Source of the DNA: Actinomycetes bacterium
GTDB lineage: Bacteria > Actinomycetota > Actinomycetes > Prado026
Assembly: GCA_025455945.1 (NCBI GenBank)
Contig: JALOLN010000002.1
Span: 1-34,799, forward strand
Direction: 5' to 3'
Length of the DNA stretch: 34,799 nucleotides
The position numbers were made by a program, and so were the translations under genes. Shown here in pieces: positions 1-34,799 of this stretch. Numbering within the stretch: the first letter of the stretch is position 1; each line of letters starts with the position of its first letter. The notes under the pieces are model-generated. The model was given only the letters and a program-made list of their open reading frames with translations, ran no database searches and was not told the origin of the DNA.

Positions 1-8
1 CGCGGTCC

Positions 9-1370
9 TCACATGGAGGCGATGAGCTTGTCGACGCGGTCGTCGACGGCCCGGAACGGGTCCTTGCACAGGACCGTGCGCTGCGCCTGGTCGTTGAGCT
101 TCAGGTGCACCCAGTCGACGGTGAAGTCGCGGCGGCGCTCCTGGGCGCGGCGGATGAACTCCCCGCGCAGTCGGGCGCGGGTCGTCTGCGGCGGCACGGT
201 CTTGGCGCGGAACACCTCCATGTCACGGGTCACCCGCTCCACCTGGCCGTGCCGCTCGAGGAGGTAGTACAGCCCGCGCCGGCGGTTGACGTCGTGGTAG
301 GCGAGGTCCAGCTGGGCGATCCGCGGCGACGACAGCGCCAGGTCGTGCTTGTCCTGGTACCGCTCCACCAGCCGCAGCTTGATCACCCAGTCGATCTCCC
401 GGCCGACGAGGGAGAGGTCGCCGGTCTCGACGGCCCGCAGGGTGCGCTCCCACAGGTCCAGCACCCGGTGCACGGTCGGGTCGTCCAGGCCGCGGCGGGT
501 GACGAAGTCGCGGGCCTTCGAGCAGTACTCGCTCTGGATCTCCAGGGCGGAGACCTCCCGCCCGTTGGCCAGCCGGATGCGCCGACGTCCGGTGGGGTCG
601 TGGCTGATCTCGCGGATGGCCCGGATCGGGTTCTCCAGGGTGAGGTCGCGCATGACGACGCCCTGCTCGACCATGCGCAGCACCAGGTCGGCGCTGCCCA
701 CCTTGAGCAGGGTGGTCGGCTCGGCCATCGTGGAGTCGCCGACGATGACGTGCAGCCGGCGGTAGCGCTCGGCGTCCGCGTGCGGCTCGTCACGGGTGTT
801 GATGATCGGCCGGCTGCGGGTCGTCGCGCTGGACACGCCCTCCCAGATGTGCTCGGCGCGCTGGCTGAGGCAGTAGACGGCCCCGCGGGGGGTCTGCAGC
901 ACCTTGCCCGCCCCGCACACCAGCTGCCGGGTGACGAGGAACGGGATGAGGACGTCGGACAGCCGGGTGAAGTCCCCGGACCGGCTGACCAGGTAGTTCT
1001 CGTGACAGCCGTAGGAGTTCCCCGCCGAGTCGGTGTTGTTCTTGAACAGGTACACGTCGCCGGGGATGCCCTCCTCGTGCAGCCGTCGCTCGGCGTCGAC
1101 GAGCAGCCCCTCGAGGATCCGCTCGCCGGCCCGGTCGTGGACGACCAGCTCGGTCAGCTCGTCGCACTCCGGCGTCGCGTACTCCGGGTGGCTGCCGACG
1201 TCGAGGTAGAGCCGGGCGCCGTTGCGGAGGAACACGTTGCTGCTGCGGCCCCAGGAGACGACGCGGCGGAACAGGTAGCGGGCCACCTCGTCCGGGGAGA
1301 GCCGGCGCTGCCCGCGGAACGTGCAGGTCACGCCGTACTCGGTCTCCAGCCCGAAGATGCGGCGGTCCAC
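9..1370 (-). CDS. pafA: Pup--protein ligase PafA
   Basis: 453-aa ORF with a GTG start 4 nt after the prcA stop. N-terminus [14 protein letters not shown] and the [13 protein letters not shown] motif fit the Pup ligase/deamidase family. It is the shorter of the two paralogues in the window (453 vs 506 aa), which fits PafA rather than Dop. Confidence 0.93.
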
Positions 1371-1374
1371 GGGG

Positions 1375-2100
1375 TCAGGACCCGTTGTCGTCGGCCGCGG
1401 ACGCGGTCCCGGCGAGCAGCGCGGCGAGCCGCTCGCCGGTGAGGCGACGGAACTTGCGGGTCAGCGGCCGGGTGCGGTCGAGGACGGCGACCTCGAGCTG
1501 GCCACCGGGCAGCTCGCGGGCCTGCTCCCCGCCCTGCCCGGAAAGGACGGCGACGGCCAGCTGCAAGGCCCCGACCAGGTCCAGCCCGTCGGTGTAGCGC
1601 TCCCCGAGCGCCGTGGCGATCTGCTCCGCCTGCCCGCCCATGGACACGAACCCGTGCTCGTCACCCACCGAGCCGTCGAACGTGAGCCGGTACATCTGGT
1701 CGTCGGCAGCGCTGTCACCCACCTCGGCGACGACGATCTCGACCTCGTACGGCTTGGTCGTCTCGGTGAAGATCGTCCCCAGCGTCTGCGCGTAGGCGTT
1801 GGCGAGCCCGCGCCCGGTGACGTCGCGGCGGTCGTAGGAGTAGCCCCGCAGGTCGGCCAGCCGCACGCCGGCGACCCGCAGGTTCTCGAACTCGTTGTAC
1901 TTCCCGACCGCGGCGAAGGCGATCCGGTCGTAGATCTCGCTCACCTTGTGCAGGGCCCGCGACGGGTTCTCGGCGACGAAGAGGATCCCGTCGGCGTACT
2001 GCAGGACGACGACGCTGCGCCCGCGGGCGATGCCCTTGCGGGCGTAGTCGGCCTTGTCCTTGATGATCTGCTCGGGCGAGACGTAGAAGGGCATCGACAC
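1375..2100 (-). CDS. prcA: 20S proteasome alpha subunit
   Basis: 241 aa. The N-terminus [11 protein letters not shown]...[14 protein letters not shown] resembles actinobacterial PrcA. GTG start at 2100 with GAGGA about 10 nt upstream. Lies directly downstream of prcB. Confidence 0.93.
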
Positions 2101-2134
2101 CGTAGGTGGTCCTCGCAGCTCGAAGGGGCGCCGG

Positions 2135-2977
2135 TCAGGGCAGCGGCACGGCAGAGGGGCCGTCGGGCCGGGCCATCCGGGCGGCCACCACCCGCTCGAC
2201 GAGAGCCCCGATCTCGTCGTCGGGCAGCCGGCGGTAGCCGTCCGGGCCGACCAGCGCGACGACCGGGAAGATCCGCCGGGCCAGATCGGGCCCGCCGGTC
2301 GCCGAGTCGTCGTCCGCGGCGTCGTACAGCGACTCCACGACCGCCGACACCGCCTGCTCCTGGTTCAGCTGGGGGCCGTAGAGCTTCTTCAGGGCCCCGC
2401 GGGCGAACATCGCCCCGGACCCGACGGCGTGGAAGGCGTGCTCCTCGTACCGGCCCCCGGTGACGTCGTAGGAGAAGATCCGGCCGGCCTCCTGCTCGAG
2501 GTCGAAGCCGGCGAACAGCGGCACCACGGCCAGGCCCTGCATGGCCAGGCCCAGGTTGGAGCGGATCAGGGTCGCCAGCCGGTTGGCCTTGCCGTCGAGG
2601 GACAGCGACGTCCCCTCGATCTTCTCGTAGTGCTCGAGCTCGACCTGGAACAGGCGCACCAGCTCGACCGCCAGGCCCGCCGTGCCGGCGATCCCGACCG
2701 CGGAGTACTCGTCGGCCGGGAAGACCTTCTCGATGTCCCGCTGGGCGATGACGTTGCCCATGGTCGCCCGCCGGTCGCCGGCCATGACGACCCCGCCGGA
2801 GAACGTGGCGGCCACGATGGTCGTCCCGTGCGGCGCCGCCACCGAACCGTCGGGCAGCGCCCGGCCCCCGGGCAGCAGCTCGGGGGCGTAGTCGTGCAGG
2901 AAGTCGGTGAACGAGGAGGTCCCCGGGGCCAGGAAGGCCGCCGGGAGCGCGCCGGAGCCCGGCCTGGGGTCGCTCAC
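2135..2977 (-). CDS. prcB: 20S proteasome beta subunit (51-aa propeptide, then catalytic Thr)
   Basis: The track ORF (389 aa) was trimmed to the GTG at 2977, which overlaps the pup stop (GTGA). The propeptide ends ...APHG|TTIVAATF, the conserved autoprocessing site that exposes Thr1. Confidence 0.9.
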
Positions 2978-3192
2978 TGGCCACCCTTCTGCACGAACGA
3001 CTTCACGAACTCCTCGGAGTTCTGCTCCAGCACCTCGTCGATCTCGTCGAGGATCGCGTCCACGTCGGCGTCGAGCTCCGCCTTGCGTTCGGCGACCGCC
3101 GCCGACGCCGCCGCCTCCGGGGCGTCCTCGGTCTGCTCGCCGCGCCGGGCGGCCCGCTCCTGGCCGCCGGTATCCCGGTCCCTGCTCGTCAC
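2974..3192 (-). CDS. pup: Prokaryotic ubiquitin-like protein Pup (C-terminal GGQ)
   Basis: 72 aa, acidic and low in complexity, ending ...FVQKGGQ. GTG start with GGAGA 9 nt upstream. The stop overlaps the prcB start. Confidence 0.95.
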
Positions 3193-3225
3193 GGTGGTCT
3201 CCGATCGTCCGGACGTACAGCACTG

Positions 3226-3231
3226 AACCTA
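3226..3231 (-). promoter_or_regulatory. Candidate -10 box (TAGGTT) for the pup-prcB-prcA-pafA unit
   Basis: The minus strand reads cgTATAGGTTcag in the most AT-rich part of the 206-bp divergent spacer. This would give a leader of about 27 nt containing the GGAGA SD. Sequence pattern only. Confidence 0.3.
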
Positions 3232-3337
3232 TACGTCGGCAGACCGCACGGCCCGCTGAGCAGGTCCGGGGGATTGCCTTGCACGGACCCGACGCGCCGC
3301 GCACCGGCTACCGAGCGTTACCGCCGCTGGCGCCGTG

Positions 3338-3381
3338 TTAGCACTCGGTTAGTGGTCGGCTGGAGCGCTCTTAGCCACTGG
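3338..3381. promoter_or_regulatory. Phased TTAG boxes / dyad upstream of the redox operon (candidate operator or promoter)
   Basis: TTAGCACTCGG (3338), TTAGTGGTCGG (3349) and TTAGCCACTGG (3371) start 11 and 22 bp apart. AGTGG (3351-3355) and CCACT (3375-3379) form a dyad. The region lies 18-60 bp upstream of ATG 3399. Confidence 0.25.
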
Positions 3382-3398
3382 GGCGCGACCGTGGCCCC

Positions 3399-3866
3399 AT
3401 GAGACCACCCGCACCGGGGCGGCCCCGCCGGCCGGGCCGCCGTCGCGACCGGGCCCTGCGGCTCGTCGACACCCTCACCGCCGGCGCGGTCGCCGGCGCG
3501 ATCATCGCCACCGGCGCCGTCGCGACCGCGTTCGCGGACGCCGCGGCGCCGGCTCCGGGACCTGGGACCGCCGACCCCGCGGCCCCCACCGGCCCGGCGT
3601 CGACGGCCCGCCCGGGCGCTCTCCTGGCACCGACCACGCCACCTGCCGCCGTGCCCAGCCCGACGCGGACGCCGGCCCGGCCGCGGGCTACGGCGCCGGC
3701 TGCCGCCACCCGCACCAGTGCCCCCCGGCCGGCGAAGACGGTGGCGAAGCCCGCGGCGAAGGCGCCCGCGAGCCCGCGGAGCACCGCGCCGAAGCCCGCG
3801 CCGCCGCCGCCGGCTCCCCCGCCTCCGCCGCCACCGCAGCCGAGCGCCTCGACGGGCGGGTCGTGA
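3399..3866 (+). CDS. Hypothetical Pro/Ala-rich exported or membrane-anchored protein (Arg-rich N-terminus, one hydrophobic helix, disordered tail)
   Basis: 155 aa with strong GC3 bias in this frame. The N-terminus GRRRDRALRLVDTLTAGAVAGAIIATGAVATAFA|DAA looks like a signal or Tat-like peptide. The rest is P/A-rich and ends ...SASTGGS. The stop overlaps the apbE start (GTGA). No SD or -10 box is recognisable at the start. Confidence 0.55.
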   Translation: MRPPAPGRPRRPGRRRDRALRLVDTLTAGAVAGAIIATGAVATAFADAAAPAPGPGTADPAAPTGPASTARPGALLAPTTPPAAVPSPTRTPARPRATAPAAATRTSAPRPAKTVAKPAAKAPASPRSTAPKPAPPPPAPPPPPPPQPSASTGGS

Positions 3867-4846
3867 TGCCCGTCGGGCAGGTCGTGGACGCCGAGGCAGA
3901 CGTCGAGGCGGCCGAGGAGTGGCCGCTGTGGGGGGGCACCGCCAGGGTGGTGGTCCGCGTCCCGCAGGCCGACGCCGCCCGCGCGGCCGCGGACCGGCAC
4001 ACCGCCGTCGCGTCCGTCCGGGCAGTCGTCGCCGCCGTGGACTCCGCGTGCAGCCGGTTCCGTCCCGACTCCGAGGTGGTCCGGCTCGGCCGCGCCCGGG
4101 GGCGCGCGGTGCCGGTCTCGCCGGTGCTGGCCGACGCGGTCGCCGCGGCGCTGCGCGCGGCCAGGGTCACCGACGGCGCTGTCGACCCCACGATCGGCGC
4201 CGCGATGGTCGCCGCCGGATACGACCGCGACCTGGCCGTCCTGCCGCCGGACCGGCCGGCCGGGCTGGTCGCGGCCCGACGCCGGGCGGACTGGCGGGAC
4301 GTCTGTCTCGACCGGACCGCGGGGACGCTGCGGGTGCCCGACGGCGTCGTCCTGGACCTAGGCGCCACCGCCAAGGCCTGGGCCGCCGACCGCGCGGCCG
4401 CGGCGGCGCACGCCGCCACCGGCCGGCCCGTGCTGGTCGGCCTGTGCGGCGACCTGGCAGCCACCGGCACCCACTCGGGGACGCCATGGGTGGTCGGGGT
4501 GCGCGAGCGGCCGGAGGACGCCGACACGGCGTTGGTCGCCGTCGAGGACGGCGGGCTGGCGACGTCGACGACGAGATCCCGGCGCTGGCGGATGGCCGGC
4601 CGCCCGGTCCACCACCTGCTCGACCCGGTCACGGGCCTGCCGGTGCGCGAGGTGTGGCGGAGCGTCACGGTGGCCGCCGCCAGCTGCCTCGACGCGAACA
4701 CGGCGTCCACTGCCACGGTGGTCAAGGGCCCGGCCGGGGCCGGGTGGCTGGCGGCCACCGGGCTGCCCGCCCGGCTGGTCTCCGCCGACGGCAGGGTCGA
4801 GCTGCTCGGCGGCTGGCCCGCTGACGCCCAGGACCGGGTCGCATGA
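3863..4846 (+). CDS. apbE: FAD:protein FMN transferase (ApbE family), no signal peptide or lipobox
   Basis: 327 aa. ApbE-like blocks are present: VLDLGATAKAWAAD, LVGLCGDLA, GLATSTT..RRW, VHHLLDPVTGLP and SVTVAAASCLDANTAST. Start is GTG 3863 or ATG 3866. The N-terminus MMPVGQVVDAEADVEAAEE is acidic, not a signal peptide. Confidence 0.82.
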   Translation: MMPVGQVVDAEADVEAAEEWPLWGGTARVVVRVPQADAARAAADRHTAVASVRAVVAAVDSACSRFRPDSEVVRLGRARGRAVPVSPVLADAVAAALRAARVTDGAVDPTIGAAMVAAGYDRDLAVLPPDRPAGLVAARRRADWRDVCLDRTAGTLRVPDGVVLDLGATAKAWAADRAAAAAHAATGRPVLVGLCGDLAATGTHSGTPWVVGVRERPEDADTALVAVEDGGLATSTTRSRRWRMAGRPVHHLLDPVTGLPVREVWRSVTVAAASCLDANTASTATVVKGPAGAGWLAATGLPARLVSADGRVELLGGWPADAQDRVA

Positions 4847-5625
4847 GCGCCGGCGGGCCCAGCGCCCTGTTCGAGCTGTCGCTGGATCCGAAGCTCGCGT
4901 GGTACCTCACCCGGGCCAGCGGTCTGGTGCTGCTCGTCCTGCTCACGGTCGCCGTGCTCCTGGGCGTCGGCAGCCGACTGGGGGCGGCAGGCGGGCGGGT
5001 GCCGCGGTTCGTGGCCACGGACCTGCACCGGCGGATCAGTCTGCTCGCCACGGCCTTCCTCGGCCTGCACATCGCGACGTCGATTGCCGACAGCTGGGCG
5101 ACCATCACCTGGCTGGATGCGGTGGTCCCGTTCGTGGGCAGCTATCGACCGGTCTGGCTGGGCCTCGGCACGCTCGCCGTGGACCTGCTGCTGGCCGTCG
5201 TGGTGACCAGCCTGCTGCGCCACCGGCTCGGGCCGCGGTCCTGGCGAGCGGTCCACCTGCTCGCCTATGCCGCCTGGCCGGTCGCCGTCCTGCACGGGCT
5301 GGGCACCGGCTCGGACACCCAGCGGTCGTGGGTGCTCGTCCTCACCCTCGGCTGCGTCGGCGCCGTGCTGCTCGCGCTCGGCCGCCGCCTCCTTCCCCTC
5401 CCCCTCCCCCCTCATGCGCATCATGGGTCCCTTGAGGCGAATAGACCGCGTTCTCGCGCCCTTCACGGCGGGCTCGGGCGGGGCATGCGCTGGCTCGTCG
5501 CCGTCGTCGTGCTGCCGCTGGTCCCACTCGCCCTGGCTGCCTGGGCGCTTGACGGCCCGCTCGCCCCGGGGTGGGGCCAGCGCGCGGGGACACCGCCCCC
5601 GCCCGCGGCCGGGAGCGCGCCATGA
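4843..5625 (+). CDS. Ferric-reductase-like (FRD/MsrQ/NOX-type) di-haem transmembrane protein
   Basis: 260 aa and polytopic. It has two His pairs with NOX-type spacing: DLH-x13-H (HRRISLLATAFLGLH) and H-x12-H (HLLAYAAWPVAVLH). ATGA overlap with the apbE stop. Confidence 0.78.
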   Translation: MSAGGPSALFELSLDPKLAWYLTRASGLVLLVLLTVAVLLGVGSRLGAAGGRVPRFVATDLHRRISLLATAFLGLHIATSIADSWATITWLDAVVPFVGSYRPVWLGLGTLAVDLLLAVVVTSLLRHRLGPRSWRAVHLLAYAAWPVAVLHGLGTGSDTQRSWVLVLTLGCVGAVLLALGRRLLPLPLPPHAHHGSLEANRPRSRALHGGLGRGMRWLVAVVVLPLVPLALAAWALDGPLAPGWGQRAGTPPPPAAGSAP

Positions 5626-6992
5626 GCGTCCGGCCGGCCGAGCGGTCGCCGGCCGATGAGCGGGCGGTGGCGCCGTCGGTCCCGGGGCCCGGGCGGGTGC
5701 TACGCGGGCTGCGGGCGGACGGCGCCGCGCTGACCCTGGCCGAGCACCTGCGGGTGCACGGGCCGCTCATCGACCATGGCGGGCACCGGCGCGGCGAGCA
5801 CGCCGTCGTCGGGCTGGCCGAGGCGGCGGGCCTACGTGGCCGTGGTGGCGGCGGCTTCCCGCTGGCCGACAAGCTGCGCACGGTCGTGGGTGCGGCGGGC
5901 CACACCCGCCGTCCGGTCGTCGTCGTCAACGCGGCCGAGAGCGAGCCGGCGTCGCGCAAGGACGCCGTGCTGCTGACCCGGACACCGCACCTGGTGCTCG
6001 ACGGCGCCGCTCTCGCCGCGGCGGCGGTGGGCGCCAGGGACGTCGTCGTCTGGCTGCACCGCGGTGACGTCGCAGGCGCGCGGGCGGCACGGGCCGCGGT
6101 CGGGGAACGTGCAGCGACCGGCGTCCTCGGCGTCCGGCACCGGGTCGTGGAGGGTCCGCCGCGCTACGTCGCCGGTGAGGCCTCAGCCATCGCGGCACAC
6201 CTGTCGGGCGGCCCGGCGCGGCCGCGGGTCACCCCGCCCCGGGTCGCGCAGCGCGGGGTGCACGGCCGCCCGACGCTGGTCTCCAATGCCGAGACGCTGG
6301 CCCACCTCGCCCTCGTGGCGCGGCACGGCCCTGGCTGGTTCCGCGCGCTCGGCACCCCGGAGGAGCCGGGCACGACGCTGGTCACGGTGCTCGGCGCGGT
6401 CGGCGTGCCGGGCGTCGTCGAGGTGCCGGTGGGCACCCCGCTGGGCGCCGTGCTGGCCCCGACCGGAGGTCCCCCACCAGTCGGTGGCGCTGTGCTGGTC
6501 GGCGGGTACGCCGGCACCTGGCTGCCCGCTGACCGGGCGCTGCCGCTGCCCTGGTCCCAGGCCGGGCTGGCCGCCGCCGGCGGCACCCCCGGGGTCGGGC
6601 TGGTCGCCGTGCTGCCGGCGGACGCCTGCCCGGTGGCCGAGACCGCCCGGCTGGTCGGCTGGCTGGCCGGCGAGGGCGCCCAGCAGTGCGGCCCCTGCCT
6701 CAACGGGCTGCCCGCACTGGCGGGGGCCTGCCGGGCCCTGGCGGCCGGTCCGGCGTCCGATGCCGCGGCGGCACCCGGGCTGTTGCACCGCTGGGCCGGC
6801 ATGGTCGAGGGCCGCGGAGCCTGCCACCACCCGGATGGCGTCGCCGGGCTGGTCCGCTCCCTGCTCGCGGCGTTCCCCGATGAGGTCGCCCGGCACGCCG
6901 CCGGGCGGCCCTGCCCGGCCGCGGCGGTCACCGCGACGCGCTCGGTGCTGCCGCTGCCGCCGCCCGAGCCGGGGGGGCCGGCATGGCGCTGA
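5622..6992 (+). CDS. NuoF-like (complex I 51-kDa-type) NAD(P)H/FMN and Fe-S domain protein
   Basis: 456 aa counted from ATG 5622 (ATGA overlap with the upstream stop). It carries the glycine-rich loop GLRGRGGGGFPLADKL and a C-terminal Cys region QQCGPCLNG...GACRAL...GRGACHHPDG. Confidence 0.78.
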   Translation: MSVRPAERSPADERAVAPSVPGPGRVLRGLRADGAALTLAEHLRVHGPLIDHGGHRRGEHAVVGLAEAAGLRGRGGGGFPLADKLRTVVGAAGHTRRPVVVVNAAESEPASRKDAVLLTRTPHLVLDGAALAAAAVGARDVVVWLHRGDVAGARAARAAVGERAATGVLGVRHRVVEGPPRYVAGEASAIAAHLSGGPARPRVTPPRVAQRGVHGRPTLVSNAETLAHLALVARHGPGWFRALGTPEEPGTTLVTVLGAVGVPGVVEVPVGTPLGAVLAPTGGPPPVGGAVLVGGYAGTWLPADRALPLPWSQAGLAAAGGTPGVGLVAVLPADACPVAETARLVGWLAGEGAQQCGPCLNGLPALAGACRALAAGPASDAAAAPGLLHRWAGMVEGRGACHHPDGVAGLVRSLLAAFPDEVARHAAGRPCPAAAVTATRSVLPLPPPEPGGPAWR

Positions 6993-7210
6993 CCCGGGAG
7001 CAGCGGGAGGAGGACGGCGTCGTCCTCGCGGTCGACTGGACCCGCTGCAAGGGCCACGGTCTGTGCGCGGAGCTGCTCCCCGAGGACCTCGACCTCGACG
7101 ACTGGGGCTTTCCGATCGTCGCGGGCCGTGTCCCGCAGCGGCGCGTGCACCTGGCCGAGCGGGCCAGCGCCGCGTGCCCGGTCATGGCGCTGCGCCTGCG
7201 CCCCGCCTGA
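6983..7210 (+). CDS. Small single-cluster ferredoxin (CxxHxxC...CP, 3Fe-4S type)
   Basis: 75 aa with DWTRCKGHGLCAELLPE ... AACPVMA. The start overlaps the NuoF-like stop by 10 nt. Confidence 0.78.
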   Translation: MALTREQREEDGVVLAVDWTRCKGHGLCAELLPEDLDLDDWGFPIVAGRVPQRRVHLAERASAACPVMALRLRPA

Positions 7211-7216
7211 TGGCCG

Positions 7217-8737
7217 TCAGGCGGGGGGGCCGGTGAGCCGGTCGACGAGGTCGGCCGCGGTGGCGCAGCGATCGAGGAGCACCCCGACGTGCGCCCGGGT
7301 ACCGCGCAGCGGCTCGAGGGTGGGGACCCGCTGCAGCGCGGACCGGCCCGGCAGGTCGAAGATCACCGAGTCCCAGGAGGCAGCGGCCACGTGGGCGGCG
7401 TACCGGCGCAGGCACTCCCCCCGGAAGTACGCGCGGGTGTCCTGCGGCGGGGTGCCGACGGCGGTCCGGACCTCGGCCTCGGTCGTGATCCGCTCGATCC
7501 TGCCCCGGGCGACCAGCCGGTGGTACAGCCCCTTCTCCGGCCGGACGTCGGAGTACTGCAGGTCGACGGCCTGCAGCCGCGCGGAGTCCCAGTCCAGGCC
7601 GTCGCGGTCCCGGTAGGCCTGCAGCAGCTCGAGCTTGGCCACCCAGTCCAGCTCGCGGGACAGGCTCATCGGGTCGGTGGCCAGCCGGGTGAGCACCGAC
7701 TCCCAGCGGTCCAGGACGTCGGTGGTCTCGGCGTCCACGTCGGAGCCGAGGCGGTCCTCGACGTACTTACGGGCCTGCTCGAGGTACTCCATCTGCACCT
7801 GGACGCCGGTGAGCTGCCGGCCGTCCTTGAGCCGGACCAGGTGCCGCAGGCCGGGGTCGTGGGAGACCGCGTGCAGCTCGGCGACCGGTCGCCCGAGGGC
7901 GAGGTCGACGCCCTCCAGCCAGCCGTCCTCGATCATCGCGAGCACCAGGGACGTCGTGCCCAGCTTGAGGTAGGTGGACACCTCGGCGAGGTTGGCGTCG
8001 CCGATGATGACGTGCAGCCGCCGGTACTGGGTGGCGTCCGCGTGCGGCTCGTCGCGGGTGTTGATGATCGGCCGCTTCAGGGTCGTCTCCAGGCCCACCT
8101 CGACCTCGAAGAAGTCGGCCCGCTGGCTGATCTGGAAGCCGTGCCCGCTGCCGTCCTGCCCGATCCCGACCCGGCCGGAGCCGCAGACGACCTGGCGGGT
8201 CACGAGGAACGGGGTGAGGTGCCGCACGATGTCGGTGAAGGCGGTCGAGCGGCGCATGAGGTAGTTCTCGTGCGTGCCGTACGAGGCGCCCTTGTTGTCG
8301 GTGTTGTTCTTGTACAGCGTGATCGTCGCCGGCTGGGGCAGCTGTCGGGCCAGCTCCGCCGCCCGGGCCATGACCCGCTCCCCGGCGACGTCCCAGACCA
8401 CCGCTGCCCGGGGCCCGGTCACCTCCGGCGAGGAGTACTCCGGGTGCGCGTGGTCGACGTACAGCCGGGCGCCGTTGGTGAGGATGACGTTGGCCAGCCC
8501 CAGGTCCTCGTCGGTGAGCTGGCTGGGGTCGGCGAGGTCGCGGGAGAGGTCGAAGCCGCGGGCGTCCCGCAGCGGGTTCTCCTCCTCGAAGTCCCACCGC
8601 GGTCGACGGGTGGCCAGCTCGCCGTGGGCGTAGGCGTTGACGACCTGAGACGACGCCAGCATGGCGTTCGCCCCGGGCTGCCCGGGCACCGAGATGCCGT
8701 ACTCCGTCTCGATGCCCATGACGCGGCGCACGCTCAT
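7217..8737 (-). CDS. dop: Pup deamidase/depupylase Dop
   Basis: 506 aa with [19 protein letters not shown]... and [14 protein letters not shown]. It is the longer paralogue of pafA and lies just downstream of arc. Pup ends in Gln, so a deamidase is required. Confidence 0.93.
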
Positions 8738-8743
8738 GCTCCG

Positions 8744-8749
8744 AGGGTA
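8744..8749 (-). promoter_or_regulatory. Candidate -10 box (TACCCT), 6 nt upstream of the dop ATG (leaderless)
   Basis: The minus strand reads gcgccTACCCTcggagcATG inside the 46-bp arc-dop spacer. Confidence 0.35.
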
Positions 8750-8783
8750 GGCGCCCGGGTGCGCCGAGGCGCCCCGGGGACGG

Positions 8784-10451
8784 CTACAGGTACTGGCCGG
8801 TGTTGGCGACGGTGTCGATCGACCGGCCCGCCTCGGTGCCCTTCTTGCCCTGGACCAGGGTGCGGATGAAGACGATCCGCTCGCCCTTCTTGCCGGAGAT
8901 CCGCGCCCAGTCGTCGGGGTTGGTCGTGTTCGGCAGGTCCTCGTTCTCCTTGAACTCGTCGAGGCAGGCGTCGAGCAGGTGGGACACGCGGATCCCCCGC
9001 TGGCCGCGGTCGAGGAAGTCCTTGATGGCCATCTTCTTGGCCCGCGAGACGATGTTCTCGATCATCGCCCCGGAGTTGAAGTCCTTGAAGTAGAGGATCT
9101 CCTTGTCCCCGCCGGCGTACGTCACCTCGAGGAACTGGTTCTCCTCGGACTCGGCGTACATCGTCTCCACGGCGCGCTGGATCATCGCCGTCACGGTGGC
9201 CTCCGGCGACCCGCCGTGCTCGGCGACGTCGTCGGCGTGCAGGGGGAGGTCCGGCAGGAGGTACTTGGAGAAGATGTCCCGGGCCGCCTCGGCGTCCGGC
9301 CGCTCGATCTTGATCTTCACGTCGAGGCGGCCGGGCCGCAGGATCGCCGGGTCGATCATGTCCTCGCGGTTGGACGCACCGATGACGATGACGTTCTCGA
9401 GGCCCTCGACGCCGTCGATCTCGCTGAGCAGCTGCGGCACGATCGTGTTCTCGACGTCGGAGGAGACGCCCGACCCGCGGGTACGGAACAGCGAGTCCAT
9501 CTCGTCGAAGAACACGATCACCGGGTTGCCCTCGGTGGCCTTCTCCCGGGCCCGCTGGAACACCAGCCGGATGTGCCGCTCGGTCTCACCGACGTACTTG
9601 TTGAGCAGCTCGGGGCCCTTGATGTTGAGGAAGAAGGACCGGCCCTCCTTCTGGCCGCTGCGCTCGGCGACCTTCTTGGCCAGCGAGTTCGCCACGGCCT
9701 TCGCGATCAGTGTCTTGCCGCAGCCGGGCGGGCCGTAGAGCAGGATCCCCTTCGGGGGGGCCAGCCGGTGCTCGCGGAACAGGTCGGGGTGCAGGTACGG
9801 CAGCTCGACCGCGTCGCGGATCTGCTCGATCTGTGAGGCGAGCCCGCCGATCCCGGTGTAGTCGATGTCCGGGACCTCCTCGAGCACCAGCTCCTCGACC
9901 TCGGACTTGGGGATCCGCTCGTACACGTACCCCGAGCGGGTCTCCAGCAGCAGCGAGTCGCCGGCCCGCAGCGGGGAGTCGGCCAGGGTGTCGGCGAGGC
10001 GGACCACGCGCTCCTCGTCGGCGTGCCCGATGACGAGGGCGCGCTCGCCGTCCTCGAGCACCTCCTTGAACATCACGACCTCGCCGACCCGCTCGAAGCC
10101 GAGCGCTGCGATCACGTTGAGCGCCTCGTTGAGCATGACCTCCTGGCCGCGGCGCAGCGCCTCGACGTCGAGGTCCGGGCTGACCGCGACCCGCAGCTTG
10201 CGGCCACCGGTGAAGATGTCCACGGAGTCGTCGTCGTGGCGCTCCAGGAAGACCCCGAAGCCGGACGGCGGCTGCGCCAGCCGGTCGATCTCCTCGCGCA
10301 GCGCCACGAGCTGGTCACGCGCCTCGCGCAAGGTGGCGGCGAGCCGCTGGTTCTGCCCGGTGACCGCAGCGAGCTCGGCCTCACGCGCGGCCAGGCGCTC
10401 CTGAAGGGCGCGCAGCTGCGCGGCCCGGCTCTCCTCGTCGTACGCCGTCAT
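8784..10451 (-). CDS. arc: Proteasome-associated AAA+ ATPase ARC/Mpa
   Basis: 555 aa counted from ATG 10451, preceded by AGGAGG; the track ORF starts 24 codons earlier. It has an N-terminal coiled coil, Walker A GPPGCGKT and the C-terminal docking tail ...NTGQYL. Confidence 0.95.
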
Positions 10452-10483
10452 GCTGCCACCTCCTGCGGGTGCGACGGATTCGA

Positions 10484-10489
10484 CCCTAC
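10484..10489 (-). promoter_or_regulatory. Candidate -10 box (TAGGGT) for arc
   Basis: The minus strand reads gGGTAGGGTCgaat. It would give a leader of about 26 nt that includes the AGGAGG SD. Confidence 0.3.
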
Positions 10490-10581
10490 CCGCGCCGTCG
10501 CAGATCGCTACTCCGATGCGCACTTGTGTCGGCAGAAGTGGACGCCGACCCGAGCAGCACGGGGTGAGCAGTCGCCGCAGG

Positions 10582-10587
10582 TAGGGT
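10582..10587 (+). promoter_or_regulatory. Candidate -10 box (TAGGGT), 6 nt upstream of the CPBP GTG (leaderless)
   Basis: The plus strand reads gcagGTAGGGTcacgccGTG. Confidence 0.35.
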
Positions 10588-10593
10588 CACGCC

Positions 10594-11340
10594 GTGCGCG
10601 CGCTGCTCGGCCGGGGGCTGGACGCCGAGCTGCCCGATCCGCTGGCGCCGCCGCCGGGCGCGGCGCCGTGGGAGCTCGCGGTCCTGGCGCTGGTGGTCGG
10701 GGCCAACCTCGGCCAGAACCGGGTCTTCCCGGACGCGTGGCACCTGCTGACCGGCCCGCTGCTCGCTCTGGGGGCGGTCCTCCTGGCCCGGCGGTCAGGA
10801 GCGTCCTGGGCCCTGCTGGGGCTCTCCTCGGATCGCGTCGGGACCGGGGTGCGCCTGGGCGCCGCGGCGCTGGGCGTCGTGGCCGCGGTCGTGCTCGCGG
10901 CGGCCCTGGTGCCCGGGCTGCGGGACGCCTTCGCCGACGACCGAGTGGTGGACGCCGCCACGGCCACCGTGCTCTACGAGGCCCTCGTCCGGGTCCCGAT
11001 CGCCACCGCGCTGACCGAGGAGGTGCTGTTCCGCGGCGTGGGCCACGGCCTGCTCGCCCGCCGCTTCGGCGCCGGCCGGGCGACCCTCCTTGGCGCCGTC
11101 GCCTTCGGGTGCTGGCACGTGCTCCCGACACTGGCCTCCGCCCGCGGCAACGCCGTCACCGAGCAGGCCACCGGCCTGGCACTCGTCGGTGTGGTCGCCG
11201 GTGTCGTCCTGGCCACCACGGTGGCCGGGCTGCTGTTCACCTGGCTGCGCCGCCGCAGCGGCAGCGTCGTGGCGCCCTGGCTGGCCCACGTGGGCACCAA
11301 CTCGGTGACCCTGCTCGTCGCGCTGTCCGTCGCCGGCTGA
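10594..11340 (+). CDS. CPBP family intramembrane glutamic endopeptidase (CAAX/Abi type)
   Basis: 248 aa and polytopic. Motifs are TEEVLFRG (EExxxR), FGCWH and a late H (AHVGTN). Confidence 0.8.
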   Translation: MRALLGRGLDAELPDPLAPPPGAAPWELAVLALVVGANLGQNRVFPDAWHLLTGPLLALGAVLLARRSGASWALLGLSSDRVGTGVRLGAAALGVVAAVVLAAALVPGLRDAFADDRVVDAATATVLYEALVRVPIATALTEEVLFRGVGHGLLARRFGAGRATLLGAVAFGCWHVLPTLASARGNAVTEQATGLALVGVVAGVVLATTVAGLLFTWLRRRSGSVVAPWLAHVGTNSVTLLVALSVAG

Positions 11341-11358
11341 TCGCGCCAGCTCGCCCGG

Positions 11359-11865
11359 TCAGGCGCCGACCGGCTCCAGCGTGCCGTCCCCGACCGCCCA
11401 GGTGCGCACGACGGTCCGGTCGGGGCAGCACCGCGGCACGTCCGGGGCGCTGAAGCCGTCCGCCGTGACCGTCACCGCGTCGTCGGTGACGGCCAGGTGC
11501 GGCAGGACGAGGTCCAAGGTGTCCGGGACCAGCGTCGCGGCCAGCTGCGCCCCGGCGTCGCCGGCCCGCACGAGGAACACCCCCGACGGTGGGTTGCCCG
11601 CTCCGGCGTCGCACCGGGCCGCCACCAGCAGCGCCGGGTCGTCGAGCGTGCGGGGGGCCGGCTCCTGCGCGTCGACGACGACGCCCAGGTCGTCCGGGCA
11701 GTCCAGCGCGGGGGCGAGGACGGCCGAGAGCTCCGCCCCCGACAGGGTGGGGCGGCCGGCCGGCTCCGGCGTGCCGCCGCGGGCCGGGCCGACGAGCATC
11801 GCCACGACGGCGACGGCGAGCACGACGGCGACGGCCATCGGCAGGGAGACACTGCGCGCACTCAT
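11359..11865 (-). CDS. Hypothetical secreted or membrane-anchored Cys-containing protein
   Basis: The track ORF (330 aa) was trimmed to ATG 11865, giving 168 aa. The N-terminal hydrophobic segment is MSARSVSLPMAVAVVLAVAVVAMLV. There are 4 Cys and high GC3. No family was recognised. Confidence 0.6.
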   Translation of the reverse strand: MSARSVSLPMAVAVVLAVAVVAMLVGPARGGTPEPAGRPTLSGAELSAVLAPALDCPDDLGVVVDAQEPAPRTLDDPALLVAARCDAGAGNPPSGVFLVRAGDAGAQLAATLVPDTLDLVLPHLAVTDDAVTVTADGFSAPDVPRCCPDRTVVRTWAVGDGTLEPVGA

Positions 11866-11954
11866 CGGCCAGACTCGGACAATCTGCTCATTCCCGCTAT
11901 CTCGGGCGTCACGGCACGGGCTGACCATACCTCGGTGGCAGCCCCGGGCCGTGG

Positions 11955-12878
<924 letters not shown>

Positions 12879-14000
12879 TCACCCACGGCTGAGCGCGGCT
12901 TCGACGTCGGCGGTCGACAGCACGCCGCGGACGGCGCCGTCCGGCTCCACGACGAGGTACTCGGTGGCCGGGGACCGCCGCAGGGCGGTCAGCAGGCCCT
13001 CCCCGACCAGGTCGGAGCGGACGACGAGCTCCGGCTCCAGCCGGCGGGAGACGTCACCGACCGACACCCACGGCCGCCGCCCCGGTGGGGTGGCGGTGAC
13101 GGCTGCTTCGCTCACCAGGCCGGTGGGACGGCCGTCGGAGCCCGTGACGACCAGCGCGCGGGCGTCGGACTCGCCCAGCCGCCGCAGCGCCTCCGCGAGC
13201 GGGACGTCGACGGCCACCGGCAGCGCCGGTCGCACCAGGCCCAGCACCGTGAGCCGCGGCAGCCGGGCCCGCACCCGGGCCGAGCGCAGCGCCTGGGTCG
13301 AGCCGGACCAGAGGAAGAACCCGATGACCGCGCCCCACACGACGAGGAACGGGTCGGGCGCGCGGTCGGCGGCCCAGGGCACCAGCAGCGGCAGCGCGAC
13401 GGTCGCCACGGCGACGAGGCGCCCGGCCCAGCCCGCGACCACGGTGCCGGTGAGCTCGCGTCCGGTGACCCGCCATACGAGTGCGGCGAGCATGCTGCCG
13501 CCGTCCAGCGGCAGGCCCGGCAGCAGGTTGTAGACCCCGACGACGAGGTTGGCCATCGTCACCTGGAACAGCAGCAGCTGGGCGAGGGAGCCCGGGCCGG
13601 TCACCGCCAGCCCGAGCCAGCCCAGGCCGGCCAGCACGAGCGTGGCCGCGGGTCCCGCCGCCGACACCGCGAACTCCCGCCCGGGCGTCCCCGCAGGCCG
13701 CTCGAGCGCGGTCACCCCCCCGAGCATGTAGAGCGTGATCGAGCGGACCGGCAGGCCGAACCTGCGCGCCACGGCCGCGTGCGCGAGCTCGTGCACGAGG
13801 ATCGACAGGTACAGCAGGGCCGCGAACCCGGCGGCGAGGAGGTACTTGCTGGAGCCGACCGCCGGGTCGAAGTCCTCCACAAGCGGGACGAACGCGAAGG
13901 CGAGCAGCCCTGCGGTGAGAAACAGCGACGGGTGGGCGAAGATCGGGATGCCGAGGAAGCGCCCGACCCGCAGGCCGTCACCCGCGGCTGTCCCGTCCAC
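12879..14000 (-). CDS. Site-2 protease family (M50) zinc metalloprotease with C-terminal CBS-like region
   Basis: 373 aa with HELAHA in a TM helix and LPGLPLDGG. The cytoplasmic C-terminal half looks like a CBS pair. GTG start. Confidence 0.82.
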   Translation of the reverse strand: MDGTAAGDGLRVGRFLGIPIFAHPSLFLTAGLLAFAFVPLVEDFDPAVGSSKYLLAAGFAALLYLSILVHELAHAAVARRFGLPVRSITLYMLGGVTALERPAGTPGREFAVSAAGPAATLVLAGLGWLGLAVTGPGSLAQLLLFQVTMANLVVGVYNLLPGLPLDGGSMLAALVWRVTGRELTGTVVAGWAGRLVAVATVALPLLVPWAADRAPDPFLVVWGAVIGFFLWSGSTQALRSARVRARLPRLTVLGLVRPALPVAVDVPLAEALRRLGESDARALVVTGSDGRPTGLVSEAAVTATPPGRRPWVSVGDVSRRLEPELVVRSDLVGEGLLTALRRSPATEYLVVEPDGAVRGVLSTADVEAALSRG

Positions 14001-14006
14001 CGGCCG

Positions 14007-14012
14007 ATCCTA
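14007..14012 (-). promoter_or_regulatory. Candidate -10 box (TAGGAT), 6 nt upstream of the M50 GTG (leaderless)
   Basis: The minus strand reads gcggcTAGGATcggccgGTG. Confidence 0.35.
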
Positions 14013-14046
14013 GCCGCGGCCGCGGGGAACCGTCGGTGGCCTCGCC

Positions 14047-14052
14047 TACAGT
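14047..14052 (+). promoter_or_regulatory. Candidate -10 box (TACAGT), 6 nt upstream of the nuclease ATG (leaderless)
   Basis: The plus strand reads cgccTACAGTcggttcATG. Confidence 0.35.
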
Positions 14053-14058
14053 CGGTTC

Positions 14059-14970
14059 ATGCCCGACACCCCTCCCCCGGCGGCCGCCCCGGCTGTCGTC
14101 GGGTCGCTGTCGCCGTCCCGGGCGGGCGACTTCATGGCCTGCCCGCTGCTGTACCGGTTCCGGGTGATCGACCAGTTCCCCGAGGCGCCCAGTGCCGCCG
14201 CCACGAGGGGCACGGTCGTGCACGCAGTCCTCGAGCGGCTGTTCGACCTGCCGGCACCCGAGCGCACGCTCGACGCCGCCCTCGAGCTGGTGGGACCGCA
14301 GTGGCAGGCCCTCCTCGAGGCCGAGCCCGAGCTCGCCGCGCTGCTCGACGGCGAGGCGGCCGGGAGCGGCCCGGACGGCGACCTGCCGGCCTTCCTCGCC
14401 GACGCGACCGACCTGCTCCGACGGTACTTCGCGCTGGAGGACCCCACCCGCCTGGAGCCGGCCGAGCGCGAGCTGCACGTGACCACGGTGCTCGAGTCGG
14501 GGCTGGCGCTGCGCGGCTACCTGGACCGGCTCGACGTCGCCCCCAGCGGTGACCTGCGGGTCGTCGACTACAAGACCGGCAAGGCGCCCCCGCCCGGGTT
14601 CGAGGGCAAGGCGATGTTCCAGATGCGGTTCTACGCGCTCGTGCTGTGGCGCCTGCGCGGCCGCGTGCCGCGGCAGCTCCAGCTGCTCTACCTCGGCAAC
14701 GGCGAGCGGCTGCACTACGAGCCGGACGAGGCGGACCTGCTCGCCACCGAGCGCAAGGTGCACGCCCTGTGGCGGGCGATCAGCGCGGCCACCGAGCGTG
14801 GTGACTTCCGGCCCAACCCGTCCCGGCTGTGCGAGTGGTGCGACCACCGGCAGCGGTGCCCGGCGCAGGGGGGTGTGCTGCCGCCCTTGCCGGCGGGGCC
14901 CTTGCCGCTGGGGGTCGACGCCGACACCGACGAGCTGCCATCCCCGAGCTCCCCCCTCGACGAGGTCTGA
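14059..14970 (+). CDS. PD-(D/E)XK RecB-family nuclease with Cas4/AddB-like Fe-S cysteines (Rv2119-like)
   Basis: 303 aa with DRLD ... VVDYKTGK ... QMRFYAL. The Cys pattern is an N-terminal C (FMACPLLY) plus a C-terminal CEWCDHRQRC. Confidence 0.8.
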   Translation: MPDTPPPAAAPAVVGSLSPSRAGDFMACPLLYRFRVIDQFPEAPSAAATRGTVVHAVLERLFDLPAPERTLDAALELVGPQWQALLEAEPELAALLDGEAAGSGPDGDLPAFLADATDLLRRYFALEDPTRLEPAERELHVTTVLESGLALRGYLDRLDVAPSGDLRVVDYKTGKAPPPGFEGKAMFQMRFYALVLWRLRGRVPRQLQLLYLGNGERLHYEPDEADLLATERKVHALWRAISAATERGDFRPNPSRLCEWCDHRQRCPAQGGVLPPLPAGPLPLGVDADTDELPSPSSPLDEV

Positions 14971-15028
14971 GGGTCCGGTGCGGGTCGGGCCGGGGGAAAC
15001 CCCGACGACCGCGCCATCGTCCCGCGCC

Positions 15029-15034
15029 TAGGGT
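15029..15034 (+). promoter_or_regulatory. Candidate -10 box (TAGGGT) for the ABC transporter operon
   Basis: The plus strand reads cgccTAGGGTgagact, followed by the SD GAAGGAG 7 nt before GTG 15064. Confidence 0.3.
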
Positions 15035-15063
15035 GAGACTCCCCGGCCACGAAGGAGCAGCTC

Positions 15064-15843
15064 GTGACGACCAGTCCCAGCCCCGCCGCCCCCTCGGCAG
15101 CGGCGCGTGCCGAGCGTCTCACCAAGGTCTACGGCGAGGGCGAGACCCGTGTCGTCGCCCTCGACGAGGTGTCGGTGGACCTGGCCAGCGGTGCCTTCAC
15201 CGCGATCATGGGACCGTCCGGGTCGGGCAAGTCCACCCTGATGCACTGCCTCGCCGGGCTCGACTCGGCCACGTCCGGCCGGGTGTTCCTCGGCGAGACC
15301 GACCTGACGACGCTGGACGACAACGCCCTGACCCGGCTGCGCCGCGACCAGGTGGGGTTCGTCTTCCAGGCCTTCAACCTGCTCCCCACGCTGACCGCGC
15401 TGGAGAACATCACGCTGCCCATGGACATCGCCGGGCGGACGCCGGACCGGGAGTGGCTCGACCACGTCATCGACACGATCGGGCTGCGCGACCGCCTGCG
15501 GCACCGGCCGAACGAGCTCTCCGGGGGTCAGCAGCAGCGGGTGGCCGTCGCCCGGGCGCTGGCCAGCCGACCGGTGGCGATCTTCGCCGACGAGCCGACC
15601 GGCAACCTCGACTCGCACTCGGGGGCGGAGGTGCTGGGCTTCCTGCGCGACTCGGTGGACCGGCTCTCCCAGACCGTGGTGATGGTGACCCACGACCCCA
15701 ACGCCGCGTCGTACGCGGACCGGGTGGTGTTCCTCGGCGACGGACAGGTCGTCGACGAGATCGCCGACCCCAGCTCGGAGCGGGTGCTCGAGCGGATGAA
15801 GCGCTTCGACGGCAGCCGCGGGCAGCACGGCCAGGAGGGCTGA
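15064..15843 (+). CDS. ABC transporter ATP-binding protein (MacB/LolD-type)
   Basis: 259 aa with Walker A GPSGSGKST, signature LSGGQQQR and Walker B IFADEPT. Confidence 0.92.
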   Translation: MTTSPSPAAPSAAARAERLTKVYGEGETRVVALDEVSVDLASGAFTAIMGPSGSGKSTLMHCLAGLDSATSGRVFLGETDLTTLDDNALTRLRRDQVGFVFQAFNLLPTLTALENITLPMDIAGRTPDREWLDHVIDTIGLRDRLRHRPNELSGGQQQRVAVARALASRPVAIFADEPTGNLDSHSGAEVLGFLRDSVDRLSQTVVMVTHDPNAASYADRVVFLGDGQVVDEIADPSSERVLERMKRFDGSRGQHGQEG

Positions 15844-15846
15844 GCG

Positions 15847-18369
15847 GTGCTCCGCGCCACCTTGCGCAGCCTCGCTGCGCACAAGCTGCGGCTGCTGCTC
15901 TCCGGGGTCGCCGTCGTCCTCGGCGTCGCCTTCGTGGCGGGCACGCTGGTGTTCACCGACACGCTGCAGCGCACCTTCGAGCAGCTGTTCACCCAAACCA
16001 CCACCGACGTCGTGGTCACCCCCGAGCAGGAGTTCCAGGACACCAGCGGCCTGGGCGGGGTGACCGCCACCCTGCCGGCCGACCTGGTCGACACCGTCCG
16101 CGGGGTCGACGGCATGGCCAAGGCCGAGGGCATCGTGTTCACGGCCGGCGTGACCATCATCGGCTCGGACGGCGAGCCGGTGGGCGTCATGGGGGCCCCC
16201 GCCTTCGGCAGCAACTGGTCCGACGACCCCGACCTCAGCCCCTACCGGCTGACCGACGGCCGCGGCCCCGCGGCCGAGGGGGAGGTGGCCATCGACTCGC
16301 AGAGTGCCGAGACCGGCGGCCTGGCCGTCGGGGACCCGGTCACGCTGATCACCCCCGGCCCACGGGTCACCGCCGAGGTCGTCGGGGTGTTCCGCTACGG
16401 CACCTCCGGCAACCTCGCCGGCGCCTCGATCGCCGCGTTCAGCACCGCGGCGGCGCAGCAGCTGCTGCCCGAGCCGGGCTTCACCTCGATCGAGGGCATG
16501 GCGGCCGAGGGCGTCAGCCAGGAGGAGCTCGCCGCGCGGGTGCAGGCCGCCCTGCCGGCCGGGGTCCGGGTGCAGACCGGAGCCGAGGTGGCCGACGAGC
16601 AGGCGGCCGCGCTGACCGAGGGCCTGCAGTTCATCAACGTCTTCCTGCTCGTCTTCGCCTTCGTGGCCCTCTTCGTGGGGACCTTCCTCATCCTCAACAC
16701 CTTCTCGATGCTCGTCGCACAGCGGACCCGCGAGCTGGCGCTGCTGCGGGCGGTGGGCGCCACCCGCGCCCAGGTGACCCGCTCGGTGCTCGGCGAGGCG
16801 GCGATCGTCGGGCTCCTCGGCGGCCTGACCGGCCTGGGCGTGGGCATCTTGCTGGCGGTCCTGCTGCAGCGGCTCTTCGCGCTGATCGGGTTCGAGCTCC
16901 CCAGCGAGGGGCTCGTCGTCGCTCCCCGCACGGTCCTCGTCGCGGTGCTGCTCGGCCTCGTCACCACTGTCGTCGCGGCCTACCTGCCGGCCCGTCGGGC
17001 GTCGCGGACGCCGCCCGTCGCGGCCATGCGCTCCGACGTCGCCCTGCCCGCCCGGTCGCTGCACCGGCGGGCGATCGCGGGCTCGGTCCTGTTCCTCGGC
17101 GGCGTGGCGGCGCTGGCCTCGAGCCCTGCCGCGGAGGGGCGGCAGGCGGCGGCCCTGGTCGGCCTGGGCGCCCTGCTCTGCCTCGTCGGCGCGATCGTGC
17201 TGGGGCCGGTCGCCGCCCGGCCGGCCGTGCGCCTGATCGGCGCGGTGTTCGCCCGCTCGGCGACCGGCCGGATCGCGGTGCAGAACGCGGGGCGCAACCC
17301 GCGCCGGACGGCCACGACGGCCGTGGCGCTGATGATCGGCCTGACCCTCGTCACGGCCTTCGGGGTCCTGGGCGCGTCGACCACGGCCTCCACCGACGCG
17401 GTGATCGACGACGTCGTCCGCACCGACTACCTGGTCAGCTCACGCAACTTCCTGCCGTTCACCCCCGAGGTCGCCACCGCCGTGGCCGAGGTGGACGGCG
17501 TCGGCCTGGTCTCGGCGGTGCGGGTCGCCCCGGCCCTGGTCGACGGGGCGCAGACGGTCATGACCGGCGTCGACCCGGCGACCATCGCCGACGTGCTCGC
17601 CCTCGAGCTCACGCAGGGGTCGCTGGCCGACCTCGAGGGCGGCGGGCTGCTCGTCGACGACGGCCAGGCCGTCGACCTGGGCTACCGGCTCGGGCAGCAG
17701 GTCCCGGTGGCCTTCCAGACCGGCCCGACGTCGCTGCGCGTGGTCGGGACGTACGCGTCGACGGGTGGGTTCTCCGGCTACGTCGTGGCCAGCAGCACCC
17801 TCGACGAGGCGGGGCTCACCCCGTTGGACCAGGCCCTGTACGTCCAGGCCTCCCCCGGCACGGACGCGGCCGGCCTGCGCCCCGCCCTGGAGACCGCCAT
17901 CGAGCCCTTCCCGGTCGTCCAGCTGCAGGACCAGACCGAGTTCAAGGCCCAGATCCGCCAGCAGGTCAACCAGCTGCTCACGCTGATCTACGCGCTGCTC
18001 GGCCTCGCCGTCCTGATCGCCGTGCTCGGCATCGTCAACACCCTCGTGCTGTCCGTGGTCGAGCGGACCCGGGAGATCGGCCTGCTCCGCGCCGTGGGCA
18101 CGACACGCCGTCAGCTGCGGGGCATGATCCGGGTCGAGTCGGTCGTCATCGCGGTGTTCGGCGCGATGCTCGGCATCGTCCTCGGTCTCGGCTTCGGCGT
18201 CGCGCTGCAGCGGGCCATCGCCGACCAGGGGATCCGCGTCCTGAGTATCCCGTGGGGGCTGCTCGTCGCCTTCTTCGTCGTCTCCGGCGTCGTCGGCGTG
18301 CTCGCTGCCCTCTGGCCGGCCCGCCGAGCGGCCCGGCTGGACGTGCTGCAGGCCGTCACGACGGAGTAG
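15847..18369 (+). CDS. ABC transporter permease with duplicated FtsX/MacB-type domains
   Basis: 840 aa. It consists of two repeats of TM1, a large extracytoplasmic domain and three TMs. GTG start 3 nt after the ATPase stop. Confidence 0.88.
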   Translation: MLRATLRSLAAHKLRLLLSGVAVVLGVAFVAGTLVFTDTLQRTFEQLFTQTTTDVVVTPEQEFQDTSGLGGVTATLPADLVDTVRGVDGMAKAEGIVFTAGVTIIGSDGEPVGVMGAPAFGSNWSDDPDLSPYRLTDGRGPAAEGEVAIDSQSAETGGLAVGDPVTLITPGPRVTAEVVGVFRYGTSGNLAGASIAAFSTAAAQQLLPEPGFTSIEGMAAEGVSQEELAARVQAALPAGVRVQTGAEVADEQAAALTEGLQFINVFLLVFAFVALFVGTFLILNTFSMLVAQRTRELALLRAVGATRAQVTRSVLGEAAIVGLLGGLTGLGVGILLAVLLQRLFALIGFELPSEGLVVAPRTVLVAVLLGLVTTVVAAYLPARRASRTPPVAAMRSDVALPARSLHRRAIAGSVLFLGGVAALASSPAAEGRQAAALVGLGALLCLVGAIVLGPVAARPAVRLIGAVFARSATGRIAVQNAGRNPRRTATTAVALMIGLTLVTAFGVLGASTTASTDAVIDDVVRTDYLVSSRNFLPFTPEVATAVAEVDGVGLVSAVRVAPALVDGAQTVMTGVDPATIADVLALELTQGSLADLEGGGLLVDDGQAVDLGYRLGQQVPVAFQTGPTSLRVVGTYASTGGFSGYVVASSTLDEAGLTPLDQALYVQASPGTDAAGLRPALETAIEPFPVVQLQDQTEFKAQIRQQVNQLLTLIYALLGLAVLIAVLGIVNTLVLSVVERTREIGLLRAVGTTRRQLRGMIRVESVVIAVFGAMLGIVLGLGFGVALQRAIADQGIRVLSIPWGLLVAFFVVSGVVGVLAALWPARRAARLDVLQAVTTE

Positions 18370-19048
18370 CGGACGCCCCTCCCACCAGGGCGCGCAGCCG
18401 GGCGGCGTCAATCTCGGCGAGGGAGGTGACGACGTGCCGGCCGGGGGCCGGCTCGATCGGCACGGCGAACGGCACCGCCACGACGACGCAGCCCGCCCGC
18501 TCCGCGGCGGTCACGCCCACCGGGCTGTCCTCCAGGACGACGCACCGGGCCGGGTCGGCGCCGAGCCGGGCGGCCGCGGCGAGGTACGGGTCGGGGTGCG
18601 GCTTCTGCCGCGGCACCTCGTCGCCCGCGACCGTGATCGTGAAGTGGTCCCCGCCCACCGATGCCAGGACCGAGTCGACGAGCAGGCGGGGCGAGGAGGA
18701 CACCAGGCCGCAGGGCACGCCGTGGGCCACGAGGTCGTCGAGCAGCTCCGCAGCGCCTGGCCGGTGGTCGGCGCCCGCCGAGAGCAGCTCGGCCATCGTC
18801 GCGACCAGGTCGGCGGCGATCTCGTCGGGGTCCAGGTCTCCACCGACGCGCTGCGCCATGTACACGCCGACCCGGTGCAGCGGCCCCCCGACCATGGCGG
18901 ACTGCTCCTCCGGTGTCCACGGCTCCCCGCCGAGCCGGGCGACCACCCGCGCCTCCGCCACCCCCCACGCGTGCTCGGTGTCGACGAGCAGGCCGTCCAT
19001 GTCGAACAGGACGGCCTGCAACCCGCCCGCGGTGCCGTCAGCGGGCAT
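18356..19048 (-). CDS. HAD-superfamily hydrolase (beta-phosphoglucomutase/phosphatase subfamily)
   Basis: 230 aa with motif I VLFDMDGLLVDTE. The start overlaps the metH stop by 11 nt. The 3' end overlaps the convergent permease gene by 14 nt. Confidence 0.85.
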   Translation of the reverse strand: MPADGTAGGLQAVLFDMDGLLVDTEHAWGVAEARVVARLGGEPWTPEEQSAMVGGPLHRVGVYMAQRVGGDLDPDEIAADLVATMAELLSAGADHRPGAAELLDDLVAHGVPCGLVSSSPRLLVDSVLASVGGDHFTITVAGDEVPRQKPHPDPYLAAAARLGADPARCVVLEDSPVGVTAAERAGCVVVAVPFAVPIEPAPGRHVVTSLAEIDAARLRALVGGASATPS

Positions 19049-22000
19049 TGAAGTACTTCGCCTCCGGGTGGTGGACGACGATCGCCGACGTCGACTGCTC
19101 CGGGTGCAGCTGGAACTCCTCCGACAGGCTGACGCCGATCCGTTCGGGACGCAGCAGCTCCATGACCGTGGCCTGGTCGGCGAGGTCCGGGCAGGCCGGG
19201 TAGCCGAAGGAGTAGCGCGACCCGCGATACCCCTGGCGCAGGATCCCGTCGAGGGTGGGGTCGTCCTCCCCCGCGTAGCCGAGCTCGGCCCGCGCGCGGG
19301 CGTGCCAGTACTCGGCGAGCGCCTCGGCCAGCTGCACCGACAGCCCGTGCAGCTCCACGTAGTCGCGGTAGGCGTCTTTCGCGAACAGCTCCGCCGCCGC
19401 CTCGGACACCCGTCGTCCCATGGTCACCACGGTGAAGCCGACGACGTCGGTCTCCCCCGAGGCCCGGGGCCGGAAGAAGTCGGCCAGGCACAGGTGCCGG
19501 TCGCGGCGCTGCCGCGGGAAGGTGAACCGGCAGCGCTGGCCGCCGTCGTCGTCCAGGACCACGAGGTCGTCCCCCTCGCTCACCGCCGGGAACCAGCCGT
19601 AGACCACGCCGGCCTCGAGCAGCCCCTCGGTCTGCAGCCGGTCCAGCCAGGCCCGCAGCCGGGGCCGCCCCTCGGACTCGACGAGCTCCTCGTACGACGC
19701 GCCGCCCTCGCCGCGGCCGGGCCGCAGCCCCCACTGGCCGAGGAACAGGGCCCGCTCGTCGAGGTAGGCGGCGTAGTCGGCCAGCGCGATGCCCTTGACG
19801 ACGCGGTCGCCCCAGAACGGCGGGACCGGCACGGGGTTGTCCGTGGCGACGTCCGATCGGGTCGGCAGCGGGCCGGCGAGCGCCGCCGTCCGCGCCGCCG
19901 CCCGGACCAGCCGCTCCTTCCGCGGCGGCAGCGCCGGCCCCGGCAGCCCGCGCCGGTGCGCGACCAGGGCGTCCATCAGCCGCAGCCCCTCGAAGGCGTC
20001 GCGGGCGTAGCGCACCTCCCCCGGGAAGGCCTCCGCGAGGTCGTGCTCGACGAAGGACCGGGTCAGCGCCGCCCCGCCCAGCAGCACCGGCCAGCGACCG
20101 GCCAGCCCGCGCTGGGTGAGCTCCTCGAGGTTCTCCTTCATGACCAGCGTGGACTTCACGAGCAGCCCGGACATCCCGATGACGTCGGCGTCGTTCTCCG
20201 CCGCGGCGTCGATGATCGCGCTCACCGGCTGCTTGATGCCGAGGTTGACGACCGTGTAGCCGTTGTTGCTGAGGATGATGTCCACGAGGTTCTTGCCGAT
20301 GTCGTGGACGTCGCCCTTCACCGTGGCGAGCACGATGGTGCCCTTGCCGGGCTCGCCCTCGACCCGGTCCATGTGCGGCTCGAGGTGGGCGACCGCGGCC
20401 TTCATCACCTCGGCCGACTGCAGGACGAAGGGCAGCTGCATCTGCCCGGAGCCGAACAGCTCGCCGACGGTGCGCATGCCCGCCAGCAGGGTGTCGTTGA
20501 CGATGTCGAGCGCGGGCCGGGTCTGCAGGGCGGCGTCGAGGTCCGCCTCCAGCCCGGCCCGCTCGCCGTCGACGATGCGGCGCTGCAGCCGCTCGGTCAG
20601 GGGCAGCCCGGCCAGCTCCTCGGCACGGGACTGCCGCAGCGCCGCGGCGTCCACCCCCTCGAACAGCGCCAGGAAGCGCTGCAGGGGGTCGTGGCCGGGG
20701 CCGCGCCGGTCGTGCACGAGGTCGAGCGCCACCTGCAGCTGCTCGTCCGGGATCCGCGCCGTGGGCAGGATGCGCGAGGGGTGGACGATCGCGGAGTCCA
20801 GACCCGCCTTCACCGCCTCGGCCAGGAAGACCGAGTTGAGCACCTGGCGGGCCGCGGGGTTGAGCCCGAAGGACACGTTGGAGACGCCGAGGGTGGTCTG
20901 GACCTCGGGATGGCGGCGCTTGATCTCCCGGATCGCCGCGAGCGTCTCGACCGCGTCCCGGCGGGTCTCCTCCTGCCCGGTGGCGATAGGGAAGGTCAGG
21001 CAGTCGACGACGACGTCCGAGGTGCGCAGCCCCCATCGCCGGGTGAGGTCGCCGATGAGCCGCTCGGCGACGGCCACCTTCCACTCCGCCGTGCGCGCCT
21101 GCCCCTGCTCGTCGATGGTCAGCGCCACGACGGCCGCCCCGTGCTCGGCGACCAGGGGCATGATGCGGGCGAACCGCGACCCCGGTCCGTCGCCGTCCTC
21201 GTAGTTCACCGAGTTGACCACCGCACGGCCGCCCAGCATCTCCAGGCCCGCCTCGATGACCGCGGGCTCGGTGGAGTCGAGCACCAGCGGCAGCGTCGAT
21301 GCCGTCGCGAACCGGCCGGCCATCTCGCGCATGTCCGCGACGCCGTCCCGGCCGACGTAGTCCACGCAGACGTCGAGCAGGTGCGCCCCGTCACGGATCT
21401 GCTCCCGGGCGATCTCGACGCAGTCGTCGAGCCGGCCCTCGAGCATGGCCTCGCGGAAGGCCTTCGAGCCGTTGGCGTTGGTGCGCTCGCCGATCGCGAG
21501 GAACGCGACGTCCTGCCGGAACGGCACGCTCTGGTACAGCGAGGCGACACCGGGCTCGGGCACCGGCCGCCGCCGGACCAGCGCCCGGCCCCGGACCCGG
21601 GCCACGACCTCCCGCAGGTGCTCCGGCGTCGTCCCGCAGCAGCCGCCGACGAGCGACAGCCCGTACTCGCGGGTGAAGAGGTCGTGCGCGTCCGCCAGCT
21701 GGGCGGGGGTGAGCGGGTAGACCGCGCCGTCCGCGCCCAGCTCGGGCAGCCCGGCGTTGGGCATGCAGCTGAGCAGGGTCCGGGCGTGCTTGGCGAGGTG
21801 GCGCAGGTGCTCGCTCATCTCGGCGGGCCCGGTGGCGCAGTTCAGCCCGATGCCGTCGACGCCCAGCGGCTCCAGCGCCGTCAGCGCGGCACCGATCTCG
21901 GTGCCGAGCAGCATCGTGCCGGTCGTCTCGACGGTGACCTGGACGAGGACCGGGAGGTCGACACCCGCGGCCTCCAGCGCGCGCTGGGCCCCGATCACGG

Positions 22001-22523
22001 CCGCCTTGGCCTGGAGCAGGTCCTGCGCGGTCTCGACGAGCACCGCGTCGACCCCGCCCTCGACGAGCCCGCTCACCTGCTCGCGGTAGGCGTCCCGCAG
22101 GGCGCGGAAGGGCACGTGTCCCAGCGTCGGCAGCTTGGTGCCCGGGCCGACCGAGCCCAGCACCCACCGCGGGCGGCCCGGTGACGCGGCGGCGTCCGCT
22201 GCCACGCGCGCCACCCGGGCTCCCGCGACCGAGAGCTCCCGGATCCGCCCGGCGATGCCGTACTCGCCGAGGTTGGCCAGGTTCGCACCGAAGGTGTTCG
22301 TCTCGATGCAGTCCACCCCGACCTCGAGGTAGGCCTCGTGGACGGCGCGGACGACGTCCGGCCGGGTGACGTTGAGGACCTCGTTGCAGCCCTCGTGGCC
22401 CTCGAAGTCGGCGAGGGTCAGCGCATGGGCCTGCAGCATCGTGCCCATGGCGCCGTCGGCGACGACGACCCGCTCGCCGAGCGCTCGGCGCAGTCCGGCC
22501 GGCCCGGCGTCGGTCGCGCTCAT
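19038..22523 (-). CDS. metH: Cobalamin-dependent methionine synthase
   Basis: The track ORF (1394 aa) was trimmed to ATG 22523, giving 1161 aa. It has an Hcy-binding N-terminus (GAMGTML), a pterin-binding domain, the B12 motif GDVHDIGKN and a C-terminal AdoMet reactivation domain. Confidence 0.93.
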   Translation of the reverse strand: MSATDAGPAGLRRALGERVVVADGAMGTMLQAHALTLADFEGHEGCNEVLNVTRPDVVRAVHEAYLEVGVDCIETNTFGANLANLGEYGIAGRIRELSVAGARVARVAADAAASPGRPRWVLGSVGPGTKLPTLGHVPFRALRDAYREQVSGLVEGGVDAVLVETAQDLLQAKAAVIGAQRALEAAGVDLPVLVQVTVETTGTMLLGTEIGAALTALEPLGVDGIGLNCATGPAEMSEHLRHLAKHARTLLSCMPNAGLPELGADGAVYPLTPAQLADAHDLFTREYGLSLVGGCCGTTPEHLREVVARVRGRALVRRRPVPEPGVASLYQSVPFRQDVAFLAIGERTNANGSKAFREAMLEGRLDDCVEIAREQIRDGAHLLDVCVDYVGRDGVADMREMAGRFATASTLPLVLDSTEPAVIEAGLEMLGGRAVVNSVNYEDGDGPGSRFARIMPLVAEHGAAVVALTIDEQGQARTAEWKVAVAERLIGDLTRRWGLRTSDVVVDCLTFPIATGQEETRRDAVETLAAIREIKRRHPEVQTTLGVSNVSFGLNPAARQVLNSVFLAEAVKAGLDSAIVHPSRILPTARIPDEQLQVALDLVHDRRGPGHDPLQRFLALFEGVDAAALRQSRAEELAGLPLTERLQRRIVDGERAGLEADLDAALQTRPALDIVNDTLLAGMRTVGELFGSGQMQLPFVLQSAEVMKAAVAHLEPHMDRVEGEPGKGTIVLATVKGDVHDIGKNLVDIILSNNGYTVVNLGIKQPVSAIIDAAAENDADVIGMSGLLVKSTLVMKENLEELTQRGLAGRWPVLLGGAALTRSFVEHDLAEAFPGEVRYARDAFEGLRLMDALVAHRRGLPGPALPPRKERLVRAAARTAALAGPLPTRSDVATDNPVPVPPFWGDRVVKGIALADYAAYLDERALFLGQWGLRPGRGEGGASYEELVESEGRPRLRAWLDRLQTEGLLEAGVVYGWFPAVSEGDDLVVLDDDGGQRCRFTFPRQRRDRHLCLADFFRPRASGETDVVGFTVVTMGRRVSEAAAELFAKDAYRDYVELHGLSVQLAEALAEYWHARARAELGYAGEDDPTLDGILRQGYRGSRYSFGYPACPDLADQATVMELLRPERIGVSLSEEFQLHPEQSTSAIVVHHPEAKYFNAR

Positions 22524-22593
22524 GATGCACCGAGGGTACCCGGCGCGGCCGGCTCTCCGTCCCGCTGCACGACGTAGGCTGGAGCCCTGCGCA

Positions 22594-22615
22594 GGCGCCG
22601 ACGAGGGTCGGCGCC
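22594..22615 (+). other. Perfect 9-bp stem / 4-nt loop hairpin in the metH-PAC2 divergent spacer
   Basis: The sequence is GGCGCCGAC-gagg-GTCGGCGCC. It lies downstream of a TAGGCT box (22575-22580) and upstream of the SD GGAGGAGG (22636-22643). Confidence 0.5.
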
Positions 22616-22649
22616 GGTGGGCGTGGTGTCGGGCTGGAGGAGGCGGCGG

Positions 22650-23501
22650 GTGATCGAGCTCGACGGGGTGCCCGAGCTGGTCGACCCGGTGCTCGTGGCC
22701 GCGTTCGAGGGATGGAACGACGCCGGCGACGCCTCGACTGATGCGCTGGAGCACCTCGAGAGAGTGTGGGGCGCGGAGCCGCTCGGTGAGCTGGACCCCG
22801 AGGAGTACTACGACTTCCAGGTGAACCGGCCCCAGGTGTCGGTCGGCGCCGACGGGCGCCGGCACATCGCCTGGCCCACGACACGGCTGGCCGTCGCCCG
22901 CCTGCCGCTCCCCCGCCGCGACGTGGTCCTGCTCCGCGGCATCGAGCCCAGCATGAGGTGGCGCACGTTCTGCAGGGAGGTCCTGGACGTGGCCGCGGAC
23001 CTCGGCGTGGAGACCGTCGTCACCCTCGGCGCGCTGCTCGCCGACACCCCGCACACCCGGCCGATCCCCATCACCGGGACGGCCACCGACGCCGTGGCGG
23101 CCCGCCGGCTGGGGTTCGAGCGGTCGACGTACGAGGGACCGACCGGGATCGTCGGCGTCCTGCAGAGCGCCTGCGAGCGCGCCGGGCTGCCCGCGGTGTC
23201 GCTGTGGGCCGCCGTCCCGCACTACGTCAGCCAGCCGCCGTGCCCCAAGGCCACCTTGGCGCTGTTGCGCCGGGTGGAGGACCTGCTCGACATCCCCGTC
23301 CCGCTCGGTGACCTCGTCGAGGAGGCGCGGGCCTGGGAGCGCGGCGTCGACGAGCTGGCCGAGGAGGACGAGGAGGTCGCCGAGTACGTCCGGGCGCTGG
23401 AGGACGCGCGCGACACCGCGGACCTGCCGGAGGCCAGCGGCGACGCGATCGCGCGGGAGTTCGAGCGCTACCTCAAACGCCGCGACGACCCGGCTGGGTG
23501 A
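22650..23501 (+). CDS. PAC2 (proteasome assembly chaperone 2-like) family protein, Rv2125-like
   Basis: The N-terminus reads VIELDGVPELVDPVLVAAFEGWNDAGDAS. GTG 22650 is preferred because the SD GGAGGAGG lies 6 nt upstream. The track start 22617 is in frame and remains possible. Confidence 0.8.
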   Translation: MIELDGVPELVDPVLVAAFEGWNDAGDASTDALEHLERVWGAEPLGELDPEEYYDFQVNRPQVSVGADGRRHIAWPTTRLAVARLPLPRRDVVLLRGIEPSMRWRTFCREVLDVAADLGVETVVTLGALLADTPHTRPIPITGTATDAVAARRLGFERSTYEGPTGIVGVLQSACERAGLPAVSLWAAVPHYVSQPPCPKATLALLRRVEDLLDIPVPLGDLVEEARAWERGVDELAEEDEEVAEYVRALEDARDTADLPEASGDAIAREFERYLKRRDDPAG

Positions 23502-23508
23502 GCACGGG

Positions 23509-24735
23509 TCACAGGGGGACGCCGAGGAGGGCGTCGACGGTGGCCCGGACGAGGGCCGGGGCGCGGTCGTCCCGGCCGCCCCGCAGCCGGACCTCCTCCG
23601 CCCACCGGTCCACCGCCCGCAGCGCGCCCGGGGCGTCGAGGTCGTCGGCGAGCCGCTCGCGGACGGCGGCGAGCAAAGGTCCGGCGTCCGGGCCCGCCGG
23701 CGCGGCGACCGCCGACCGCCAGGCCGCGAGCCGCCGTCGGGCGGTGTCGAGGTCGGCGCCGGTCCACTCCCAGTCGGCGCGGTAGTGGTGGGCCAGCAGG
23801 GCCAGCCGGACGGCGCCCGGCTCCTCGCCCTGCTCGCGCAGCCGGGAGACGAAGACCAGGTTGCCGCGGGACTTGGACATCTTCTCGCCGTCGAGGCCGA
23901 CCAGACCGGCGTGGACGTAGTGCCGGGCGTACGGCCACTCCCCCGTGACGACGTGGGCCTGCGCGGCGCCCATCTCGTGGTGGGGGAAGACCAGGTCCCG
24001 GCCGCCGCCCTGCACGTCGAGGGGACCGCCGAGGTGGTGCAGCGCGATCGCGGTGCACTCGATGTGCCAGCCGGGCCGGCCGTGGCCGAGTGAGGAGTCC
24101 CACGCCGGCTCGTCGGGCCGGGCGGTCTGCCACAGCAGGCAGTCCAGGGGGTCCTTCTTGCCCGGCCGGTCCGGGTCGCCCCCGCGTTCGGCGAACAACG
24201 CCAGCATCTGGTCCCGGTCCAGCCCCGAGACCGCCCCGAAGCGGGGGTCGGCGTGCACCGGGAAGTAGAGGTCGCCCGCCACCTCGTAGGCGTTCCCCGC
24301 GGCCTTGAGCCGCTCGATGAGCTCGACGACGAGGGGGATCGCCTCCACGGCGCCCACGTAGTGCTCGGGGGGCAGAACGCGCAGCGCGGTCATGTCGGCC
24401 CGGAATAGCTCGGTCTCGCGGGCGGCGATCTCCCGCCAGTCCTGGCCGGTGGCGACGGCCCGTTCGAGCAGCGGGTCGTCGACGTCGGTGACGTTCTGCA
24501 CGTAGTGGACGCGGTGACCGGCGTCCCGCCAGACCCGGTTCACCAGGTCGAAGGTGAGGTAGGTGGCCGCGTGGCCGAGATGGGTCGCGTCATAGGGCGT
24601 GATGCCGCACACGTACATGCGCGCGTCCCGACCGGCCGCGACCGGCCGCACCTCCCCGGTCGCGGTGTCGTGCAGGCGCAGCGGCTGACCGGCTCCGGGC
24701 AGGCTGGGGACGTCGACCGCGCGCCAGGACTCCAC
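23509..24735 (-). CDS. mshC: L-cysteine:1D-myo-inositol 2-amino-2-deoxy-alpha-D-glucopyranoside ligase (mycothiol ligase)
   Basis: 408 aa. It is CysRS-like ([28 protein letters not shown]) but of MshC length. It is similar throughout to the mycobacterial MshC sequence as I recall it. Confidence 0.88.
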
Positions 24736-24741
24736 GGGGTG

Positions 24742-24747
24742 AGCCTA
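24742..24747 (-). promoter_or_regulatory. Candidate -10 box (TAGGCT), 6 nt upstream of the mshC GTG (leaderless)
   Basis: The minus strand reads caccgTAGGCTcaccccGTG, immediately after the upstream gene's stop. Confidence 0.35.
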
Positions 24748-24762
24748 CGGTGCCCCGCCGGG

Positions 24763-25503
24763 TCAGAAGGGCGGCCAGGGGATGGCCGGCCACTCCCCCG
24801 ACGGCAGGGGGTGCAGCCCCGTCCTGAGCAGCGACCGGACCCGGTCGTGGGTCGCCGCGACCTCGCGCCGGGAGAGGAGGCGGCGCAGGCGCTCACCGAG
24901 CTCGTCGGACAGCGCCGCGTCGAGGCGCCGCAGCACGTCGAGGGCCTCCTCCGTGAGCGGCTCGCCGCGCCACTGCCACAGCAGCGTGCGCAGCTTGTCC
25001 TCGGTGGCGAAGCACACCCCGTGGTCGATGCCGTAGACCCGGCCGGAGGGCACCGGCAGCAGGTGGCTGCCCTTGCGGTCGCCGTTGTTGACCACGGCGT
25101 CCAGGACGGCGATGCGCCGCAGGTCCACGGTGTCGCTGCGGACCAGCGCGAAGAGGTCGACCGTCTCGTCGGCCTCCAGCCACAGCTGGGTCATGCCGGG
25201 GCCGTAGGGGCCGTCCCGCAGCACGGTCGGCGGGACCAGGTCCCACCCGGTCGCGGCCGAGACCGCGTACGTGGCGACCTCCCGGAACGCCAGGGTGCCG
25301 TCGGGGAAGTCCCACAGCGGGCGCTCCCCCGCGACGGGCTTGTGCACGCAGGTGGCGGTCACGCCGTCGAGGGTCACCGTGCAGTACAAGGTGGCGTTCG
25401 ACGCGTCGACCAGCCGTCCCTCGACATGGATCTCCCCGTGCGCCAGCAGCGCCAGCGCCGCCTCGGCGGCCGGCTCGTCCAGCGGCGGGGCGAACGGGCT
25501 CAC
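24763..25503 (-). CDS. SCO1664-family protein (PI3/4-kinase-like catalytic motifs), function unknown
   Basis: The track ORF was trimmed to GTG 25503, giving 246 aa. NNGDRKGSHLL resembles the GDRHxxN catalytic loop and YGIDHGVCF resembles IDFG. It is the third gene of the conserved actinobacterial trio. Confidence 0.75.
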   Translation of the reverse strand: MSPFAPPLDEPAAEAALALLAHGEIHVEGRLVDASNATLYCTVTLDGVTATCVHKPVAGERPLWDFPDGTLAFREVATYAVSAATGWDLVPPTVLRDGPYGPGMTQLWLEADETVDLFALVRSDTVDLRRIAVLDAVVNNGDRKGSHLLPVPSGRVYGIDHGVCFATEDKLRTLLWQWRGEPLTEEALDVLRRLDAALSDELGERLRRLLSRREVAATHDRVRSLLRTGLHPLPSGEWPAIPWPPF

Positions 25504-25522
25504 GGCACCAGTGTGCGGGAGG

Positions 25523-26104
25523 TCAGCGGCGGCGGTAGCCGTTCTGCCGGGGGCAGACGTGCCCGGCGGGGTCCAGCGGGAGCGTGCAGAACGGGCACGG
25601 CGGCCGGCCCGCACGGACGACGGCGAGCGCCCGCTGGACGAACGCCCGGGCCATGGCCCCGGTCATCCGCACGGTGACCTGCTGCGGGGACGCGGCGCCG
25701 GTGCCGTCGGCGGCAGCCCCGATGTCGACCTCGGCGTCGCCGTCCGCGTCGGCCGCGAGGTCGGGCCCCCCCGCCTCGACGACCACCCGCTCGGCGTCGG
25801 CGTCCCACGCCAGGGTCAGCGAGGCCACCCGGAAGTCCTCCTCCACGGGGCTGTCCAGCGGGTCGAGGTCGTTCAGCTCCGCCGGCGCGACCGCCGGGAC
25901 GGCCGCGGCGCCCCCCGAACGACGGACCACCTCGTCGAGCATCTCGTCCATCCGCTCCGCGAGCGCCGCCACCTGCTGCTTCTCCAGGGCGACGCTGGCG
26001 ATCCGTCCGCCACCGCGGGCCTGCAGGTAGAACGTGCGCTGCCCTGGCGGGCCGACGGTGCCCGCGACGAACCGCTCCGGCGGGTCGAAGACGAGTCCCG
26101 GCAT
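25523..26104 (-). CDS. DUF3090-family protein with a C-terminal Cys-rich (zinc-ribbon-like) tail
   Basis: 193 aa counted from ATG 26104 (GGAGG just upstream). It reads MPGLVFDPPERFVAGTVGPPGQRTFYLQAR... and ends PPCPFCTLPLDPAGHVCPRQNGY. Confidence 0.78.
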   Translation of the reverse strand: MPGLVFDPPERFVAGTVGPPGQRTFYLQARGGGRIASVALEKQQVAALAERMDEMLDEVVRRSGGAAAVPAVAPAELNDLDPLDSPVEEDFRVASLTLAWDADAERVVVEAGGPDLAADADGDAEVDIGAAADGTGAASPQQVTVRMTGAMARAFVQRALAVVRAGRPPCPFCTLPLDPAGHVCPRQNGYRRR

Positions 26105-26114
26105 GGCCTCCAGC

Positions 26115-26831
26115 CTACGGCTCCGGCGCCGTCCCGCCCGTCGAGGCGGTGCCGGCACCCCCGCCGACGACCGCGTCGCCGGGTGCGCCGCCCCTGCCGG
26201 CCGGGGCGGCGAGCCCGTCCACGGCGCCGCCCACGTCGTTGAGCCGCACGAGGAAGGGGCGTAGCTCGGTGTACCGGACGACGGTCAGCGAAGCCGGGTC
26301 GACCTGGATGCGCTGGAAGTGGTCGAGGTGCAGGCCGAGGGCGTCGGCCACCACCGCCTTGATGACATCGCCGTGGCTGACCGCCACCCACGTGGCGTCC
26401 GCGCCCAGCCGCTCGTTCCAGGCGCGGACCGCCGCCACGGCCCGGGTGGCCATCGCCGCCATCGACTCCGCCCCTGCGCCCGGGAACGTCGCCGCGCTCG
26501 GGTGGGCCTGCACGACCCGCCACAGCGGCTCCTCGGCCAGCTCCTTCAGCTGCCGGCCGGTCCAGTCGCCGTAGCGCACTTCCCCGAGCCGGTCGTCGAC
26601 GTGCTCGGGCGTGCCGTCCCGCCCGGCGAGCAGCGCGGCGGCCGTCTCCCGACAGCGTTCGAGGGGGCTGGTGACGACGGCCGCGACCGGGATCGGCAGC
26701 AGCCGCGCCGCCACCGCGGCCGCCTGCCCCCGGCCGGTCTCGTCGAGGTGCACCCGTGGCGTCCAGCCGGCGAGCAGCCCGTCGACGTTGGCAGTCGTCC
26801 GGCCGTGGCGCACGAGCAACAGCGTGGTCAC
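26115..26831 (-). CDS. Histidine-phosphatase superfamily protein (MSMEG_4193/Rv2135c-type putative phosphomutase/phosphatase)
   Basis: 238 aa with the N-terminal catalytic motif LLLVRHGRTTAN and a later SHGD. GTG start. Confidence 0.82.
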   Translation of the reverse strand: MTTLLLVRHGRTTANVDGLLAGWTPRVHLDETGRGQAAAVAARLLPIPVAAVVTSPLERCRETAAALLAGRDGTPEHVDDRLGEVRYGDWTGRQLKELAEEPLWRVVQAHPSAATFPGAGAESMAAMATRAVAAVRAWNERLGADATWVAVSHGDVIKAVVADALGLHLDHFQRIQVDPASLTVVRYTELRPFLVRLNDVGGAVDGLAAPAGRGGAPGDAVVGGGAGTASTGGTAPEP

Positions 26832-26837
26832 GCGAGA

Positions 26838-26843
26838 AACCTA
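26838..26843 (-). promoter_or_regulatory. Candidate -10 box (TAGGTT), 6 nt upstream of the phosphatase GTG (leaderless)
   Basis: The minus strand reads ggccgTAGGTTtctcgcGTG within the 36-bp spacer shared with divergent corA. Confidence 0.35.
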
Positions 26844-26867
26844 CGGCCGGCAGGCCACAATGGCCCG

Positions 26868-27842
26868 GTGATCGTCGACTGCGCCCTCTATCGGGACGGC
26901 CACCGGGCCGAGGAGACCCGCAACCTCGTCCGGCTCGCCGCCGAGGGCCGGCGCGACCCGTCGGCGTTCGCCTGGATGGGGCTGTTCGAGCCGACCGAGA
27001 ACGACCTGCGCGGCGTGGCCCGGGTGTTCGGCCTGCACCCGCTGGCCGTGGACGACGCCATCCGGGCCCACCAGCGGCCGAAGGTCGACGTGTACGGCGA
27101 CTCGCTGTTCGTCGTCCTGCGGACCCTCACCTACGTCGAGGAGACCTCCGACGTCGAGACCGGGGAGATCGCGGTCTTCCTGGGCAAGGGGTTCGTCGTC
27201 ACCGTCCGGCACGGCGAGGGCAACGACCTGACGGCGGTCCGCACCCGGCTGGAGGCCGAGCCGGAGACGCTGGCGCACGGCCCGGCCGCCGTCCTGTACG
27301 GGGTGGCGGACGCCGTCGTCGACACCTACCTCAGCGTCGCAGCGGATCTGCAGACCGACGTCGACGAGGTCGAGGCCAGCGTCTTCTCCCCCGAGCGCAC
27401 CGACGACTTCGAGCGCATCTACAAGCTCAAGCGCGAGCTGCAGGAGTTCCGGCGGGCGGTGTCGCCGCTCGTTGTCGCCGTCCAGCAGGTGCTGGCGAAC
27501 GGCAGCCCGCTGGTCTCGGAGGGGTCGCGGCCGTTCTTCCGGGACGTGTTCGACCACCTGCTGCGCGTCAACGAGCAGATCGAGTCGATGGACGCCCTGC
27601 TCGCCGGCATCCTGCAGGCGCACCTCGCCCAGGTCGGACTCCGGCAGAACGAGGACATGCGGCGGATCTCGGCGTGGGTGGCGATCGCCGCCGTCCCGAC
27701 GATGATCGCCGGCGTGTACGGGATGAACTTCGACCACATGCCCGAGCTGGGCTGGTCGTTCGGCTACCCGCTCATCGTCGGGATCATGCTCGGCGCCTGC
27801 ACGGCGCTGTACCGCTACTTCCGGCACAGCGGCTGGCTCTGA
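26868..27842 (+). CDS. corA: Magnesium/cobalt transporter CorA
   Basis: The track ORF (507 aa) was trimmed to GTG 26868, giving 324 aa. It has the YGMNF (GMN) motif followed by the last TM helix and a soluble N-terminal domain. Confidence 0.88.
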   Translation: MIVDCALYRDGHRAEETRNLVRLAAEGRRDPSAFAWMGLFEPTENDLRGVARVFGLHPLAVDDAIRAHQRPKVDVYGDSLFVVLRTLTYVEETSDVETGEIAVFLGKGFVVTVRHGEGNDLTAVRTRLEAEPETLAHGPAAVLYGVADAVVDTYLSVAADLQTDVDEVEASVFSPERTDDFERIYKLKRELQEFRRAVSPLVVAVQQVLANGSPLVSEGSRPFFRDVFDHLLRVNEQIESMDALLAGILQAHLAQVGLRQNEDMRRISAWVAIAAVPTMIAGVYGMNFDHMPELGWSFGYPLIVGIMLGACTALYRYFRHSGWL

Positions 27843-27878
27843 CGCCGTCCGCGCCGTCCGCCCCCGCCCCCCTCGCTC

Positions 27879-27940
27879 GTTGATCATCGGGTAGTCGGGC
27901 TCATTCGCGCCTGAGAAGCCCGATCTGACGATGATCAACG
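27879..27940. repeat. 62-bp palindromic repeat, copy A (12-bp perfect terminal inverted repeats GTTGATCATCGG / CGATGATCAACG)
   Basis: Lies between the convergent stops of corA and the DUF559 gene. It has an outer 11-bp stem plus an inner 7-bp stem (TCGGGCT/AGCCCGA). Ungapped identity to copy B is 45/62. The right arm AGCCCGATCTGNCGATGATCAACG is 23/24 identical. Confidence 0.85.
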
Positions 27941-27964
27941 CACAGGGGCCGGGGAGGCTGGGCG

Positions 27965-28867
27965 TCAGGGCGCGCTCTTCCCGGCGCGGTCGAGCGCCTC
28001 CCGGACCTCGGCGACCAGCCGCTCCGGCCAGCGCAGCACGTCGCGGGCGCTGAAGTGCAGGATCACGTACCCGGCGCGGGTGAGGGTGTTGCGCCGTGCG
28101 AGGTCGTACACCCGCTGGTCCTCCTCCCCGTGGTGCCGGCCGTCGTACTCGATGACGATCCGCTGGTCGCGGTAGAGGAAGTCCACGGTCGCGACCCACT
28201 GACCCTCGGCGTCGAACACGTCCACGTTGCACTCAGGCCGGGGCAGCCCCGCCAGGATGAGCAGCACCCGAACGCGCGTCTCCATGGCCGATCTCGTCCG
28301 CGGCTCGACGAGTTCCAGCGCCCGGCGGGCCCGTCGCACCCCGCGCCGCCGGGCTGCCCCGTCGACCATCGCCTCCAGGGCTTCTCGAGTGACCAGACCC
28401 CGGGCGAGCAGCGAGTCGGCGACCGCGACCAGGTCCACCAACGACAGCTCGGCGGCCAGGTCCAGCACGGTGCGGGCCGGCGACGTCACCGCGCGGCCGC
28501 GGAAGCTGCGGACGTCGTCCGCCTCGAGCCGGGCGGCGTGGGCCCGCACCGCCTGCAGCTGGGGCAGGACCGTGCCGGCAGGGACCGTGACCTCGACCGC
28601 TACCGGTGACCGGTCTGGCAGCGGGCAGCCGTACCAGGCGGCCGCGGCGCGGTGGCTGAGGACGGCTCGCTCCGGGAGCGCGAGGAAGGCGGCGTCGCAC
28701 CGGACGTCGAAGACATCCGGCAGGGTCCGCGGCACGTACACGCCACGGTGCGCACGCCGGACCTCGGCGGTGCGCAGCCGCTCACCGTTCACTCCGAGCT
28801 CGGCGGCGTCGAGCAGGCGGAACGGCCGATCGGCAAGTGGCGCCGGCAGGGGGCGTGGTCGCTGCAT
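27965..28867 (-). CDS. DUF559 (Vsr-like) endonuclease-domain protein
   Basis: 300 aa counted from ATG 28867. The track start 28972 is in frame but lies inside repeat copy B. The C-terminus reads RSAMETRVRVLLILAGLPRPECNVDVFD...VDFLYRDQRIVIEYDGRHH...D..R...L...GYVILHF. Confidence 0.78.
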   Translation of the reverse strand: MQRPRPLPAPLADRPFRLLDAAELGVNGERLRTAEVRRAHRGVYVPRTLPDVFDVRCDAAFLALPERAVLSHRAAAAWYGCPLPDRSPVAVEVTVPAGTVLPQLQAVRAHAARLEADDVRSFRGRAVTSPARTVLDLAAELSLVDLVAVADSLLARGLVTREALEAMVDGAARRRGVRRARRALELVEPRTRSAMETRVRVLLILAGLPRPECNVDVFDAEGQWVATVDFLYRDQRIVIEYDGRHHGEEDQRVYDLARRNTLTRAGYVILHFSARDVLRWPERLVAEVREALDRAGKSAP

Positions 28868-28963
28868 GCCGGGGAGCCTGCGGCGCGGCGGCACCCACCA
28901 GGTCACGCGGTCCAGCCGCTGTGGACAGGAGGGCGACCTGTGGATGCCGTCGGCCCTCCCACT

Positions 28964-29025
28964 GTTGATCATCGGCGTACCGGGCGTCTCAGCGAGCTAT
29001 GAGCCCGATCTGCCGATGATCAACG
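28964..29025. repeat. 62-bp palindromic repeat, copy B
   Basis: It has the same 12-bp termini, the same length and the same orientation as copy A. Lies between the DUF559 start and the uppP stop. Confidence 0.85.
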
Positions 29026-29040
29026 TGGTCTGGGGGGCCG

Positions 29041-29865
29041 TCACCGCGGCGACAGCACCCCGGTGGCGAGCAGCCCGAGGATCACCGTGCCCAGGGTGAC
29101 CCGGTAGACGACGAAGGGCAGGAAGGTCCGCGTCGCGACGTACCGGATCAGCCACGCGATGACGGCGTACCCGATGAAGAAGGCGATCACCGTGGCCGCG
29201 ATCGTGGGGCCCCAGGCCACCTGCCCGGAGTCACCGATCTTGAGCATCTCGAAGAACCCCGAGGCGAGGACGGCGGGGATCGCGAGCAGGAACGCGTATC
29301 GGGTCGCCGCCTCCCGCGTGTACTGCATGAACAGCCCGGCCGAGATCGTCCCGCCCGACCGGCTGACACCTGGGATCAGGGCGCAGGCCTGCGCGAGGCC
29401 GAACACCACCCCGTCGCGGATGTTGAGGTCGGCGAGGGTCTTGCGCTGGCGGTCCATCCGGTCGGCGGCCCACAGGACCAGCCCCACGAGGATGAGCATC
29501 GACGCCGTCAGCCGCAGGTCGCGGGCCACGGTCTCGATCTGCTCCCGGAACACGAAGCCGAGCACGGCGATCGGGATGGTGCCGAGGATGACGTACCAGC
29601 CCATCCGCGCGTCGATGTGCCCGCGCAGCTCCGGACGGACCAGCGAGCGGGACCAGGTGGACACGATCCGGACGATGTCGTGGCGGAAGTAGAGCAGCAC
29701 CGCCGACTCGGTGCCGATCTGGGTCACCGCGGTGAAGGCGGCGCCCGGGTCCTCCCAGCCGAAGACCTCGGAGACGATGCGGATGTGCGCGCTGGACGAG
29801 ATCGGCAGGAACTCGGTGAGCCCCTGGACGACCCCCAGGACGACCGCCTCGAACCAGCCGATCAC
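29041..29865 (-). CDS. uppP: Undecaprenyl-diphosphate phosphatase
   Basis: 274 aa and polytopic, with [15 protein letters not shown] near the N-terminus and PGVSRSG later. The start overlaps the upstream LLM gene stop. Confidence 0.92.
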
Positions 29866-30911
29866 TCCGCCAGTCCGGCCCGCTCGACCGCCTCGACCAT
29901 CGTCCGCAGGGTCGCAACCCGCTGCTCCATCGCTCCGGCGTACGACGCCACGGTCAGCGTGGTCACCCCGGCCGCCGCGTACGCCGGCAGCCGCTCGGCG
30001 ATCCGTGCGGGCGGGCCGATGAGCGAGGTGCGGTCGATGAACTCGAACGGGATGGCCGCCGCCGCACCGGCGTAGTCGCGGGCGAGGTACCGCTCCTGCA
30101 CCTCCGCCGCGGCCGCGTCGTAGCCCATCCGGACGGCGAGCTGGTTGTAGAAGTTCTTCTCCCGGCTGCCCATGCCGCCGACGTACAGCGCGGAGTAGGC
30201 GCGCACCGGCGCCGCGCAGGCCTCCAGGTCGTCGCCGATCACGACGGGCACGGTCGGGACGACGTCGAAGCCGGCGAGGTCGGCGCCGACCTTGGCCCGA
30301 CCGGTCCGGACGTGCGACAGCGACTCCTCCGCGTGCTCCGGGGCGAAGAAGATCGCCAGCCAGCCGTCGGCGATCTCGCCGGCCAGCTCGAGGTTCTTCG
30401 GCCCCACGGCGGCCAGGTATACCGGGATGGTCTCCCGGGCCGGGTGCACGGTGAGCTTGAGCGCCTTGCCGGGGCCGTCCGGCAGCGGCAGCGTGAAGAA
30501 CTCCCCCTCGTGGCGCACCGTCTCCCGGCGCAGCGCCATCCGCACGATCTCGACGTACTCCCGGGTGCGGGCCAGCGGCTTGTCGAACCGCACGCCGTGC
30601 CAGCCCTCCGACACCTGTGGCCCGGAGACACCGAGCCCGAGCCGGAACCGGCCACCGGAGAGCGTGTCGAGCGTGGCCGCCGTCATGGCGGTCAGGGCCG
30701 GGGTTCGGCCGGGGATCTGGAAGATCGCCGACCCGACGTCGATCTGCTGGGTCTGGGCGGCGACCCAGGCGAGCACCGTGGCGGCGTCCGAGCCGTAGGC
30801 CTCCGCGGCCCAGACCACGGAGTAGCCGAGCCGGTCCGCCTCGCGGGCGAGCTCGAGGTTGTCAGCGTCGTTGCCGGCGCCCCAGTAACCGAGGTTGAGC
30901 CCGAGCCTCAT
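29862..30911 (-). CDS. Luciferase-like monooxygenase (LLM) family oxidoreductase, probably F420-dependent
   Basis: The track ORF (506 aa) was trimmed to ATG 30911, giving 349 aa, with the SD GAAGGAG upstream. It begins [13 protein letters not shown]...[16 protein letters not shown]. Confidence 0.8.
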
Positions 30912-31000
30912 GTGGTCGCTCCTTCGCCTGCGGGTCCGCTCCTGGTCCCGGCTGGTCCCAGCCGACCCTACCGAGCACCGAGTCACTACCCTCCTCGGGT

Positions 31001-31984
31001 ATGGAGCAGCGGCGGGTCGGGGGCAGTGGGCTGCAGGTGTCCCGGATCGGGCTCGGCACGATGACCTGGGGTCGCGACACCGACGAGCACGAGGCCCGCG
31101 ACCAGCTCGCCGCCTTCCTCGAGGCGGGCGGCACGCTCGTCGACACCGCGGTCTCCTACGGCGAGGGTGCCAGCGAGCTGACCCTCGGCCGACTCCTGGA
31201 CGACGTCGTCCCCCGGGGCGACGTCGTCGTCGCGACCAAGACCGGGCTGCGCTACCCCGGGGGACGCCGCACCGTGGACACCTCCCGGCGAGCGATGCTG
31301 CACGACCTCGAGGACTCCCTGACCCGGCTCGGCACCGACCACGTCGACCTGTGGCAGGTGCACACGTGGTCGGCCGCCACACCGCTGGAGGAGACGCTCG
31401 CGGCTTTGGACGACGCGGTGGCGGCGGGCAAGGTGCGCTACGTCGGCGTCTCGAACCTCACCGGGTGGCAGACCGCGCAGGCGGCAACGTGGCAGCGGGC
31501 CTGGCCGGACCGGGTGCCTCTCGTCTCGACCCAGGTGGAGTACTCCCTCCTCCAGCGCGGCATCGAGCGGGAGGTCCTCCCGGCGGCCCAGGCGCTCGGC
31601 CTGGGCGTCCTGCCCTGGTCCCCGTTGGGGCGGGGCGTGCTCACCGGGAAGTACCGTACTGGCATCCCCGCCGACTCCCGCGCCGCCTCGCCGCACTTCT
31701 CTCGGTTCGTCGAGCCGTACCTCGCCGCCGACGGGCAGCGGATCGTCACCGCGGTCGCCACGGCGGCGGACGGTCTGGGGCTGGCACCGCTGGAGGTCGC
31801 CCTGGCGTGGGTCCGGGACCGTCCGGGGGTCGTCGCGCCGATCGTCGGCGCACGGACCGCCGCGCAGCTGCGGGGGATCCTCGCCGCCGACGACATCACC
31901 CTGCCGGCGGAGATCCGGCAGGTGCTCGACGAGGTGTCCGAGCCGACGGTCGGCTATCCCGAGCGCGGCCCCGACCAGTCCTGA
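31001..31984 (+). CDS. Aldo/keto reductase
   Basis: 327 aa with LQVSRIGLGTMTWG, DTAVSYGEG and VDLWQVH. A TACCCT box lies 8 nt upstream of the ATG. Confidence 0.88.
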   Translation: MEQRRVGGSGLQVSRIGLGTMTWGRDTDEHEARDQLAAFLEAGGTLVDTAVSYGEGASELTLGRLLDDVVPRGDVVVATKTGLRYPGGRRTVDTSRRAMLHDLEDSLTRLGTDHVDLWQVHTWSAATPLEETLAALDDAVAAGKVRYVGVSNLTGWQTAQAATWQRAWPDRVPLVSTQVEYSLLQRGIEREVLPAAQALGLGVLPWSPLGRGVLTGKYRTGIPADSRAASPHFSRFVEPYLAADGQRIVTAVATAADGLGLAPLEVALAWVRDRPGVVAPIVGARTAAQLRGILAADDITLPAEIRQVLDEVSEPTVGYPERGPDQS

Positions 31985-31994
31985 CCCGGCGGCG

Positions 31995-32228
31995 TCAGAG
32001 CTCCTCGTCGTCCTCCTCGTCGTAGGCGACGAGGGTCATCGGCACGACCTCGTCGTGCACGTCGTACAGCGCCTCCTCGTAGGCGGCGAAGGCGTCGGCG
32101 AGGTGGTCGAAGGCGGCGAAGACGGCGGGGTCGGCCTCACCCGCCCGGGACTCGACGGCCGCGAGGTGCTGCGCCAGCGCGGCCAGGAGGACCTCGAGGC
32201 GGACCCGGACGCCGGCCTGCTCGCTCAT
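31995..32228 (-). CDS. Small hypothetical protein with an acidic C-terminus (77 aa)
   Basis: The track ORF (420 aa) was trimmed to ATG 32228. GC3 is high and the protein ends ...YDEEDDEEL. No family was recognised. Confidence 0.55.
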   Translation of the reverse strand: MSEQAGVRVRLEVLLAALAQHLAAVESRAGEADPAVFAAFDHLADAFAAYEEALYDVHDEVVPMTLVAYDEEDDEEL

Positions 32229-32280
32229 GGGGTGGACGCTACGCCCCGCCGGCGGCCACTGGGTGCCACCATGGACGCCG

Positions 32281-32466
32281 ATGACCGAGTACGAGGTGCG
32301 CGAGCTGGTGCTGCCGCGCGGGACGACGCGCGGGGCAGCCCGCCAGCTGCTCACCGACCACGCGGAGTACGGCGGCTGGGAGCTGGCCCGGCTGCGGCTG
32401 TACGCGGACGGCACCCGGCGAGTGTGGCTGCGGCGGCGGATCATCCGCGTGGTCCGCACCGCATGA
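32281..32466 (+). CDS. DUF5703-like small protein (61 aa)
   Basis: MTEYEVRELVLPRGTTRGAARQLLTDHAEYGGWELARLRLYADGTRRVWLRRRIIR matches my recollection of the actinobacterial DUF5703 pattern. The stop overlaps the next start (ATGA). Confidence 0.65.
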   Translation: MTEYEVRELVLPRGTTRGAARQLLTDHAEYGGWELARLRLYADGTRRVWLRRRIIRVVRTA

Positions 32467-33233
32467 CGCCGCTCGGGCTCACCTTCGTCGGGCACGCCAC
32501 GGTGCTGGTCGAGATCGGCGGCGCGCGGGTGCTCACCGACCCGGTACTGCTCCCCCGCTGCACGTTCCTGCGCCGTGTGGTCCCCCCGCCGAGCCCGCGG
32601 GACTACACCGACGTCGACGTCGTCGTCGTCTCCCACGCCCACCACGACCACCTCGACCTGCCGTCGCTGCGCCGGGTGGGCCGTGACGTGCCGGTCGTCG
32701 TCCCGCCCGGAGCCGGGGGGTGGCTGGCGGCGCGGGGGTTCCGGCAGGTCGCCGAGCTGCCGGTCGGCGCCGACCTGGACGTCGCCGGGGCGCGGATCCG
32801 GGCCGTGCCCGCGGTCCACGACGGGTTCCGAGTGCCGCGCGGACCGCGCGCGGAGTCGATCGGTTTCGTCCTGTCTTCGGCCGACGAGGCGGTCTACTTC
32901 GCCGGGGACACCGACCTCTTCCCGGGCATGGCCGACCTCGCCGACCGGCTGAGCCTGGCGCTGCTGCCGGTGTGGGGCTGGGGGCCGAACTTGGGGCCGG
33001 GGCACCTGGACCCGATGCGGGCGGCGGAGGCGGCCGCGCTGGTCGGTGCGCCGACGGTGGTGCCGATCCACTGGGGCACGCTGTACCCGGTGGGGCTGTC
33101 CCGGCTGCGCCCGCACCTGCTGCACCGACCGCCACGTGACCTCGTCGAGGCGGTGCAGCGGCTGGACCTGCCGACCCGCGTGCTGATCACCGAGCCGGGG
33201 TCGCCGGTCGACCTCTCCCCCCCGTGGCGGTGA
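32463..33233 (+). CDS. MBL-fold metallo-hydrolase
   Basis: 256 aa counted from ATG 32463, with the SHAHHDHLD (HxHxDH) motif. Confidence 0.82.
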   Translation: MTPLGLTFVGHATVLVEIGGARVLTDPVLLPRCTFLRRVVPPPSPRDYTDVDVVVVSHAHHDHLDLPSLRRVGRDVPVVVPPGAGGWLAARGFRQVAELPVGADLDVAGARIRAVPAVHDGFRVPRGPRAESIGFVLSSADEAVYFAGDTDLFPGMADLADRLSLALLPVWGWGPNLGPGHLDPMRAAEAAALVGAPTVVPIHWGTLYPVGLSRLRPHLLHRPPRDLVEAVQRLDLPTRVLITEPGSPVDLSPPWR

Positions 33234-33284
33234 CGATGTGGTCGCCCTGACGGCCACATCGCCCCCGCCAGGAAAGGGGTGGGG

Positions 33285-34601
33285 TCAGGCCAGGTCGAGG
33301 AAACGGTCGAGGACGCGGACGCCGAACCGCAGGCCGTCGACCGGCACCCGCTCGTCGACCCCGTGGAACATGCCGGCGAAGTCCAGCATCGGCGGCAGCT
33401 GCAGCGGCGCGAAACCGATACACGGGATGCCGAGCCGGGCGAACGCCTTGGCGTCGGTGCCGCCGGACAGCGTGTAGGGCACCGGACGGGCGACTGGGTC
33501 CTCGGCGCGCAGCGCGGCGCACGCGGCGTCCACCAGCCGGCCCTCGAACTCGGTCTCCAGCGCCACGTCGTGGACGACGAACTCCCGCTGCACCTTCGGC
33601 CCGAGCAGTCCGTCGACCTCGGCGAAGAACTCCTCCTCGAAGCCGGGGAGGAACCGGCCGTCGACGTGTGCCTGCGCCTGCGCGGGGATCACGTTCACCT
33701 TGTAGCCGGCGCTGAGCATCGACGGGTTGACCGTGTTGCGCAGGGTGGCACCGATGAGGATCGCGATCGGGCCGAGCCGGGCGATGACGGCGTCCATGTC
33801 GTCGGGGTCGAGGGTGACCCCGAGGGCGTCGGAGACCTCGTCGAGGAACCGGCGCACGGTCTTCGTGACCCGGACCGGGAACCGGTGCCGGCCGAGCCGG
33901 GCCACCGCCTCGCACAGCTCGGTGACAGCGTTGTCGTCGTTCGTCATCGAGCCGTGGCCGGCCCGGCCGGTGGCGGTCAGCCGCATCCAGGCCAAGCCCT
34001 TCTCGGCGGTCTGAATGAGGTAGAGGCGCACGTCGCCCGCGGTGAAGCTGAAGCCGCCGACCTCGCCGATCCCCTCGGTGACGCCCTCGAAGAGGTGCGC
34101 GTGGGTCTCGACCAGCCGGTGCGCGCCGTGGCGTCCGCCGGCCTCCTCGTCGGCGAGGAACGCCAAGACGACGTCGCGCTCCGGGCGGCGGCCCTCGCGC
34201 AGTCGCTGGCGCACCACGGCGAGGGCCATGGCGTCCATGTCCTTCATGTCGACGGCGCCGCGGCCCCAGAGGCAGCCGTCGGCGATCTCGCCCGAGAAGG
34301 GGGGAACGCTCCAGTCGGCGGCCGTGGCCGGCACGACGTCGAGGTGGCCGTGGATGAGCAGGCCAGGACGGCTGGGGTCGGTGCCCTCGACACGCGCGAC
34401 GACGTTGCCGCGGCCCGGCCCGGTCTCGACGTACTCCGGCTGCAGGCCGACCTCGGCGAGCCGCTCGGCGACGTACTCCGCGGCGGCCCGCTCCCCCGGT
34501 CCGGAGCCGTCGCCGTAGTTCGACGAGTCGATGCGGATGAGGTCGCGGCACAGCTCGACGACGTCGTCCTCGGCGGCCGGGTTCGGTGGGTCTGCGGTCA
34601 C
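33285..34601 (-). CDS. M20/M25/M40 family metallopeptidase (dipeptidase-like, Rv2141c-like)
   Basis: 438 aa with LLIHGHLDVVPA and GRGAVDMKD. GTG start with cAGGAT 6 nt upstream. Confidence 0.88.
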   Translation of the reverse strand: MTADPPNPAAEDDVVELCRDLIRIDSSNYGDGSGPGERAAAEYVAERLAEVGLQPEYVETGPGRGNVVARVEGTDPSRPGLLIHGHLDVVPATAADWSVPPFSGEIADGCLWGRGAVDMKDMDAMALAVVRQRLREGRRPERDVVLAFLADEEAGGRHGAHRLVETHAHLFEGVTEGIGEVGGFSFTAGDVRLYLIQTAEKGLAWMRLTATGRAGHGSMTNDDNAVTELCEAVARLGRHRFPVRVTKTVRRFLDEVSDALGVTLDPDDMDAVIARLGPIAILIGATLRNTVNPSMLSAGYKVNVIPAQAQAHVDGRFLPGFEEEFFAEVDGLLGPKVQREFVVHDVALETEFEGRLVDAACAALRAEDPVARPVPYTLSGGTDAKAFARLGIPCIGFAPLQLPPMLDFAGMFHGVDERVPVDGLRFGVRVLDRFLDLA

Positions 34602-34722
34602 GGGGTCATCCTGCCCCGTGGCGGCCCGGTCCGTCGCGGGACGGCGGGACGCCAGGCCGCGCGGTGCCGGGGCTCGTTGTCGCCTTTGGTAAGGTTGCGC
34701 CCGCTCCGGCGGTGCCGGACGC

Positions 34723-34799
34723 GTCCGAGTGGCGGAATGGCAGACGCGCTAGCTTGAGGTGCTAGTGCCCTATTAACGGGCGTGGGGGTTCAAGTCCCC
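34723..34799 (+). tRNA. tRNA-Leu (anticodon GAG), 3' end truncated by the window edge
   Basis: The sequence is GTCCGAG-TG-GCGGAATGGCAGACGC-G-CTAGC-TTGAGGT-GCTAG-(long variable arm TGCCCTATTAACGGGCGT)-GGGGG-TTCAAGT-CCCC. It closely parallels class II bacterial tRNA-Leu. Confidence 0.88.

Follow-up and report, generated by a model that had tools for sequence, protein, structure and literature searches.

A five-gene redox module of Actinomycetota encoding a candidate peptide substrate for a cytoplasmic ApbE

Introduction

The inner haems of FRD-family membrane proteins are normally fed by a flavin, as in NOX, STEAP and MsrQ-Fre. The core motif of the flavin transferase ApbE is [S/T]GA[S/T], and Asp-to-Ala replacement has only a minor effect; ApbE tags perform best when placed terminally, some ApbEs are cytosolic and modify cytosolic targets, and the unstructured C-terminal extensions of FMN_red proteins are proven substrates (PMC12052999, PMC11334425). 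A survey of flavinylation systems also included 31 “MsrQ-like + NuoF-like” clusters, for which NAD(P)H was inferred as the cytosolic donor, and its pipeline demanded that ApbE or FMN_bind carry a signal peptide, so most cassettes of the present type would be missed (Méheust et al. 2021, PMC8238504). The first-pass annotation of the locus described here knew of no described function for this gene combination; such clusters had in fact already been mentioned in that survey, and they are still uncharacterised.

Gene organisation and distribution

Five plus-strand ORFs at positions 3399–7210 of the window (the whole 34,799-nt stretch of DNA that was analysed) are chained by four start/stop overlaps, one GTGA, two ATGA and one of 10 nt, all of which were found as first annotated. 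Together they make up a genuine module with coupled translation. An in-frame ATG stands at 3866, just after the GTGA start of apbE, and the ferredoxin stop lies 6 nt from that of dop, the two genes being convergent. The features are as follows:

2974–3192, minus strand: pup (PF05639 at 3.8e-28, TIGR03687), a flank outside the module
3193–3398, no strand: divergent pup–ORF1 intergenic region, presumed promoter region
3399–3866, plus strand: ORF1, 155 aa, candidate ApbE substrate with anchor/signal region, disordered tail and C-terminal motif
3432–3536, plus strand: ORF1 residues 12–46, Arg-rich RRRDRALRLV, then a mildly hydrophobic 19-mer AGAVAGAIIATGAVATAFA ending A-F-A
3537–3848, plus strand: ORF1 residues 47–150, low-complexity tail (78% PAST, 31% Pro, no Cys, two bulky hydrophobic residues)
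3849–3863, plus strand: ORF1 motif S-T-G-G-S before the stop, its terminal Ser155 being the proposed FMN attachment site
3863–4846, plus strand: apbE, GTGA overlap with the ORF1 stop at 3863–3866
4843–5625, plus strand: FRD gene, ATGA overlap with apbE at 4843–4846
5622–6992, plus strand: NuoF-like gene, ATGA overlap with the FRD gene at 5622–5625
6983–7210, plus strand: ferredoxin gene, 10-nt overlap with the NuoF-like gene at 6983–6992
7217–8737, minus strand: dop (TIGR03688 at 1.7e-226, above cut-off), a flank outside the module

The cassette is present in hundreds of Actinomycetota species, Streptomyces and many MAGs among its sources, and also in Dormibacterota. Conservation was counted over 66 related loci with complete flanks. 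ORF1 is found in 65 of these (manual checks included), the NuoF-like and ferredoxin genes both adjoin the FRD gene in 64, ApbE is adjacent in 54, and the full five-gene set occurs in 47; ten loci keep ORF1 with no apbE within 4.5 kb. This co-occurrence of the genes exceeds chance. A two-component system adjoins the cassette in about half of all loci, and outside the pup locus it often stands beside a regulator of the OmpR type together with a HAMP sensor kinase.

Redox proteins of the module

Profile searches bore out the domain assignments first read from motifs, with models for ApbE, Ferric_reduct, both NuoF domains and ferredoxin all matching. ApbE (PF02424 at 1.9e-51) keeps the blocks DGAvDPT, DLGAtAKawAaD, ATS and HHLLDPvTGlP when compared with its PDB relatives, namely S. 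enterica ApbE (3pnd, 2e-25), TM1553, T. pallidum Ftp and V. cholerae 6nxi. An in-frame stop lies just upstream of its start and about 20 hydrophilic residues precede the first strand, so that, as originally proposed, it carries neither signal peptide nor lipobox; no hydrophobic N-terminus was seen in those loci where the ORF1 stop defines the apbE start. Judged from its N-terminus, this FAD:protein FMN transferase is cytoplasmic.

The FRD protein, which is ‘MsrQ-like’, scores barely above the PF01794 cut-off (29.1 vs 28 bits, 1.1e-6). Its AlphaFold2 model has six long helices (pLDDT 82.7, pTM 0.78), and the best PDB folds found by Foldseek were STEAP2, STEAP1, SpNOX and the csNOX5 membrane domain, with a probability of 1.0, TM of 0.41–0.47 and weak E-values of 0.025–0.5. 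The His pairs already noted in the polytopic protein, H62/H76 (H-x13-H) and H138/H151 (H-x12-H), are invariant in 62 homologues, and are predicted to form two haem sites, H62/H138 inner and H76/H151 outer. Its orientation, predicted solely from homology and charge bias, would make the Arg-rich loops (1-2, 3-4 and 5-6) counterparts of the B and D loops that NOX has on the cytosolic side. Most of the invariant residues other than His lie in loops 2-3 and 4-5 and at the C-terminus, all predicted to face outwards, which suggests a conserved docking site on the outer face. An invariant T155-G156-[S/T]157 adjoins the outer haem ligand, in the G-T-G-[S/T]-D loop after H151.

Both PF01512 (7e-31) and PF10589 (4.5e-11) match the NuoF-like protein, which falls short of the NuoF equivalog threshold (188.9 vs 558.65 bits) and has M. 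smegmatis NuoF as its best PDB match (8e9g_F, 1.2e-44), with the FMN/NADH motifs kept. Five Cys are invariant (C336, C356, C359, C401 and C431), but the first Cys of the canonical N3 CxxCxxC is replaced. It is a soluble flavo-iron-sulfur protein and the presumed NAD(P)H-oxidising entry point. The last gene encodes a small single-cluster ferredoxin (PF13459 Fer4_15 at 2e-12) with the expected CxxHxxC...CP arrangement, C22-x2-H25-x2-C28 ... C65-P66. One homologue, P0023 (515 aa), is a NuoF-like–Fer4_15 fusion.

ORF1, a candidate ApbE substrate

ORF1 matches nothing in Pfam or NCBIfam, and the Streptomyces member WP_263204702.1 is labelled ‘hypothetical protein’ by NCBI. By sequence comparison it is a real, conserved protein: a full-length profile retrieved 1906 cluster representatives at E<=0.001, so that this unannotated family comprises at least 1,900 clusters (50% identity), and residues 12–49 align to the family profile with a probability of 90.8% (E 1.2e-6, hhalign). 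The N-terminal consensus, rRDrglRRlrr.Tr..aagAvAaTG.la..aAha.PG, holds across classes, and RR is present in 62 of 70 members. The hydrophobic segment has a median Kyte-Doolittle score of 1.65, with a net charge of +4 before it and +1 after it; this bias, seen in 60 of the 70, predicts an N-in/C-out topology by the positive-inside rule. Residues 12–46 may be either a membrane anchor or a cleavable signal, possibly of the Tat type. Around the twin arginines the sequence departs from the textbook S/T-R-R-x-F-L-K, and this region lies about seven residues from the hydrophobic core. Tails in the family are 50–130 aa long with a median of 65% PAST.

The family-wide C-terminus is [V/T]-S-G-[G/A]-S-stop. 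An N-terminal profile of 59 residues alone retrieved 91 small unannotated proteins, of which 78 end in [ST]G[GA][ST]; the best 150 of the 1906 representatives found with the full-length profile included 144 new proteins, and 140 of these have the motif at their end. Among 7851 six-frame ORFs, 76 end in the motif, about 66 of them being ORF1 by position. Its codons vary synonymously, with all four for Gly and four for Ser in use, and the motif persists where FRD rather than apbE comes next and, in Dormibacterota, with one extra residue behind it; selection acts on it at the protein level. It departs from the canonical D-x-x-[ST]-G-A-[ST] in having no Asp and, in about 85% of members, Gly for Ala.

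The ORF1 tail is thus a likely flavin-attachment site for the neighbouring ApbE. The earlier reading was right that the operon has no FMN_bind domain, none being found by domain search there or among the top 120 FRD relatives, but it overlooked the first gene, the best candidate target, and treated ApbE as an orphan; as the ORF1 terminus fits the ApbE core motif, that label is probably wrong. Matches to D..[ST]GA[ST] that might mark another substrate numbered only five, scattered among 980 neighbouring proteins.

Proposed electron path and its alternatives

The first-pass annotation envisaged a chain from NAD(P)H through a flavo-FeS protein and ferredoxin to a di-haem conduit. Its domain assignments hold and the chain is plausible, but it omitted the candidate flavin target ORF1. 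With ORF1 added, we infer, at roughly even chances, that the module passes electrons from cytoplasmic NAD(P)H to an ORF1-bound flavin displayed outside the membrane. The NuoF-like protein, with non-covalent FMN and one Fe-S cluster, would oxidise NAD(P)H and reduce the small ferredoxin with its 3Fe-4S-type motif; electrons would then enter the FRD inner haem (H62/H138), cross to the outer haem (H76/H151), and be accepted on the outer face by FMN held covalently on the C-terminal serine of ORF1. In the ORF1 peptide itself, an N-terminal anchor or signal would be followed by a flexible Pro/Ala/Ser/Thr-rich tail of 50–130 residues and the terminal [V/T]-S-G-[G/A]-S. Since ApbE is cytoplasmic but the ORF1 tail is predicted outside, the model requires export of the already modified peptide: signal-less ApbE, translated right after ORF1 by coupling, would load FMN in the cytoplasm, with its supply of FAD, and flavinylated ORF1 would then be exported through Tat or, once translated, through Sec. 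Whether tethered or released, the flavin may reduce an envelope or extracellular acceptor, candidates being Fe(III), O2, a quinone-like compound or an enzyme of the envelope. Points against this model are the non-canonical motif, the required export of a modified peptide, the non-textbook twin-Arg, the 10/66 loci without apbE, the FRD orientation taken solely from homology and charge bias, the weak Foldseek E-values, the barely passing FRD Pfam score and the missing first N3 Cys.

It is unlikely, though it deserves weighing, that ORF1 is not flavinylated at all, its motif serving processing, FRD docking or wall attachment, and that ApbE modifies FRD, the NuoF-like protein or the product of a gene at some other locus. 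The use of GG instead of GA without Asp would fit this, as would the ten complete loci with ORF1 but no ApbE and the prediction that the membrane separates ApbE from the ORF1 tail. FRD offers T155-G156-[S/T]157 as a substitute site, but this loop misfits the four-residue core motif and is also predicted to face outwards, and the motif occurs in no other conserved neighbour. Against this reading, too, apbE stands directly behind ORF1, stop and start overlapping, in 54 of 66 loci, and ApbE tags do best at the end of a chain, with unstructured C-terminal tails being proven substrates.

Slightly less likely still is a cytoplasmic swinging arm, in which the tail of flavinylated ORF1 stays inside and its FMN shuttles electrons from the NuoF-like/ferredoxin pair to the FRD inner haem, taking the place of the cytosolic FAD of NOX and STEAP or the Fre flavin of MsrQ, while the outer haem reduces an external acceptor directly. 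Without a signal peptide on ApbE, in the loci with a defined start, enzyme and substrate would share a compartment and no special export would be needed; cytosolic targets of cytosolic ApbEs are known, and a flavin donor to the inner haem is the norm in the FRD family. Linkers rich in Ala and Pro are also a typical trait of 2-oxoacid dehydrogenase swinging arms; but Pro/Thr/Ser/Ala-rich tails of the ORF1 type are typical of secreted actinobacterial proteins. The charge bias in 60 of 70 members predicts N-in/C-out, a conserved A-H-A-x-P-G resembles a signal-peptidase site, the ferredoxin is already on hand as a one-electron donor to haem, and the invariant non-His residues of FRD gather on its predicted outer face, all of which speak against the arm.

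The pup/dop setting

The antiparallel insertion between dop and pup, pointed out at the outset, is real in the window but is not a property of the module: it recurs in eight related loci, as synteny in one clade, and most cassettes lie elsewhere (about 75 loci, including Dormibacterota and a Chloroflexi MAG). In the NuoF-like tree all pup-locus cassettes are basal: seven of the eight share a single clade, and L006 pairs with the non-pup L080, a pattern that a single insertion probably explains. PafA chemistry needs a C-terminal Gln/Glu. A functional tie to the Pup-proteasome, with ORF1 as a Pup-like disordered modifier or the cassette as redox supply or regulator for pupylation, is disfavoured as most improbable: it could draw on the shared location and on ORF1 being small and disordered with Gly-Gly near its C-terminus, as in Pup, but ORF1 ends GGS where Pup ends GGQ, its terminus being Ser rather than Gln/Glu, it carries a predicted membrane anchor or signal, the cassette lies on the strand opposite to pup and dop, and the probable single insertion and the many cassettes elsewhere, in other phyla too, also speak against it.

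The pup–ORF1 intergenic region (3193–3398) matched no Rfam family, FMN riboswitch included, and a search for a sigma-70-like consensus there found none. Within it, an alignment of seven intergenic regions showed a block at 3223–3241 (CTGAACCTATACGTCGGCA) that is conserved across the pup-locus clade.

Organisation and conservation of the cassette

Five plus-strand open reading frames lie between pup and dop in the window, in the following arrangement:

9–1370, minus strand, pafA
between pafA and pup, minus strand, prcA and prcB
2974–3192, minus strand, pup, flanking the cassette
3399–3866, plus strand, ORF1, a protein of 155 aa, candidate ApbE substrate
3863–4846, plus strand, ApbE
4843–5625, plus strand, FRD, a ferric-reductase-domain membrane protein with two predicted haem sites
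5622–6992, plus strand, NuoF-like protein
6983–7210, plus strand, ferredoxin
7217–8737, minus strand, dop, flanking the cassette
8784–10523, minus strand, mpa/arc, beyond dop

The chain of start/stop overlaps described in the first-pass annotation was borne out when each junction was read from the sequence: GTGA at 3863–3866 joins ORF1 to ApbE, with an in-frame ATG at 3866; ATGA at 4843–4846 joins ApbE to the FRD; ATGA at 5622–5625 joins the FRD to the NuoF-like gene; and the ferredoxin ATG at 6983 precedes the TGA of the gene upstream (6990–6992). Pfam matches were obtained for four of the five products, and of the HMMs that had been proposed for the check, PF02424, PF01794, PF01512, PF10589 and Fer4_15 (PF13459) gave matches and FMN_bind gave none. 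No Rfam family, including the FMN riboswitch, was found upstream of or inside the cassette, nor any promoter or terminator consensus inside it, in scans that are weak in DNA of 78% G+C; the lack of such internal signals fits a single transcript. Long overlapping ORFs in antisense or other frames (209 aa, 3371–4000, minus strand; 592 aa, 3688–5466) were rejected as by-products of the 78% G+C content, their third positions being low in GC. A simple GC3-GC2 filter also rejects ORF1, since GC2 is pushed up by its Pro/Ala codons.

Relatives of the NuoF-like protein number in the thousands, and the five whose surroundings were inspected have the same five-gene order. When one genome per species was scanned with an alignment built on the membrane protein, at least 580 relatives came up. 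Eighty loci were kept, from Thermoleophilia, Acidimicrobiia, Actinomycetes, Dormibacterota and one Chloroflexi MAG. Where the flanks were complete (66 loci), the NuoF-like and ferredoxin genes stood beside the FRD in 64, apbE was adjacent to the FRD in 54, and all five genes were present in 47. The five-gene module is a real, conserved system.

Some departures from this order proved to be assembly artefacts. An apparent ApbE-FRD fusion (L004:6331–8004), an apparent ORF1-ApbE fusion (L033:6610–8001) and a seemingly missing ORF1 (L066:7380–8000), all in related cassette loci, were attributed to single-base frameshifts in long-read metagenome assemblies. In L005, a short-read assembly of the same organism as L004, ApbE and the FRD are separate genes, and L033 and L066 each hold two ORF1 halves in different frames. 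The fusions were therefore dismissed as evidence on topology.

ORF1 and its family

ORF1 (3399–3866) has no Pfam or NCBIfam match. Its positional homologues begin with an Arg-rich stretch of consensus R-D-x-x-L-R-R-L-R-R-x-T-R and have one mildly hydrophobic segment of ~19 residues (median Kyte-Doolittle 1.65), often followed by A-H-A-[F/L]-P-G-H. The tail spans 50–130 residues, of which 65% are Pro/Ala/Ser/Thr, with no Cys and almost no bulky hydrophobics, and it ends in [V/T]-[S/T]-G-[G/A]-S at the stop codon, the window version being S-T-G-G-S. Tat/Sec assignment and membrane topology were judged by simple heuristics. The charge falls from +4 ahead of the hydrophobic segment to +1 behind it; an Arg pair is present in 62 of 70 sequences, and A-H-A or A-F-A follows the h-region. 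The Arg pair lies ~7 residues from the h-region, and its flanks are atypical when set against S/T-R-R-x-F-L-K.

At these loci the C-terminal motif, as [ST]G[GAS][ST], closes 76 of 7851 six-frame ORFs (50 aa or longer), and ~66 of the 76 are positional ORF1 genes. The possibility that the motif results from the Shine-Dalgarno sequence of apbE, or from its overlapping start, was considered and rejected. Gly is encoded by all four of its codons and Ser by four, and the G-rich codons are at a distance of just 2 nt from the start codon. The motif is also kept where ORF1 precedes the FRD instead of apbE and across gaps of 40–140 nt, and in Dormibacterota one extra residue (R or H) follows it; these features together argue that it is not a side-effect of the apbE start.

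An independent test used a profile built from the N-terminal 59 residues only and searched against 5.8 billion proteins. It retrieved 91 small proteins, all annotated as "hypothetical" and without a precomputed Pfam domain, of which 78 end in the motif and the remainder are mostly truncated. With a full-length profile (E ≤ 0.001, among 1.84 billion), 1906 representatives of clusters at 50% identity were found. The best 150 of the 1906 include 144 proteins not retrieved before, 140 of which end in the motif. Across the family (n=132), position -4 is S (132/132), -3 is G (132/132), -2 is G (112), A (17) or S (3), and -1 is S (128) or T (4), while position -7 is V/P/G/S/A and not Asp. The window ORF1 was aligned to the family through its anchor region (hhalign probability 90.8%).

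Apparent absences of ORF1 were explained by frameshifted MAG sequence (L033, L066), by a variant ending ..K-S-S-G-S (L065), or by a copy 5.7 kb upstream in Solirubrobacteraceae. In this last group (L055:1846–2307; also L054, L073 and L079) the distant homologue ends ..VVSGGS, and genes for DprE1-like, short-chain dehydrogenase and UbiA-like proteins lie between it and apbE. Immediately before apbE these loci encode a different small membrane protein with a weak DUF6232 match.

ApbE and the probable flavinylation of ORF1

The second product matches PF02424 strongly (1.9e-51, 175.6 bits against a cut-off of 25.6), and its PDB relatives are ApbE/Ftp structures (2e-25 to 1e-12). The blocks DGAVDPT, DLGATAKAWAAD, LATS and HHLLDPVTGLP are matched in alignments with the ApbE proteins of S. 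enterica and T. maritima, and the His block H-H-x-x-D-P-x-T-G is kept. As the first-pass annotation held, the protein carries neither a signal peptide nor a lipobox: an upstream stop closes the frame, and ~20 hydrophilic residues precede the first β-strand. ApbE homologues whose start overlaps the ORF1 stop likewise have no hydrophobic N-terminus. The missing signal places the protein in the cytosolic ApbE subclass, a class known from Klebsiella (K. pneumoniae) fumarate reductase (PMC12052999), and on its sequence it is a predicted cytoplasmic FAD:protein FMN transferase.

Flavinylation by ApbE is now recognised as one of the main ways in which bacteria transfer electrons beyond the cytosol. 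To our knowledge, the known ApbE substrates are all folded domains, and the ApbEs that serve extracytosolic targets are exported. ApbE places FMN on the last Ser/Thr of D-x-x-[S/T]-G-A-[S/T]; replacement of the Asp by Ala has only a minor effect, seven residues are enough for a tag, and a terminal position is best (PMC12052999). Unstructured C-terminal extensions of FMN_red proteins are demonstrated targets (PMC11334425).

Set against [S/T]-G-A-[S/T], the ORF1 ending S-T-G-G-S offers a terminal Ser as candidate acceptor, with Gly in place of Ala in most family members. ORF1 matched none of the known substrate folds (FMN_bind, NqrB/RnfD, DUF2271, DUF3570, Flavodoxin_4, FMN_red), and it is the sole conserved neighbour with such a motif. 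Translation of apbE is coupled to the stop codon of ORF1 in most loci. In line with the first-pass annotation, no FMN_bind or other canonical substrate was found in the cassette or nearby, and no FMN_bind occurs in the top 120 FRD relatives. The likeness of the motif to the ApbE core, its terminal and unstructured setting, the coupling to apbE and the lack of a rival neighbour together point to ORF1 as the ApbE substrate, an assignment that we regard as fairly probable. The description of this ApbE as an orphan thus overlooked a likely substrate, marked by a family-wide C-terminal motif and by coupling to apbE.

The ferric-reductase-domain membrane protein

The FRD matches PF01794 (Ferric_reduct) marginally (1.1e-6, 29.1 bits against a cut-off of 28), a domain that most of its 120 closest relatives carry; the nearest is 98% identical. 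H62/H76 (x13) and H138/H151 (x12) are invariant in 62 FRD sequences and lie on helices 55–82 and 131–155. A confident AlphaFold2 model built with 62 homologues (pLDDT 82.7, pTM 0.78) has six long helices, and its top Foldseek matches are STEAP1/2, SpNOX, csNOX5 and DUOX1 (probability ~1.0, TM 0.41–0.47), with E-values of only 0.025–0.5. If the Arg-rich loops before both His-bearing helices are equated with the cytosolic B and D loops of NOX, H62/H138 would form the inner and H76/H151 the outer haem site, with both termini outside; haem sites and membrane orientation are predicted here from this homology. Most of the remaining invariant residues (D83-R102, G154-T155-G156-x-D158 and, at the C-terminus, G-P-L-x-P-G-W..G-T-P) are predicted to face outward. 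PF01794 is the sole match on the chain, which ends 23 residues past helix 6 and lacks a C-terminal FAD_binding/NAD_binding dehydrogenase domain.

The top 120 database relatives fall into two length classes, ~230 aa and ~360–390 aa. About one-third of the FRD homologues have an extra C-terminal domain of ~130–150 aa after helix 6 (e.g. L020:8640–9086; also L019, L025, L029, L031, L034, L041, L044, L047, L049, L051, L053, L059, L060, L062–L064, L066, L067, L069 and L076). It has no significant Pfam match, is probably β-rich to judge from its residues, and is predicted to lie outside. In the Streptosporangiaceae FRDs of L064 (8649–8800) and L063, the linker from helix 6 to this domain contains 4–5 repeats of (A/G)-S-S-G-G-T, each of which matches the ORF1-type [ST]GG[ST] motif; the repeats could be extra flavinylation sites or a mere Gly/Ser linker.

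The NuoF-like protein and ferredoxin

The NuoF-like protein has Complex1_51K (PF01512, 7e-31) and NADH_4Fe-4S (PF10589, 4.5e-11) domains. Its nearest match is M. smegmatis NuoF (1.2e-44), and against the TIGR01959 equivalog it scores 188.9 bits, far under the cut-off of 558.65. Of its FMN/NADH-binding motifs, GLRGRGGGGFP and residues N103, E106, E108, P109, K113 and D114 recur in at least 93% of 113 homologues and have counterparts in the aligned M. smegmatis NuoF. In the canonical N3 motif C-x2-C-x2-C...C, the first Cys is aligned with Ala (..AQQCGPC..); the Cys residues invariant in the 113 homologues are 336, 356, 359, 401 and 431. In the neighbourhoods inspected the gene always lies between those for the FRD and ferredoxin, with no NuoE partner or nuo operon around it.

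The ferredoxin matches PF13459 (Fer4_15; 2e-12, 47.9 bits against a cut-off of 22.4). Its ligands, read from the sequence, are C22, H25, C28 and C65-P66 (C-x2-H-x2-C...C-P), a pattern that we take to be typical of single-cluster (3Fe-4S type) actinobacterial ferredoxins. One NuoF-like homologue, P0023 (515 aa), is annotated as a single protein with NuoF-like domains and a Fer4_15 ferredoxin; it is possibly a natural fusion, which would support the partnership of the two.

Proposed electron path and alternatives

In the proposed path, electrons would pass from NAD(P)H to the FMN/Fe-S centres of the NuoF-like protein, to the ferredoxin, to the inner and then the outer haem of the FRD, to FMN on ORF1 and finally to an acceptor. 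ORF1 would be flavinylated in the cytoplasm and then exported. The order follows from the placing of the two partners: ApbE is predicted to be cytoplasmic, yet the charge bias and secreted-type linker composition of ORF1 put its tail outside, so flavinylation would have to precede export. This mismatch of compartments is the weak point of the model, although modification ahead of export is plausible. Loading before export would be helped by cytoplasmic FAD, and the peptide is so small that its export would have to come after completed translation. The near-universal Arg pair (62/70), weakly hydrophobic core and A-x-A-like site of ORF1 would serve as its export features, the region of the Arg pair not being a textbook Tat motif. 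Small unfolded proteins of hydrophilic character can use the Tat pathway, and bulky adducts on side chains are tolerated by SecYEG.

We tentatively propose, as a reading somewhat short of an even chance, that ORF1 is the founding member of a new redox-protein class, a "flavin on a string": made on the ribosome, disordered and without a folded domain, it would receive FMN, its sole functional group, on its C-terminal Ser from a dedicated cytoplasmic ApbE, be exported pre-loaded, and carry electrons from the outer haem of the FRD to distant acceptors through the thick actinobacterial wall, either as a Pro-rich tether (~15–40 nm) or as a released shuttle. If true, loading before export would also explain the use of extracytosolic covalent flavins by bacteria without an FAD exporter; the module suggests a "modify, then export" route that spares FAD export. 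ORF1 likewise suggests a minimal, domain-less substrate that would define what recognition by ApbE really needs, and its natural C-terminal tag could serve flavin-tagging. The module is present in at least 580 species-level genomes, and its ORF1 family counts at least 1,900 clusters at 50% identity. Such a module would provide soil Actinomycetota (Streptomyces, Thermoleophilia, Acidimicrobiia) and Dormibacterota with a dedicated NAD(P)H-driven outward electron path, of relevance to iron acquisition, to extracellular electron transfer and to redox stress in the envelope.

The main rival to this export model is a swinging arm, in which the ORF1 tail and its flavin stay in the cytoplasm and feed the inner haem of the FRD. 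Such an arm would share a compartment with the signal-less ApbE, while the charge bias and linker composition of ORF1 speak for a tail outside. The second rival, that ORF1 is not flavinylated at all, draws on Gly in place of Ala, on the missing Asp and on 10 complete loci with ORF1 but no nearby apbE; the terminal motif and the coupling to apbE argue for flavinylation.

Comparison with known systems

The first-pass annotation knew of no described function for this combination of genes. That view needs qualifying for the NuoF-like component, already present in "MsrQ-like" clusters, whereas it holds for the present architecture, on which no paper was found. Méheust et al. 2021 described these flavinylation clusters as mostly actinobacterial, 31 of them with a NuoF-like PF10589 protein, and proposed NAD(P)H as the donor (PMC8238504). 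A cluster passed their pipeline only if ApbE, FMN_bind, DUF2271 or DUF3570 carried a signal peptide or lipobox (PMC8238504), so the present architecture was largely filtered out. In MsrQ-like clusters (PMC8238504; PMC11334425), as in the module, a PF01794 di-haem protein is encoded with apbE, and the proposed flow runs from NAD(P)H to an extracytosolic flavin. The definition of these clusters asks for a PF01794 gene within five genes of apbE or FMN_bind, and in the window module apbE is directly upstream of the FRD; its ApbE has no signal peptide or lipobox, and FMN_bind, DUF2271 and DUF3570 are absent. MsrQ-like clusters typically combine an FMN_bind-domain substrate with an FRD fused to a PF00175 NAD-binding domain. 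The module, in contrast, has a signal-less ApbE, no FMN_bind and no fused NAD domain; its donor is split into a NuoF-like protein and a ferredoxin that is always present, the candidate substrate is a peptide that lacks any domain and bears its motif at the C-terminus, and the module is frequently linked to a two-component system.

The FmnB/PplA/Ndh2/EetAB system of Listeria monocytogenes is alike in that an ApbE-family enzyme flavinylates a surface-tethered protein and NADH electrons reach extracellular acceptors across a Gram-positive envelope. FmnB works outside the cell, and FAD export is required (PMC9973259). Unlike ORF1, PplA has folded FMN_bind domains and a lipid anchor, and the membrane step runs through the quinone pool rather than a di-haem FRD. 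Among cytosolic ApbE systems (K. pneumoniae fumarate reductase ApbE, FMN_red extensions, the 7-residue 'flavin-tag'), the likeness lies in a signal-less ApbE that transfers FMN to Ser/Thr in a short motif, possibly in an unstructured terminal segment. Their targets are folded flavoenzymes or engineered fusions, whereas ORF1 is domain-less, has an anchor or signal, and bears S-G-G-S at its very C-terminus.

With NOX/FRE/STEAP proteins the FRD shares the H-x13-H and H-x12-H bis-haem core and the fold (PDB STEAP2 7tai, STEAP1 8ucd, SpNOX 8qq7, csNOX5 5o0t), but it lacks the fused FAD/NADPH dehydrogenase domain and the first NOX helix, has an extra C-terminal helix, and is served by a separate NuoF-like and ferredoxin donor. 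MsrPQ (YedYZ), the periplasmic methionine sulfoxide reductase, also has a stand-alone FRD-family haem b subunit, and JGI labels relatives of the FRD 'YedZ'; MsrQ receives its electrons from quinol or Fre, whereas the module has a dedicated NuoF-like/ferredoxin pair. No molybdoenzyme (MsrP) was found near the cassette among ten recurrent neighbour families scanned by Pfam (response regulator, histidine kinase, cytochrome b561-like, aldo-keto reductase etc.), with Pup-locus genes among the other recurrent families. The NADH-input module of complex I and its relatives (NuoF/Nqo1; HoxF, HydB, FdsB) have the same Complex1_51K FMN/NADH site and NADH_4Fe-4S domain; the NuoF-like protein differs in having no NuoE, no nuo operon and an altered Cys pattern. 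Judged by the sequence features that define these families, the module is not NuoF, NOX or MsrPQ.

Genomic context

The first-pass annotation pointed to the position between dop and pup; the link to the Pup locus was overstated, since only 9 of 85 loci have this position. In the NuoF-like tree the pup-locus cassettes form one basal group: seven of the eight sampled fall in a single clade, and L006 lies just outside, paired with the non-pup locus L080. This clustering probably reflects one ancestral insertion. A functional tie of the module to pupylation, as its place in the window might suggest, is unlikely and is disfavoured by both the tree and the distribution of loci. A literature search found no papers linking ApbE and a ferric reductase with Pup/the proteasome or with Streptomyces two-component systems.

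Just upstream of the pup start lies a conserved block, CTGAACCTATACGTCGGCA (window 3223–3241; ..TATAGGTTCAG on the minus strand), which is kept in five of the seven pup-ORF1 intergenic regions of the clade and may be a shared/divergent promoter or operator element. At the other end of the cassette, the ferredoxin stop (7208–7210) and the convergent dop stop (7217–7219) are separated by 6 nt without a terminator-like hairpin, so the two opposing transcripts must either run into each other or stop with no intrinsic terminator. Just beyond the Pup-proteasome genes, and divergent from mpa/arc, is a gene for an Rce1-like CAAX-type intramembrane protease (10594–11340; PF02517, 1e-15).

Regulatory genes are frequent neighbours. 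Across ~82 loci, about half have an OmpR-type regulator (31 loci) and a HAMP/HisKA kinase (38 loci); no such pair was found within the stretch examined in the window. The OmpR regulator and HAMP/HisKA/HATPase kinase are immediate neighbours of the cassette, placed divergently or upstream in the same orientation (e.g. L001:4754–6855, L006:12452–14573). The cassette of Streptomyces sp. HUAS TT20, one of the five inspected neighbourhoods, adjoins a response regulator/histidine kinase pair and lies far from any pup gene; its ORF1 and ApbE are WP_263204702.1 and WP_263204703.1. In 11 loci (L013:10175–10882, L059:6961–7626 and L025:2880–3569 among them) a membrane protein of ~220–235 aa with conserved His residues adjoins the cassette. 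It matches prokaryotic cytochrome b561 weakly (PF01292, E 0.0015, below the cut-off) and could be another haem protein associated with the module.
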